Source of the DNA: Thermostichus sp. DRC_bins_24
GTDB lineage: Bacteria > Cyanobacteriota > Cyanobacteriia > Thermostichales > Thermostichaceae
Assembly: GCA_039794845.1 (NCBI GenBank)
Contig: JAUQVK010000035.1
Span: 10,014-74,013 of the forward strand
DNA length: 64,000 nt
Reading direction: 5' to 3'
A model generated the notes under the pieces. It was not told the DNA's origin and searched no databases. It saw only the letters and a list, made by a program, of their open reading frames with translations. The stretch's first letter is position 1, and the number at the start of each line of letters is the position of its first letter. Of this stretch, positions 1 through 64,000 are shown in pieces. The position numbers were made by a program, and so were the translations under genes.

Positions 1-2330
1 CGCCTGCGGATCAAACCCTGTTGCGCTTGGTGGCTGAACAGCTGATCTTGGCCATCACCCATTCCCGCCTCTACGAAAAAACTCAGCAGCAGGCCCGCCG
101 CGAGACCCTGTTGAATGAGTTGACTGCTCAGATTCGCACCTCTTTGGAGCCGCGCCAGGTGTTGTACTCCATCGTCCGGTCTTTGGAGGCAGCTTTGCAG
201 TTGGATGGGGGTGCACAGGGGTCGCCGGACGCCAGCAGCCGGGGATCCCGTGACCGCTGTGAGATTATCCTCTACCGCTCGCAGCCCAGTGTGCGGCAGG
301 ACTGGATCGAGCATTGCCACTCCTTTTTGCGCTGGATGGATACCCGACCCCTGGCGGATGGAACCCCCTTTGTAGAGGGGCTGGCCCAGATGCGGCAGCC
401 GGTGGTTTGGTCGGAGGGGATCTTTGTGCGTGGCTCAATGCAGGAGGATCCCCTCAAGGAAGTGCCGATTCCCTTTCATTCCTTCCGGGATCCGCGGCTG
501 GTACTGCATACTCCCCAGCTGGGGCAAGCGGGGGATGGTGCTCCGCCCCTTGCCGAGCAAGAACGCTTTTTGGAGGCCCGTTTGGAGTTTTGCCTCATGC
601 ACCCCGATACCTACGAGCTGTTGCGGCGGGGGGAACCGTTTCTCCTCAAGGATGCCCGGCGGGATCCCCTCTACCCGGATTTGGGCGAAGAGGTAACGGA
701 GCGGCTGCGCTACCTTTTCCAGGTGTTGGCCATTCGCAGCATGGCCCTGATCCCCATTCGTCAGGAGGGGGAGTTGATCGGCACAATTGCCCTGATCGCC
801 GATCCGCACCCGCGGGAGTTTCGCCCGGAGGAGCTGTCCTTGGCCATGGCGGTGGCGGAACAGGCGGGGATCGCCCTCAAACAGGCGCAGCTCTACGAAC
901 AAACCCGCATCTCTGCCCAACGGGAAAGCCTACTGCGTCAGATTGCCCAGCGCCTCAGTGGCACCTACGATCCTCAGCAGGTGGTGCAAATCGCCCTCGA
1001 GGGTATGGCGGATGCTCTGCAAATTAGCCAGTGTGACTTTATCGCCCTGCAGGATCCCTGTGCTGCGGGGTTGCCCGGTCGGAGGACACAGGATCAAGCC
1101 GCTGCGGATCCTTTGCCCCATTGGCCAACTCCCTCCGAACCCCTGAAGGTTCTACAAGAATATCGCCGTCAACCGGGGATCCCTTCTCATTTGGGGCAGA
1201 CGGTGCCTCCTGATTTGAATTGGCTGCTCCTGCTCAACTGCTATGGCAGCCGCGATACCCTCTTGATTCAGGATGTGAACCAGTTCCCGTTGCCCGCCCA
1301 AACCCGACGAAATCTGTTGCAGTCGGGGATCCGCTCTTTGTTGTGTGTGCCCATGACCACCGATGCCGACCAGATCGCGGGGGTACTCTGTGCCTTTACT
1401 CCACCGGAAGCCGCGGATGCCGGCGGTACCCTCACCCGTTCCGAAGGAACGGGCTTTTCCGAAAGCGAGACGGATTTGGTGAAGGCCTTGGCGGATATCG
1501 CAGCGGTGGCTTTGCAACGGGCCTTGTTTTACGAACGGGTGCGGCGGCAGGAAGCAACGGCAGCGGCCTTGCGGGGCCTCACGGAGGGGCGAGAGGCAGA
1601 AAGTCGGCGTTTGGCAGCGGATTTGCACGATCAAACCCTGGCGGATCTGGGGGCCTTGTCTCGCCAAATTCAGGAGCTTTCCTGCGATCCCACCATCGGT
1701 CAGTCGGGGCAGGATCGGTTGCAGGCCATGAGTGCCCAACTGCGGGAGACCATCGCTGAGCTGCGCGGAATTGTAGAAGACTTGCAGCCGACGGCAATGC
1801 GGGCCTTTAACCTCGGCCCCGCCCTGCGCAGCCTTCTGGAACGTGCCGCCCAACGCTCCGCCCATCCCCTTGTAACCCGCTTTGATGATCGGGCCAATGG
1901 GTTGCTGTCCCGTCTTAGCCCCGCTTGCCAGAGCAGCATTTTCCGCATCGTGCAAGAAGCCCTGAACAACATCGTCAAACATGCCGGGGCGCAGCGGATC
2001 GACATCACCATTCAGCCGAAGGCACTGGGCACCCGTCCGTCCGGGGGGTACGACTCAGGGGACGGTTCCTTGCCCGACCCTCGAGATCCCTACACCCACC
2101 TGGAGTTGAAGATCATCGACAATGGCCGGGGCATGCCGCAAGGTGACCCAGAGCTTGGGTCGCAAGGGGAGCCCAACCCAGAAACCCCCGGGCCGCGCAG
2201 TCATGGGCATGGCCTTCTAAATATGCGCTACCGGGCCGAGTTGATTGGGGCGACAATCGCCTGGCGTACTCGCCGCTTTGGCAGTGGCACTGTGGTGGAG
2301 TTGCTGATCCCTTTGCCCCCACCCCCCTGA
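1..2330 (+). CDS. Multi-GAF sensor histidine kinase, HisKA_3/HATPase_c type (5'-truncated by the window edge)
   Basis: Frame is open from the window start. Repeated GAF-end motifs (LAMAVAEQAGIALKQAQLYEQ; LADIAAVALQRALFYE), H-box LAADLHDQ, N-box FRIVQEALNNIVKHA, DNGRG and GHGLLNMRYRAELIGA. Confidence 0.9.
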   Translation, partial: PADQTLLRLVAEQLILAITHSRLYEKTQQQARRETLLNELTAQIRTSLEPRQVLYSIVRSLEAALQLDGGAQGSPDASSRGSRDRCEIILYRSQPSVRQDWIEHCHSFLRWMDTRPLADGTPFVEGLAQMRQPVVWSEGIFVRGSMQEDPLKEVPIPFHSFRDPRLVLHTPQLGQAGDGAPPLAEQERFLEARLEFCLMHPDTYELLRRGEPFLLKDARRDPLYPDLGEEVTERLRYLFQVLAIRSMALIPIRQEGELIGTIALIADPHPREFRPEELSLAMAVAEQAGIALKQAQLYEQTRISAQRESLLRQIAQRLSGTYDPQQVVQIALEGMADALQISQCDFIALQDPCAAGLPGRRTQDQAAADPLPHWPTPSEPLKVLQEYRRQPGIPSHLGQTVPPDLNWLLLLNCYGSRDTLLIQDVNQFPLPAQTRRNLLQSGIRSLLCVPMTTDADQIAGVLCAFTPPEAADAGGTLTRSEGTGFSESETDLVKALADIAAVALQRALFYERVRRQEATAAALRGLTEGREAESRRLAADLHDQTLADLGALSRQIQELSCDPTIGQSGQDRLQAMSAQLRETIAELRGIVEDLQPTAMRAFNLGPALRSLLERAAQRSAHPLVTRFDDRANGLLSRLSPACQSSIFRIVQEALNNIVKHAGAQRIDITIQPKALGTRPSGGYDSGDGSLPDPRDPYTHLELKIIDNGRGMPQGDPELGSQGEPNPETPGPRSHGHGLLNMRYRAELIGATIAWRTRRFGSGTVVELLIPLPPPP

Positions 2331-2480
2331 GGGATCCGTTGCCCACAAAGTAGCCGACGCATCATTCCCCGTTCCAACATGATTTATAGTCATTGAAGCT
2401 CTGGGGATCCCTGACCCGGCAAGCCCCAAAGCGAGGAGCACCTGCCATCTGTCAATGCCGGGTTGTGAGGAGAAGCATCT

Positions 2481-3551
2481 GTGACCTACCGTGTAACTTT
2501 GATCCCTGGGGATGGTATCGGCCCGGAAGTGGCCAAAGCGATGACCACTGTACTGGATGCTACCGGGATCCCGTTTGAATGGATCCCGGTGGATGCGGGG
2601 GTGGATGTGATCGAAAAATACGGCACCCCCTTGCCGCCGCAGGTGTTGGAGTCGATTCGAGAAACCCAACTGGCGATCAAAGGCCCGATTGGCACGCCTG
2701 TGGGCACGGGTTTTCGCTCGGTAAATGTGGCGATTCGCAAGGAGCTGGATCTGTATGCCAACCTGCGCCCCGCCAAATCCATGATCGGGGTGAAAAGCCC
2801 TTTCCAAAACATCGACCTGGTGGTGGTGCGGGAAAACACCGAGGATCTCTACGCGGGCATTGAATTTGAGCACGGCACGCCCGAAGCCATCCAGGCGCGG
2901 GAACAGATGATGCAACTGTCTGGCAAACCCATCCGCGAGGGATCCGCCATCGGCATTAAACCGATCTCAGATTTTGGCAGCCGCCGCATTGTGAAATTTG
3001 CCTTCGACTATGCTCGACAGAATGGCCGCAAAAAGGTGACGGCTGTTCACAAGGCCAACATCATGAAGTTCACCGATGGCCTGTTTCTGGAGGTGGCGCG
3101 GGATGTGGCCAAGGAGTATCCCGACATCGAATTCGAGGATCGCATCGTGGATAACATGTGCATGCAGTTGATGCAGAAGCCGGAACTCTACGATGTGTTG
3201 GTGCTAACCAATCTCTACGGTGACATCATTTCCGATTTGTGCGCGGGCATGATCGGCGGCTTGGGGGTGGCGCCTGGGGCCAATATCGGCGATGGCATGG
3301 CGGTGTTCGAGGCGATCCATGGCTCTGCACCGAAATATGCCGGCCAAAATAAGGTGAACCCGGTGGCTTTGATCCTTTCGGGGGTGATGATGTTGCGCTA
3401 CCTCGGGGAACGTGAGGCTGCCGAAAAGGTGGAGGCGGCAGTTCAGGCGGTGATTGCAGAGGGCAAGCGGGTCACCTACGATCTGGCCAAAGGGGATCCC
3501 GTCGGTACCCAAGAGATGGCCGAAGCAATCGCGGAGCGGGTAGCCGCTTAG
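2481..3551 (+). CDS. Isocitrate/isopropylmalate dehydrogenase family protein, probably NAD-type isocitrate dehydrogenase
   Basis: [57 protein letters not shown] motifs; GTG start after AGGAG. Confidence 0.9.
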
Positions 3552-3616
3552 CCATAGCCGCCAAAGTTCCGGGTTGGGTTTGTTAGGCTGGGATCCCTAG
3601 GGATCCGGTTGTACCC

Positions 3617-4090
3617 ATGTTGAGTCCTGCGTTTGCCGATGACTTCTCCTCTAGCTTGAAGATCGGCCAAGTGGCGCTGGCGGCGGGTTTGCCCGTGCGG
3701 ACGGTGCGCTACTACGAGTCGATCGGCTTGCTAGACCCGACGGTGGAACGGGCGGAGTCTAACTATCGCTTATTTGCCCCGGCGGTACTGGGGCGTTTGG
3801 CCTTTATCCGCCGTTGCCAAAGCTTGGGCCTGAGCCTGGAGGAGATCCGCGACATTCTCCGGATCCATGACCAAGGGGAACTGCCCTGCCAAGACCTTCG
3901 GGATCATCTGCAGGACAAGCTCCAAGAGATCGAACAGCGGATTGCCGATCTGCAAACCCTGAAGGGCCAAATTCAAAGCCTACTCTCGGACTGGCGCATC
4001 CCGCAGGGATCCCCGGCTGAAAACACCGTCATCTGCCCGATTTTGCAAAGCCCCGTTCGCGCCAGCGAGACGGAGTTCTTCGCCAGCTAG
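3617..4090 (+). CDS. MerR-family heavy-metal-responsive transcriptional regulator
   Basis: LKIGQVA...TVRYYESIGLL...NYRLF HTH; LGLSLEEIRDIL; Cys residues (LPC, VICPIL). Confidence 0.9.
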   Translation: MLSPAFADDFSSSLKIGQVALAAGLPVRTVRYYESIGLLDPTVERAESNYRLFAPAVLGRLAFIRRCQSLGLSLEEIRDILRIHDQGELPCQDLRDHLQDKLQEIEQRIADLQTLKGQIQSLLSDWRIPQGSPAENTVICPILQSPVRASETEFFAS

Positions 4091-4195
4091 GTTTGGGGGC
4101 GCGCCATCTTTGAGTTAAGCATCATTAGTTAAGCATCATTTCAGCTTCTATTTTTTGGTGCTGAACCAAGGTTGAAAGGTCAAAAGAAGTACGAT

Positions 4196-4290
4196 TGTGT
4201 TTCTTAGGGTTGTTCTATTACTGCTCCCTCTGGTCGCCCGCTGCCTCACCACCCCCTAACCCCTTCGGGGTATAGGCGGAGCACTGCAAC
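4196..4290. repeat. Dispersed ~95 bp repeat related to 61827-61932
   Basis: Both sites share TGTTTCTTAG-N10/11-TTACTGCTCCCTC..TCGC.CGCTGC..CACCCCC(T)AACC..TAT.GGCG.AG in the same order. Confidence 0.6.
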
Positions 4291-4432
4291 GGATCTTGGT
4301 AGAGTTATTAGAAACAAATGCCTAACCACGCTCCTGCACGCCGACCGCTGGGTTTGTCGGTTACGGGCTCAAGGAGATCCATAGCAGGTGATGGACAACG
4401 TTGACCCTCCGGGTCGTGCGGAGCACGGCCAG

Positions 4433-6307
4433 CTACTCCACCGTCACCGATTTCGCCAAATTGCGGGGTTGATCCACATCCGCCCCCCGACGCAAAGCCA
4501 TCGCATAAGAGAACAACTGTAACGGGATCGTATTCAAGATCGCCGACAGCAGTGGTGTGGTGCTGGGAACTTCGATGATGTGGTCGGCTTTTTCCCGCAC
4601 CTGCGTGTCTTCGGGATTGATCAGGGCGATCACCCGTCCCCCCCGTGCCCTCACCTGTTCGATGTTGGAGAGCATTTTTTCGTAGACGGGATCCCGGGTG
4701 GCAATACAGACCACAGGCATGCGCTCGTCGATGAGGGCAATCGGCCCGTGTTTCATTTCTCCCGCCGGGTAGCCTTCTGCGTGGATGTAGCTGATCTCTT
4801 TCATTTTCAGGGCCCCTTCAAGGGCAATCGGCGCATTCACCCAGCGGCCCAGGTAGAGCATATCCGTAACGTGGTGGTACTGATCCGCCAAGTAGTCGTA
4901 GAGGGTGGTGTCTTTCAGAAGCAGGCTAATTTTGCCCGGTAGCTCGATCACCGATTGCAGGTGGGTTTGTATTTGGGCCGGGGTGAGGATCCCTTTTGCT
5001 TGGGCGATCTGTAAAGCCAACAGGTACCCCGCCGTCAACATGCCCGTAAACACTTTGGTGGAGGCAACGGCGATCTCTGGCCCTGAGTGAATGTAGATTA
5101 CCCCCCCATCCGCCAGGCGGCTGGCCTGGGATCCGATGGCGTTCAAAATACCCAATGTTGGGATCCCTTGCTCACGAGCCTCCGCCATGGCTGCCAAGGT
5201 ATCGACGGTCTCTCCCGACTGGGTCAGGGCCAGCAACAGGCTGGTTGGCTCCTCCGCATGGTTCGTCTGAACAGGCCGTAAGACAGGGTTGCGGTAGCGA
5301 AACTCCGAGGCATAGTCCACCTCCACACGGGTACGGGCAAGGCTCTCGATGAAATATTTGATTACCAGGCAGGCGTGCCAAGCGGTGCCACAGGCCACGG
5401 CATAAATGTGCTCCACCTTGGCCAGTTGCGCCTCCGAAAGGGCTAGCCCCTCCAGCGTGACCCGACCATGCTCAAGATCCACCCGGCCTCGCAGGGTATC
5501 GGTGGTGGTGCGGGGTTGCTCGAAGATCTCCTTTTGCATGAAATGCTTGTAGCCGCCCTTGGCTGCGGAGATCGGATCCCAGGCAACGGTGGTGCTGCTT
5601 TTGCGCAGTTCTTCGCCGGTAATGCGCTGGTAACGTACGCTCGATTCGGTAAGGATGGCCATTTCCCCATCTTCCAAAAACACCACCTTGCGGGTATGGC
5701 GCACAATGGCGGGCAGATCCGAAGCCACGAAGTTTTCCCCTTCCCCTTCCCCAACCACTACAGCTCCGGCATTGCCCAAGCGAGCGGCGATCAGCCGATC
5801 CGGCGATTCCCGATCCAGGGCTACCACGGCATTGCCCCCGCGCAGTTGCCTCATCACCTGGCCGAAGGCCGCCTCAAAGGATCCCAGTTCTTCGGTGTAG
5901 AGGCCGAGCAGATGGGCGATCACTTCCGTATCGGTTTGGGAACGAAACGGGATCCCACGCGCCAGCAGGTGTTCTTTCAGCTCCAGGTAGTTCTCAACAA
6001 TGCCGTTTTGGATCACCACAATGCGGCCCCGCTCATCGCAGTGGGGGTGGGCATTCTCCTCGGTAACACCGCCATGGGTGGCCCAGCGGGTATGGCCGAT
6101 CCCCAATTTGGCCGTGGGCATATCGGCGGTGAGCTTCACCAGCAGATTGTGCAGTTTTCCGGTGGAACGGGCGATTTTCAGCCCCTGCTCAGGATCGACA
6201 GTGGCAATTCCGGCGGAGTCGTAGCCTCGATATTCTAGGGTGCGCAAGCCCTCCAACAGGATCGGAGCAGCCCACTGAAAGCCGACATAGCCGACAATGC
6301 CGCACAT
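4433..6307 (-). CDS. glmS: Glutamine--fructose-6-phosphate aminotransferase
   Basis: MCGIVG N-terminus, EYRGYDSAG, GHTRWATHG, QSGET, EGALKMKEISYIHAEG, C-terminal DQPRNLAKSVTVE. Confidence 0.98.
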   Translation of the reverse strand: MCGIVGYVGFQWAAPILLEGLRTLEYRGYDSAGIATVDPEQGLKIARSTGKLHNLLVKLTADMPTAKLGIGHTRWATHGGVTEENAHPHCDERGRIVVIQNGIVENYLELKEHLLARGIPFRSQTDTEVIAHLLGLYTEELGSFEAAFGQVMRQLRGGNAVVALDRESPDRLIAARLGNAGAVVVGEGEGENFVASDLPAIVRHTRKVVFLEDGEMAILTESSVRYQRITGEELRKSSTTVAWDPISAAKGGYKHFMQKEIFEQPRTTTDTLRGRVDLEHGRVTLEGLALSEAQLAKVEHIYAVACGTAWHACLVIKYFIESLARTRVEVDYASEFRYRNPVLRPVQTNHAEEPTSLLLALTQSGETVDTLAAMAEAREQGIPTLGILNAIGSQASRLADGGVIYIHSGPEIAVASTKVFTGMLTAGYLLALQIAQAKGILTPAQIQTHLQSVIELPGKISLLLKDTTLYDYLADQYHHVTDMLYLGRWVNAPIALEGALKMKEISYIHAEGYPAGEMKHGPIALIDERMPVVCIATRDPVYEKMLSNIEQVRARGGRVIALINPEDTQVREKADHIIEVPSTTPLLSAILNTIPLQLFSYAMALRRGADVDQPRNLAKSVTVE

Positions 6308-6630
6308 GATTCCACCTCACCTCAACCGGAATATCCCCCAAGTGACCCGGAACCCCGGTCACCAAAGCCTATCGCAGCTCCGGGATCCCTTCAATGGCCT
6401 TCGCCGTACTCAGGGGTGGAATGCCCTTCTGGACTCTGCCCAGCGCTCTGTTCAAATCGAGAGGGCATCAAAAGGGAGACTCGTTTGAGCCGTCCCGGCG
6501 GGCTGCCCACGTTTGATCTCAGATGATCTCAGAGTGGTTGTTGGTCGATGCTCACCTGAGTGGGGTGTCGGTTGGAACAGATAGAACAGATAGTTAGAGA
6601 TTTCAAATGTGGGGAATGAGCTCTTATCCC

Positions 6631-7176
6631 TCACCCTTTTGAGGAGCGCTCCAGCCGTGTCCGGTGGGGATCCGAAATTTCTGCCTTGACGCTGCGAAAA
6701 TCCACCCGCTCGGTGTAGCGATCAAATTCTTCGTCGGTGAGGTTGGCGCTGGCATAGTAACCTGCTGTTACATCGCTGCTGAAGATGATGATGTCGCCGT
6801 GAGCCAGATCGTGGGCCTGGACGCGGTGCCCATTAACGGTGATGCCGTTGGTGCTGCGCTTACCTTCCAGGTTGCCATCGATAATGCGGAATTGATATCC
6901 CTTGCCTCTTGGCCCTGGCATGCGCAGCAGAATGGCGTGTTGGCGAGAGACAAAGTTGGAATTGAGCAGGATGGCGCTGGCGGGATCCCGTCCGATGGAA
7001 TAAGTGGCCGCCTCGAGGGAGATGGTGCGCCGTCCCTTGGTATCTTCCACCACCAAGACGTGACGAACCTGTCGGCGTTGGCCCTGGGTATCGCTTTCTT
7101 TGTCGAGGGGCGCCACATTCACTCCTAACAGAAGCACGGGATCCCAAGCGGATTGGGAATGCCTTGTTTGTATCAT
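6631..7176 (-). CDS. FHA-domain protein
   Basis: YSIGRD...VSRQHA...STNGITVNG...LAHGDII FHA signature. Confidence 0.9.
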   Translation of the reverse strand: MIQTRHSQSAWDPVLLLGVNVAPLDKESDTQGQRRQVRHVLVVEDTKGRRTISLEAATYSIGRDPASAILLNSNFVSRQHAILLRMPGPRGKGYQFRIIDGNLEGKRSTNGITVNGHRVQAHDLAHGDIIIFSSDVTAGYYASANLTDEEFDRYTERVDFRSVKAEISDPHRTRLERSSKG

Positions 7177-7347
7177 TATCGACGTTCGCCCTCCAAGCCA
7201 TTAGCTTGATAGTGGCAAGTCCAGCCTTGGAGGAGTGGTGATCTGGATCGCTTGTCCGGTTGGGTTTTGGCCAGATCTGCTCGAGCTTCCCTAGATAGGA
7301 CAACGTCTCTGTATAGGTATTAAACTCTACATCCTCTGCACCTTCAC

Positions 7348-8124
7348 ATGGTTCCTTTTCGGCGGCGCGCCTTGAGACTTTGGGTGATGGGCTGGGCGAT
7401 GGCCCTGGCTTGGGTGGTGGGGGGCTGGGGATCCCTGCCGTTTTGGGCTCCCCATAGCTTTGGGATGGAAACGTTGCAGGCCCAGGCTCAAACTCAGGCA
7501 CTGCCGGAGCCGGTTCGCCTGGAATTACCCCCGGGCTTGGCTCGTTACACCTACGATACGTCGGTGGGGGATTATCTGGAGGAGATCGACCTACGTCTGC
7601 CGGGAGGGGCCTATGTGCAGTGGGCGATTTACCCCATTCCGGTCTACATCCAAGCGGATCACCCCCAGTGGAAAACCTTTGTGGAACAGGCGGTGAAGGA
7701 ATGGGCGGTCTACATCCCGATGAGAGTGGTAGCCAAAGAGGAAGATGCTTTTTACGGGCTGAGCATTTACCGTGTCCCTCCGATTGGAGGTGGGGTGGCA
7801 GGGGCAGCCCGTCCGGAGTTTTTCTTCGCTTCTGATGGTTCTTTGCAGCAGCGGGTGCGCATCATCATCGGGGAGGGGCAGGGGTTGGCGGAGGTGACGG
7901 CGGTAGCCCGACATGAGATCGGCCACGGATTGGGGTTGTGGGGGCATAGCCCGAATGTGCGGGATCTGATGTTTGGAGGGCACCATGCGGCGGCCACGGG
8001 CAATCGGCGGGTGCTGCGCCTACCCAAGATCACCAACCGCGACCTGAACACCCTGAAGCGGGTTTACGAACAACCGACGTTGATTGGACGGGTGTTTCCC
8101 GAGGCTTATCGCCGTTTGTTTTAA
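7348..8124 (+). CDS. Secreted zinc metallopeptidase (matrixin/M10-like); start uncertain
   Basis: HEIGHGLGLWGH (HExxHxxGxxH) plus downstream DLM Met-turn; hydrophobic N-terminal signal. Confidence 0.85.
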   Translation: MVPFRRRALRLWVMGWAMALAWVVGGWGSLPFWAPHSFGMETLQAQAQTQALPEPVRLELPPGLARYTYDTSVGDYLEEIDLRLPGGAYVQWAIYPIPVYIQADHPQWKTFVEQAVKEWAVYIPMRVVAKEEDAFYGLSIYRVPPIGGGVAGAARPEFFFASDGSLQQRVRIIIGEGQGLAEVTAVARHEIGHGLGLWGHSPNVRDLMFGGHHAAATGNRRVLRLPKITNRDLNTLKRVYEQPTLIGRVFPEAYRRLF

Positions 8125-9353
8125 GGGTCTACTCCCTGTTGATCCTGCTGATCCAGAGCACGACTGAGCCAGCGATCCGCCAGCATCAGGGCGCGTGGCA
8201 CATGGAAGCAGCCTTTGTAGGGGCCGCCCTTGAACCGCTGCGAGACCCGTCCTTGTCGATCCAGATAGCCAAACCACTCCCCGTATTCGGGATCCGGAAA
8301 ATGGGCAAAGGTATAGTCGGCGACTTGCTCAAAACGTCGCCACCACTCCAGGGATCCGGTGGTCACAAAAGCCGCTAGCGTCGCCACCAGAGCCTCACAA
8401 TGGGGCCACCACAGCTTCAGGCTCCACTCCAGTTGCACCGGGGAATAGCCCTCCCGATCCAGAAAATAAAATAGCCCGCCCTCCTCGGGATCCCACCCCA
8501 CCTGCAGGGACCAGGCGATCATCTCCAAGGCCATGGTTTGCAGGGATCCCTCCAGAGCCCCCGTCCGTTCCCCGTACTCCAGCAAAAACCAGCCGGCTTC
8601 AATGGCATGGCCGGGGTTGAGCAGCCGCCCTTCGGGAGAGTTCAGTAGGGATCCGTCGAGGGCGACGGTTTCTAGAACCAGCCTCAATTCTGGGCGATGG
8701 TGCAGCCGGATACGGGCCAAACACCACTGCTCCTGTTCCGGGTAGGAGCCCGCCAATTCCCCTATCACATTCAGCAAGATCATGGGAATGGCCAACTCGC
8801 TCACCGCAGGGGATCCCGGCCAACGGGGGCGGCCCAAGGGAAGGGGAGAAGACGGACTGTGACCTACCCAGCTCCAAATGGCAGCAAACATCTGTTCGGC
8901 TTCCTGTATCAGGCTGGGATCCCCGAACAAACGAGAGCACTCCGCCAGAGCCATCACATAAAAGCACTCCGAGAAAATCTTTCGCTGTAGGTAAATGGGC
9001 TGGCCCTCCCGGCTCAAGCAGAAATACACCCGCTGATCTTGGGGGCGATAGGCAAACCGACGCAAAAAATTCAGGCCCAACAGAGCAGCTTCCAGCCACC
9101 GCTGCCGCTCAGGGTGCTCAGGATACAGTCGGCAAAGACGAGCCAACATCCACACCTGTCGTCCCTGTAGCCAGACATATTTTTTATCGTCGTAGCGCTG
9201 GCCGTTGCGATCCAGGCAGTTGAAATAGCCGCCGCACTGCCGGTCAAGGGAGTAATTGAGCCAGAAGGGGATGACCTGTTGCCAGAGTTCCTGTCGGATG
9301 CGCTCTTGCCAAGTTTTCAGGGTAACGGACAGATTTGACACGGATTTGACCAA
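8121..9353 (-). CDS. AGE-family epimerase (N-acylglucosamine 2-epimerase-like)
   Basis: GGYFNCLDR, KYVWLQGRQVW, NPGHAIEAGWF, KLWWPHCE, GEWFGYL, YKGCFHVPR. Confidence 0.92.
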   Translation of the reverse strand: MVKSVSNLSVTLKTWQERIRQELWQQVIPFWLNYSLDRQCGGYFNCLDRNGQRYDDKKYVWLQGRQVWMLARLCRLYPEHPERQRWLEAALLGLNFLRRFAYRPQDQRVYFCLSREGQPIYLQRKIFSECFYVMALAECSRLFGDPSLIQEAEQMFAAIWSWVGHSPSSPLPLGRPRWPGSPAVSELAIPMILLNVIGELAGSYPEQEQWCLARIRLHHRPELRLVLETVALDGSLLNSPEGRLLNPGHAIEAGWFLLEYGERTGALEGSLQTMALEMIAWSLQVGWDPEEGGLFYFLDREGYSPVQLEWSLKLWWPHCEALVATLAAFVTTGSLEWWRRFEQVADYTFAHFPDPEYGEWFGYLDRQGRVSQRFKGGPYKGCFHVPRALMLADRWLSRALDQQDQQGVDP

Positions 9354-9381
9354 TTGGCCAACATCAAGAGGGCCTGCATCG

Positions 9382-9429
9382 AACTTACGTCTTAAAACTT
9401 ACATCTTTAAACTTTACATCTTTAAACTG
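9382..9429. repeat. Short AT-rich tandem repeat, about 3 copies of 14-15 bp
   Basis: aacttacgtcttaa / aacttacatcttta / aactttacatcttta / aact. Confidence 0.75.
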
Positions 9430-9462
9430 TGGTCTCCTGCTACGGGATCCTTCCGTAGGCTG

Positions 9463-9655
9463 CACAACCCTTTACGCCAAGGACACACCAGCGCGTTCGC
9501 CCATAGCGGCCCATAGGGCACCACCGGTCACATGGAACAACCGTGGAAGTTGAGATCCCCTCTCTAGAGGGATAGCCCTCCGGGCCCCGCAGCACCTCGC
9601 GGAGGGAAAACAGGAATCACAATCTCTACCGTAGAAAACCCACACAAGGGCTGTA
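9463..9655. mobile_element. Degenerate MITE copy (same family as 34379-34513) with internal insertions
   Basis: Right end CACAAGGGCTG-TA; degraded left end CACAACCCTTTAC; 38/46 identity to the 34379 copy over the 3' part; CCGGTCACATGGAACAACCGTGGAAGTTGA aligns to CTAGTCATATGTAACAGCTATGGAGGTTGA. Confidence 0.7.
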
Positions 9656-9779
9656 ATCTGTAGTCAAACCTCTAATTTTAGACCGCAATACTTCTTCTGT
9701 TAAGAAGGGTTAGCAACTCACCCGTTTTTTTGTATCATCTCTTTGCTTAAACCTGAAGAAATTGTTGGAGAAGGTCAGT

Positions 9780-9823
9780 CTTAAACTTCGCTTGGTCTGC
9801 TCTTAATCTTGAGCCACTAGCCT
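9780..9823 (+). promoter_or_regulatory. Pho box (SphR/PhoB site) with adjacent -10-like element upstream of phoX
   Basis: Three 8-mers at 11-bp period, CTTAAACT-tcg-CTTGGTCT-gct-CTTAATCT (9780-9809), matching the cyanobacterial YTTAAYYW repeat, followed by TAGCCT at 9818-9823. Confidence 0.8.
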
Positions 9824-9925
9824 TAGGGTGACCTATTGGATGTGTAATAAAAAAGCACATCAAGTTGGTGTTTTTTCTTGCAAAACATCCAAGCATCCAA
9901 GAGCTTGACAAGAGGAGAACTCGAC

Positions 9926-11971
9926 GTGAGTATCAACCCGAATAACCCCAAACCTCGTCCTGGGGATGAGCCCATTTGCAATTTCTCCAACAACCCCACC
10001 TTTAGCAGCATCTTAAGCAGTCGGCTGCAGCGTCGCCAGGTGCTCCAGGGTGGGATTGCCGCAGCCGTTGCTTCCTTTTTCGCGGCTCCTGCGTTGAACA
10101 TGATCTCGGGTTCGGCCAAGGCTGCCAGCGGCAGCGCTCTGCTGGGCTTCAAGGCCATTCCCGTCAGCGATGAAGATACCCTTGTGGTGCCGGAGGGCTA
10201 TACGGCCCGGCCCCTGTTGGCTTGGGGAACCCCCATCACTGGCAACTATCCCGCCTACAAGTTGGAAAACACCGGGGCCGAACAGGGGATGCAAGTGGGC
10301 AGCCACCACGACGGCATGCACTTCTTCCCCATCGAGGGTGAGGATCCCTGGCAGGGCAGTTCCACCGAAGGCCTGCTGGTGATGAACCACGAGTATGTGG
10401 AGCCACGCTACATGCACGCCGCTGCCGTGGGCCAAAAGCTGGATGCCGATCAATACCCCACCACTGCCGATGGCAAACGGGATCCGGATCAGGTGCTGAA
10501 GGAACTGAATGCCCACGGGGTGAGTATTGTCCACATTGCCCGCCAAGAAAACGGCACTTGGGAAGTGGTGCGGGACAACCTCAACCGCCGCATTACCGGC
10601 CTTACCCCCATGGAAATTCATGGCCCGCTGCGGGGATCCGACTTTGTCAAAACCAAGTTTAGCCCCGATGGCACCATGACCCGTGGCACCTTGAACAACT
10701 GTGCCCACGGCGTCACCCCCTGGAATACCTACCTTACCTGCGAAGAAAACTGGGCCGGGTACTTCTCCAACCTCAAGACCGAGGATCAAAAGCCCAGCTT
10801 GCCCCGCGAGCAATCCCGCTATGGGGTGAGCACCGGCACCTCCCGCTATGGGTGGGAATTGGCCAGCAACAATGCGGATGAGTTTGCCCGCTTCAACGCC
10901 ACTCCCACGGCGGCCGATGCCACGCAAGACTATCGCAATGAGCCGAATGGGTTTGGTTGGGTGGTGGAAATTGACCCGTTTGATCCCAACAGCATCCCGA
11001 AAAAACGCACCGCCTTGGGTCGGTTTGCCCACGAGGGGGTGGTGTTCCAGCCGCCGGTGGAAGGTCAGCCGGTGGTGGCCTACTCCGGCGATGATGCCCG
11101 CTTTGAATACATCTACAAGTACGTGTCTGCCCAACCTTATGTGAAGGCGACCGCGGGTGGTCATCTGTTGGATAACGGCACCCTATACGTGGCCAAGTTC
11201 AATGAAGATGGCTCCGGCGAGTGGCTGCCCTTGGTGTTTGGGCAAAATGGCCTCACCCCTGAAAATGGCTTCAACAGCCAAGCGGATGTGTTAGTGAATA
11301 CTCGCACGGCGGCGGATTTCGTCGGGGCCACCAAAATGGATCGTCCAGAGTGGGGAGCTGTGGATCCGAAAACCCGCATGGTGTACTTCACTCTGACCAA
11401 CAACAGCCGCCGGGAAGAAGCCCAAATTGATGCGGCCAACCCGCGGGCCAAGAACAACTGGGGACACATCATCCGTTGGAAAGAAGCCAACAACCAGCCC
11501 AGTGCCAAGCGGTTTGAATGGGATATTTTTGTCTTGGCCGGCCCACCCGATGACAGCCGCAAGTTGTCGGGTGAGTCTTTGAATGAAGACAATATGTTCA
11601 ATTCTCCCGATGGCCTTTGGTTTGATGCCAGCCGCCGCCTCTGGATTCAAACCGATACTAGCGAAAGTGTGTTGAACCAAGGTGAGTTTGCCCCGTTTGG
11701 CAACAACCAAATGTTGGCAGCTGATCCGGAAAGCGGGGAAATTCGTCGCTTCCTAACCGGCCCGATTGGTCAGGAGATCACGGGTGTGGTGACAACCCCC
11801 GACCAGCGCACCATGTTCATCAACGTGCAGCACCCCGGAGCGAGTACTGGCGAGGAGGAGTTTGCAGCGGGCAATCAAAAGTCCCGTTGGCCTGACTTCG
11901 ATAACAACATCTATCCTCGCTCGGCCACGGTGGTGATCACCAAGGATGATGGCGGGATCATCGGTGCCTGA
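9926..11971 (+). CDS. phoX: PhoX-family alkaline phosphatase, Tat-exported (GTG at 9926 after AGGAG preferred; ORF open from 9878)
   Basis: Twin-arginine RRQVLQGG; HHDGMHFF, LVMNHEY, GTLNNCAHGVTPWNTYLTCEEN, GRFAHE, MDRPEW, SPDGL, QEITG, NVQHPG. Confidence 0.93.
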   Translation: MSINPNNPKPRPGDEPICNFSNNPTFSSILSSRLQRRQVLQGGIAAAVASFFAAPALNMISGSAKAASGSALLGFKAIPVSDEDTLVVPEGYTARPLLAWGTPITGNYPAYKLENTGAEQGMQVGSHHDGMHFFPIEGEDPWQGSSTEGLLVMNHEYVEPRYMHAAAVGQKLDADQYPTTADGKRDPDQVLKELNAHGVSIVHIARQENGTWEVVRDNLNRRITGLTPMEIHGPLRGSDFVKTKFSPDGTMTRGTLNNCAHGVTPWNTYLTCEENWAGYFSNLKTEDQKPSLPREQSRYGVSTGTSRYGWELASNNADEFARFNATPTAADATQDYRNEPNGFGWVVEIDPFDPNSIPKKRTALGRFAHEGVVFQPPVEGQPVVAYSGDDARFEYIYKYVSAQPYVKATAGGHLLDNGTLYVAKFNEDGSGEWLPLVFGQNGLTPENGFNSQADVLVNTRTAADFVGATKMDRPEWGAVDPKTRMVYFTLTNNSRREEAQIDAANPRAKNNWGHIIRWKEANNQPSAKRFEWDIFVLAGPPDDSRKLSGESLNEDNMFNSPDGLWFDASRRLWIQTDTSESVLNQGEFAPFGNNQMLAADPESGEIRRFLTGPIGQEITGVVTTPDQRTMFINVQHPGASTGEEEFAAGNQKSRWPDFDNNIYPRSATVVITKDDGGIIGA

Positions 11972-12007
11972 TCAGGATTGATCAAGTCCGTGACATCCTA
12001 AAGTAAT

Positions 12008-12039
12008 GTGGCAGGGATCCCAAATCTCTGCCACTTTTT
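12008..12039 (+). terminator. Rho-independent terminator after phoX
   Basis: GTGGCAGGGAT-cccaa-ATCTCTGCCAC stem-loop followed by TTTTT. Confidence 0.75.
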
Positions 12040-12094
12040 GCTTTTTCGAATCAAGTCTGGATTAAGTGACTGGGATTTGGATTCCAGACCCATC

Positions 12095-13795
12095 TCAATC
12101 AAACAACCCCAAATCCGTCACTGCCCCAAGGCTGCTGCTGGAGACCAACTTGGCATATTTGGCCAATGTGCCCCGTTCGTAGCGGGGTTTGGGGGCAGAC
12201 CATTTCGCCCGCCGCTGGGCCAATTCTTCGTCGCTCACGTTCAATTGCAGCAGCCGAGCAGGGGCATCGATGGTAATGGAATCCCCTTCTTCAACCAAGG
12301 CAATCGTGCCCCCCACATAGGCTTCTGGGGCCACATGGCCGACCACCAAGCCGTAGGTTCCCCCCGAGAAGCGGCCATCGGTAATTAAGCCGACGCTATC
12401 CCCCAACCCCGCCCCAATAATCGCTGAAGTGGGGGAGAGCATTTCCCGCATGCCTGGGCCGCCTTTGGGCCCCTCGTAGCGCACCACCACCACATCGCCT
12501 GCTCGGATCTGGCCGGAAAGCACCGCCTGCAAACAGGCTTCTTCCGATTCAAACACTCGAGCTGGCCCGGTGATCCTCGGATTCTTCACTCCCGTGATCT
12601 TGGCTACAGCACCTTCGCTCGCCAAATTCCCCTTCAAGATTGCCAGGTGGCCTTGGGCATACATCGGGTTATTCCAAGGGCGGATCACCTCTTGGTCTGG
12701 GCTCGGTTCATCCGGCACTTCTCGCAATACTTCTGCAAGGGTTTGGCCGGAAATGGTCAGGCAGTCTCCATGCAGGAGGCCCTGATTGAGGAGCATTTTC
12801 ATCACCTGTGGGATCCCTCCAGCTCGATGCAAATCAGTAGCCACAAAGCGCCCTGAGGGTTTCAAATCACAGAGCACCGGCACCCTGGCTCGGATTGTCT
12901 CGAAGTCATCCAAGGTGAGGGGCACCTCAGCCGCATGGGCAATGGCCAAAAAGTGCAGCACCGCGTTGGTGGATCCCCCCACGGCCATGATTACGGCAAT
13001 GGCATTTTCGATGCTTTGGCGGGTGATGATGTCTCGCGGTCGGATGTTGGCTTTGATTGCTTCCGCCAAAACCTTGGCGGATTCGGCAGCGCTATCGGCT
13101 TTTTCGTCGTCTTCGGCAGCCATCGTAGAGGAATAGGGCAGGCTCATGCCCATGGCTTCAAAGGCGCTGGACATGGTGTTGGCCGTGAACATGCCGCCGC
13201 AGGAGCCGGCTCCAGGGCAAGCATGGCGTTCCACAGCCAACAGCTCTTCCTCTGAGATTCGCCCAGCACTAAACTCCCCTACCGCTTCAAAGGCACTCAC
13301 CACCGTCAAGTCGCGGCCATTGTAGTGCCCCGGTTTGATGGTGCCGCCATAGACGAAAATGGCCGGAACGTTGATGCGGGCAATGGCGATCATCGCCCCT
13401 GGCATGTTCTTATCACAGCCACCGATGGCCAGCAGTCCATCCATACTCTGCCCGTTAACCGCCGTCTCAATGGCATCGGCAATCACTTCCCGTGACACCA
13501 GTGAGTACTTCATCCCTTCGGTGCCCATGGAGATGCCATCGCTGATGGTGATGGTGCCAAACATTTGGGGCATGCAGCCGGCAGATCTCAGGGCGGCTTC
13601 GGCGCGGTTGGCTAAGGGTTGGATCCCCATGTTGCAGGGGGTGATGGTGCTGTGGCCGTTGGCAATGCCGACGATGGGTTTGCTGAAGTCTTCATCTTGA
13701 AAGCCCACTGCCCTGAGCATGGCTCGGTTGGGGGAGCGCTGCACCCCTTGGGTGACGACTCGGCTGCGCAGGGGGGAGGAAGAGTTTGCGGTCAT
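12095..13795 (-). CDS. ilvD: Dihydroxy-acid dehydratase
   Basis: [74 protein letters not shown]. Confidence 0.98.
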
Positions 13796-14112
13796 GAGGA
13801 AATAGAAACGGGAACAGGAACAGTCAAGAATCCAATGATTGGAGTGGGATTGATCCTATCCTGTTTTTTCCGGTGGGTAGTGCCCATCCCAGCAGGCTAA
13901 ATCTGAAGCAACTCTGTAAGTTCCCACCGAGGGTGAAGATCATCAGCCAGCCTACCTAGTAAAGGGATCCCCATGGGCTGGATCCTGGCCCCTCAGCTTG
14001 CTCTTGAGGTAGCCCAAAGCACAGGGGATCTAGCAGAGAATCTATAGAAGTAGGTCGCTTCTGTGGGATCCCTTTCCTGGCCTTTCCCCTTCGCACTCGC
14101 GAAGCCTAGCCT

Positions 14113-15168
14113 ATGGTTTTGAGTTCTCCCTCCTCCCCTACTGTGTTGCCTAGCAGCACCGAACGAGAGATGTCGCGGGATGTGCTCACCCTCTCTCGCC
14201 ACGTTCTACAGCAGTTTGAAAGTTTTACCGCCGAAGCCCAAGATTTCAGTGCTCTGCTCAACCGCATTGCTCTGGCTGGCAAGATGATCGCCCGTCGTTT
14301 GGGCCAATCCGGCCTGATCGAAGATGCCCTCGGGATCACCGGCAGCGTCAACGTTCAGGGGGAAGAACAACAGCAAATGGACGACTATGCCAACCGGGCC
14401 TTTATCCGCGCCCTGGAACAAACGGGCCTGGTGTGTCGGCTGGTGTCTGAGGAGATGAAAACCCCTGCCCGCCTCCCGGAAAACTGCTCCCTCAGCCGTT
14501 TGGCCTTGCTGATCGACCCACTGGATGGCTCTTCCAATATCGATGCCAACCTTACCGTCGGTTCGATTTTCTCGGTACTACGCCCTCTCGAAAACCGTCC
14601 TGAAACCGATAACGAGGATCTGCTGCAACCGGGGCGCAACCAACTGGCGGCGGGCTACATTCTCTACGGCCCCAGCACCCAACTGGTGTATTCCATCGGC
14701 AAAGGGGTGCACAGTTTCACGTTGGATCCCAGCCTGGGAGAGTTTATTCTTTCTCAAAGTCATATTCGCACCCCCGAGCGCGGCTCTGTTTACAGCCTCA
14801 ATGAAGGGTATTTCTGCCACTGGAGCGAAGGGATCCAAAACTTTGTCCGGTATGTGCATCGTCGGGATGGCTATACCTCTCGATACAGCGGCGCCTTGGT
14901 GGCGGATTTTCACCGCATTCTGCTGCAGGGGGGGGTTTACCTGTATCCCGGCACCGACAAGAAACCGGAAGGGAAGTTGCGTCTTATGTATGAGGCTGCC
15001 CCGCTGGCTTTTTTGGCGGAACAGGCGGGGGGCGTGGCCACCACTGGCACGGAGTCGATTTTGGATATTCCTCCCCAAGCCTTGCACCAGCGGGTGCCCT
15101 TGATCATCGGCAGCCGCGAAAATGTGGCGGAAGTGCTGAACTGCCTGAAGGGTTCCCTAAGTCCCTGA
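14113..15168 (+). CDS. fbp: Class 1 fructose-1,6-bisphosphatase
   Basis: [40 protein letters not shown]. Confidence 0.95.
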
Positions 15169-15225
15169 CTGCTGTTTCCTGATCCCATGCCCATCTATCC
15201 CATCTCTCCAACCTGAGCTAACCCT

Positions 15226-16779
15226 ATGGTGACCCTGGCTGAAAATCCCCTCCGCGTTGGCCTCAACCAAGAGCGCACTCCGGATCCCTGTATCTTGGTG
15301 CAATTTGGCGCTTCGGGAGACCTGGCAGCTCGTAAGCTGATCCCGGCCTACTATCGACTGTATGTACAACGCCGCCTACCGCCGGAGTTTACCTTGGTGG
15401 GGGTGGCGCGCCGCGATTGGACCCACGAGGTTTACCGTGAAAAAATGCGGGCCGCCATGCAAGAATTTGCCGCCAAAGATCTCGGCCCTGAGGCCCTCTG
15501 GGAAGAATTTGCCAGCCGGTTGTTTTACTGCCGCTTGGATATCGGGGATCCTGACAGCTACAGCCAGTTGAACCAATTGCTCAGCCAACTGGATGCAGAA
15601 CGGGGCACCCGTGGCAACCGGGTCTTTTACCTCGCAGTCTCCCCAGACTTTTATGCCCAGGCCATTCAGCAGTTGGGGGCAGCAGGCATGGTGGCGGATC
15701 CTGTGAAGACACGGGTGGTGATCGAGAAGCCCTTTGGCCATGACCTGACTTCGGCCCAGGAGTTGAACCGGATTGTGCAGCGGGTGTGCCAGGAGGAGCA
15801 GATCTACCGCATCGACCATTATCTGGGCAAAGAAACGGTACAGAATCTGTTGGTGTTTCGCTTCGCCAATGCCATTTTCGAGCCCCTCTGGAACCGCAAC
15901 TTCATCGACCATGTGCAGATTACGGTGGCAGAAACCGTTGGCGTTGAAGATCGGGCCGGGTACTACGATTCTTCCGGTGCGCTGCGGGATATGGTGCAGA
16001 ACCATCTGATGCAGGTGTATTGCCTCACGGCGATGGAACCTCCGGTCTCTTTGCGAAGTGACGGGGTACGCAACGAAAAGACCAAGGTTCTACAGGCCAC
16101 TCGCCTGGCAGATACGCGCAATGTGGCGGCGGCAGCCGTCCGAGGTCAGTACGGTGCCGGTTGGATGGCGGGCAAACCGGTGGTGGGCTATCTGCAGGAA
16201 CCCAACGTGAACCCGGCTTCCACCACTCCCACCTATGTGGCGCTGAAGCTGGAATGCGATACCTGGCGGTGGAAGGGGGTGCCCTTTTACCTCCGTACCG
16301 GCAAACGCCTGCCCAAGAAAATCTCGGAGGTGGCCATTCACTTTAAGCAAGTGCCCCTTTCCCTGTTTCAGTCGGCGGCGCGGGAGGTGAGTCCCAATAT
16401 TTTGGTACTGCGCATTCAACCCAATGAAGGGATCTCGCTGCGTTTCGAGGCCAAGATGCCGGGGCCGGAGATCCGCACCCGCTCTGTGGATATGGATTTT
16501 CGCTACGGTTCGGCTTTTGGCGCCGGGACTCCCGATGCCTACGATCGCCTGTTGCTGGATTGTTTGTTGTCGGATCCCACTCTGTTTACCCGCGCCGATG
16601 AAGTGGAGGCGGCTTGGCGGGTGGTCACCCCGGTGTTATCGGCGTGGGAATCGGAACCCAGCAGCGCCAATGGCAGTGGTGCGGCTCCACCGATCTACAC
16701 CTACGAAGCAGGAACGTGGGGGCCAAAGGCTGCCGAAGATCTGCTGGCCCAGTCGGGACGGCGCTGGCGACGACTGTGA
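15226..16779 (+). CDS. zwf: Glucose-6-phosphate 1-dehydrogenase
   Basis: [44 protein letters not shown]. Confidence 0.98.
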
Positions 16780-16809
16780 TGCGGGATCCCCCGCCTTCCT
16801 AAGGGATCC

Positions 16810-18171
16810 TCACCGGCGGCCGGCCGTTTGTAAGGCCCGTACCTTGCCGGGGTTCATCAACCCATAGGGATCCACGAGCTGCTTGAACTGCAACTGTTGC
16901 GGCTCCATCGCCTTGCGCCCCACCTCTTCGTAAACAAAGGCATGCACGTTCGCTCCTACTGCCCCCTCGGCTTCAAAAGCAGCGGCGATTTCCTTGAGTC
17001 GTTCTGGAGTGGTGAAGCGCACCAACGGTACACCGGCGGGCATCAGCCTGCCATGAATGCGGCGAAACTCGATGTGGATCATCACCTCCTCTGGAAATTG
17101 GCGGTAGAGGCGCTCTAGGTTGTGCAGCTCTGGATCGAAAATGGCCGAGAGATAGGTGAGGGAGGGATCCGCCGTGGTGGCGTGCAGGGTGGTGTGATTG
17201 AAACTGTACTCGATCAGGGTCAGTCCTTTGCCGCTAGATTCAGAAGGTTTGTGGTAGCAAAGCTCGCCACCGTAGTCTTGCACCAGCCCCAAGAAGGGAT
17301 CCCAGGTATGGTCAGACACCAATACCAATACGGCATGATGACCGATGGGAATGTAAGACTTCAAGGCAGCAAAATAGGTGGGGATGGGCCAAGCATGAAG
17401 GCTGATCAAGCGGGTGGGGATGCCGTCACAGTTGCCCAACTCGTTGCAGAAGCGGGCCGCCGTCATGAAGTCTTGAAAGCAGACGATCCCTTCCGACCAG
17501 GGTTGGGCCGGAGCCAGAGCCACTTGCAATTCCGTTAAAATGCCGTTGATGCCCCAGGAATGGGCCACCTTCTGTAGGTCGGATCCCTGTAGTTCCAGCA
17601 CCTGCGGCGGCTCCTGCAACGTCACCAGCCGAGCAGCCAGCAGATGCCCCCGCTCAAATTGCAGCCCGTAGGTGGTAGAGCCAGCCCCGCCACTCCCCCC
17701 CGACAGATGCCCCCCCAAGGTGGCGGTGCGAAAGGTAGAGGGCAAAATGCGCATTTCCCAGCCAATGGCCCGCGCTCGTTTTTCTAAGGTGGCCAGCTTC
17801 ACCCCCGCCTGCGCCCGTGCGGATCCCGGTTGTACAGAGACTATCTTCGTCAAAGCGCTGGTATCCAGTACCAAGCCCCGCCGTAACGGGATCCACTGCC
17901 CCTGATTGGCTGAGCCGGATCCCCGCAGGGTGAGGGGGATGCGATGCCGCACACAAACCTGAGCCACCTGCAGAACTTCCGCCTCTGTTTTCGGGCGTAC
18001 CACCCCATCCGCACCTTTGCCTTGCAAGACACGATTCAGGATCGGGCTGTAGGTATGTTCAACGCGGGTAAACCGCTCCGTCTGCTCAGGGCCACGCAAC
18101 ACCTCGATCCCGGCCAACTCGGAAAAGACCTGTTCCCAGGCGATTAGGGGGGCAGAATTCGGTGCAACCAT
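16810..18171 (-). CDS. FAD-binding oxidoreductase (FAD_binding_4/PCMH type)
   Basis: VVRPKTEAEV, PLTLRGSGSAN, ATLGGHLSGG, C-terminal DPYGLMNPGK. Confidence 0.88.
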   Translation of the reverse strand: MVAPNSAPLIAWEQVFSELAGIEVLRGPEQTERFTRVEHTYSPILNRVLQGKGADGVVRPKTEAEVLQVAQVCVRHRIPLTLRGSGSANQGQWIPLRRGLVLDTSALTKIVSVQPGSARAQAGVKLATLEKRARAIGWEMRILPSTFRTATLGGHLSGGSGGAGSTTYGLQFERGHLLAARLVTLQEPPQVLELQGSDLQKVAHSWGINGILTELQVALAPAQPWSEGIVCFQDFMTAARFCNELGNCDGIPTRLISLHAWPIPTYFAALKSYIPIGHHAVLVLVSDHTWDPFLGLVQDYGGELCYHKPSESSGKGLTLIEYSFNHTTLHATTADPSLTYLSAIFDPELHNLERLYRQFPEEVMIHIEFRRIHGRLMPAGVPLVRFTTPERLKEIAAAFEAEGAVGANVHAFVYEEVGRKAMEPQQLQFKQLVDPYGLMNPGKVRALQTAGRR

Positions 18172-18295
18172 AAGCCGATAGAAAATGCCTGGGCTTAATC
18201 CTGAGGGGCGAACCCCAAGGCTGTGGTGTTGTCAGCTACGAAGTCTGGGCCGGGCTCCCACCTAAAATGCACCATGGTCGAGCTCTCCGAAATGG

Positions 18296-19540
18296 GTGCG
18301 CCCCGCTCTTCAGCCACAACTCTCCATCCAACCCAATCGCCTGAATCACCGTCTGGCTCAACTGGCCGAAATAGGCCGATTGCCGGAAGGGGGTGTGCGA
18401 CGCATTGCCTATTCACCGGAAGACGGGTTGGCCCGCCAACAGGTTCAAGCCTGGATGCAGGCCGCCGGAATGCAGGTGAACATCGATGCCGCCGGCAACC
18501 TGATCGGCACCTACCCCGGTCGAATCCCAGGGTTGCCCGCTTTGGCCAGCGGATCCCATATTGATACGGTGCCCAGTGGCGGACGCTACGATGGGGCCTT
18601 GGGGGTCTTGGCGGCGATTGAAGGGGTACAAACCTTGCGGGATCACAACCTCAGGCTGCGGCACCCGCTACAAGTTATCGTGTTTACCGATGAAGAAGGG
18701 GGGATGCTCGGCAGCAAAGCCCTCTCCGGCAGCCTTCATCCCGACCCCGAACGCTACCGACGCTGCGATGGCACCCCCATCCAAACCTGCTTGGCCCGCA
18801 TCGGCGGCAACTGGGATCAGATCGCCTCCGCCCGCCGTACCCGCCAAGACCTGGCCGCCTTTGTGGAATTGCACGTGGAACAGGGGGGATCCCTAGACCG
18901 AGAAGGGATCCAAGTCGGAGTAGTGGAGGGGATTGTCGGCATGCGCCGCTCCCAGATTCGGATTACCGGGCGACCGAACCATGCGGGTACCACGCCGATG
19001 CCCCTGAGAAAAGACGCCCTTGTTGCCGCCGCTCAGGTGATTTTGGCCGCTCAAGACTTGGCCTTGCGGATCCCGGGGGAACAGGTGGCGACGGTGGGGA
19101 TGTGTCAGGTGTGGCCCAATGCCAGCAACATTGTGCCGGGGCGGGTGGAATTAAGTCTCGATCTGCGGGATTTGTCCTCAGAGCATTTGGACCGGTTGAT
19201 GCACCAGTTCCGGCAAGCCCTAGACGAGATCGAAGGGCAAAGTGGGTGCAGGGTGGAGTGGATCCCTGGGTTGCAGGTGGATCCCGCTCTGGCGGCACCC
19301 AGGATCCAGCAGACCATCACCACTGTGTGTACGGAGTTGGGGTTAAGTCATCGTCGTTTACCCAGCCGGGCCGGTCATGATGCCCAAGAAATGGCCCGCT
19401 TCACGGATATGGGCATGATCTTTGTACCCAGTCTTGGGGGCATCAGCCATGCAGAAGATGAATATACCTCCCCGGATCAGTGTGCCTATGGAGCGAATGT
19501 ATTGCTGCAGACGCTGATGCAGCTGGATGAGCAGTATTGA
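18296..19540 (+). CDS. M20 Zn-dependent amidohydrolase (allantoate amidohydrolase / N-carbamoyl-L-amino-acid hydrolase family)
   Basis: GSHIDTVP.GGRYDG, DEEG, ELHVEQG, NHAGTTPM, SRAGHDAQ, GISH. Confidence 0.93.
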   Translation: MRPALQPQLSIQPNRLNHRLAQLAEIGRLPEGGVRRIAYSPEDGLARQQVQAWMQAAGMQVNIDAAGNLIGTYPGRIPGLPALASGSHIDTVPSGGRYDGALGVLAAIEGVQTLRDHNLRLRHPLQVIVFTDEEGGMLGSKALSGSLHPDPERYRRCDGTPIQTCLARIGGNWDQIASARRTRQDLAAFVELHVEQGGSLDREGIQVGVVEGIVGMRRSQIRITGRPNHAGTTPMPLRKDALVAAAQVILAAQDLALRIPGEQVATVGMCQVWPNASNIVPGRVELSLDLRDLSSEHLDRLMHQFRQALDEIEGQSGCRVEWIPGLQVDPALAAPRIQQTITTVCTELGLSHRRLPSRAGHDAQEMARFTDMGMIFVPSLGGISHAEDEYTSPDQCAYGANVLLQTLMQLDEQY

Positions 19541-19830
19541 GTTGGTTTGAGCCATCTCAAGGGATCCCGGCTGCAATCCGGCCGGTTCTTACCGGATCCC
19601 TGCAGCCAGGCTCACCCCTCAGCTGCCGACCGAACCCACCGACGAAGAGAAAACCCTGGCCCTAATCGCGCAATTGGCCCCCCTAGCCGGATATGGGGTT
19701 GGCTTTGGCCAGATCATTAGCCCTGCCCAAAACCCGAACGCAGGAAGTGTGCAACAATGACGGGGCCGAGGCTAGTCGGGATCCCCTTGGCTAGCTGCGG
19801 TCATGGGTTCAGCCAGGAGGATAGTTGCGG

Positions 19831-21948
19831 ATGTTTGTTCCCCTCTGGCCAGGTGAGGTCTATCCACTCGGAGCCCGCTGGGATGGGCGAGGCACCAATT
19901 TTGCCCTTTATTCTGAAAATGCTACGGCTGTGGAGTTGTGCCTGTTCGATGGGCAGGGCCATGAAAGTCGGATTCCGCTGACGGAGCGCGATATTTTTGT
20001 CTGGCATGGCTATATCCCCGGCATTGCCCCTGGGCAACGCTATGGTTTTCGGGTGCATGGCCCCTACGATCCGCAAAATGGCCAGCGCTTTAACCCCAAC
20101 AAATTGCTGATCGATCCCTACGCCAAGGCAATCGATGGGCGGATTGGTTTTGGCCCGGAAATTTTTGGTTACGACTGGCAGGCGCCAGAAGCGGATCTGA
20201 GTTTTTCTGAGAGCAACAGCGCCCCCCTAGTACCCAAAGCTGTGGTGATCGATGGCTCCTTCGACTGGCAAGGGGATGAACCTTTGCGCATCCCGGCCCA
20301 CGAGACGATCATCTACGAGCTACATGTTAAGGGCTTTACCCAACTGCACCCAGAGATCCCGGCCCATTTGCGGGGTACCTACGCGGGTTTGGCTCATCCT
20401 GCCGCCATTTCCCATCTGCAACGGCTGGGCATTACGGCAGTCGAGCTGTTGCCGGTGCATCACTTTCTTTCCCATCCCGGCCACTTGGTAGACAAAGGGC
20501 TGGTGAATTACTGGGGTTACGACTCGGTCAACTACTTTGCCCCCTTCAGCGGTTACAGTGCCAGCGGTTCCTGCGGCCAACAGGTGCGGGAGTTCAAGGA
20601 AATGGTGCGGGCACTGCACAAAGCAGGCATTGAGGTGATTTTGGATGTGGTTTACAACCATACGGGCGAGGGCAATCACCTGGGGCCAACCCTGTCTTTC
20701 CGGGGCATCGACAATGCTGTCTACTACCGCCTTGTGGATGGGGATCCCCGCTACTACATGGACTTCACCGGCTGCGGCAACTCCCTAAATGTGCGGCATC
20801 CGCAGGTATTGAAGCTGATCATGGATAGCCTGCGCTACTGGGTAACGGAGATGCACGTGGATGGCTTCCGCTTTGATCTGGCCTCGGCGCTGGCCCGGGA
20901 ACTGTTTGCGGTGGATAGCTTGGCCGCCTTTTTCGACATTGTCCATCAGGATCCCACCCTTTCGGATGTGAAGCTGATCGCCGAGCCCTGGGATGTGGGG
21001 GAAGGGGGCTACCAGGTGGGGAATTTCCCGTTGCGCTGGTCGGAGTGGAATGGCAAGTACCGAGATACCGTGCGGGATTTCTGGCGTGGGGAAGATCAAA
21101 CCCTGGCGGAGTTTGCCTATCGCTTTACCGGCAGCTCCGATCTTTACCAAACCAATGGGCGCACCCCCAACGCCAGCATCAACTTCATCACTGCCCACGA
21201 TGGCTTTACCTTGCGGGATCTGGTTAGCTACAACGACAAACACAACGAGGCCAACGGCGAAGACAACCGCGACGGCGAGAGCCATAACCGCTCCTGGAAC
21301 TGTGGGGTCGAGGGGGAGACCACGGATCCCCGGGTTTTGAATTTGCGACGCAAGCAACAGCGCAATTTTTTGGCCACCCTCTTTTTATCCCAGGGAGTAC
21401 CGATGCTCCTGGCGGGGGATGAAATGGGCCGCTCCCAGGGGGGCAACAACAACGCCTACTGCCAGGATAATGAGATTTCTTGGATCAACTGGGATCTGCC
21501 GGACGAGAACAGCTCCCTTTTGGATTTCACCCGACAGCTGATCTTCTTTCGGCGACAACATCCGGTGTTTCGGCGCCGCAAGTGGTTCCAGGGGCGATCG
21601 ATCCGAGGGGTAGCGGATATCACCTGGTTTAATCCCGATGGCGGCGAAATGACCGAAGAACAGTGGCAGGTGGGCTTTGCCAAGGCCATCGGCATTTTCC
21701 TGAACGGCGAAGGGATCGTCACCCCCGGCCCCCGTGGAGAACGGATCCTCGACGACAGTTTTCTGCTGCTGTTCAATGCCCATTACGAGCCGCTGGAGTT
21801 TGTCTTGCCGGTGGGGTTACAAAGTCGGCAATGGGTGCTGGTGATCGATACCTGCAGAGCCCGTTTCGTGGAGGTCGGGATCCACTACGAGGGAGATAAA
21901 CCGATCCAAGTTCAAGATCGATCCCTGCTGGTGTTGCGCCGTCTATAG
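19831..21948 (+). CDS. glgX: Glycogen debranching enzyme (isoamylase)
   Basis: [60 protein letters not shown] upstream of ATG 19831. Confidence 0.97.
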
Positions 21949-22127
21949 GGATCCCGAGAGAACCCCTCGCACGGTAGCAAAAAGTGTAACGGTTCCTAAG
22001 CCATTTTGTGGAAGCAAGACGAACCCTTACACTGTCTGACGGGAAGTGGAAGCAAAACGGAAGCTTTATCCCCGAGGGGTAGAAATATGACAGAAGGAAT
22101 GGTAGTAAGGCTAGCTGGCCCTTGCCT

Positions 22128-22367
22128 ATGTTTGACGATCTGCTCCGTGCGATCCGTAGCCGCGACCTCGAGGCCGCTACCCTAGCCGTACAGGACTTGC
22201 GCTCCCGTCATTTGAGTGAGGCTGCCATTGCCTCGATGGTGATGGTGGCGGTAGAACGGTTGGCCTGGGATGAAGGCGATCGGGCCGCTGCCAATTGGCT
22301 CTTGCGCCGCTGCTCCAAACGTCGTTCCTCGCCAAACCCGAAGAACCCTTCCGTTCCTCACCGCTAG
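22128..22367 (+). CDS. Small hypothetical helical protein
   Basis: Only sensible ORF between glgX and uppP; amphipathic, protein-like composition; no family recognised. Confidence 0.55.
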   Translation: MFDDLLRAIRSRDLEAATLAVQDLRSRHLSEAAIASMVMVAVERLAWDEGDRAAANWLLRRCSKRRSSPNPKNPSVPHR

Positions 22368-22448
22368 ACTGAGGGAACCGCCATCTTGGGGGGAAATGGG
22401 CGGAAATGCAAGCCTGTCACTCCCAGTCGGCCATGACCCCAGGGATCC

Positions 22449-23282
22449 CTAGGGCCGCAGGAACCCCATCGCCAAACCCAGGATAATAAACAGGCCAAAC
22501 CCAATCCGATAGAAGATGAACAGCCAGGTGCTGCTGCGTTGCAAAAACTTGATCAGCCAATCGATGGAAAGATAGGAAAAGACAAAAGCAGAGAGGGTTC
22601 CCAGCCCCTGCGGTAGCAACGCTTCGACTTCAAACTCTGAGACGAATTCCAGCACCCCGGCCAAAAACAGCGCCGGGATCCCGAGCAAAAAGGAGTACCG
22701 GGCGGCAACCGAGCGCTGCAAATTAAGAAATAACCCCGCGGTAATGGTGGATCCCGAACGGGATACCCCCGGAATTAAGGCCAACGTCTGGGCTAGGCCC
22801 ACCCAGATCCCATCCCAGATCCCGAGACTATGCACATCTCGCCGCCGCTTGCCCGTTCGCTCCGCCCAACCCAGCAGCAGAGCAAGACCAATGGCAGCCC
22901 CGGCGATCACCCATAGCTGGCGCGGCGGGGATCCCCAGATCACCTTGACCGCCAACCCCACCCCCACAATTGGCAGCGTTCCCACCAGGATGCCGACCAG
23001 TAGCCGCCAGGATTCTTGGTGAAAATCCCGCTTTTGCCAGGCGTTCCAGGACTCCAAAACCAGTTTGCGCAAGTCAGCAGCAAAATAGATCAACACCGCT
23101 ACCAAGCTGCCCAGCTGGATCACCGCCGTAAAGGAGGCCCCCGCATCCGGCCACCCCATCAACGCCGGGAAAACCCGTAAATGGGCGGTACTGCTAATTG
23201 GGATAAACTCAGTGATCCCTTGTACCATGCCCAAAATCAGGGCTTGCCACCAATTGGGGTACCAGATGTCGGCAAACAGCAA
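22449..23282 (-). CDS. uppP: Undecaprenyl-diphosphate phosphatase (BacA)
   Basis: QGITEFIPISSTAH, IQLG, LIPGVSRSGST, AARYSFLL; multi-pass membrane protein. Confidence 0.96.
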   Translation of the reverse strand: MLFADIWYPNWWQALILGMVQGITEFIPISSTAHLRVFPALMGWPDAGASFTAVIQLGSLVAVLIYFAADLRKLVLESWNAWQKRDFHQESWRLLVGILVGTLPIVGVGLAVKVIWGSPPRQLWVIAGAAIGLALLLGWAERTGKRRRDVHSLGIWDGIWVGLAQTLALIPGVSRSGSTITAGLFLNLQRSVAARYSFLLGIPALFLAGVLEFVSEFEVEALLPQGLGTLSAFVFSYLSIDWLIKFLQRSSTWLFIFYRIGFGLFIILGLAMGFLRP

Positions 23283-23321
23283 AGAACCTCACTCCTCTCC
23301 CAGACCAGAGCCGATCCGGCC

Positions 23322-23987
23322 CTAAAACCCAATCCGTTCGGGATCGTCAATGGTGATCAGCCAGTTGCCCACGTTGCGAAAGAGGGGGTTGGGTTCGGTG
23401 CCTCGCACCCGCGCCTCAACGCGATAGATCCCGGCTGCGGCAGGATTGCGCACATTGGAGAGCACCAAGCGTATTTCTTGCCCGGCGGCGATCGGTTGGC
23501 GAGCCACCACTTCTAGGGAGCGAAATTCTTCGTTCCAGTACACTTCCTCCAGGTCGACCGGGGTGCCCTCCACCTCCAGCCGCACATTCTCGGGATCGAT
23601 GCGGGCATCAAAGTTTCTGTCCCCGTTGATCTGCACTTCTGCCACCGCCAGATCCTGGGGGGGAATGGTAAGGCGGTAGCGATCAAGGCGACCGCGAATA
23701 CCCCGAAAATCCAGCCGATACCTGAGGACCGGAACGCCTTCGCTGCCGGTGATCACCAAGCCCGACTGCGCCTCTACAGAAGAGGTGGGCAGGATCAGGG
23801 CTCCCAGACCACCCAGCACCAAGCCCAGCAGTACCAGCTTCACCCTTAGGGGGGCCAAGCTAACCCAATGCGAACGCTCCCTTGCTCTCAACACCCGAAC
23901 CTCCGTTCGCCAAAACACTTCAGCACGTTCAAAACTGACGCTGGAACTTAAAAATGTGGCCGGCGGCCAGCACCCCAAAGGCCACAC
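23322..23987 (-). CDS. DUF2808-like cyanobacterial secreted protein (true start probably downstream, near 23843)
   Basis: Signal-like segment, then LRYRLDF..., LSNVRNP..AGIY, P.FRNVGNW typical of DUF2808. Confidence 0.7.
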   Translation of the reverse strand: MWPLGCWPPATFLSSSVSFERAEVFWRTEVRVLRARERSHWVSLAPLRVKLVLLGLVLGGLGALILPTSSVEAQSGLVITGSEGVPVLRYRLDFRGIRGRLDRYRLTIPPQDLAVAEVQINGDRNFDARIDPENVRLEVEGTPVDLEEVYWNEEFRSLEVVARQPIAAGQEIRLVLSNVRNPAAAGIYRVEARVRGTEPNPLFRNVGNWLITIDDPERIGF

Positions 23988-24088
23988 CGTAGTTCATTGT
24001 AAGGGATGGGATCCCATCCCACCGGGAGGGCTTCTTGCTCCCCCCGCTGCGGAGGTGCGCAGTTTTGGTGCCATCCCTCAGCCCACCC

Positions 24089-24568
24089 TCAACTTAACAA
24101 AGCCGTACACTCCAGCAGCAGCCGTTGGTTGATCAGGGCATAGGGCTGAATGTCCAGTGCTTTCTGAAAAGCAGCGATCGCCCCCCGATAATCTCCCAGG
24201 GCGGCTCGACACAGACCCAGTCCATGCCATGCCCCAAAATGAAAGGGGCACAGTCGTACCACTGCCTCACAATCCTGGGCTGCCTCGGGATAGCGCTTCA
24301 GGGTGTAGAACAAAACCGCCCGGCGGTTCCAAGCTTCCACAAAATCCGGCAGTTGCCCGATCAACTCACTTAACAGCGCCTCTGCTGCCTCGGGTTGGCC
24401 GCTGTCGATCAGCCGTTGCGAGTGTTCCAAAGCCGCTCGACCGGCAATTCCCTTTTGCCCAAACCACAGATCCCACAGAGCTTCGGTGGCCTCCTGACGC
24501 ACCTCCGGCGACTCCTCCCGAAGGGCGGCCAAAAGCTGTTCGATCTGGGCCTTGTCGAACTCTTCCAT
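24089..24568 (-). CDS. Tetratricopeptide-repeat protein
   Basis: PDFVEAWNRRA, PFHFGAWHGLGLC, AFQKALDIQP TPR helices. Confidence 0.88.
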   Translation of the reverse strand: MEEFDKAQIEQLLAALREESPEVRQEATEALWDLWFGQKGIAGRAALEHSQRLIDSGQPEAAEALLSELIGQLPDFVEAWNRRAVLFYTLKRYPEAAQDCEAVVRLCPFHFGAWHGLGLCRAALGDYRGAIAAFQKALDIQPYALINQRLLLECTALLS

Positions 24569-24624
24569 GCTTCCCTCTGTTGCCCATGTATCCCTGAAGT
24601 CTAGAGGGGATCACGGATACCTCG

Positions 24625-25410
24625 TCAGCGATCCACCAAGCGCAGATCGAAAGTGAGGATGTTGGCGGCCAAAATTTCTAGGGCTCCCCCTTCGATGATG
24701 TCGCGGGTGGTGGCGGCCCCAGAGCCGGTTTGGATGAGCTCGCGGCTGCGCCGTACCGTTTCTTGTCGCTGAGGATCGTCTACGATCACCTGCCGCTGAT
24801 TGGACAAGCTGAGGCGATAGTAGTTGGGCAGATCGCCCCGGGTGGCGTCGATGGCCAAATTGGTCTCCTCAGGGGCAACCCGAAAGGGAGCACGGGCGGT
24901 AAGCAAGGCCACCTGAATGTCCTGATCTCGACCGTCTAGGCCCTCCAGCTCCGAGAGATCGATTTGAAAATTCAGGGTGTCTCGGTCACGGCTGAGGCGA
25001 TCCACTCGCACCTCGTTGAAGCCCACCGCAAATTCCCGCTCCGGCTCACCAAACCGCTGGATCGTTGACTGCAGCACCGACTCCTCGTTGAGGGGAGTGA
25101 CCCGAATCAGATAATCCCAGTCCCGCACGAAGGCATAGTCATTCGGCCCCAAGCTGACGTTCGGATCCACCAAGTTGGCAGTGGGGCCGGGGCTTCCGGC
25201 ACGGCTGAGGGCGACGATATACCAATAGTTGGAGTTAATGGGCAAGCCCATGGTCATGCGCACCTCTAACACCGGCCGCGCCCAGGCCGCAACAGCCGTG
25301 AGGGCCGCCATGGCCACACCCCCAAAACAACTCCACAGCCAGTGCTGCGGGCGAAAATCAAGTTTAGGCAGGCCAGATCGAGGCATGGCAGGAGTCCTTA
25401 TCAAGCTCAA
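24625..25410 (-). CDS. Hypothetical exported protein
   Basis: Long ORF with signal-peptide-like segment ending AAWA; no recognisable domain. Confidence 0.65.
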   Translation of the reverse strand: MSLIRTPAMPRSGLPKLDFRPQHWLWSCFGGVAMAALTAVAAWARPVLEVRMTMGLPINSNYWYIVALSRAGSPGPTANLVDPNVSLGPNDYAFVRDWDYLIRVTPLNEESVLQSTIQRFGEPEREFAVGFNEVRVDRLSRDRDTLNFQIDLSELEGLDGRDQDIQVALLTARAPFRVAPEETNLAIDATRGDLPNYYRLSLSNQRQVIVDDPQRQETVRRSRELIQTGSGAATTRDIIEGGALEILAANILTFDLRLVDR

Positions 25411-25703
25411 GCGTCCTTAACAGCAGTTGACGATTCTTTAGGCAGCGGGCAAGGGGGTTGCCCCGATTTTGCTGCCCATTCTTAGACTGTTTAGACAGTT
25501 TAGCCAGGAATGGAGTGCCCCCAGTAGCTTCCTCAGAGCCCTGAACAACCTGAAGTTTTTGTTAAGGATCTACCTTAATTCTGTATTGCGAAGATTTCAA
25601 GCGTTTTTGTACAGGCGGAGGGCAGCTTCGGTTCATTACCCTGATCAAGCAAGTGCAGTGGTGGGATCCCTCTGCCCACATGCCAGTTGTTGGAGCCACT
25701 TCA

Positions 25704-27017
25704 ATGATGCGATTGCGGACAACCTTGCCGGTACTGTGTCTTTCCTTGCTGTTGGTGGCCTGCCGAGCTGAGGGGCCATCGGAGGGGATGGACGGCATGG
25801 GGGGAGGAGAGGGACCACCCCCTACGCCGGTGGAAATGGGCAGGGTGGAGGAGCGGATGATCCAGGAGACCTCTGAGTTGATTGCCAGTCTTGGATCGCA
25901 GCAGGTGGCCAGCATTAACCCGCAGGTGAGTGGTCAGATCACGCAGGTCTTCGTACAGTTGGGATCCCAAGTTGCCGCCGGATCCCCAATGTTTGAGATT
26001 GATTCCAGCCAGCAGCAGGCAGCAGTCGCCAGCCAAGCTGCCGCGATTGCCTCTGCCCAAGCGATTGTCGAAAGCAGTCGGGCTAACCTGAGCCAATTAC
26101 AAGCGGATCGTCTGCGTCTGGAGGCGGAGGTAGAGTTTGCCCGCCAGCAGCACGAGCGCAACACCCAATTGTTGGCAGAAGGGGTGATCACGCGGCTACA
26201 GGCGGATCAGTCCAGCCGGGATCTGCGTCAAGCCGAGGCAGCCTTGGCGGCGCAGCAGGAGCAGATCCGTGCTCAGGAGGCCGCCATTGTTCGGGCGGAG
26301 CGGGATGTTCAACGGGCCCAGGCGGATGCCGCTCAGCAACAGGTGCAGTTGCGCTTTTTCCGGGTCAGCGCTCCTTTTGCCGGCGTCGTTGGAGAAGTGC
26401 GGGTTCGGCAAGGGGACTCCGTTACGCCCCAGACGGTTCTGACTACCCTTAGCCAGAGCCAATCCTTGGAGATCAACTTGAATATTCCGCTGGAACGGGC
26501 ACCGCAGCTGCGCATCGGTACGCCGGTGGAGATCTTGGACAGCCGCAATCGGGTGATCGCCACCAGCCAAATTTCCTTCATCGCTCCCGAAGCAGAAGCC
26601 AATACCCAGTCGGTTTTGGCCAAGGCTTTGCTGGACAACCCAGATGGGCAGTTGCGCTCGGCGCAGTTCGTGCGAGCCCGCATCCTCTGGGAAGAACGAC
26701 CGGCGTTGTTGGTTCCGGTATCGGCAGTGGCGCGGGTGGCAGGGCAAAATTTTGTCTACATCGTCGAAACGACCGATCCTCCGGCCGAGGGTATGCCCCC
26801 TGGCGCAATTGCCGTCCAAAAGCCCGTACGACTGGGATCCATCCAGGGCAATCACTATGAGGTGCTGGAGGGTCTGGAGGCCAATGAGCCGATCGTGCTG
26901 ACGGGTCTCCAGAAAATCCGCGATGGCGCACCGATTGTGGACGAAGTGATCTTTCAACAAATGATGATGCAACAGGGGGGCGAGGGGCCACCGCAGGGAT
27001 CCCCACCCCAGCCCTAG
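25704..27017 (+). CDS. RND efflux periplasmic adaptor (MFP) lipoprotein
   Basis: Lipobox LLVAC, INPQVSGQI, long coiled hairpin, APFAGVVG; directly upstream of the RND permease. Confidence 0.92.
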   Translation: MMRLRTTLPVLCLSLLLVACRAEGPSEGMDGMGGGEGPPPTPVEMGRVEERMIQETSELIASLGSQQVASINPQVSGQITQVFVQLGSQVAAGSPMFEIDSSQQQAAVASQAAAIASAQAIVESSRANLSQLQADRLRLEAEVEFARQQHERNTQLLAEGVITRLQADQSSRDLRQAEAALAAQQEQIRAQEAAIVRAERDVQRAQADAAQQQVQLRFFRVSAPFAGVVGEVRVRQGDSVTPQTVLTTLSQSQSLEINLNIPLERAPQLRIGTPVEILDSRNRVIATSQISFIAPEAEANTQSVLAKALLDNPDGQLRSAQFVRARILWEERPALLVPVSAVARVAGQNFVYIVETTDPPAEGMPPGAIAVQKPVRLGSIQGNHYEVLEGLEANEPIVLTGLQKIRDGAPIVDEVIFQQMMMQQGGEGPPQGSPPQP

Positions 27018-27094
27018 ATTTTGGGATCCGATCCCCAGCGTGAGGATCCCCTGAACTAACCCACCCCCACCCATTTGGAGCGGATCCCTGGCTT

Positions 27095-30000
27095 ATGTTC
27101 GTTGATTTTTTCATTCGTCGCCCTGTCTTTGCCACCGTCTGCTCCATCATCATCGTGCTGGTGGGGGCCGTGTGTATTCCGCTGTTGCCGGTCGATTATT
27201 ACCCCCAGGTGGCACCTCCAGCTGTCACCGTGACAGCGGTCTATCCGGGGGCCAATGCCGAGACGGTGGAGACCGCGGTAACCAACGTCCTAGAACAAGA
27301 GATCAACGGCGTGGAGGGCTTGCGCTACATCTCCTCGGTGAGCAGTAGCAACGGCACCAGTCAAATCACGGTCACCTTCAACCCCGAGCGAAACCTCGAT
27401 GCTGCTGCCATCGACGTGCAAAACCGGGTCTCCCAGGTGCAGGGGCAGTTGCCGGAGGAGGTGAACCAAAACGGCATTACGGTACAAAAATCCGGGGACA
27501 GTGCCTTTGTTCAGGTGGTGTCGCTGCGCTCGCAGGCGGGGGAATACGACGAGCTGTTTGTCAGCAACTATGCCGATCTGTACGTGCGAGATGCCCTGCG
27601 CCGCATTCGCGGGGTGAGCGATGTTTTAATTTTTGGGGATCGCAGATATGCCATGCGCATTTGGCTGGATCCCTCTCGGTTGGCCGGCTACGGGTTGATT
27701 GCCCAAGATGTGGTGAACGCCATCCGCCAACAGAACATTCAGGTGCCCGCCGGACAAATTGGCAGCCAACCCAGTGCCCCTGACCAGCAGTTTCAGATCA
27801 ACGTGCAGGCGGTTGGACGACTGGCGGAACCGGAGGAATTTGCCCAGATTATCCTCAGAGCCAACCCGGATGGCAGCCTGGTGCGCATTGCCGATGTGGG
27901 GCGGGTGGAGTTGGGGGCGCAAAGCTACGATACTTTCTTCCGCATTGGCGGTCAGGAGGCGGTCGGGATCGCCATTACCAAGCAGCCGGATGCCAACGCC
28001 CTCGAAGTGGCGCGGCGGGTCAAGGAAACCCTCGAGACCTTGGCCCAGAGCTTCCCGCCGGGTCTGATTTACGAGATCCCCTTTGATGCCACTCTGTTCA
28101 TCAACGAGTCGGTGCAGGAGGTGATTCGGACACTGCTGCAGGCGATTGGCTTGGTGGTGCTGGTGCTGTTTATCTTCCTGCAGGATTGGCGCATCACCCT
28201 GATCCCGACGATCACGATCCCGGTGGCGTTGCTGGGTACCTTTATTTTCGTGCGCCTGTTTGGTTTTTCCATCAACACCCTGACCATGTTCGGCCTGACC
28301 TTGGCCACGGGCTTGGTGGTGGACGACACGATCGTGGTGGTGGAGAATATCTCCCGCTACATCCGGGATCGGGGCATGCGGCCTTTGCAGGGGGCCTCGG
28401 CGGGCATGAACGAGGTATTTGGGGCTGTGCTGGCGACCACGCTAGTGCTGCTGGGGTTGTTTCTGCCGATCGCCTTCTTTCCCGGTACCAGTGGCCGCAT
28501 TTATCAGCAGTTTGCCGTCACCATTGCCGTGTCGGTCTCCCTTTCTACGTTTAATGCCATTACCTTGGCCCCGGCTTTATCGGCCCTGCTGATTCGCCCA
28601 CGATCGGGGCAGATGTTCTGGCTGTTGCGCTGGTTTGATCAGGCGGTGGAAGGGATCCGCGCCGGCTACCGTTGGATGTTGGGGCTTGTGGTCAAGCTGC
28701 GGCTGCTGGTGGTGGCCCTGTTTATCGGCTGTTTGGGCCTTACCTACTGGCTGTTTCAGATCGTGCCGACGGGCTTTGTGCCGGATGAAGATCAGGGGTA
28801 TTTCATCACCTTTATTCAGGGGCCGCCGGGGGTCTCCCTGAACTACACCGACGAGGTGATCCAGCAGGCTACAGGAATCATGCAAGGGATCCCGGAAATC
28901 CGCGATACGGCAATTGTGGGGGGCTTTAGCTTCAGTGGCCCGTCGCCAGGCAACGGCTTGATCTTTGCCGCCCTCAAACCCTGGGAGGAGCGGCGGCGGC
29001 CGGAGCAATCGGCTCAGGCCATTGTCAGGCAACTGTTCGGGCCTTTCTTGGGAGGGATCAGCAGATCGTTGGTGATCCCGATTTTGCCTCCGGCGATTCC
29101 CGACCTGGGGGTTACGGGCGGGTTTAGCTTTCAACTTCAAGATCGCGGCGTTAACGATTTCAACCTGCTGGAGCAGACGGCAAACACCCTCTTTTTTGTC
29201 GGCAACTCGCCGCCGCAACCGGGGCAGCCACCACTGGGTTTGCAAATTAACCCGCCCACCTTCAGTGCCAACTCGCCCCAAATCCAGGTGCGGGTGGATC
29301 GCAACATGGCCCAACTGCTCGGAGTTCCGCTCGCAGATGTGTTTGGCACCCTACAGACGCTGCTGGGGGGCACCTACGTCAACAATTTTGATCTGTTCAA
29401 TCGCAACTACCGGGTGTACGTGCAGGCGGATCAGCCCTTCCGCTCCAACCCAGAAAGCATCCATCAGTTTTACGTGCGCGGCGGCGAGGGCCAATTGTTG
29501 CCCTTGAGCAGCTTGGTGCAGGTGCAGGAGACCACCGGCCCAGACATCATCAACCACTTCAACCTCTTCCGCTCCACGGAGATTCAGGGCAACCCGCTGC
29601 CGGGCTTTAGTTCGGGTCAGGCGATTCGCTCCATGGAAGCCTTGGCAGCACAACTGTTGCCTCAAGGGTTTGGCTTCGAGTGGTCGGGTATTTCCCTAGA
29701 AGAGATCGAGTCTGGGGGGCAAGCGCCGATCATCTTTGCTCTGGGTTTGGTCTTCGTGTTTTTGGTCTTGGCAGCTCAATTTGAGAGCTACGTGGATCCC
29801 TTTATTATTCTGCTGGCGGTGCCGCTGGCGATCTTGGGGGCCCTTTCGGCACAGTTGTTGCGTGGATTGGAAAACGACATTTTCTGCCAAGTGGGGCTGG
29901 TGATGTTGATCGGTTTGGCCAGCAAAAACTCGATTTTGATCGTGGAGTTTGCCAACCAACTGGTGGAACAAGGGATCCCGATCCTCAAGGCCGCCGTCCA

Positions 30001-30289
30001 GGCCGCCGAGACTCGTTTCCGGGCCATTCTCATGACTGCCCTGAGCACCATCTTGGGCATTTTCCCTTTGGCCGTGGCTGCAGGCGCGGGGGCAGGTAGC
30101 CGTCAGTCCTTGGGCACAGCGGTAATGGGCGGCATGTTTGTCTCGACGATCCTCAGCTTGTTTGTGGTGCCGGTGCTCTACATCCTGATCAAGGGAATCC
30201 AGACTCGCGTGATGGGATCCCCTGTGGATCTGGCTCATTTGCCCCCGCCGGAGGAGTCCAAGGGATCCCTGCCGGAGGAAACCTCTTGA
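27095..30289 (+). CDS. RND efflux permease (AcrB/HAE1 family)
   Basis: FFIRRPVFA, GLVVDDTIVVVEN, FVPDEDQG, GLASKNSILIVEFA, RFRAILMT. Confidence 0.96.
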   Translation: MFVDFFIRRPVFATVCSIIIVLVGAVCIPLLPVDYYPQVAPPAVTVTAVYPGANAETVETAVTNVLEQEINGVEGLRYISSVSSSNGTSQITVTFNPERNLDAAAIDVQNRVSQVQGQLPEEVNQNGITVQKSGDSAFVQVVSLRSQAGEYDELFVSNYADLYVRDALRRIRGVSDVLIFGDRRYAMRIWLDPSRLAGYGLIAQDVVNAIRQQNIQVPAGQIGSQPSAPDQQFQINVQAVGRLAEPEEFAQIILRANPDGSLVRIADVGRVELGAQSYDTFFRIGGQEAVGIAITKQPDANALEVARRVKETLETLAQSFPPGLIYEIPFDATLFINESVQEVIRTLLQAIGLVVLVLFIFLQDWRITLIPTITIPVALLGTFIFVRLFGFSINTLTMFGLTLATGLVVDDTIVVVENISRYIRDRGMRPLQGASAGMNEVFGAVLATTLVLLGLFLPIAFFPGTSGRIYQQFAVTIAVSVSLSTFNAITLAPALSALLIRPRSGQMFWLLRWFDQAVEGIRAGYRWMLGLVVKLRLLVVALFIGCLGLTYWLFQIVPTGFVPDEDQGYFITFIQGPPGVSLNYTDEVIQQATGIMQGIPEIRDTAIVGGFSFSGPSPGNGLIFAALKPWEERRRPEQSAQAIVRQLFGPFLGGISRSLVIPILPPAIPDLGVTGGFSFQLQDRGVNDFNLLEQTANTLFFVGNSPPQPGQPPLGLQINPPTFSANSPQIQVRVDRNMAQLLGVPLADVFGTLQTLLGGTYVNNFDLFNRNYRVYVQADQPFRSNPESIHQFYVRGGEGQLLPLSSLVQVQETTGPDIINHFNLFRSTEIQGNPLPGFSSGQAIRSMEALAAQLLPQGFGFEWSGISLEEIESGGQAPIIFALGLVFVFLVLAAQFESYVDPFIILLAVPLAILGALSAQLLRGLENDIFCQVGLVMLIGLASKNSILIVEFANQLVEQGIPILKAAVQAAETRFRAILMTALSTILGIFPLAVAAGAGAGSRQSLGTAVMGGMFVSTILSLFVVPVLYILIKGIQTRVMGSPVDLAHLPPPEESKGSLPEETS

Positions 30290-30427
30290 GGCAGCACTGA
30301 GTTCTGGGAAGAGACCGCCGGCCCAGGGGCTTGCTCTGGGCTCACTCTATATAATCGGAGCAACGGCGGTTCGGATCCCGTGACCAATCCCTGAACAAAA
30401 ACCACCTCAACTCAGGAGCTGGGCGAC

Positions 30428-31984
30428 ATGAAGGCACTGTTGCTCTATCCGCTGTTCCCCCAATCCTTTTGGTCTTACAATCGCACGATTGAGATGGTGG
30501 GGTTAAAGTCGGTGATTCCCCCCCTCGGCCTGATCACCGTTGCCGCTCTGTTGCCTCCAGACTGGGACATTCGCTTTTTTGATCGCAATGTAACTTTTGA
30601 AACAGAAGCAGACTGGCAATGGTGTGATGTGGTCATTTTGTCTGCCATGTTGGTGCAGAAGCAAGATTTCCATGCCCTTATCCGCAAGGGAGTTGCCCTT
30701 GGCAAGAAAGTGGCGGTTGGGGGCCCCTATCCCACCTCGGTACCGCAGGATGCCCTTGACTCAGGAGCCCACTACCTGGTTTTGGATGAGGGAGAGGTTA
30801 CCATCCCCCTATTTGTACAAGCCTGTCAGGCCGGCCAAGAGTCGGGGATCTTTCGGGCTACCGAAAAGCCGGATGTAACCACAAGTCCATTGCCGCGATT
30901 TGATTTACTGCAGAGGGAGCAGTATTTCATGATGTCGGTGCAATTTTCGCGGGGTTGCCCCTTTAACTGTGAGTTTTGTGACATTATCTCCCTTTACGGT
31001 CGCAAGCCACGCACCAAAGAGCCAGGTCAAATGTTGGCAGAGTTGCAAGCTCTTTACGACTTGGGCTGGCGCGGATCGGTATTTCTGGTGGACGACAATT
31101 TTATCGGCAATCAGCGCAACGTCAAGCGGTTTTTACGGGAGCTGATCCCATGGATGCAGCGCCACAACTATCCCTTCACATTTATGACCGAGGCTTCGGT
31201 TAACTTGGCGCAAGACGACGAGCTGCTCAGCTTGATGGTAGAAGCCGGGTTTTATTCCGTCTTCTTGGGCATTGAAACCCCAGATCAAGATAGTCTACAG
31301 GCGACTCAAAAGCATCAAAATACCCGCCATCCCCTTGTGGAAGCCTGTCGCAAGATCAACAATGCCGGGCTGCTAATCTACGCTGGATTTATTCTCGGGT
31401 TTGACGGCGAACGCCCAGGCGCCGGGGAACGAATTCAAACCTTTGTGGAACAAACCCAGATCCCGCAGCCCATGCTAGGCATTTTGCAGGCTTTGCCAAA
31501 TACACAACTTTGGAATCGCCTGAAAGCCGAGCAACGTTTGGTGGAAGGGATCGGCGTTACCGAAGTTGGCGATCAGAATACCTTGATGAATTTTATTCCC
31601 ACTCGTTCCTTGACAGAGATTGCCCAGGAATATGTGGAAAGCTTTTGGAAGTTGTATGAGCCTGCCCGATATCTATCCCGTTGCTTGCAGCAGTGCCTGA
31701 ATATCGGCGTGAACAATGTTCGGCGACAAACCATGAAGCTACCCCTTCGCAAAGAGCTTTATCTCCTCCTTCAGCTGATTTGGCGGCAGGGAGTCTTGCG
31801 CTCTGGGATTCGGGCTCAATTTTGGCGACAACTGTGGATTATTTGGCGTCAAAAACCCACCCTGTTGAATATGTATTTGGGGCTCTGTGCGGCTGGAGAG
31901 CACTTTTGGGAATATCGAGAGGTGGTAAGGGCGCGGCTGACCCAGCAGCTGGGTTGGGATCCCCTGCTGGCAACCCACTCCTGA
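30428..31984 (+). CDS. B12-binding radical SAM protein (DUF4070-type)
   Basis: PPLGLITVAA B12-binding start, GGPYPT, RGCPFNCEFC, DDNFIGN, GIETP. Confidence 0.93.
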   Translation: MKALLLYPLFPQSFWSYNRTIEMVGLKSVIPPLGLITVAALLPPDWDIRFFDRNVTFETEADWQWCDVVILSAMLVQKQDFHALIRKGVALGKKVAVGGPYPTSVPQDALDSGAHYLVLDEGEVTIPLFVQACQAGQESGIFRATEKPDVTTSPLPRFDLLQREQYFMMSVQFSRGCPFNCEFCDIISLYGRKPRTKEPGQMLAELQALYDLGWRGSVFLVDDNFIGNQRNVKRFLRELIPWMQRHNYPFTFMTEASVNLAQDDELLSLMVEAGFYSVFLGIETPDQDSLQATQKHQNTRHPLVEACRKINNAGLLIYAGFILGFDGERPGAGERIQTFVEQTQIPQPMLGILQALPNTQLWNRLKAEQRLVEGIGVTEVGDQNTLMNFIPTRSLTEIAQEYVESFWKLYEPARYLSRCLQQCLNIGVNNVRRQTMKLPLRKELYLLLQLIWRQGVLRSGIRAQFWRQLWIIWRQKPTLLNMYLGLCAAGEHFWEYREVVRARLTQQLGWDPLLATHS

Positions 31985-32104
31985 AGTGGGTGCTGATTGT
32001 TGAGCTTCTGCCCATTGCTGCAGTGAGGGGATTCTCATCCATCGATATCCCCTTTGGGCAGTTTTTGGTAGGCTCCTGAGCAGTTCTATGCCGCCTTTTC
32101 CTCC

Positions 32105-34405
32105 ATGAGACACCGCTGGGATCTGTTGCCCACTCCTCCCCAATTCAATCTGGAGATGAGCCGCGAATATGGTAAGTATGGCGCCAAGTTGCTGGCCTTG
32201 CGCGGGTTACACACCCAGGAGCAGGTACGGGCCTTCTTGGATCCCGACTACTACTCCCCCACCCCGGCGGGATCCCTACCGGATATGGATCGGGCGGTGG
32301 CACGGCTGTTGCGGGCGCGGGAACGGGGAGAGGCCATTTGCATTTGGGGGGATTTCGACTGCGATGGGGTTACCAGCACTGCCCTGTTGCTGTCGGCGCT
32401 GCAACCTTTGGGCTTCCGGGTTGAGTTCACCATTCCCCTGCGCAGCGGAGAAGGGCATGGGCTGAACCCACAACGGCTGCAACAGGTGTTGGCCCGAGGC
32501 TCTCAGGTGATTGTGACGGTGGATTGTGGCGTGGGCAATGCTGCCGAAATTGCCATGGCCCAGGCCGAGGGGGTGGATGTGATCGTGACGGATCATCACA
32601 CGCTGCCGGATCCCTTACCTGCGGCCCATGCGGTGGTGAACCCTCTCCGTTTGCCTGCTGAGCACCCGTTGCGCTTTTTGCCGGGGGTGGGGGTGGCCTA
32701 CAAGTTGGCAGAAGCCCTCTATGGGGTGCTCGGGATCCCGAATGTAGAGCAGCATCTGGACTTGGTAGCGGTGGGGATCGTGGCGGATGTAGCGGTGCTG
32801 CAGCGGGAGTGTCGGTATTTGGTGCAACGGGGCCTGCCGATTTTGGCCAACACCCAACGCTTGGGGCTACGGGCCCTGCTGGAGCAGGAGATGAGCCAGA
32901 CGAAGCGGGAGCTGTCTGCCCAGGATATTGGTTTTCGCATTGCCCCGAAGTTAAACGCGATTGGGCGACTGGAGGATGCCCGTCTGGCGGTGGAGCTGCT
33001 GACCACGGCAGATCCAATGCGGGCTCAGGAGCTGGTGCAACGCTTTGTCGCCACCAACGAAGAGCGCAAACACCTCACCCAGCAGGTGGTGCAGGAGGCC
33101 AGCCAGCAGGTGGACAGTCTGGATTTGGCGCAGGAACGGGCGATTGTCTTGGCGGGATCCGGCTGGAGCCAAGGGGTGGTGGGGATTGCGGCGGGACGGC
33201 TGGTGGAGCAGTACGGCTGCCCGACGGTGTTGATCGCCAAGGATGAAGGGGCGGGCCGGGGCTACGGATCGGGCCGTTCCATTCCGGGGGTGAGCTTGGT
33301 GGAGGCGATCGAGGCGGTGCGTCCGTTGTTGTTGGGGGGAGGCGGACACCCGATGGCGGCAGGGATCCAAGTGGAACTGTCTTGTTTATCGGCTTTGCAA
33401 CTGGCTTTGCGGCGGGAGTTGGCAGCTCGAGTGGGCCCGGATCAACACACCCGTGCCCTAACACTGGAGATCGTCATCGATCTGGCCCTGTTGGAGTCCC
33501 AAGGGCGGGATCCGGTGGCCGAACTGGATGAGCTCTATCGGCAACTGCAGCCTCTGCAACCCTTTGGGCATGGCAACCCCATCCCGACGGTGGCGCTGAT
33601 GAATTTTCGCCCCAGCCGTTCCAACCCGAAAGCCTCCAAAAATGGGCAGCACCTTAGCTTTCAACTGACCGGCCCGCAGGGATCCCGCACCTTGTGGTTC
33701 TGGCGCGAGGGGGAACAATTGGCCACCCTGGGAAAGCTCCCCGCTTTGGATATTGCCCTGCACCTAGAAGCCAGCGACTGGGGCCCTTGGCAGGGAAAAG
33801 TGCTGGCGGTACGGCCCTCCGGCGATTGGCACATTCCCGTGGTGTCCTCCAGAAGCCTGCAGGTGGAGGATCGGCGACAAAACCCTCTTCCCACCCCGGT
33901 GAGCGCTGCCAGCCGTTACGACGGACAGATCCCACCCCCAGCAGCAGAACTTCTTTTGACGCGCTGGCCTTGGCTACCGACAGACTTGGCACACCTGCTG
34001 CAGCAGGTGCAACCCCAAAAGCTGATCCTGGCGGCTTCCGGCCATCGCTGGGAGCAGATCCCCACCCAAATCACCCAGCTGATGCAGCTGTGGCAGGCGG
34101 GACAACGGGATCCCTTGCAACTGTCTGAGGCGACGGGCTTGCCGCCGGAATGGTTGGCAGACTTGCCTGGTTCTGAGCCAATCGCCCCCCTCCTGATGGG
34201 TCGCATTCAAGAGTCGCAAGCGTTTCATCGCTGGTTGGATGAGGCCAGCCCCGCCGAGATCCGCCAACTGTGTCAACGGCTGCTGCGACCGGATCCCATT
34301 CCAGAGGTTGTTTCTATGGGACAAGACCTCCCAGAAGAGTCTTCATTCATCCCTGGGGCAAAACCGGGATCCCCCTCTTACAGCCCTTTCGCTAGTCATA
34401 TGTAA
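32105..34405 (+). CDS. recJ: Single-stranded DNA exonuclease RecJ
   Basis: GDFDCDG, TVDCG, TDHH, PGVGVAYKL, ADV, PKLNAIGRL, GSGRS, GGH..AAG, PFGHGNP. Confidence 0.95.
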   Translation: MRHRWDLLPTPPQFNLEMSREYGKYGAKLLALRGLHTQEQVRAFLDPDYYSPTPAGSLPDMDRAVARLLRARERGEAICIWGDFDCDGVTSTALLLSALQPLGFRVEFTIPLRSGEGHGLNPQRLQQVLARGSQVIVTVDCGVGNAAEIAMAQAEGVDVIVTDHHTLPDPLPAAHAVVNPLRLPAEHPLRFLPGVGVAYKLAEALYGVLGIPNVEQHLDLVAVGIVADVAVLQRECRYLVQRGLPILANTQRLGLRALLEQEMSQTKRELSAQDIGFRIAPKLNAIGRLEDARLAVELLTTADPMRAQELVQRFVATNEERKHLTQQVVQEASQQVDSLDLAQERAIVLAGSGWSQGVVGIAAGRLVEQYGCPTVLIAKDEGAGRGYGSGRSIPGVSLVEAIEAVRPLLLGGGGHPMAAGIQVELSCLSALQLALRRELAARVGPDQHTRALTLEIVIDLALLESQGRDPVAELDELYRQLQPLQPFGHGNPIPTVALMNFRPSRSNPKASKNGQHLSFQLTGPQGSRTLWFWREGEQLATLGKLPALDIALHLEASDWGPWQGKVLAVRPSGDWHIPVVSSRSLQVEDRRQNPLPTPVSAASRYDGQIPPPAAELLLTRWPWLPTDLAHLLQQVQPQKLILAASGHRWEQIPTQITQLMQLWQAGQRDPLQLSEATGLPPEWLADLPGSEPIAPLLMGRIQESQAFHRWLDEASPAEIRQLCQRLLRPDPIPEVVSMGQDLPEESSFIPGAKPGSPSYSPFASHM

Positions 34406-34513
34406 CAGCTATGGAGGTTGAAACCCACCTCCTGGAGGGGTGGTGCTCCGCACCTCGCGTAGCGAGAGGAGGAAGCATAAACCCTGCTGTAGAAAACCCG
34501 CGCAAGGGCTGTA
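34379..34513. mobile_element. MITE, 131 bp between TA dinucleotides, imperfect terminal inverted repeats
   Basis: TA-CAGCCCTTTCGC (34379-34392) ... GCGCAAGGGCTG-TA (34500-34513), 11/12 TIR match; no coding capacity; second copy at 9463-9655. Confidence 0.8.
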
Positions 34514-34721
34514 ATCCTGAAATAGCGACAAAAAAGCCCAAAACAGTCTAGAAAAATGTTGTCCATCCCTCGAAATGGGATCCCTTTTGAGTACCCTAGA
34601 TACAACATCCTCAGGACTCCGTTCCACTGATGCAATAGGAAATACCCGATTTCCCGAAATGGGAAGCTTGTCCATTGCAAAGATCAAATCAACCCTATTT
34701 TCTCCGCCCCTTTGTGAACGA

Positions 34722-37700
34722 GTGATCCCGGTTCGCCTTACCCTACAAGATTTTCTCTGTTATCCCCAGGCTGTTTTGGATCTGCGTGGGATCCATACCG
34801 CCTGTATTTGTGGCCCCAACGGTGCGGGAAAATCCGCCCTCCTCGATGCCCTCACCTGGGGCATTTGGGGACAAAGTCGAGCCAGCAACGATGGGGATTT
34901 AATTCGCAAGGGGGCCAGCGAAACCCAGGTGGAGGTGATCTATCTCTCGCGGGGGCAAACCTACCGCATCCTCCGTAGCCGCCATTTGTCCGGGCAAGGA
35001 TCCCTGGAGTGGCAAATTCAAACCGGCGAGGCCGCAGGTCAACCCCGGTGGCGAACCCTGACCCGGCGCGGCATGAGAGCCACCCAACAGGCGATCCAAA
35101 GCCAGCTCAGCCTTGACTACGACACCTTTATTCACTCCGCCTACCTGCGCCAAGGGCAAGCGGATGCTTTTACCCTGAAGCGACCCGGCGAACGCAAGCA
35201 AATCTTGGCGGAAATGCTCAAGCTGGGGCAGTACGACCTGTTGGCAGAACGCTGCCGGGAACAGGCGCGCGGCGCCAAGCTCAAAGCCGATCTGCTGCAA
35301 GAACAGCTGCACAAGCTCGACCAACAGCAGGCCCATGTCGGCCAAATCCAAGCAGAGCTGGAGCAACTGCAACACCGGCAAACTCACCTGCAGCAGCTTC
35401 TAACCCAGCACCAACAGGAGCTGCAAACCCTGGAGCACCGCCGTGAAAATCGCCGCACCCTGCAGGATCGCCATCAGCACCTCACCCAACACCTGCACAA
35501 GCTCAGCGCCACCCTGCACCACACCGAACAGCAGTGGCGGGCCCAACGGCAACACCTGCTGCAGCTCGAAGGGTTGATTGCCGAAAGCGAGGAGATCCTG
35601 GCGGGCTACGAACGCTATCAAGTTTTGATGGCCCAAGATCGTCACCTCAACCACCTTTTCGAGCAACAGCAACATCTGCTCGAAGAACGACAAAGGCTGC
35701 AAGCCCAACAGGCTGAGCACCAGCACCAGCAACTCCAGCAGATACAACAACTGCAACAGGAACTGGTCACCTGCCAAGCCCAGGCTCAAGCGGATGCACA
35801 ACTGCTGGCAGAACGAGAGCGCATTGAAACCGCCCTGCACCACTTTCATCAGGCTCAGGAGCGCCTACAGCTCTTGAACCAAGGGCAAGAACAAGCCACC
35901 ACCCTGCTGGAGCAGCAACAGCACTGCCAAGAGCAAATCCACCGCGAACGGGAACGCCTGCAGGCCCGCGTCCAACTGCTCAAACAGCAACTGCAAGCCC
36001 AGGAGACGATGGCCCAACAGTTGCAGCAGCTACAACAGAAAATTGCGGAAGGGGAAGCTGCCCTGGCGGAACTGGAGCGACGGCGGCTCTATCAGCAACG
36101 GGTGTTGGAAAAAGGCCAGGAACGACGGCTGTTTGTGCAGCAGCTACAGGAACGGCAGCGGGCGCTCCAGCAGCAGTGGCAACAGGAGGAAGAACGCTGC
36201 CGATTGTTGGAGGATCCCTGGGATGAGGTTCGGGATAAGCCTCCGGAGCCTGCAGAGCAGGAACATGGGGCGCATCTCTTGGCGGGGGTTGTTGCCGTTG
36301 CCGAAGGTGAGGAAGACTGGCCGCCGGGATCCGAGCCAGCAACAGAGACCCTGGCTATGCAGGAATCCCGCCCCGACTCCTCGATCTGTCCTTTGTGTAC
36401 CCGCCCCCTCAGCCCACAGCTGCGGGATGTGGTCTTGAAAAAACACCGAGCCCTTCAGGAAGAGATCGCCGGAGAACTGTTTGTGATCCGCGAACAACTG
36501 GCGGTGGCCGACCGAGAAATTGAGCTACTGCGAGAAGAATATCGCCACCTCAGCCAAGACCTATCCAGCCGGGAGGAGCGCTTGCACATTCAGGGGCGAC
36601 TGCAACAGCAGTGGGAAGCCGAGCAAGAACGCCGGCGACAAATGGAAGCTTGGCAAGCGGAATTGGCGGAACTGGAGCAAACGCTCGCCAACGAAGCCTA
36701 CGCCGAAGGGGCCCGGCAGCAGTTGGAGCAGATCCAACAGGCGTTGCAACAGCTTGGCTACGACGACCGCGAACACGCCCTGCAACGGGGGGAACTGGAG
36801 CGCTGGCGTTGGGCATTGGGCCGCTCCCGCGAACTGCGCAGGGCACAGGAGCGCCATCCCCACCTGAGTGAGCAGATTCGCTCCCTCCAGGCGCAACTGG
36901 ACTCTTTGCAACAGACGGGATCCCACTCCTCACACCCAATCACCGAGCGGCTCACCCAACTGGAACAAGCCTTGCAACGCCTGGGTTACGACGGATCCCG
37001 GCATCAGCAGGTAAAAGCAGAGCTGATCCAAGCACAACTGTGGCCGGCACGTCTGCAAGCCCTACAGGTGGCCCGCCAGGAATTGCCGGAAGCGGAAGCC
37101 CACAGCCAAGCCCTATCCCAACGTCTCCAGGAAAGCCGACAGCAGTTTGCTCAAGCCACCCAAGATTTAGAACAGGTACACCGGCAGCTCAGCGCCTTGC
37201 CCAGCATTTCCGAAGCCTACCGACAAGGGATCCGCCAGTCCATTCAGGAGTGCCGCCAGCAGCTTGACCAAGTGCTCTCCCAACTCGGAGCCACCCAACA
37301 GCGGCTACAACAGGTAACCCAACGGGGATGTGAACGAGCCGAGCTTGAGCAGCAACTGCAGCAGGCCCGCCGCCAGCAACAGGTGTACCAAGAACTGGCC
37401 ACTGCCTATGGTCGCAATGGCATTCCCGCCCTGATCATCGAGAATGTGTTGCCGGAACTGGAAGCCCAAGCCAACCAGATCCTCTCTCGCCTCACCCAAC
37501 ATCGTCTGCACCTGCAATTTGTCACCCAGCGCTCGGGGCGGCGCTCCACCAAGCTGATCGATACCCTCGACATTCTCATTGCCGATCCCCACGGCACCCG
37601 CCCCTACGAGACCTACTCGGGGGGAGAAGCCTTTCGCATCAACTTCGCCATTCGTCTGGCCTTGTCCCGCCTGCTCACCCAACGCTCCGGGTCGGATTTG

Positions 37701-37901
37701 CAAACGCTGCTGATCGATGAGGGGTTTGGATCCCAGGATGCCAACGGACGGGCCCAACTGTTGGCCGCCATCAACGCCGTGGCCCCTGAGTTTGCCTGTA
37801 TTTTGGTGATTACCCACATTCCCAGCTTGCAAGATGCCTTTCCCCATCGCATCGAGGTAGAACCTTCCCCCCAGGGATCCCGTCTGCAGATCCGAGGTTA
37901 A
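34722..37901 (+). CDS. sbcC: SbcC/Rad50-like SMC ATPase (GTG start 34722; ORF open from 34575)
   Basis: Walker A GPNGAGKS, Q-loop YLRQG, long coiled coils, CPLC hook, YSGGE signature, LIDEGFGSQD, ITH. Confidence 0.93.
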   Translation: MIPVRLTLQDFLCYPQAVLDLRGIHTACICGPNGAGKSALLDALTWGIWGQSRASNDGDLIRKGASETQVEVIYLSRGQTYRILRSRHLSGQGSLEWQIQTGEAAGQPRWRTLTRRGMRATQQAIQSQLSLDYDTFIHSAYLRQGQADAFTLKRPGERKQILAEMLKLGQYDLLAERCREQARGAKLKADLLQEQLHKLDQQQAHVGQIQAELEQLQHRQTHLQQLLTQHQQELQTLEHRRENRRTLQDRHQHLTQHLHKLSATLHHTEQQWRAQRQHLLQLEGLIAESEEILAGYERYQVLMAQDRHLNHLFEQQQHLLEERQRLQAQQAEHQHQQLQQIQQLQQELVTCQAQAQADAQLLAERERIETALHHFHQAQERLQLLNQGQEQATTLLEQQQHCQEQIHRERERLQARVQLLKQQLQAQETMAQQLQQLQQKIAEGEAALAELERRRLYQQRVLEKGQERRLFVQQLQERQRALQQQWQQEEERCRLLEDPWDEVRDKPPEPAEQEHGAHLLAGVVAVAEGEEDWPPGSEPATETLAMQESRPDSSICPLCTRPLSPQLRDVVLKKHRALQEEIAGELFVIREQLAVADREIELLREEYRHLSQDLSSREERLHIQGRLQQQWEAEQERRRQMEAWQAELAELEQTLANEAYAEGARQQLEQIQQALQQLGYDDREHALQRGELERWRWALGRSRELRRAQERHPHLSEQIRSLQAQLDSLQQTGSHSSHPITERLTQLEQALQRLGYDGSRHQQVKAELIQAQLWPARLQALQVARQELPEAEAHSQALSQRLQESRQQFAQATQDLEQVHRQLSALPSISEAYRQGIRQSIQECRQQLDQVLSQLGATQQRLQQVTQRGCERAELEQQLQQARRQQQVYQELATAYGRNGIPALIIENVLPELEAQANQILSRLTQHRLHLQFVTQRSGRRSTKLIDTLDILIADPHGTRPYETYSGGEAFRINFAIRLALSRLLTQRSGSDLQTLLIDEGFGSQDANGRAQLLAAINAVAPEFACILVITHIPSLQDAFPHRIEVEPSPQGSRLQIRG

Positions 37902-37942
37902 CTAAAGAGGTTAACTAAAAGGGATCCCTTGCCCATGTCAGA

Positions 37943-40090
37943 ATGGTGGCGACATCATTCTCCATGTTTGTTCACGTTGGGTTCATGCCTTCTGTCAGCC
38001 CTGCCGAGACGATTGCCGAAGCCACTGAGCCAGCCTCTGCCCCCCGCTCAGAAGCCTCGCCTCCCGCTGTTGGCGCGTCAGGGCGAACGGAAACGGGGAT
38101 CCCAGCCGGCATGGGATCCCTGCGGCGCTGGTGGGCGCAGTGGAAACAGAAGCTGCGGCTGGAAACTCAGCTGCTGTTTGTGGCAACGCTGGTGGTGTCT
38201 CTGGTGGTGAGCAGTTTCACCTTTTGGGCCGTCAGCAACGTGCAGCAGGATGCCCAGTTTAACGAAGCCCGCTTTGGTCGAGATCTCGGGTTGCTCTTAG
38301 CGGCCAACGTTGCCCCGTTGGTGGCCGAGGACCGCATTGGGGAAGTGGCCCAACTATCCCGGCAGTATTTCGAGAGCACCAGCAGCATCCGCTATCTGCT
38401 CTACGCCGACCCCAATGGAGATATCTACTACGGGATCCCCTTTTCCAACCAAGAGGTGAAAACCTCCCTCAGCCTTACCCGCCGCATTCAACTGCCGGAC
38501 AATCGCCCCCCCGCCGAAGGCCAACCGCTGGTGCGCACCCACCTCACCCCCGCCGGTCGCGTCACGGATATTTTCGTTGGCATCTACCAACAGGGGCAGT
38601 TTCTGGGCACCCTCGGCCTTGGGATAAACCCCAACCCCACCCTGATGCGCTCGACGCAACTGGCCCGTGAGGTCTCTATCGGGGTGTTTTTGGCGGTTTG
38701 GGTTCTGGCCATTCTCGGCTCGGTGGTCAATGCCCTCACCATCACCCAGCCGATCAAAGAACTGGTCAGAGGCGTTCAGGAGATTACCAAGGGCAACTTC
38801 AAGCAGCGCATCGATCTCCCCTTTGGCGGCGAGCTGGCCCAGCTGATCGACAGCTTTAACGAGATGGCGGAGCGGCTGCAAAGTTACGAGGAGCAAAACA
38901 TCGAAGAGCTGACGGCAGCCAAAGCCAAGTTGGAAACCCTAGTCTCCTCGATTGTCGATGCTGCCATTTTGCTCGATGCCGAGTTTCGGGTGCTCTTGCT
39001 CAATCCGGCGGCCTCACGAATGTTCGGCTGGGAAGGGGATCCCGTGCTGGGAAAACCCTTGCCGGAGCTTTTGCCGGAAGATCTGCGGGCGCAACTGGCG
39101 CGCCCCCTGCTGCAAATTGCCCGTGGCGATCAAGAGGCGGAAGAAATTCGCGTTAACCTAAGCGGTTCCACTGCCCGCATCATCCGCGTCATGCTCTCGC
39201 CGGTGTCGGATCCGCGGCGGCAAAATCTGAAGGGGATCGTGGTGACGGTGCAGGACATCACCCGCGAGGTGGAGTTGAATGAGGCCAAGGCCCAATTCAT
39301 CAGCAACATCAGCCACGAGCTGCGCACCCCCCTGTTCAGCATCAAGTCTTTCATTGAGACCCTCTACGAGTATGGCGAGCAGATGTCTCCGGCCGAGCGG
39401 CAAGACTATCTGGAAATTGCCAACCGCGAAACCGACCGCCTCACCCGCTTGGTCAACGATGTTTTGGATTTGTCCCGCCTAGAATCGGGCAAACAGTATC
39501 ACTTTGAGGCCATCGACATCTCAGCAGTGATCGAGCAAACCCTGCGCACCCACCATCTGCAGGCCCGCGACAAAGGGATCCACCTGCGCAAATTTGTGGA
39601 TCCGGATCTACCCATGGTGTGGGGTAACTACGATCTGCTTTTGCAGGTGCTAACCAATTTGTTGGGCAATGCCCTCAAGTTCACGCAGCCGGAGGGGTTT
39701 GTGAGCTTGCACGCCCACGTGGTCACCCAGCCGGATGGATCCCCGCAGGCGGTGCGGGTGGCGGTTGCCGATACGGGTATTGGCATTGCCCCAGAGGATC
39801 AAGAGCGCATTTTTGACCGCTTTTTCCGAGTTGAGAACCGTGTGCATACCCTGGAGGGCACGGGCCTAGGGCTGGCCATCGTGCGCAACATTCTCGAAAA
39901 GCACCACAGCCGCATTCACCTGGAAAGCAAGCTAGAAGAGGGATCCACCTTCTGGTTCGATCTACACCTGCATGCGGATGGTTTGCCCATCGAGTTTGCG
40001 GCCCTCCAAACCGAGACGGATCCCCCCAGTTGTGATTGGCGGGAGGGCCCGGCGGTGCAGGCCGGGTCCGAACACCTAAGATCCGAATAA
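37943..40090 (+). CDS. nblS: Hik33/NblS-type sensor histidine kinase (TM-HAMP-PAS-HisKA-HATPase); start uncertain
   Basis: RFGRDLGLLLAANVAPL, SSIRYLLYAD, GINPNPT, ALTITQPIKEL, EQNIEELTA, SHELRTPLF.IKSFIETL, RVENRVHTLEGTGLGL. Confidence 0.92.
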   Translation: MVATSFSMFVHVGFMPSVSPAETIAEATEPASAPRSEASPPAVGASGRTETGIPAGMGSLRRWWAQWKQKLRLETQLLFVATLVVSLVVSSFTFWAVSNVQQDAQFNEARFGRDLGLLLAANVAPLVAEDRIGEVAQLSRQYFESTSSIRYLLYADPNGDIYYGIPFSNQEVKTSLSLTRRIQLPDNRPPAEGQPLVRTHLTPAGRVTDIFVGIYQQGQFLGTLGLGINPNPTLMRSTQLAREVSIGVFLAVWVLAILGSVVNALTITQPIKELVRGVQEITKGNFKQRIDLPFGGELAQLIDSFNEMAERLQSYEEQNIEELTAAKAKLETLVSSIVDAAILLDAEFRVLLLNPAASRMFGWEGDPVLGKPLPELLPEDLRAQLARPLLQIARGDQEAEEIRVNLSGSTARIIRVMLSPVSDPRRQNLKGIVVTVQDITREVELNEAKAQFISNISHELRTPLFSIKSFIETLYEYGEQMSPAERQDYLEIANRETDRLTRLVNDVLDLSRLESGKQYHFEAIDISAVIEQTLRTHHLQARDKGIHLRKFVDPDLPMVWGNYDLLLQVLTNLLGNALKFTQPEGFVSLHAHVVTQPDGSPQAVRVAVADTGIGIAPEDQERIFDRFFRVENRVHTLEGTGLGLAIVRNILEKHHSRIHLESKLEEGSTFWFDLHLHADGLPIEFAALQTETDPPSCDWREGPAVQAGSEHLRSE

Positions 40091-40153
40091 GATCTGCCCC
40101 CTGTGGTGGAATTCCCTCTCTGCGGGGTGACCCGAGAAAGGGTCGACCCCTGG

Positions 40154-40501
40154 CTAGGAGGTGGGCTGATAGTGGGGACAGCCCCGGCAGGGCCCGGTTG
40201 GATTGACGGCGCAGCGCAACAGCGGCGAATGGGCGTTGAACTGACACGAGGGATCCCCGAGGAAGTTCCCCGCTTCCGGGGGCAGAAGTACAGGCCGGAC
40301 TATGGCGCGGATCCCGCAAAGGCGATACTTCCCCTGCCGCAGCTGATAGGAGTGGCGCTTCTCCAAAACCAAGTAATGTTGATCGGCTAGCTGGATGTAG
40401 GTGCCCGGATGGGGGCTGATCTCCCAGGGACCTTCTTCCAGCACTTCTCCCGAATCCGCATCGATCCATTGAATGGGCAAGGTCGGGTTTATGGAAGACA
40501 T
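40154..40501 (-). CDS. Conserved cyanobacterial protein (DUF6464-like)
   Basis: Y.VLEKRHSYQLRQGKYRL and GDPSCQFNAHSPLLRCAVNPTGPCRGC Cys motif. Confidence 0.8.
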   Translation of the reverse strand: MSSINPTLPIQWIDADSGEVLEEGPWEISPHPGTYIQLADQHYLVLEKRHSYQLRQGKYRLCGIRAIVRPVLLPPEAGNFLGDPSCQFNAHSPLLRCAVNPTGPCRGCPHYQPTS

Positions 40502-40700
40502 AGAGTGCCGAGGGAGCCAGCCTAGGGCAGCAAACTACAGAGATGGGGTTCGACTCACATCAGTGTAGTTCAGTGTAGTGGATTTTCCTCGGGGGCGAAC
40601 GCTGGAGAGCTGAGTTAAAGAATTCTAGCATCTTTCCGGGATCGGCCCCATCTCTCTAGGGAGATCCTTACAATAACGAACAGTCACTTCTCCACTTCTA

Positions 40701-41084
40701 ATGTCCCAAAAGATTTTGATTGTTGACGATGAACCCCACATTCGCCTGCTGTTGGAACAAACGCTGGAGGAATTGGAGGGAGAAGGGGTAGAGTTGCTCC
40801 TGGCTGCCAATGGAGAGGAAGCATTGGAATTGATCCGCAGCGAACGACCTCGGGTGGTGTTTTTGGATGTGATGATGCCCCGCATCAATGGTTTCGATGT
40901 CTGCCAGAGGGTGAAGCAGGATCCCGGCCTCAAAGACACCATCATCATCATGCTGACCGCCAAAGGGCAAGAATTTGATAAACAGCGGGGACAGGAGGTG
41001 GGTGCTGATCTCTACATCACCAAACCCTTCGATCCGGATGTGCTGACGGCCAAGGCAGCGGAACTGTTGGGTTTGGAGGGGTAG
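40701..41084 (+). CDS. Single-domain response regulator (REC)
   Basis: ILIVDDE, FLDVMMP, MLTAKG, YITKPF. Confidence 0.95.
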   Translation: MSQKILIVDDEPHIRLLLEQTLEELEGEGVELLLAANGEEALELIRSERPRVVFLDVMMPRINGFDVCQRVKQDPGLKDTIIIMLTAKGQEFDKQRGQEVGADLYITKPFDPDVLTAKAAELLGLEG

Positions 41085-41088
41085 GCAG

Positions 41089-44000
41089 ATGTTGGGTTGG
41101 TGGCGCTCACACATTGGGTTACGGATCTCGCTGGTGGTAACCCTGATTTCCTCGGTTTCGGTGCTAACTCTCATCCAGATTTCCTCAAGGCGCATTCGGG
41201 AGTTGGGGGAATTTGCCGCGACCGAAAATGAAGCCACCATTCGTGCTCAGGTCGATGCTGCCCTGACTCGCATTACCGCAGAACAAGCCGCCCACTACAC
41301 TGCCATTTTTAACCAGGTGGGATCCGCCGCCAGCCTCATTGCTCAACAAGCTGCCGTGTATCTGGCGGATCAAGCCTTTTATGGGCAGCAAAACCACAAC
41401 CCCCAGGAAAGCCTGACCCTTTACCCCAACCGACGTTGGATCAATGCTGCCGAAGATGCGGTGTCGGTGTTTTACTCGGCTGCTGATGAAATTCCACCCG
41501 AGATTACCCAAGAGCTCAACGCCATTTCTCATTTGGATCCGCTGTTGCGGGCTTTGAAGGGGAGTCAGTCCAGTATTGTTGCCAGTTGGCTGATTTTGGA
41601 GTCTTCTTCCACCCGTTATTACCCCAATACTTTTTTTGCGCCGGAGTTGCCCCCTCTCTCGGAGTTTGATGAGCGGGTCGAGGGCACCTACTACATCATC
41701 GCCCGCCCCGAAAACAACCCCGGTGGCGCGGTGCGCTGGACGGAGGTTTATGAGGATACAGCCGGGCAAGGGTTGCTCACTTCCGCTGTTGCCCCAATTC
41801 GGGATGCCGAAGGGGATTTTTTGGGGGTGGCGGGCATCGATTTGAGCCTGGATACCATTGTGGAGGAAATTTTGCGCAGCCAGGTGTTGGGCAATGCCAG
41901 CAGCACCGGGATCCCCACAAATTCAATCTCCGCAACCCACCTAGGGGAGTTTGCCTTCTTGCTGGATGAGCAAGGACAGATCATCGCCTTTCCGGAACCC
42001 TATACCGAGCTGTTTGGGTTGACCAACCCCGGAGCCCAGCAACTGCAAAGGGGTGAGCTGCTTAGGCTCAACTTGCTGGACTCTCAGCAGCCGTCGGTGG
42101 TGGAATTGGCTCAGTCCATTGGGGTTGAGGAGCAACTGCTGCAAGATTTGGAATTGCCCCAGGGGCGCTATCGGGTTGCGGTTCATCCCCTGGGGGATCC
42201 CAATTGGAGCCTGGGCGTCGTGGTGCCTCAAGAACAGATTCTCTCTTCGGTTCAGCAAACGCGGCAGGCTGTTGGGGACACTGTCGAGCAGGTGAATCAA
42301 CAGTTGATCCTCCTTTGGTTGGCCTTGCTGGGAGGCGGGATCCTCTTAATTCTGGTCTTTTTGCTGCGGGATCTGATCAGCCCACTGCAGCAGTTGGCAG
42401 CAGCAGCAGGTCAAGTGGAAGAGGGGCAATGGCAAGAGATGCCGCTGAGCAGCCGCACCGACGAAATCGGTCTGTTGTCTCAGGCGTTTCAACACATGCT
42501 CCAGCGCCTCAAGAGCTATACGGAGCGGCTGCAGGAGAGCAACCGAACCCTAGAGCAACGGGTGGAACACCGAACCGCCCAGTTGGCCCAAGCGGTGAAC
42601 GAGCTGCAAGACACTCTTGCGTATCTGGATGCCTTGATTGAAAACATTGCCGATGGCCTTTTGGTGACGGATCCCGCCGGGCTGATTTTGCGGGTGAATC
42701 CAGCCTTGCTGGCCCTGTTCGAGCTGCCTGCTACGGGCGAATCGCCCTTGGGGCTGCCTGTGGGACAGGTGTTCGGGGCCGATCTGGTGGCCTTGGTCGA
42801 ACAAGCCTTGGCAGATCCCGGTCGACCCGTTGCCGCAGAGCTAAAGCTGGGCAACCAACGGGTGGGCAAAGCCGTTGCCGCCACCATTCGACGCCCACAG
42901 GAAGAAGGGATCCCCGCCAGTTTGGGCTGTGTGATGTTGATTCGGGATATCACCAGCGAAAAGCAGGTGGATCAGATGAAAACGGATTTCATCTCGACGG
43001 TTAGCCACGAGCTGCGTACCCCCCTCACCTCGGTGTTGGGCTTTGCCAAGTTAATCCAAAAGCGCCTGGAGGAGGTGATTTTTCCCAGTGTGGCCGGCGG
43101 GGATTCCCCGGATGGAGTAGGCGACCGCAAGCTACACCGCGCCATCGGCCAAGTGAGGGACAACCTTGACATCATTCTTTCCGAGGGTGGGCGGCTCACC
43201 ACCTTGATCAACGATGTACTGGATGTGGCCAAGATGGAGGCCGGTCAGATCGAATGGCAGATGCAACCGCTGGCTCTGGATCAAATCCTAGAGCGGGCCA
43301 TCGTCGCCATGACCCCGCTCGCCGAGCAAAAGGGGCTGCCCATTCTGAAAGAAATCGACCCGGCCCTACCTTGGGTCTACGGGGATCCCGACCGGCTGGT
43401 GCAGGTGCTGATCAACTTGCTTTCCAATGCCCTCAAGTTCACAGAACAGGGATCCATTACCTGTCGGGCCAGAGCCTTACCCAACCAGGTGGAAGTTGCC
43501 GTGATCGACACAGGCATCGGTATTGCGGCAGCCGACCAAGCTCGTATCTTCGATAAATTCAAGCAAGCGGGGGATACCCTTACGGATCGCCCCCAGGGCA
43601 CAGGCTTGGGCCTGCCGATCAGCAAACAGATTGTCGAGCACCACGGCGGCACCCTTTGGGTGGAAAGCACCTTGGGTCAGGGCAGCCGCTTTGTGTTCAC
43701 CTTGCCGGCCTGGAAGGCCGATTCAGGAGATTCAAGCGGCCCCGGCGAAGTCATCGATTTGCAAAACTTGGTACGCCAACTGCGCGACCATGTGGTGGCC
43801 ACCACCGACCCAACCCCATCCGAGGGCCAGCCCGACTCGGGTTCACAGGGATCCAAAACCGTTCTCGTGGTGGATGACGAGCGGCATCTGCGCCAGTTGC
43901 TTAAGGAAAACCTGGAGACAGAGGGGTACCGGGTGATCGAGGCCCAAGACGGCGTAGAAGCCATTGCCCAGGCGCGTACACACCATCCAGATCTGATCCT

Positions 44001-44526
44001 CTTGGATGTGATGATGCCGGAGATGGGCGGGTTTGATGTGGCGGCGGTGCTCAAAAGCAACCCGGAAACCGTAGAGATCCCGATTGTGATTCTTTCGATC
44101 GTGGAGGATCGGGAGCGGGGCTATCGGCTTGGCATCGACCGCTATTTCACCAAACCCATTGACATGGAGGCCCTTCTGGAGGCCATTCAGTCTCTGATCC
44201 TGCTACCCACCAGCCGTAGAGCTGTACAGCCCCCCTGTTGCAAGGTATTGGTGATCGATGAAAATCTGCCCACCCTAAGGCTGTTGATGGAGGCTTTGCA
44301 AGCGCGAGGATACCAGGTATCAGAAGCCAGCAATGGCCGGGAGGCCATTCAAAAGGCACTGGCGGATCAGCCGGATATGATCATCGTCAACACGTTGCTG
44401 GCACGGGAACAGGGGATCGTCAAAACGCTGCGCTTTGAAAAGGGCTTGGACAATATCTTCTTTATTCTGCTGGCAGAAGCACCCCCCGCCGATAATCTCT
44501 CAAATAACACCGCAGCTCCCTCCTAG
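41089..44526 (+). CDS. Hybrid sensor histidine kinase (TM-Cache-HAMP-PAS-HisKA-HATPase-REC-pseudoREC)
   Basis: WTEVYEDTAGQG Cache motif, DEIGLL HAMP, SHELRTPL, NLLSNALKFT, GTGLGL, LLDVMMP; second REC has IIVN in place of Asp. Confidence 0.93.
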   Translation: MLGWWRSHIGLRISLVVTLISSVSVLTLIQISSRRIRELGEFAATENEATIRAQVDAALTRITAEQAAHYTAIFNQVGSAASLIAQQAAVYLADQAFYGQQNHNPQESLTLYPNRRWINAAEDAVSVFYSAADEIPPEITQELNAISHLDPLLRALKGSQSSIVASWLILESSSTRYYPNTFFAPELPPLSEFDERVEGTYYIIARPENNPGGAVRWTEVYEDTAGQGLLTSAVAPIRDAEGDFLGVAGIDLSLDTIVEEILRSQVLGNASSTGIPTNSISATHLGEFAFLLDEQGQIIAFPEPYTELFGLTNPGAQQLQRGELLRLNLLDSQQPSVVELAQSIGVEEQLLQDLELPQGRYRVAVHPLGDPNWSLGVVVPQEQILSSVQQTRQAVGDTVEQVNQQLILLWLALLGGGILLILVFLLRDLISPLQQLAAAAGQVEEGQWQEMPLSSRTDEIGLLSQAFQHMLQRLKSYTERLQESNRTLEQRVEHRTAQLAQAVNELQDTLAYLDALIENIADGLLVTDPAGLILRVNPALLALFELPATGESPLGLPVGQVFGADLVALVEQALADPGRPVAAELKLGNQRVGKAVAATIRRPQEEGIPASLGCVMLIRDITSEKQVDQMKTDFISTVSHELRTPLTSVLGFAKLIQKRLEEVIFPSVAGGDSPDGVGDRKLHRAIGQVRDNLDIILSEGGRLTTLINDVLDVAKMEAGQIEWQMQPLALDQILERAIVAMTPLAEQKGLPILKEIDPALPWVYGDPDRLVQVLINLLSNALKFTEQGSITCRARALPNQVEVAVIDTGIGIAAADQARIFDKFKQAGDTLTDRPQGTGLGLPISKQIVEHHGGTLWVESTLGQGSRFVFTLPAWKADSGDSSGPGEVIDLQNLVRQLRDHVVATTDPTPSEGQPDSGSQGSKTVLVVDDERHLRQLLKENLETEGYRVIEAQDGVEAIAQARTHHPDLILLDVMMPEMGGFDVAAVLKSNPETVEIPIVILSIVEDRERGYRLGIDRYFTKPIDMEALLEAIQSLILLPTSRRAVQPPCCKVLVIDENLPTLRLLMEALQARGYQVSEASNGREAIQKALADQPDMIIVNTLLAREQGIVKTLRFEKGLDNIFFILLAEAPPADNLSNNTAAPS

Positions 44527-44633
44527 AAACTATTTCTCCTCCACTTATTTCGTGGGATCCGCCCCTGTGGCATGATTGGTCTGAAAAAGCCGTATCCTCC
44601 CTGGGGATGGGGCCATATGTGACTGGAGTCCTT

Positions 44634-46865
44634 ATGGTAGGGCAAACCCTCGGTGGCCGCTATCAGCTGATCAAGGAACTGGGATCCGGCGGATTCGGAC
44701 AGACTTACCTGGCCCAAGATGGCCATCGCCCCGGACACCCCTGGGTGGTGGTCAAGCACCTAAAGCCCCGCTCCCACGACTCAGAGGTGCTCTCGGTTGC
44801 CCGGCGCTTGTTTCAGCAGGAGGCGGAAATCCTGGAACAACTGGGATCCCACGACCGTATTCCGCGCCTGTTGGCCTATTTTGAGCAAGAGGCGGAATTT
44901 TATTTGGTAGAGGAGTGGATCGAAGGACAAACCCTAGAGCAAGTCTTCGAGAATGGGCAGCTCTGGACCGAAGCGGAGGTGCGGGCCTTTCTGCAGGATG
45001 TGCTGCAGACTCTGGCCTTTGTCCACCAGCAGGGGGTGATCCATCGCGATCTGAAGCCCTCCAACCTAATCCGCCGCCAAGGGGATAACCAATGGGTACT
45101 GATCGACTTTGGTGCAGTTAAACAATTGGCCCAGAGCCCCCGGCCCCAAGCGGATCTGGCCGAACCCTCCAGCGACTACACCATCGGCATCGGATCCCCT
45201 GGCTACATGCCCAGTGAGCAGCTGGGGGGGAATCCACACCTGAGTAGCGACCTTTATGCTCTGGGGTTGATCGCATTGCAAGCCCTGTCCGGGATTCCAC
45301 CCCAAAAGCTGTTTCACGATCCGCTCACGGGGGAGCTGCGCTGGCACGATCTGGCCTCCATCACTGCCCCATTGACTGCTTTTTTGGATCGCTTGGTGTG
45401 TTACGACTGGCGGCAACGGTTTGCTTCTGCAGCCGAAGCACTGGCCGCTCTGGAAGCTTTGCCAGAATTATCTCTCCCTGGCGTCAGCACCGAGATTTTG
45501 CCCAATCCTGTCCCTTCTGCTGAGAGGTTTCACGGGCCAGACCTTGGCCCACCCTTGCACGAGCCGACCACTCCACCCTGTTCCCGACCCTCTCTACGGG
45601 CACGCCTTCAGGTCCCACCCGCTTGGGTGGGGGGTACCCTAGCAGCTTTGCTGGTCTTAATCTTGGGAGGATCCTGGCAGATGGGGGCAAACCTTGGTCT
45701 CTGGAAGGGTCGGGGGCTGTCTGCCAACGCACCTGAAGCTGAGCCACTGCAAACCGATCGGGCTGATGCTCTATCGAACGACCTGAAGGCTTCTGACCGG
45801 TCGCAGTCACCCGCCGGCATCTCGACTCTCAATCCGGTGCGCTGGGCTAAGGCCTTGCAACTCAAAGCCACCCTAGAAGGCCCTGCCGCCATTACCGCCC
45901 TGGCCATGAACCCGGAGGGAACCCTTCTGGCCTCAGGAGGAGATGATGGCTTGGTCAAACTCTGGGATCCCCGCACCGGAGATCGCCTAGAGACCCTGGT
46001 GGGCCACGAAGGCTCGATCGAAACCCTGGCCATCAGCCCGGATGGAACCTTTCTGGTGAGCGCGGGGGCAGATAGAACGGTGCGCCTTTGGGATTTGGCC
46101 ACCCTGAGCGAACGGCTGCAATTGCAGGGGCACACCGAGTTGATTAACAGTGTTGCCATCAGCCCAGACAGCCGCTGGATTGCCAGTGGCAGTGCCGACC
46201 GCACCATCCGCCTTTGGCAAGCCGATAGTGGCCAGTTGCTCCGCACAGTAGACAGCACTGCCCATGAACTCACGGCAGGGGCAGGAATTACGGCGGTTGC
46301 CTTTGGCCCGGGGCGCACCCCACCCACCCGGATTGCCGCCCTCGGAGAGGCCGGCGAAGAAGGGATCCCGCTGGCTCCCCCGCCTTTGCTCCTGGCGGCT
46401 GCCAATGCCGATCCCACCATTCACCTCTGGGATCCGAGCAGCGGAGCGTTGCTGGAAACCCTGGAGGCCGACTACCCCGTCGAGCAGGTGCTTTTGAGTC
46501 GAGATGGTCGTTATTTGTTCAGTGGCAGCGCCAACGGCATCTCGATTTGGAACCTGGGCACCGGATCCCTTGAACGCACCCTGCCGCAACATTTCTCCAG
46601 CCTAGCCACCCTTACCCTCAGCCCCGATGACCGCCTACTGGCCAGTGGCACCGATCATCGCGCCAAAGCGATCCAACTCTGGGATCTGCGCACGGGAGAA
46701 TTGTTGCGTACCCTGGGTGGCCATACTTGGACGGTGAGTGCCCTGCTGTTTAGCCCCGATGGACAAACCCTCTACAGTGGTAGCGTCGATGGCTCGATTC
46801 GAATTTGGGGGCCTGAGGTAGAGCCAGAGGCTTCGGCTGAAGGGGAGAGTGGGGGGCAGCCTTGA
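44634..46865 (+). CDS. Ser/Thr protein kinase with transmembrane segment and WD40 repeats
   Basis: LGSGGFGQTY, HRDLKPSN, IDFG, GYMPSEQ; repeated GH...SGS.D.TIRLW units. Confidence 0.95.
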   Translation: MVGQTLGGRYQLIKELGSGGFGQTYLAQDGHRPGHPWVVVKHLKPRSHDSEVLSVARRLFQQEAEILEQLGSHDRIPRLLAYFEQEAEFYLVEEWIEGQTLEQVFENGQLWTEAEVRAFLQDVLQTLAFVHQQGVIHRDLKPSNLIRRQGDNQWVLIDFGAVKQLAQSPRPQADLAEPSSDYTIGIGSPGYMPSEQLGGNPHLSSDLYALGLIALQALSGIPPQKLFHDPLTGELRWHDLASITAPLTAFLDRLVCYDWRQRFASAAEALAALEALPELSLPGVSTEILPNPVPSAERFHGPDLGPPLHEPTTPPCSRPSLRARLQVPPAWVGGTLAALLVLILGGSWQMGANLGLWKGRGLSANAPEAEPLQTDRADALSNDLKASDRSQSPAGISTLNPVRWAKALQLKATLEGPAAITALAMNPEGTLLASGGDDGLVKLWDPRTGDRLETLVGHEGSIETLAISPDGTFLVSAGADRTVRLWDLATLSERLQLQGHTELINSVAISPDSRWIASGSADRTIRLWQADSGQLLRTVDSTAHELTAGAGITAVAFGPGRTPPTRIAALGEAGEEGIPLAPPPLLLAAANADPTIHLWDPSSGALLETLEADYPVEQVLLSRDGRYLFSGSANGISIWNLGTGSLERTLPQHFSSLATLTLSPDDRLLASGTDHRAKAIQLWDLRTGELLRTLGGHTWTVSALLFSPDGQTLYSGSVDGSIRIWGPEVEPEASAEGESGGQP

Positions 46866-46923
46866 TGGAATCCGCTCAGGCAAAGAACACTCGCTCTCGA
46901 CACAGGAGGGATCCCGACAGGGC

Positions 46924-48225
46924 ATGGGCAAAGTGGTGATTATCGGTGCCGGATTGGCGGGCCTGACCTGCGCCAAGGTGCTGAATCAGGCGGGCCGGCG
47001 GGATGTGCTGCTGCTGGAGAAAAGCGATGGCCCCGGCGGGCGGGTACGAACCGATGCGGTAGAGGGGTTTCGGCTGGATCGGGGCTTTCAAGTGTTGTTT
47101 ACGGCTTACCCGCGGGTGCAACGACACCTCAACTTGTCTGCGCTGCACCTGCGTTCCTACCGACCGGGGGCTGTTTTGGCCCAACCCGGCAAGGCTTTTT
47201 TGCTGGGGGATCCCTTGCGGGATGTTTCCGGTGGGATCCCTGCTTTGCTCAACCCACTGGCTACCCCTCTCGATAAACTCAAAGTCCTGCAACTGCGGGC
47301 TCAACTGGCCCTTCGCAGCCCGGAGCAGGTTTTCCGGACGGGATTGGGTGGGGCAGATACCTCGATTCAGGTGTTTCTTGAGCAGTACGGATTCTCCAAG
47401 GCAATCCGCAGCCACTTTTTTGTACCCTTCTACCGGGGCATTCTCTTGGATCCCGACTTGAACAGCAGCGCTCGCCTCTTCAACTTCTATTTCAAGATGA
47501 TGGCCGAGGGAGCCATCGTGACCCCGGCTTTGGGCATGGGCGAAATTGCACAACAACTGGCCAGCCACCTTTCCCCTGAGCAAATTCGTTACCAAACGGA
47601 AGTGACCCAGATTCTGGTGGAGCAAGGGCAAGCCCGCGGCATCCGCACCCTTGCGGGAGAAGAAATTGCCGCCGATTGGGTGATCTGTGCCACTGCCGCC
47701 CCCCAAGCCCGTGCCTGGCAGCAACAGCTTTTGGCCCAACCCGCCCCATCGCCGATTCCTACGCAAGCCCGCGCCGTGACCTGTCTCTACTTTTGTGCCC
47801 CCTTTTCCCTCACCCGCGGCGGCTACATTCACCTCAACGCCAGCGGTCGGGGGTGGCTTAACCATTGGGTTGAACTCACCCACATCAGCCCAGAACTGGC
47901 CCCCGCCGGTCAACACCTTTATTCTCTGGTGGTGTTGGGGGATCCCCCCCTCAGTGATGCGGATTTGGCCCAAACCTGTCGGGCGGAGCTGCAGGATTAC
48001 TTTCCCAAAGCCCCGCTGGAGCACTTGCAGCTGTTGCGGGTGTATCGGATCCCGTTCGCTCAGTTTGTGCAGCCGCCGGGGTTTCAGGATCACCTGCCCG
48101 CAACGGACAGTGGCATCCGGGGCCTCCTGTGGGCGGGAGAATACACCCACCAGAGCAGCATTGAGGGATCCCTTCGCAGCGGCGAACAGGCAGCAGACTG
48201 GGTTTTGAAGGCGAGGCAGGATTGA
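46924..48225 (+). CDS. FAD-dependent oxidoreductase (flavin amine oxidase / HemY-like)
   Basis: IIGAGLAGL, GGRVRTD, LDRGFQV, C-terminal AGEY...SIEGSLRSG. Confidence 0.9.
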   Translation: MGKVVIIGAGLAGLTCAKVLNQAGRRDVLLLEKSDGPGGRVRTDAVEGFRLDRGFQVLFTAYPRVQRHLNLSALHLRSYRPGAVLAQPGKAFLLGDPLRDVSGGIPALLNPLATPLDKLKVLQLRAQLALRSPEQVFRTGLGGADTSIQVFLEQYGFSKAIRSHFFVPFYRGILLDPDLNSSARLFNFYFKMMAEGAIVTPALGMGEIAQQLASHLSPEQIRYQTEVTQILVEQGQARGIRTLAGEEIAADWVICATAAPQARAWQQQLLAQPAPSPIPTQARAVTCLYFCAPFSLTRGGYIHLNASGRGWLNHWVELTHISPELAPAGQHLYSLVVLGDPPLSDADLAQTCRAELQDYFPKAPLEHLQLLRVYRIPFAQFVQPPGFQDHLPATDSGIRGLLWAGEYTHQSSIEGSLRSGEQAADWVLKARQD

Positions 48226-48402
48226 AGGAAAAGACCGCTCAACGACCTCTCAACAAGAGAGAATGGCTCAGATTCAGCTTTGCCCCGCCCGAGTCCATGC
48301 TTGCCAATGAGGAGCTTTTTCCTTAAGTCAATTCACAGAAATGAGACGGGGTTCCCGTGATATGAAGGGGTTGGACTTGTTCCTTGCGAGGATCCCTCTG
48401 CC

Positions 48403-49080
48403 ATGCAAAACGCCACGCTTAGCCCGATCCCGCTCCTACAGCGGTCGCTTCAACTGCTCAACCCGATCTATACGCCCCTGCTGATTCTCGCCTCTCCCAG
48501 CTTTTTTATCCCGATCCTTGGTGAACTGATCCCTGTCTTGGGCGGTTTGCTCAACTTGGCCTATGTGGTGGTGGGCGCGCCCATTTTGGGTGGGGCAGCC
48601 CTTTTGCTGGTGGATCAGCACCTGAAGCAACAATCCCCTGTGGTGGGCAATACCCTTGATCAGGCAATTTCCAAGGCGGTGCCGTTGGTGTTGGGCAATA
48701 TTTTGCTATCGTTGATTGTCTTTGGGGGTTCTCTACTACTGTTGATCCCTGGCATTTATTTGGGGGTAAAGCTGGCTTTTCTAAGCTGTGCCATTGCCTT
48801 AGAAGGCAATGGGGCTACGGAAGGATTGGGCTATAGCTGGAACCTGGTAAAGGGTCGTTGGTGGGGGGTGTTTTGGGCCTTTTTGGCTCTGAGCCTGATT
48901 TTCGGCATCCCGATCCTGATTTTGTCGTTCATTGTAGGGGGGATTGCAGCTGCCCTGAACTTTAGGTTGTTGGGGATTGTGGTTCTCGGGGCGGTCACAA
49001 CGGCGATTATGCCCATCCTCAACATCTTTACGGTGCTCTTGTTCCGCTCTCTGCAGGAAACTCAAGGCCAATCCGCCTAA
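48403..49080 (+). CDS. Hypothetical integral membrane protein
   Basis: Several hydrophobic helices; LLIPGIY and SWNLVKGRWW motifs of uncharacterised membrane families. Confidence 0.75.
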   Translation: MQNATLSPIPLLQRSLQLLNPIYTPLLILASPSFFIPILGELIPVLGGLLNLAYVVVGAPILGGAALLLVDQHLKQQSPVVGNTLDQAISKAVPLVLGNILLSLIVFGGSLLLLIPGIYLGVKLAFLSCAIALEGNGATEGLGYSWNLVKGRWWGVFWAFLALSLIFGIPILILSFIVGGIAAALNFRLLGIVVLGAVTTAIMPILNIFTVLLFRSLQETQGQSA

Positions 49081-49094
49081 CCCCATCTACCCTC

Positions 49095-49137
49095 AAAAAA
49101 CAAAAAAACGGGATCCCAATCCTCGGCCTGGGATCCC
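49095..49137 (-). terminator. Terminator-like hairpin for mnmA built from two HIP octamers
   Basis: GGGATCCCA-N10-TGGGATCCC (49110-49137) next to an A-tract (49095-49108) that reads as a U-tail on the minus strand; lies between convergent genes. Confidence 0.6.
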
Positions 49138-49175
49138 TTCGCTATTGGAAGCTATTGGAACAAAACCAAACAGAA

Positions 49176-50288
49176 CTAACGGGAAGGACGCTCCAGGATC
49201 CCTCCCCCCAGCAAAACCTCTCCGTGGTACCAAACGGCGGCTTGTCCCGGGGTGACACCAAACTGGGGTTCTGCAAACTGCAAACGGGCTCGCCCTGAGG
49301 ATTCCGGGATCAACGTCGCCGCAACCGGGGCGGTACGGTAGCGCACCTGCACCTCCACCGCCAAGGGCTCTCCGGGGTCGGCAATCGAGACCCAGTTCAC
49401 CTGACGTACGGTGGCTTCCGCTTGGGTGGCTTCTTCCCGCTCTCCGACAATGACCCGGTTCATGGCCGCATCGATGCGCACCACGTAGAGCGGATGGGGG
49501 GCGGCAATGCCCAAGCCCTTGCGCTGGCCGACGGTGTAGTGGTGAATGCCCTCATGGGATCCCAGCACCCGCCCTCGGGTATCGACAATTTCCCCCGGCT
49601 TTTGCCCCAGGTACTGATCCAAAAAGCTCCGCATCGAGCCATGGGTTTCGATCAAACAGAGATCCTGACTTTCCGGCTTGGCGGCGGTGGCCAGACCATA
49701 CCGAGCGGCGATCTCGCGGGTTTGGGCTTTGGTGTACTCTCCCAAGGGAAATAGGGTACCGGCCAGATGTTCTTGGCTGAGGTCGTAGAGAAAGTAGGAC
49801 TGATCCTTCTGGCGATCCACCGCCCGCAGCAGTTGATAACGCCCTGATTCCCCATCGAAGCGCACCCGCGCATAGTGGCCGGTGGCGATCTGCGGAATCC
49901 CGAGCGTGTCGCGGGCATAGGTGAGCAGGGGGCCAAATTTCACCGTTTTGTTGCACTGGGAGCAGGGCAGTGGCGTAATGCCGTCGGCGTAGCCCGACAC
50001 CAAGTAATCGACGATATGGGCTTGAAACACCTCGCGGCTATCCACCACATGGTGGGGGATCCCCAACTGCTCACAAATGGTGGCGGCATCCACCAAGCCA
50101 TCGGTGCAGCACTGGCCCTTTCCTTTCATCAGCCAGAGGGTTACCCCCTCTACGGCATAGCCCTGTTCGTGCAAAATAGCAGCAACCGTGGAGCTGTCGA
50201 CTCCACCCGAAAGTGCCGCCACAATGCGGGGCCGCGACGTAGGGGCCGTTGAAGCTGGGGAAGCCGGTGGGTGCACGCCGGTAACCAT
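49176..50288 (-). CDS. mnmA: tRNA 2-thiouridine(34) synthase
   Basis: [50 protein letters not shown]. Confidence 0.97.
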
Positions 50289-50349
50289 GGGAAAGAGCTG
50301 CTCAAACAGCAGACTACCTGAGGATTTCTACTTTAGCCTTCTTCAGCTT

Positions 50350-52146
50350 TCAAAACACCATCAGATGAACCGGATCCAGGCTAATCCACCAGGGGGATCC
50401 CCAAGTTTGGATCTCCTGCCACCGCTCTCGAAAGACTTCCGCTTGCAGATGATAATCCTGCCCGTGGTCGGGGGGATGATTCAGTTTCAAGAATAAGGTG
50501 AAACGATGGGGGGTTTCACTGACCTTGGTGAGCCAGGCGGGAAAGGTATTGGGGGCATCGCCGTGTTGTGAAAACTTAAGGTGATGGGCGCGGATGGCGA
50601 TGTGGTCTACGGGCTGGGATCCCTTGACCTGGAGCTGACACTGCCAATCGAGGGCCTCCACCCGCTCAGGGCTGAGGCGGCGGGCAGCGGAGATGTTTTT
50701 ACAGCCCGTCAATTGGGCCACACTCAGGCAGGGGGGAGCCTGAAACAGGTGATATTTGCTGGCTTGGGCGATGATCTGCCCCCGTTCCAGTACCGCCAGA
50801 TCCTGGCAGAGGCGAAAGGCTTCCTCCATGTTGTGGGTAACCAGCAGGGTCACCCCCTTGTAGTGGGTCAGGATCTCGCCCATCTGCTGCTCCAACTGGC
50901 TGCGCAGATGGGTATCTAGGGCGGAAAAGGGCTCATCCAGCAAAAGAATCTCGGGATCCGAGGCCAGGGCCCGGGCCAGGGCGATGCGCTGTTGTTGCCC
51001 ACCGGAAAGCTGGGTGGGATAGCGGCCTTCGTAGCCTGGTAAACCCACCAACTCCAGATGGGTTTGGATCCGCTGCCAGCGTTCAGCTTTGTTCAAGCTA
51101 GCCGGGATCCCGAAGGCGATATTCTCGGCGATGGTCAGGTGGGGAAAAAGGGCATAGTTTTGGAAGATCACCCCCACCCGCCGCTGATCCGGGGGGACTC
51201 GGATCCCCTGCCGGGAGTCAAACAGCACCCGCTCATTGAGCACAATGCGCCCCTGATCCGGGGTTTCGATGCCGGCGATGCAGCGCAGCAGCAAACTTTT
51301 GCCGGATCCGGAGGCCCCCAGTAGCCCCAGGGGTTGACCGTCCCCTGTTAACCGGGCGTTCAGCTGAAACGAACCCAGTTGTTTGCGGACATCCACCCAC
51401 AGGCGGGGGGCTTGAGCCGGGGGATCCTCCAACAAATCAACCCGGGGAGCCGCTGCTATTTGTAGGGATCCCTGGCCGGAGGGGGATTGTAACCGGCGCT
51501 GAAACCAGAGGTTCACCAGTGTCAGCAGCCCCAACGACAGGGCCAAAATCACCCCGGAGCCGATCCAAGCGGCCCGCAGATTGCCCGCCTGCACGGCAAA
51601 AAACACAAACATCGGCAAGGTTTGCGTCCGACCGGGGATGTTGCCCGCCACCATCAACGTCGCCCCAAATTCCCCCAGGGCGCGGGCAAAAGCCAGCGTC
51701 ACCCCCGCCACGATCCCCGGCAGCGCCAGCGGGATCATCACCCGCCCAAACACCCGCCCTCGGCCTGCCCCAAGAGTGCGCGCCGCCGCCAACAGATTGC
51801 CATCGATCTGCTGAAAGGCCCCCAAAGCGGTGCGGTACATCAACGGAAAAGCCACCACTGCCGCCGCAATCACCGCCCCATACCAGGTGAAAATCAACGA
51901 GATATCCCACCGGGCCAAGAGCTGGCCCACCCACCCCCGCCGGCCCAGCAGCAACAACAGGGCAAACCCCACCACCGTCGGCGGCAACACCAACGGCGCG
52001 ATCAAGGCCGCCTCAATCCACGACCGCCAGCGGCCCCGGTAGTACACCATGCCCCAAGCCGCCAGAGTACCCGCCACAAAGGTGAGCACCGTGGCCAGGG
52101 AGGCCACCCGCAGCGAGATCCAGACCGGTGCTAAGTCAAACTCCAC
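50350..52146 (-). CDS. modB: Molybdate ABC transporter fused permease/ATPase (ModB-ModC)
   Basis: PLVLPPTVVG, FARALGEFGAT permease followed in frame by [22 protein letters not shown]. Confidence 0.93.
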   Translation of the reverse strand: MEFDLAPVWISLRVASLATVLTFVAGTLAAWGMVYYRGRWRSWIEAALIAPLVLPPTVVGFALLLLLGRRGWVGQLLARWDISLIFTWYGAVIAAAVVAFPLMYRTALGAFQQIDGNLLAAARTLGAGRGRVFGRVMIPLALPGIVAGVTLAFARALGEFGATLMVAGNIPGRTQTLPMFVFFAVQAGNLRAAWIGSGVILALSLGLLTLVNLWFQRRLQSPSGQGSLQIAAAPRVDLLEDPPAQAPRLWVDVRKQLGSFQLNARLTGDGQPLGLLGASGSGKSLLLRCIAGIETPDQGRIVLNERVLFDSRQGIRVPPDQRRVGVIFQNYALFPHLTIAENIAFGIPASLNKAERWQRIQTHLELVGLPGYEGRYPTQLSGGQQQRIALARALASDPEILLLDEPFSALDTHLRSQLEQQMGEILTHYKGVTLLVTHNMEEAFRLCQDLAVLERGQIIAQASKYHLFQAPPCLSVAQLTGCKNISAARRLSPERVEALDWQCQLQVKGSQPVDHIAIRAHHLKFSQHGDAPNTFPAWLTKVSETPHRFTLFLKLNHPPDHGQDYHLQAEVFRERWQEIQTWGSPWWISLDPVHLMVF

Positions 52147-52155
52147 TGGGATCCC

Positions 52156-52926
52156 TCAAAGAGCCGAAAACCCATAGCGCTCAAAGACTTCCGCGGCCTC
52201 CTCCCCCGCCAAAAACTCCAGATAGGCCCGGGCCGCCTCACTGTCTCGGATAATCGCCGCCGGATAGATGATCGGGGTGATCGGATCGGCGGTGGCCAAT
52301 ACCCGCACCTGATCCGAAAGCTGGGCATCGGAGGTGAACAGGATCCCGGCATCGGCATTCCCCTGCTCCACCGCCGTGAGGATCTCCCGCACCGTGCTGG
52401 CAAAGACCATCTTGGGCCGCAGCTCCTCAAAGACCCCCGCTTCTGTCAAAATCTCCTGGGCATAGCGTCCGGCGGGCATGGCTTGCAGATCCCCAATGGA
52501 TAGCACCCGGATCCCGTCGTCCGTCAGGCCGGCAAAATCATCAAATGATGCCGTAGAATCCGCGGGCACAATCAAGGCCATACGGTTGCTGAGCAGATCC
52601 CGCCGGGATCCCTCCACAATCAGATTTTTGTCTTGCAGGTTCTCCATAAAGCTGGCGGCGGCAAAAAACACCACATCAATAGGGGCTCCCTGCTCCACCT
52701 GCTGCTGGATGGATCCCGAATTGGCGAAGTTGTACTCCACCTTGATCTCCGGGTTGGCTTCCGTAAAAAGGGTGTCAATTTCCGTCAGGGCCGGCTGCAA
52801 ACTCACCGCCGCCCCCACCAAAAGCAGGGTCGACTGGGCCAAGGCCGGAACCTTGACCGCCAAACCTGCAACCCAAGCCGCCCAGGATCCAACGGCCAGC
52901 ATCAATGCTCTGCGTTTCAGTTTCAT
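52156..52926 (-). CDS. modA: Molybdate ABC transporter substrate-binding protein
   Basis: AAVSL, FANSGSIQQQVEQGAPIDV, PAGRYA, ADAGILF.SDA; ATG 52926 precedes an RR-containing signal peptide. Confidence 0.92.
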   Translation of the reverse strand: MKLKRRALMLAVGSWAAWVAGLAVKVPALAQSTLLLVGAAVSLQPALTEIDTLFTEANPEIKVEYNFANSGSIQQQVEQGAPIDVVFFAAASFMENLQDKNLIVEGSRRDLLSNRMALIVPADSTASFDDFAGLTDDGIRVLSIGDLQAMPAGRYAQEILTEAGVFEELRPKMVFASTVREILTAVEQGNADAGILFTSDAQLSDQVRVLATADPITPIIYPAAIIRDSEAARAYLEFLAGEEAAEVFERYGFSAL

Positions 52927-52955
52927 ACGAGATCGGGATGAAGTAAAGTTAAGAT

Positions 52956-52994
52956 TACCAACCAGACTAAAAGAAATACCAACTTTTTTGGTAT
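52956..52994. promoter_or_regulatory. Candidate operator in the modA / RHH-TOBE divergent region
   Basis: Perfect inverted repeat ATACCAA-N5-TTGGTAT (52976-52994), plus an extra TACCAAC half-site 21 bp upstream. Confidence 0.55.
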
Positions 52995-53030
52995 CGGACT
53001 TAACCAAACACACAAAAATTGAGGGATACA

Positions 53031-53414
53031 ATGCCAAGGAAAGAACAAGGGTGGATTACCTTTCAAACTTCGGCCGCCGAGCGGCAACATCTGGAGCAGT
53101 ATTGTCAATTGGCCCAGCGCTCCAAAACGGATGTGCTGCGGGAATTGCTACGGAGCCTAGATGCTTCGACTATCAAATCGTCTAGTTTCATGGAGCCAAA
53201 AGCCATGCAAATCAGTGCTCGCAATGTGTTTAAGGGAACGGTTAAGTCCATGAATGTGGGTATGGTAAGTGCGGAAGTTGTGTTGGAGATTGCTCCAGGG
53301 ATCGAGATCACCGGCATCATTTCTAAGGCATCAGTGGAGCGACTGGGTCTGGCTGAAGGGAAGGAGGCCTATGCCGCCTTCAAGGCTTCCGATGTCATGT
53401 TGGCGATTGACTAA
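53031..53414 (+). CDS. Ribbon-helix-helix (CopG-like) + TOBE/Mop molybdate-binding protein, putative regulator
   Basis: N-terminal [34 protein letters not shown] (RHH-like); C-terminal [11 protein letters not shown]...FKASDV (Mop). Confidence 0.85.
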
Positions 53415-53502
53415 GGGAGTAAGGTTGACGGTATCCGGCTTATCCTCCCGTAGAATGGGGGAACTGTTTCCCTACTCCCCTTGCAGGCTGCTCGAACTCA
53501 CC

Positions 53503-54756
53503 ATGACCCTGACTCCTCTTGCTCCTTCTGTTGACCCTGCGGCGTTGGAGCTGCAGGTGCGCCCCGATGCCCAGGGGCGCTTTGGGCCGTTTGGCGGCAA
53601 GTTTGTGCCGGAAACCTTAATGAGTGCCCTAACCGAGTTGGAGCAAGCCTTTGCCCAGCATTGGCGGGATCCCAGCTTTCGGGCGGAGTTTCACAGCCTC
53701 GCGCGGGATTTCGTCGGGCGGCCCAGTCCGCTCTACTTTGCCCAACGGCTGACGGAGCACTACGGCGGTCCCCAAATTTACCTGAAGCGGGAAGATCTCA
53801 ACCACACGGGGGCTCACAAGATCAACAATGCCCTTGGCCAGGCTCTGTTAACGGTACGCATGGGCAAGAAACGGGTGATTGCAGAGACCGGGGCCGGACA
53901 ACACGGGGTGGCCACAGCAACGGTCTGTGCTCGCTTCGGCTTGGAATGTGTGGTGTACATGGGGGCACTGGATATGGAGCGGCAGGCTCCCAATGTGCAA
54001 CGGATGCGCCTGTTGGGGGCAGAGGTGCGGGGGGTGGAATCGGGCACTCGCACCCTCAAGGATGCCCTTTCGGAGGCGATTCGGGATTGGGTCACGAACG
54101 TGGAAACCACCCACTATGTGATCGGCACGGTGGCGGGGCCCCATCCCTACCCGATGTTGGTACGGGCCTTTCACGATGTCATCGGCCAGGAGACGCGGCA
54201 GCAGTGCCAGGAAAAATGGGGCGGCTTGCCGGATGTGTTGCTGGCCTGTGTAGGGGGAGGTTCCAATGCCCTGGGCTTGTTTAACGAATTTGTTCAGGAT
54301 CCCTCGGTGCGCTTGATCGGCATTGAAGCAGCTGGAGAAGGGATCCAAACCTCTCGTCATGCTGCTACCCTCACTCGAGGGCGGATCGGGGTGTTGCACG
54401 GAGCCATGAGCTATCTGTTGCAGGACGAAGATGGCCAGGTGCAAGAAGCTCATTCCATCAGTGCCGGACTGGATTACCCCGGCGTGGGACCGGAGCACAG
54501 CTACCTGAAAGAAATTGGCCGGGCGGAATATTACGCCGCCACCGATGCGGAAGCCGTGGAAGCCCTGCTACTGACCTCCCGCCTGGAAGGGATCATCCCC
54601 GCCCTGGAAACCGCCCATGCCCTTGCCTACCTGGAAACCTTGGCCCCGCAGCTAGGCCCTGATCAGCGGGTGGTGGTCAGCTGTTCTGGCCGCGGCGATA
54701 AAGACTTGAACACCGTCTTTAAGTACTTGCAGCAGCAGGGGCGTGGGCTAGCCTGA
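53503..54756 (+). CDS. trpB: Tryptophan synthase beta chain
   Basis: [64 protein letters not shown]. Confidence 0.98.
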
Positions 54757-54781
54757 AGGCCAAACGGGTTGGGATCTGAAT

Positions 54782-55498
54782 GTGCAGCCATCCAACGTCA
54801 GTTCTACTCTGATCTGCTGGCTCCTGGGCGGATTGGCCCTGCTCCTGGCCTTGGGGTTGGGCCTGTTGCAGGGCTCGCCGGGATCCCCGCCGGAGGAACT
54901 TGCTGTCGGATCGCCTGTTTTGGATGGGTTTGAGCCTGTGCGGGGATCCGCAAATTCCGTGGCTGGTGGTGGGTTCCAGCCACAACCCCTCCCCGAAACC
55001 CTGCCTGCTTTGGCTCGTCAGGCCATCGCCCATTACTTCTTAACGGGAGAGATTTTGCCCACCCCGGAAGGGATCCCGGCCCACTGGCAACGCTCGGCGG
55101 GAGTCTTTGTAACGGTGAGTACCGACCGCCGGCCGCGGGGCTGTTGGGGCAGCTTGGATCCCGGCGGCGAGAACTTGGCCACCGCCACCATCCGGGCAGC
55201 AGTGGGGGCCGTGAGTCGAGATTGGCGTTACGTACCCCTGCGGGCGACAGAGTTGGAATCCGCCTCGATTCAGGTGGCGATTGTACGCCGGGTGGTACCC
55301 ATTGCTTCTGTGCAGGGGTTGGATCCCACCCGTATGGGGCTGTGGATTCGGTCTGGTACGCAAGGGGCGGTGTTGTTGCCGGGAGAAGCCCTGACCACCG
55401 AGTGGCAACTGTCCACGGCCAAAAGATTGGCCGGGATCCCCGCCCCTCAGCCGGTGGAACTGTTTCGGGTGGAGGCGGATCTGCTGCATGAGTTTTGA
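54782..55498 (+). CDS. AMMECR1-domain protein with N-terminal hydrophobic anchor
   Basis: GVFVTV...RGCWGS, A..D.RY.PL...EL, GL.I..G...AVLLP. Confidence 0.8.
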   Translation: MQPSNVSSTLICWLLGGLALLLALGLGLLQGSPGSPPEELAVGSPVLDGFEPVRGSANSVAGGGFQPQPLPETLPALARQAIAHYFLTGEILPTPEGIPAHWQRSAGVFVTVSTDRRPRGCWGSLDPGGENLATATIRAAVGAVSRDWRYVPLRATELESASIQVAIVRRVVPIASVQGLDPTRMGLWIRSGTQGAVLLPGEALTTEWQLSTAKRLAGIPAPQPVELFRVEADLLHEF

Positions 55499-56261
55499 GG
55501 GGACACCCCACGCGCAGCCCGGGGCTGAATGTTGGCTGGCGGCGGTGTTGGGCAACACCCATGTGCGCTGGGGTTGGTTTCAGGATCAGACGTTGATCAA
55601 AGTGGAGCTTTTTTCCGCTCAACAGCCGTTGCCTTGGCCTGACCAAACGGAGCTTTGGCTGGCGGCGGTGGGCGCGGCTCCGGTACCGACGGGATCCGCC
55701 TGGGTTCATCAATTGCAGTTGCAGGATGTGCCCTTGGGAAATCACTATCCCACCTTGGGGTTGGATCGGGCCTTGGCCCTTTGGGCTGCCGGGATCCACC
55801 ATGGCTGGCCTTGTTTGGTCATTGATGCCGGTACGGCTCTCACGTTCACGGGAGCCGATCCAGAGGGATCCCTGGTGGGAGGGGCGATTTTGCCCGGTTT
55901 GGGGTTGCAAGCCCAGGCTTTGTCGGATCACACCGCCCAGTTGCCGAAAATCGATTGGGATCCCGGTTCCCCTTTGCCCCCGCGGTGGGCCAAGGATACC
56001 CCCACCGCCATCCGCAGCGGCATTCTTTACACGGTGCTGGCGGGTGTGCGGAGCTTCATCGCCGATTGGCGCCAAGACTTTCCCGAAAGCGCGGTGCTCT
56101 TGACGGGTGGCGATGGGATCTGGCTTGATCGAGCGCTTGAGGATCCTCGGGTGGTCTGGGATCCAGACCTGGTCCTGAAGGGGATCGCCGGATGCCGTCA
56201 GACAGCCTACGCCCGGATGCCGCACCCACGGCAGGTGACGCCGAGACCGCTTGAGGGGTAG
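55488..56261 (+). CDS. coaX: Type III pantothenate kinase
   Basis: LGNT, LGLDRAL, VIDAGTALT, GGAILPG, TAQLP, LTGGDG. Confidence 0.92.
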   Translation: MSFEGTPHAQPGAECWLAAVLGNTHVRWGWFQDQTLIKVELFSAQQPLPWPDQTELWLAAVGAAPVPTGSAWVHQLQLQDVPLGNHYPTLGLDRALALWAAGIHHGWPCLVIDAGTALTFTGADPEGSLVGGAILPGLGLQAQALSDHTAQLPKIDWDPGSPLPPRWAKDTPTAIRSGILYTVLAGVRSFIADWRQDFPESAVLLTGGDGIWLDRALEDPRVVWDPDLVLKGIAGCRQTAYARMPHPRQVTPRPLEG

Positions 56262-56380
56262 GCTTTGCTTCCGTTCCCGCAGTTTGTGCTAGGCGCTCGG
56301 CAGGTTGAGGACCATCGCACCATATCCGGGGAACCTTTCGGCCCGTTGCCCGAACAACTCCTGCCTCATCCGGCCAAACC

Positions 56381-57130
56381 TCAGGAGTCAGAGGCCAGTA
56401 AGGGATCCCCAATGGGATCCCGACAGGCGGGATCCTCATGGCGAGGATTGTTCACATGGGTGCTAACGGGATAAGCCTCCATCGCTTCTGAGGGATAGGG
56501 GCGGAGCAAAGGCAACAACAGGTTGGGATCCTGCACCTGCGGATCCAGCCAGCGATCGTAAGCGGGTTCGGCCAAAATCACGGGCATGCGCTCGTGCAGG
56601 GGCTGCATCAGCCGGTTGGCCGTGGTGTTGAGAATGGCGCAGGTTTCCAGTTCCGTCCCTTCTGGGCTCTGCCACCGTTCCCAAATGCCTGCAAAAGCAA
56701 ACACAGGCTGTTCCCGCAGATGAAACCAGTAGGGTTGTTTACTCTGCTTGCCCATATCTTGACCGGAGGAGGAAGGGGGCATGGCCATGGCCCATTCGTA
56801 AAACCCATCCGCCGGGATCAGGCAGCGGCGACGGCGAAAAGCGGTGCGAAACGAAGGTTTCTCGGCCACCGTTTCGGAACGGGCATTGATTAACCCGGCC
56901 TTGGGGGCTTTGTTCCAACTGGGAATGAGTCCCCACTGAAAATGGGTGGCTCGGCGCCGTGGGGGATCCCCATCGGGTTCGGGGGCCACCACCGCCAGCA
57001 CCGCCTGAGAGGGGACAATGTTGTAGCGGGGGGTGAGCATGGCGAGCGTGGCTTCTTCCACCTCCAACGACAGCTCAAAATGCTGCATCAGCACGTCTGG
57101 AGCAACCGCGAGGCTATACCGTCCACACAT
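56381..57130 (-). CDS. SOS response-associated peptidase (SRAP/HMCES/YedK family)
   Basis: MCGRY N-terminus (ATG 57130), RYNI.P, WGLIPSW, INARSET, PADGFYEW, H.RMPVIL. Confidence 0.93.
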   Translation of the reverse strand: MCGRYSLAVAPDVLMQHFELSLEVEEATLAMLTPRYNIVPSQAVLAVVAPEPDGDPPRRRATHFQWGLIPSWNKAPKAGLINARSETVAEKPSFRTAFRRRRCLIPADGFYEWAMAMPPSSSGQDMGKQSKQPYWFHLREQPVFAFAGIWERWQSPEGTELETCAILNTTANRLMQPLHERMPVILAEPAYDRWLDPQVQDPNLLLPLLRPYPSEAMEAYPVSTHVNNPRHEDPACRDPIGDPLLASDS

Positions 57131-57156
57131 GGCTTTGGGATCCCTTGCAGATGAGC

Positions 57157-60100
57157 TTAAACCTTGGTGGAAATGCCCAGCAATTGCAGGATCCCTCGCA
57201 GCGGAATCTCCACCCAATCGGGGCGATTATTCAGCTCATAGCCCAATTCGTAAATGGCTTTTTCCAGCAGATAGGCATCCAACAACACCTCTAGCTCCTG
57301 TAGGTTGCGGGGCAAAAAGGCTGATTGAGAGGCCACCTGCAAATATTCCGCCAAAAAGCCCGCACACACCCAGCGGTGCCAAAATTGGGCCCATCGCATC
57401 ATGGGAGTTCGGTTCTCTTCGTTGATCAGGCCGCTGTCCAGTTGTTGGCGGAGGGCCATATTCACCGCATAGTGAAAAGAACGCAACATGCCGGCCACAT
57501 CCCGCAACGGGAAGCGTTTTAGCCGCCGTTCCCCCAAAGAGCGGGCCGGTTCTCCCTCGAAGTCGATAATGACGAAATCTTTTCCGGTAAACAGCACTTG
57601 GCCGAGGTGATAGTCGCCATGACAGCGGGTGCGCAGGGCGGTAATTTTTTGCTCGAGCACCAGGCGAAACCGGCTCATGATCTCATCTTCTTGATCCTTG
57701 ACCACACGGGCCAGCTTGGCTTCGGTTTCCGGAAGTTTGCGCATGTGTTTGGTAAGCAGAGGAAACACCTGTCCGACCAAATTGCGCATGGATTGATAAA
57801 TGGAGCGCTGATAGAGACTGGAAAAAGGTTCTGGGGCAAAGTCTTTATCGTCGGTATCCGCCGCCAGAGCAATATGCAGCTCGGCGGTGCGCTTGGCCAA
57901 GATGCGCACCGACTCTAGGTAGCTGCCGATGGTGGCATAGGCCAGTTCTGGCAGGGTAGATTGGGACAGTTGCAACAGAGATCCCTGGGGCACCGGCACG
58001 GGGTCAACCTCTTGATGGTGAATCAACACCGTCTCGAAGAATTGACCGAGGCTGTCGAGGGTGTAGTGCCAGGCATCGCCTTCATTGGGGATGTACTCCT
58101 GCAAAATCGCCAGGGTGATGGACTTGTGGGCGGGTTCAAAACTACGGGATCCCTTGCGGCGGCGATATTCTAGAGCTCCGAGCACCTTCGGCACCTGCAC
58201 CTGGGCGTGGTGTTGCACCAGGTAACGGCCAATCTCCAGTTCCGGGTTCACGCCTTCCGAGACCTTGCGGTAGAACTTGAGGATGTAGTGGTTGCCGTAA
58301 ACCACCGAGGTATTGCTCTGCTCCGCCTTGAGAACCCGCGGCTCGTGGCCGGGACTGTAGTCGAAGGGGGAGAAGGTGGTGGCCAAGAGTTCTCCGGAGC
58401 TTTGGCGGAGACGGCCCTGCTGGGCGATGATCTGCAGCGGAATGGGCAAGAAATTCTTGTCGGATAAGGCATCGAAGAGGATCCCGGGCGGATCCCCCTG
58501 AACCTGTACCGGTGCAATCACAGCTTGGGGCATTTCCATGCGCATCTGCAGAGCGGTCTCGTGGGTGGCATAGCCCACCGGCAGCAGATAGGTTTCCGCA
58601 TCCCCTTCCGTGAACTCCGTCTGCAAAATCAAAATCTGGCCGCGAAAGGGGGGATCCGCCTCCCGGTTGCAGGGAATGGCATCCACAATTTGGGCGGATT
58701 GAATTTGTCGTGCTTTGGAGCCAAACCAACGGCACCGGTAGAGGTAATCCGCCAATACCGCCTCCACCAGCTTCTGGGTCTCCCCCTGAAAGAGGCTCTC
58801 CCAAGAGCCATTTTTGGCCGTCAGGGTGGGGATCCGATCCAATTCTTCCGGCTTGCTGGGGCTGGGGTGGATCCCTTCCGGCACCCGTTGCGGTTCGAGA
58901 GAAAACCAATAGAAAGAATGCGGCCCCAAGGTCAGGAAATAGGGCAACTGGCCAATCGGGGGGAACTCGGTGCGCCCGAAGATCTCAACGGGGATCAAAC
59001 CCTCCCACTCGGATAGGTCTAGCTCCACACACTGCACATAGCGAGAGAGGTTGGCCACCACCAAAATGCGCTCCTCTTCAAACACCCGCATAAAGCAGAG
59101 CACCTTGCGATTTTCCGGGTGCAACAGCTCGAAGGATCCCTGGCCAAAGGCTTGGAAGCGCTTACGCACCGCGATCAACCGTTTCATCGCCCACCAAAGA
59201 GAATAGGGGTTATTCCGTTGGGCCTCGACATTAACGGTTTCGTAGTGGTACTCGGCATCGATGACAATCGGCAAGTAGAGCTTCTGGGGATTGGCCCGCG
59301 AAAAGCCAGCATTGCGGTCGGCGCTCCACTGCATCGGTGTGCGCACCCCGTTGCGATCCCCGAGGTAGATGTTGTCTCCCATGCCGATCTCATCGCCGTA
59401 GTAGAGCACGGGGGTACCCGGTAGCGAAAACAACAGGCTGTTCATCAATTCGATGCGCCGACGACTGTTGCCCAGGAGTGGTGCTAGGCGACGGCGGATC
59501 CCCAAGTTCACCCGTGCGCTCGGATCTTTGGCATAGACCTGGTACATGTAGTCCCGTTCCTCGTCGGTGACCATTTCCAGGGTGAGTTCGTCGTGGTTGC
59601 GCAGAAAGATCGCCCACTGGCAGTTGTCGGGAATGGGGGGGGTTTGTTGCAGAATGTCGATGATCGGGAAGCGATCTTCCATTTGAATGGCCATGAACAG
59701 GCGCGGCATCAAAGGAAAGTGGAAGTCCATGTGGCATTCATCCCCGTCGCCGAAGTAGGCCACGGCATCTTCCGGCCACTGGTTGGCCTCCGCCAGCAAC
59801 ATCCGATCCTGATACTTGTGATCGATGTGCTTGCGCAGGGCCTTGAGCATGAGGTGGGTTTCCGGCAAGTTCTCGCAGTTGGTGCCTTCCCGTTCGTACA
59901 GGTAGGGCACCGCATCGAGGCGTAGGCCATCCACCCCCATATCCAGCCAAAAATCCACCACCTCAAAGATCGCCTTTTGCACAGCGGGGTTGTCGTAGTT
60001 CAAATCTGGCTGATGGGAGTAAAAGCGGTGCCAGTAATAAGCTTTGGCCACCGGATCCCAGCTCCAGTTGGAGGTTTCAAAATCTTGAAAAATAATGCGG

Positions 60101-60561
60101 GCTTCTTTGTATTTCTCGGTGGTATCGCTCCACACGTAAAAATCCCGTTCTGGGGTACCGGGGGCGGCGCGTCTGGCCCGTTGAAACCAAGGGTGCTGGT
60201 CGGAGGTGTGGTTGAGAATCAGTTCGATGATCACCCGGATCCCCCGTTGGTGGGCTGCTTCGAGCAGGGCTTTGAAGTCTTCGAGGGTGCCGAAGGTGGG
60301 GTTGACGCTGGTGAAATCTGCCACGTCGTAGCCGTCATCCCGCAGGGGTGAGGGGAAAAAGGGCAGCAACCAAATGGCCGTCACCCCCAAGTCTTGCAGG
60401 TAGTCGAGTTTCTCCGTCAGGCCCTGAAAGTCTCCTACCCCATCGCCATCGCTATCGGCAAAAGCCCGCACCGGCACCTCGTAAATCACCGCGTCTTTGT
60501 ACCAAAGGGGGTTTTGGCTCAGGGTGGTGGAGGCAGAGCGCAGAGAGGTTCGAGTCATCAT
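57157..60561 (-). CDS. treS: Trehalose synthase fused to maltokinase (TreS-Pep2)
   Basis: WYKDAVIYE, SPLRDDGYD, FYSHQPDLN, RLDAVPYL, EANQWPED, FLRNHDELTLEMV; C-terminal RWFGSK, EQSNTS, HGDYHLGQVL, IDFEGEP, RDVAGMLRS. Confidence 0.95.
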   Translation of the reverse strand: MMTRTSLRSASTTLSQNPLWYKDAVIYEVPVRAFADSDGDGVGDFQGLTEKLDYLQDLGVTAIWLLPFFPSPLRDDGYDVADFTSVNPTFGTLEDFKALLEAAHQRGIRVIIELILNHTSDQHPWFQRARRAAPGTPERDFYVWSDTTEKYKEARIIFQDFETSNWSWDPVAKAYYWHRFYSHQPDLNYDNPAVQKAIFEVVDFWLDMGVDGLRLDAVPYLYEREGTNCENLPETHLMLKALRKHIDHKYQDRMLLAEANQWPEDAVAYFGDGDECHMDFHFPLMPRLFMAIQMEDRFPIIDILQQTPPIPDNCQWAIFLRNHDELTLEMVTDEERDYMYQVYAKDPSARVNLGIRRRLAPLLGNSRRRIELMNSLLFSLPGTPVLYYGDEIGMGDNIYLGDRNGVRTPMQWSADRNAGFSRANPQKLYLPIVIDAEYHYETVNVEAQRNNPYSLWWAMKRLIAVRKRFQAFGQGSFELLHPENRKVLCFMRVFEEERILVVANLSRYVQCVELDLSEWEGLIPVEIFGRTEFPPIGQLPYFLTLGPHSFYWFSLEPQRVPEGIHPSPSKPEELDRIPTLTAKNGSWESLFQGETQKLVEAVLADYLYRCRWFGSKARQIQSAQIVDAIPCNREADPPFRGQILILQTEFTEGDAETYLLPVGYATHETALQMRMEMPQAVIAPVQVQGDPPGILFDALSDKNFLPIPLQIIAQQGRLRQSSGELLATTFSPFDYSPGHEPRVLKAEQSNTSVVYGNHYILKFYRKVSEGVNPELEIGRYLVQHHAQVQVPKVLGALEYRRRKGSRSFEPAHKSITLAILQEYIPNEGDAWHYTLDSLGQFFETVLIHHQEVDPVPVPQGSLLQLSQSTLPELAYATIGSYLESVRILAKRTAELHIALAADTDDKDFAPEPFSSLYQRSIYQSMRNLVGQVFPLLTKHMRKLPETEAKLARVVKDQEDEIMSRFRLVLEQKITALRTRCHGDYHLGQVLFTGKDFVIIDFEGEPARSLGERRLKRFPLRDVAGMLRSFHYAVNMALRQQLDSGLINEENRTPMMRWAQFWHRWVCAGFLAEYLQVASQSAFLPRNLQELEVLLDAYLLEKAIYELGYELNNRPDWVEIPLRGILQLLGISTKV

Positions 60562-60672
60562 TCCAAGACAAAAACAGTATGGGGCAACTTCGCAACCATA
60601 ACTGCTGAGCAGGGATCCCCTCAAGGCAAAGTCGGGTAAGAACCACTTCTCTCAGGGATCCAACGCGAGGCA

Positions 60673-61937
60673 TTGACATCCACTCCCAGCAACCCTAGCG
60701 GGTATGCAGGGAGATTCCCTGAGTCGCCCCAAAGAGTTCCTGCTGCTACGCACGACCTGCGGTCTACAACGCCAGCCAGCCAGCCTGTTCGCGCCAGCGT
60801 GCTGGAGGCACTGTGACCCCAGCCCCCGCCGCCCCGACTCCACAGGCATTTTCAGTTCCCCGTTGCCCACGGGTACAGATTACTTGAGCCGCTGCCACAT
60901 CCCGGGCCTTGACTGACCCGCACTCAGGACAGTGGTGGATCCGAGTTGAGAGGTCTTTTCTGACCTCCGCCCCGCAATCCGGGCACTCCTGAGACGTACC
61001 TCTCGGATCAACCTTGGCGTAATACACATCCCGCTTCCAGCACACCCACGGCAAAATCCGGTTCACAAATTGCCCCAGCCCCGCATCGAGGATGTGCTTG
61101 CCCAACATCCCCTTGGCCATGAGGCGAAAGTCCAAGTCCTCCACAAACAGCATCCCTGCACTGTCGCAGAGACGATGGGCCAGCTTGAAATGCCAGTCCT
61201 TGCGGGTATCCGTGAGGCGCTGGTGTACCCTGCCAATCTTCTTCTGGAGTTTGTGCCAGTTGTTCGACCCCTGGCGCTTGGTCTTGAGCCTGCGGTGCAG
61301 CAATTATGCCTTTGGCAGGCTACGCCAACAGCTTGCGGTGCAGCTCATTGAAAAAGCGGGGTCGCTTGACTTGCAGATCGCTCGTGATGCAGTTCTTCAG
61401 CATCTGCGGGAAAACGAAGCTGCGCATCCGATTTGGCTTTTTGAACCGTGGCAACCCTAACCGTTTCAACCGCCACGACTCCCACGCTGCCTCCAGGCTA
61501 CGAATAACCTGTTGAAGCACCTGGGCGTTCGCGGTCTTGAGTCTAGGGAAATCGGCCTTTGCCGCTGTCAGTGACTGACACTGCCGAGCATAAGAGGGAA
61601 AGGGCGCATCCACCGGCAGGATAAACTCCTGCCGAATGGAACAGGCATTGATGGCGCACTTGCGGGAGTCCAGCCAGTCCTTGCGTTCCCGCAGGGCAAA
61701 GTTCCAGACCTTGCGGCACACCTCAAGAATGTGCTCAATCTCTGAAACCTGCGCCTCGGTTGGCTCTAGCTTAAATTCCCACGTCATATTTAGCGTAAAC
61801 CGATTGTAGTCTAAGAAATCAGCATATGTTTCTTAGAGGCACACCATTTACTGCTCCCTCCGATCGCTCGCTGCTGCTGCGCTCGTCCTCCGGCCTACAC
61901 CCCCAACCAAGCCTATCGGCGCAGATTGAACTGTAGT
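60673..61937 (-). mobile_element. IS200/IS605-family element, tnpB only, decayed; left boundary inferred
   Basis: Minus-strand right end GAATCTCCC...GGGAGTGGATGTCAA ends at 60673; tnpB remnants; TCTAAGAAA-N10-TTTCTTAGA hairpin at 61810-61837; TTGAT on the minus strand at 61942-61938 as a possible target motif. Confidence 0.8.
60764..61787 (-). pseudogene. tnpB: TnpB (RNA-guided endonuclease) pseudogene, split and internally deleted
   Basis: 5' part WEFKLEPT..CRKVWNFALRERKDW..PRFKK; 3' part FVEDL, TSQECPDCG, HHCPECG, RDVAAAQVI. Stop and frameshift at 61304-61328; no RuvC-I GID.G segment. Confidence 0.9.
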
Positions 61938-62008
61938 ATCAATTCGTGTATCTTTTGTCTCAGGGTTCCCAGACTAAATTTCCAAGGGTATTGTGAGGAG
62001 TGCCCAAA

Positions 62009-64000
62009 ATGAACTCACCCGAACGCAACGGGGCTTTATTAATTGGGCAGCAGCTCACCTGGTGGTGCAAGCTCTCGGGCCTTGTCGGATCCCCACTGTT
62101 GGGGGTGTTGCTGTGGGCAGGGGTGGCAGAGGCCGCCACCATCACAGTGAATAGCACCGACCAAGGGCCTGTTAAAGGTGCATGCACGCTACGGGATGCC
62201 ATCACAGCCGCGAACACGAATGCAACTGTAAATGGCTGCGCGGCAGGGGATGCTGGGCTTGATACCATCCAGTTTGCGAATAGTTTGATTGGCAGCACCA
62301 TTTCTCTGACGACAGCGTTACCCGCAATTACTGAAAATGTGACCATTGAGGTAGCCGGGGCTGCTCCTGACGACCGGGTAACCGTAGAACGAGATACAAC
62401 GGCCCTCGACTTTCGCATCTTCACGGTTAACGCGGGTTTAGAAGCCAGTTTTGCCAACCTCACCATCAGCAATGGGCGGGCCACAGCGTCCTTCCCTAAT
62501 GATTCAGGCGGCGGGATCTTTGGGGACGCTGGCAGCACCATCACCGTTACCAACAGCACCCTCAGCGGCAATAGCGCAAGCTCCAATGGCGGCGGGATCT
62601 GGGCCAATGTCACCGCAACAGTGAGCAACAGCACCCTCAGCGGCAATAGCGCAAACCTTGGGGGCGGAATCTGGGCCGGTGTCACCGCGACGGTAAGCAA
62701 CAGCACCCTCAGCGGCAATAGCGCAAACCTTGGGGGCGGAATCTGGGCCGGTGTCACCGCGACGGTAAGCAACAGCACCCTCAGTGGCAATAGCGCAAGC
62801 TCCAATGGCGGCGGGATCTGGGCCAATGTCACCGCAACAGTGAGCAACAGCACCCTCAGCGGCAATAGCGCAAACCTTGGGGGCGGAATCTGGGCCGGTG
62901 TCACCGCGACGGTAAGCAACAGCACCCTCAGTGGCAATAGCGCAAACCTTGGGGGCGGGATCTTTACCGCTACCGCGACAGTGAGCAACAGCACCCTCAG
63001 TGGCAATAGCGCAAACCTTGGGGGCGGGATCTTTGCCTATAAAGCAACGGTGAGCAACAGCACCCTCAGTGGCAATAGCGCAAACCTTGGGGGCGGGATC
63101 TTTGCCTACACCGCAACGGTGAGCAGCAGCACCCTCAGCGGCAATAGCACAGACTCCGGCGGCGGCGGGATCTTTGCCACCACAGTGACAGTGAGCGACA
63201 GCATCCTCAGCGGCAATAGCGCAAGCTCCAATGGCGGCGGGATCTGGGCCAATGTCACCGCAACGGTGAGCAGCAGCACCCTCAGCGGCAATAGCGCAGG
63301 ATTCGACGGCGGCGGGATCTATGCCTATAACACCGCAACGGTGAGCAACAGCACCCTCAGCGGCAATAGCGCAAGCTCCAATGGCGGCGGGATCTATGCC
63401 TATGCAGCGATAGTGAGCAACAGCACCCTCAGCGGCAATAGCGCAGGATTCGACGGCGGCGGGATCTTTGCCTATGACGCCGCGACAGTAAACAACACCA
63501 TCATTGCGGGCAACACCGCTGCCGCCGGAGCTGAGGAATGCTCGGGCTCCATCACTGGAAGCAACAATGTCTTTGGGGTGAATGGCAATGCCGGCGGTTG
63601 TCCCGTGCCCGGCAATATCGTCCCAACCGGGGCACTCTCCACCCTTTTGGAGACTACCCTCGCTGCCAATGGCACCACCATTTTGGCTGGGGATCCCAAC
63701 GCAATGGGGGGGCAGCAACCGGTCTTGACCCTAGCCCTGGTGGCCAATAGCCCAGCCCTTGAAGCGGCAGACCCTGCCATTTGTGCCGCTTCCCCCATCA
63801 ATAACCTCGACCAAAGAGGAGTAACTCGTCCTCAGCCGGCCAGCACCATCTGTGACATCGGCGCTTTTGAAAGCTCTCTCACTCCCGAGCCCACGCCCAC
63901 TCCCGAACCGAGCCCCACGCCCACTCCCGAACCGAGCCCCACGCCCACTCCCGAACCGAGCCCCACGCCCACTCCCGCACCGAGCCCCCGCCCCCCTCCC
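62009..64000 (+). CDS. Secreted CSLREA-domain, parallel beta-helix, choice-of-anchor-Q surface protein (3'-truncated; absent from the ORF track)
   Basis: GAGGAG then ATG 62009; signal ...WAGVAEA/ATITVNST; CTLRDAITAAN; 13 S(T/I)LSGNS..GGGI repeats; DQRGVTRPQ...CDIGAFE; Pro/Thr linker running to the window end. Confidence 0.9.
   Translation, partial: MNSPERNGALLIGQQLTWWCKLSGLVGSPLLGVLLWAGVAEAATITVNSTDQGPVKGACTLRDAITAANTNATVNGCAAGDAGLDTIQFANSLIGSTISLTTALPAITENVTIEVAGAAPDDRVTVERDTTALDFRIFTVNAGLEASFANLTISNGRATASFPNDSGGGIFGDAGSTITVTNSTLSGNSASSNGGGIWANVTATVSNSTLSGNSANLGGGIWAGVTATVSNSTLSGNSANLGGGIWAGVTATVSNSTLSGNSASSNGGGIWANVTATVSNSTLSGNSANLGGGIWAGVTATVSNSTLSGNSANLGGGIFTATATVSNSTLSGNSANLGGGIFAYKATVSNSTLSGNSANLGGGIFAYTATVSSSTLSGNSTDSGGGGIFATTVTVSDSILSGNSASSNGGGIWANVTATVSSSTLSGNSAGFDGGGIYAYNTATVSNSTLSGNSASSNGGGIYAYAAIVSNSTLSGNSAGFDGGGIFAYDAATVNNTIIAGNTAAAGAEECSGSITGSNNVFGVNGNAGGCPVPGNIVPTGALSTLLETTLAANGTTILAGDPNAMGGQQPVLTLALVANSPALEAADPAICAASPINNLDQRGVTRPQPASTICDIGAFESSLTPEPTPTPEPSPTPTPEPSPTPTPEPSPTPTPAPSPRPPP
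62555..63495 (+). repeat. Coding tandem repeat, 13 units of 69-75 bp
   Basis: AGCA(C/T)CCTCAG(C/T)GGCAATAGC starts at 62555, 62630, 62702, 62774, 62849, 62921, 62990, 63059, 63128, 63200, 63275, 63350 and 63422. Confidence 0.95.
63881..64000 (+). repeat. 24-bp coding tandem repeat (PTPTPEPS linker)
   Basis: About four copies of CCCACGCCCACTCCCGAACCGAGC, last one degenerate, continuing to the window edge. Confidence 0.9.

Follow-up and report, generated by a model that had tools for sequence, protein, structure and literature searches.

Double-hairpin micro-elements of 21 to 28 nucleotides in a Thermostichus genome are newly found members of the small dispersed repeats

Very short, non-coding DNA elements, each consisting of two adjacent hairpins with tails of 1-2 nt, are dispersed through the genome of Thermostichus sp. 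DRC_bins_24 (G000, the genome under study). They form a real, active-looking family, and they are newly found members of the small dispersed repeats (SDRs), whose mobility has been an open question since 2008. The subfamilies measure about 21, 22, 24 and 27-28 nt. We describe them in the window, i.e., the whole stretch of 64,000 nucleotides that was analyzed (G000:C35:10014-74013), as well as in the rest of G000 and in related genomes. As the best explanation, and with somewhat less than even confidence, we propose that single-stranded DNA (ssDNA) mini-hairpin donors are pasted into the chromosome by a trans-acting, hairpin-recognizing putative enzyme, most plausibly of the HUH nick-and-join kind.

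Results

Anatomy and structural constraint of the micro-elements

A first-pass annotation had grouped six sequences into one family of units composed of a hairpin and a GCG(T/G)AGC tail, and had noted that 60740-60766 and 61871-61897 are identical at 22/27 positions. All six sequences are present at their positions and the identity is correct. Five of them are indeed micro-elements, but the sixth (4259-4283) is a hairpin that natively belongs to a left end of the IS200/IS605 type. The motif occurs far above chance, as a hairpin of at least 5 bp lies exactly 2 nt upstream of 75 of the 1105 GCG[GT]AGC sites in G000, compared to 1-8 for eight control tails. However, the GCG[GT]AGC tail is itself a hairpin in its own right.

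A catalogue based on structure plus motif contained 220 copies in G000, compared to 3 in a Markov-5 control genome, so that copy number clearly exceeds the chance expectation. Merging of tandem arrays and of copies with common flanks reduced these 220 copies to approximately 94 sites; both tandem and nested copies are present. Generic double hairpins showed no overall enrichment in G000 (3678 versus 4206 in the Markov control), the enrichment being confined to specific loop pairs.

The stems vary while their pairing is kept, as the annotation had stated. When one hairpin was used to select the copies and the other was tested, the paired fraction was 0.71, compared to 0.44 after shuffling (maximum 0.54, 52 distinct stems). 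The reciprocal test gave 0.73 versus 0.53 (maximum 0.63, 55 stems), and the observed pairing was reached by 0/2000 shuffles. DNA folding with ViennaRNA, which has no mini-hairpin bonus and often preferred alternative folds, was excluded as support. Rfam at gathering score yielded 0 matches over the window.

The loops obey the rule for DNA mini-hairpins

Among the 64 possible triloops, GNA alone forms a stable DNA mini-hairpin, and GNNA tetraloops such as GTTA do so as well; these structures resist nucleases, and their RNA versions are far less stable (PMC13037366). The loops of the micro-elements follow this DNA rule (GNA, GNNA) and not the GNRA rule of RNA. Counted over copies that are not independent, the tetraloops of the first hairpin had the form G..A in 60/63 cases and GNRA in 2/63, and the triloops of the second hairpin were GNA in 80/112. 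In the 27-nt type the first loop was the complement of GNA in 65/97 copies (background about 5% per strand), and a stable loop lies near the 3' end of each strand. The conserved loops found here, including GCGGAGC, GCGTAGC and GCGTTAGC, correspond to the mini-hairpin motifs d(GCGNAGC) and d(GCGNNAGC) (PMC13037366). The DNA mini-hairpins treated in the relevant sections of that source belong to phage origins and N4 promoters, not to insertion elements, and some stems in our family (AC/GT closing) lie outside the set tested there.

A loop rule of the DNA type suggests that the elements pass through a single-stranded DNA stage. It also bears on the alternative in which reverse transcription of an RNA copy takes place at a nick, with the CYR flank of the target (see below) as primer. 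The one-sided flank consensus and the 5'-truncated copies do resemble primed synthesis. However, GNRA loops are avoided in favor of the DNA rule, there is no bias between sense and antisense copies, and no RVT_1 match was found in the 99.9%-complete genome. We therefore consider reverse transcription improbable.

Precise inserts in an IS605-type element

The right part of the window contains an IS605-type element with the following features.

60673-61915: IS605-type element with a tnpB pseudogene
60673..60763 (-): right end of the element and host of one insert; paralogs and relatives are homologous as far as 60673
60745..60766 (-): double-hairpin micro-element in the right end, 22 nt replacing 1 (net 21)
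60764..61787 (-): tnpB pseudogene (Pfam OrfB_IS605, HTH_OrfB_IS605, Cas12f1-like_TNB; alignment to the intact C16 paralog)
60788..60812 (+): micro-element at the tnpB 3' end, 25 nt replacing 1 (net 24)
61306..61328 (-): SDR5-type micro-element that frameshifts tnpB, 23 nt replacing 1 (net 22), with a 21-nt core at 61308-61328; empty alleles exist
61790..61915 (-): left-end remnant of the element, distal part missing (alignment with C16, C44 and relatives; right limit approximate)
61876..61897 (-): degenerate member of the 21-nt subfamily, located in the left end

Compared to the intact paralog C16, the tnpB pseudogene has a 219-bp internal deletion after 61376, which takes out the GIDVG motif, as well as a frameshift insert and a lost stop codon. 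Relative to C16 and to the relatives, the element contains three precise inserts of net 21, 24 and 22 nt, each with one altered junction base and without target duplication. The unit at 60745..60766 is missing in C16, in four relative loci and in a 97%-identical contig of run X2, and variants occupy the same position in three other paralogs. The unit at 60788..60812, which the annotation had overlooked, is likewise missing in C16, the relatives and the X2 contig, and is present in paralog C25. Comparison with the X2 contig (14 differences in 532 bases; X2 and the possible source run belong to one study), in which both the 21-nt and the 24-nt insert are missing, reveals the same change at the junction. 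The degenerate unit at 61876..61897 is shared with C16 and absent from the left-end copy C44.

The similarity between 60740-60766 and 61871-61897 on either side of tnpB is real, but it is not that of terminal repeats. Each of the two IS ends received an insert of its own, and 5 of the 27 bases compared are common target sequence. The 21-nt subfamily was found only in IS605-type ends, in six copies (60745-60766 and 61876-61897 in the window; C16, C41, C37 and C13 elsewhere in G000), with similar target sequences at left and right ends. The IS remnant directly adjoins a long gene, the start of which occupies 62009-64000 and which has repeats of the Chlamydia-PMP and beta-helix kinds.

Copies in a MITE, an attC-like site and host genes

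The remaining features of the window are given below.

537..563 (-): 27-nt micro-element, in frame in a GAF/histidine-kinase gene (Pfam; empty ortholog in G004)
4056..4079 (+): 24-nt micro-element, 3'-terminal in a gene of the MerR family (catalogue match)
4200..4303 (-): IS200/IS605-type left-end remnant including the 4259-4283 hairpin, colinear with and 83-94% identical to left ends of relatives
4320..4433 (+): attC-like site, host DNA (core boxes only: pattern scan and one G004 homolog)
4401..4427 (+): micro-element of the 27-nt subfamily at the attC-like right core; tandem arrays of this unit occur elsewhere
34379..34513 (unstranded): TA-flanked MITE (host DNA) bounded by terminal inverted repeats
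34442..34468 (-): 27-nt micro-element at a MITE hot spot (empty 108-bp copy at C99:5576-5683 versus the 135-bp window copy)

The MITE has approximately 105 copies in G000; among 105 scored, 26 had none of four insert types. The empty 108-bp copy is otherwise near-identical to the window copy, and copies with inserts went on multiplying. The MITE has two hot spots with different micro-elements, both nested and tandem, which provide a natural record of insertion order. A degenerate unit of the 24-nt type lies 100 bp from the MITE, near the start of an sbcC-like ORF (about 34613-34636, minus strand).

The two copies in host genes (537-563 and 4056-4079) had also been overlooked, and they limit the earlier claim that all copies lie in or beside mobile DNA. 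At 4056..4079 the orthologs diverge, without a clean empty site. Reads over window positions 200-4800, where cover was patchy outside the possible source run, revealed no empty allele. The hairpin at 4259-4283 was rejected as a micro-element, since it is colinear with the IS200/IS605-type left ends of relatives; in other copies this native hairpin serves as an insert target. The attC-like site behind this remnant has no cassette gene, and its G004 homolog is without the insert at 4401..4427.

A copy in an attC-like core, together with left junctions that read G^TT or G^AT, would suit a site-specific recombinase, be it of the tyrosine class or another (integron integrase, IS110 type), acting across a 1-2-nt core, and both IS110 fragments and a broken integron integrase are present in G000. 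Against this, TIGR02249 scored above its cut-off in 4/46 genomes, which include neither any of the five SDR5-richest genomes nor G006 or G008, and the only positive genome in the family of genus g41 is without an SDR5 match. The micro-elements are also too short for two integrase boxes. The integron integrase was therefore rejected as the mover, as it does not co-occur with the elements, and a recombinase of any of these types is highly improbable. Nor are the units integron cassettes, given that they lack a two-box attC and co-occurrence with IntI. The integron-integrase-like gene of G000 (C45:4777-5466) is broken by one stop; integrases above the TIGR02249 cut-off were seen in G004, G005 (split) and G010.

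Empty alleles and indel lengths

The annotation had proposed a search for empty sites in relatives. These were found, with net inserts of 21, 22, 24 and 27 nt, the empty alleles being mostly orthologs of 70-93% identity and not direct ancestors. Unlike MITEs and classical IS, the 21-24-nt units showed no target-site duplication in filled/empty pairs; many 27-nt copies have AT at both ends and are ambiguous in this regard. When G000 was compared to G004 (2.80 of about 3.49 Mb of G004 covered), 36 of the 142 indels of 12-60 nt measured exactly 24 nt. The mini-hairpin motif was present in 16 of these 36, compared to 4/36 empty-site controls. The other 20 had no scored motif, and some of them are duplications of palindromic form or pairs of hairpins that have diverged further. 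Net 22- and 26-nt inserts also occur, and 18-nt inserts were in surplus in G000 in the same comparison (12 versus 1). Two 18-nt in-frame inserts (G000:C80 about 1354; L169 about 3590) are 5'-truncated units, comprising the second hairpin and a few upstream bases.

Target sites and replacement of a junction base

The target consensus depends on the subfamily: CYR^AD for one 24-nt subfamily, ^AT for the 27-nt subfamily and GCG^ATCGC for SDR5. An exact scan for the 24-nt subfamily gave at least 124 loci, corresponding to at least 104 distinct sites. Among the 104 sites listed, position -3 is occupied by C in 99, position -2 by Y in 100, position -1 by G in 74 and position +1 by T in 79; position +2 is C in none of them. 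The signal falls to 0.2 bit at -4, and it also holds for antisense inserts. The idea that the target is the element's own 3' end was rejected, because it fits the GTCC/GGCC types only.

Landing often overwrites one target base, as is best seen in this 24-nt subfamily. For 21 of the 104 listed sites an empty ortholog could be aligned; it had A at +1 in 17/21, and +1 differed in 19/21 filled/empty comparisons. After correction (one tandem artefact removed, three pairs fitting pure insertion in a shifted register), +1 was replaced in 15/20, compared to a background of 17%. The shares of the reading frames fit a replacement model (logL -72) better than pure insertion (-92), the replacement fit still being imperfect. 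Selection inflates the replacement share, because in the two frames that occur most often a pure insertion would introduce a stop codon. In the remaining frames +1 was T in 6/6 non-tandem sites, and in 39/49 sites among those left unassigned (57 of the 104 listed sites have no assignable frame). Over all subfamilies, 38 filled/empty pairs had mismatches at 53/228 positions within 3 nt of the junction versus 180/1216 at greater distance (p=0.002 in the best register); no such excess was seen in 108 unrelated indels. This modest all-subfamily excess, and the 27-nt subfamily, in which +1 changed in only 3/16 pairs, count against our explanation.

The main rival to our explanation requires no dedicated enzyme. 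Nuclease-resistant hairpin oligonucleotides would anneal at replication forks or repair gaps, or a polymerase would switch templates to a copy already present, and the host's own replication and repair would thereby spread the units, as in SPDIR, where ssDNA integrates at microhomologies and events rise on loss of ssDNA exonucleases (10.1101/2023.11.22.568220). Such host-driven capture is consistent with the overwritten flank bases, the inserts with net lengths of 22 and 26 nt, the truncated ones of 18 nt, the clustering of sites (see below) and a slight excess of common left flanks (5.59 versus 5.25+/-0.13 nt). SPDIR microindels, as described in that source, share the proposed ssDNA donor and the overwriting of target bases; however, they are variable one-off products, whereas we found fixed repeated units with a target consensus. 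We consider this rival possible, if doubtful.

Genomic distribution

The 94 sites comprise 45 in predicted CDS, 31 in single-copy intergenic DNA and 18 in repeated DNA. The CDS calls come from a home-made gene model, with one CDS site being a tnpB fragment and one locus counted on both strands; some CDS sites near gene starts may precede the true start, and several of the intergenic sites are decayed MITEs. Repeated DNA had approximately 297 sites per Mb, single-copy intergenic DNA 54 and CDS 16. The anticipated enrichment in repeated DNA is thus borne out, at 5-fold over single-copy intergenic DNA for repeated non-coding DNA (p=3e-7). By contrast, the claim that no copy lies in a housekeeping CDS does not hold, as the host genes include orthologs of panC-cmk and menE. 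Among the 27 ortholog stretches scanned, the G004 orthologs of host genes further encode sulfite reductase, a cation/H+ antiporter subunit, a UbiH-family hydroxylase and an Slr1796-type factor. The deficit in CDS probably reflects purifying selection, with multiples of three surviving in genes.

Sites are clustered both in G000 (11 neighbors within 3 kb versus 4.4 expected, p=0.003) and in G004 (12 versus 3.3 expected, three of the 12 being array remnants). A 1600-aa gene without an NCBIfam match at 1e-25 contains three catalogued units in G000 (C63:4503-9296), and its G004 counterpart (L102:141-5009) contains four units at other positions. The exact 24-nt and 27-nt patterns gave 0 matches in viral contigs. 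The 27-nt pattern gave 0 matches in metagenome contigs, a set outside which near records possibly lie.

According to the annotation, the units might parasitize or silence structured mobile DNA or RNA. The 5-fold density in repeated non-coding DNA, four inserts within 1.3 kb of the IS605 element and the two MITE hot spots appear to favor units that are aimed at such DNA for the benefit of the host. However, 45/94 sites lie in CDS, in no preferred orientation (24 sense versus 21 antisense), and MITE copies with inserts kept multiplying. The window tnpB is also dead through its 219-bp deletion, and left-end inserts are tolerated by the C16 element, whose tnpB is intact. Much of the excess can be put down to relaxed selection on DNA that is already dead. 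Silencing is an unlikely function, and targeting or silencing for host benefit is the least probable of all explanations considered here.

Kinship to small dispersed repeats

SDRs in general are dispersed units of 21-27 nt whose structure is kept by compensatory changes and which are nested in minitransposons and in each other. The micro-elements of G000 show the same traits: dispersed 21-27-nt units with empty alleles, compensatory structure, and nesting in minitransposons and in each other. The suspected kinship thus stands, in that these are structure-constrained, very small insertion elements with empty sites in paralogs and relatives.

SDR5 is a 21-nt unit of unknown function (PMC13756078) that inserts between bases 3 and 4 of HIP1 (PMC4390886). 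The core at 61308-61328 occurs as a 21-nt insert in GCGATCGC in 128/163 copies from the five genomes that represent genus g41, and a 21-nt insert of the Nostoc plasmid NZ_CP117771.1 matches it at 19/21 positions. A second Nostoc plasmid match has the left HIP1 half only. Among 301 genomes of the phylum the core is present in 17, and in 14/35 of one family, that of genus g41. Judged by the features compared here, the 61306 unit matches SDR5 as it has been described. To this extent the novelty of this unit, which the annotation had made conditional on its differing from described SDR families, is lost. Its net insert is 22 and not 21 nt, because the junction bases differ. The two SDR5-type copies in G000 are not in HIP1; the top palindromic octamer of this genome is GGGATCCC (4573 occurrences), which has been described as the prime palindrome of thermophilic Synechococcus OS-A/B (PMC4390886).

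According to PMC5861425, SDRs were not found outside Nostocaceae. The present elements are a range extension and not a structural difference. Their resemblance to SDR and SDR5 of Nostocaceae, as described in PMC4390886, PMC5861425 and PMC13756078, lies in the 21-nt unit and the insertion of relatives of the window core between HIP1 bases 3 and 4. They differ in that the host is outside Nostocaceae, the dominant units measure 24 and 27 nt, and GGGATCCC takes the place of HIP1. The 24-nt architecture is also found in the family of genus g41 (35 matches versus 4 in the control, 5 genomes). The 24-nt pattern has 5-167 copies in 11/11 genus relatives of G000, and 0-1 in other genera of its family; among the matches listed are Thermostichus-type Synechococcus, one Thermosynechococcus and one Gloeomargaritales.

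Discussion

An enzyme that reads hairpins in trans fits best, because the ends are fixed, a 3+2-base target signal is subfamily-specific, the loops are of the DNA type and there is no duplication. A short single-stranded donor would travel shielded by its mini-hairpin loops. The putative hairpin-recognizing enzyme, most plausibly of the HUH nick-and-join class, would paste it in without target duplication, often overwriting one target base. Against this explanation, the characterized transposases of the HUH class require two ends and leave all target bases in place when they insert, and the two 5'-truncated 18-nt inserts suit polymerase copying. A mover gene was not found in G000; its sole Y1 HUH gene is a frameshifted TnpA, and the 3 kb on either side of it contain no catalogued element.

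The authors of PMC3116915 suggest that the REP/REPIN model with its RAYT may bear on SDRs. REP/REPIN sequences resemble our elements as short non-autonomous hairpin DNA. In contrast to REPINs, the elements are single 24-27-nt units and not doublets, and many copies lie in frame within genes; a RAYT-like gene flanked by units was not found in G000.

A further-reaching possibility, which we regard as unlikely, is that SDRs are the cargo of an undescribed ssDNA insertion chemistry. A protein would read two mini-hairpins, pick a subfamily-specific target of 4-8 bases, write an oligonucleotide of 22-28 bases and remove one base, all without a duplication, an RNA or extended homology. If so, SDRs would be the smallest enzyme-mobilized DNA known and a natural writer of short sequences.

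The genus provides a defined donor (25 nt), target (CYR^AD), scar (+1 replaced) and structural rule (mini-hairpin loops). These junction, target and loop rules make SDR mobility testable in a plasmid trap assay or by protein pull-down. For the organism, the elements divide IS and MITE families into sub-lineages and lengthen many host proteins by eight or nine residues.
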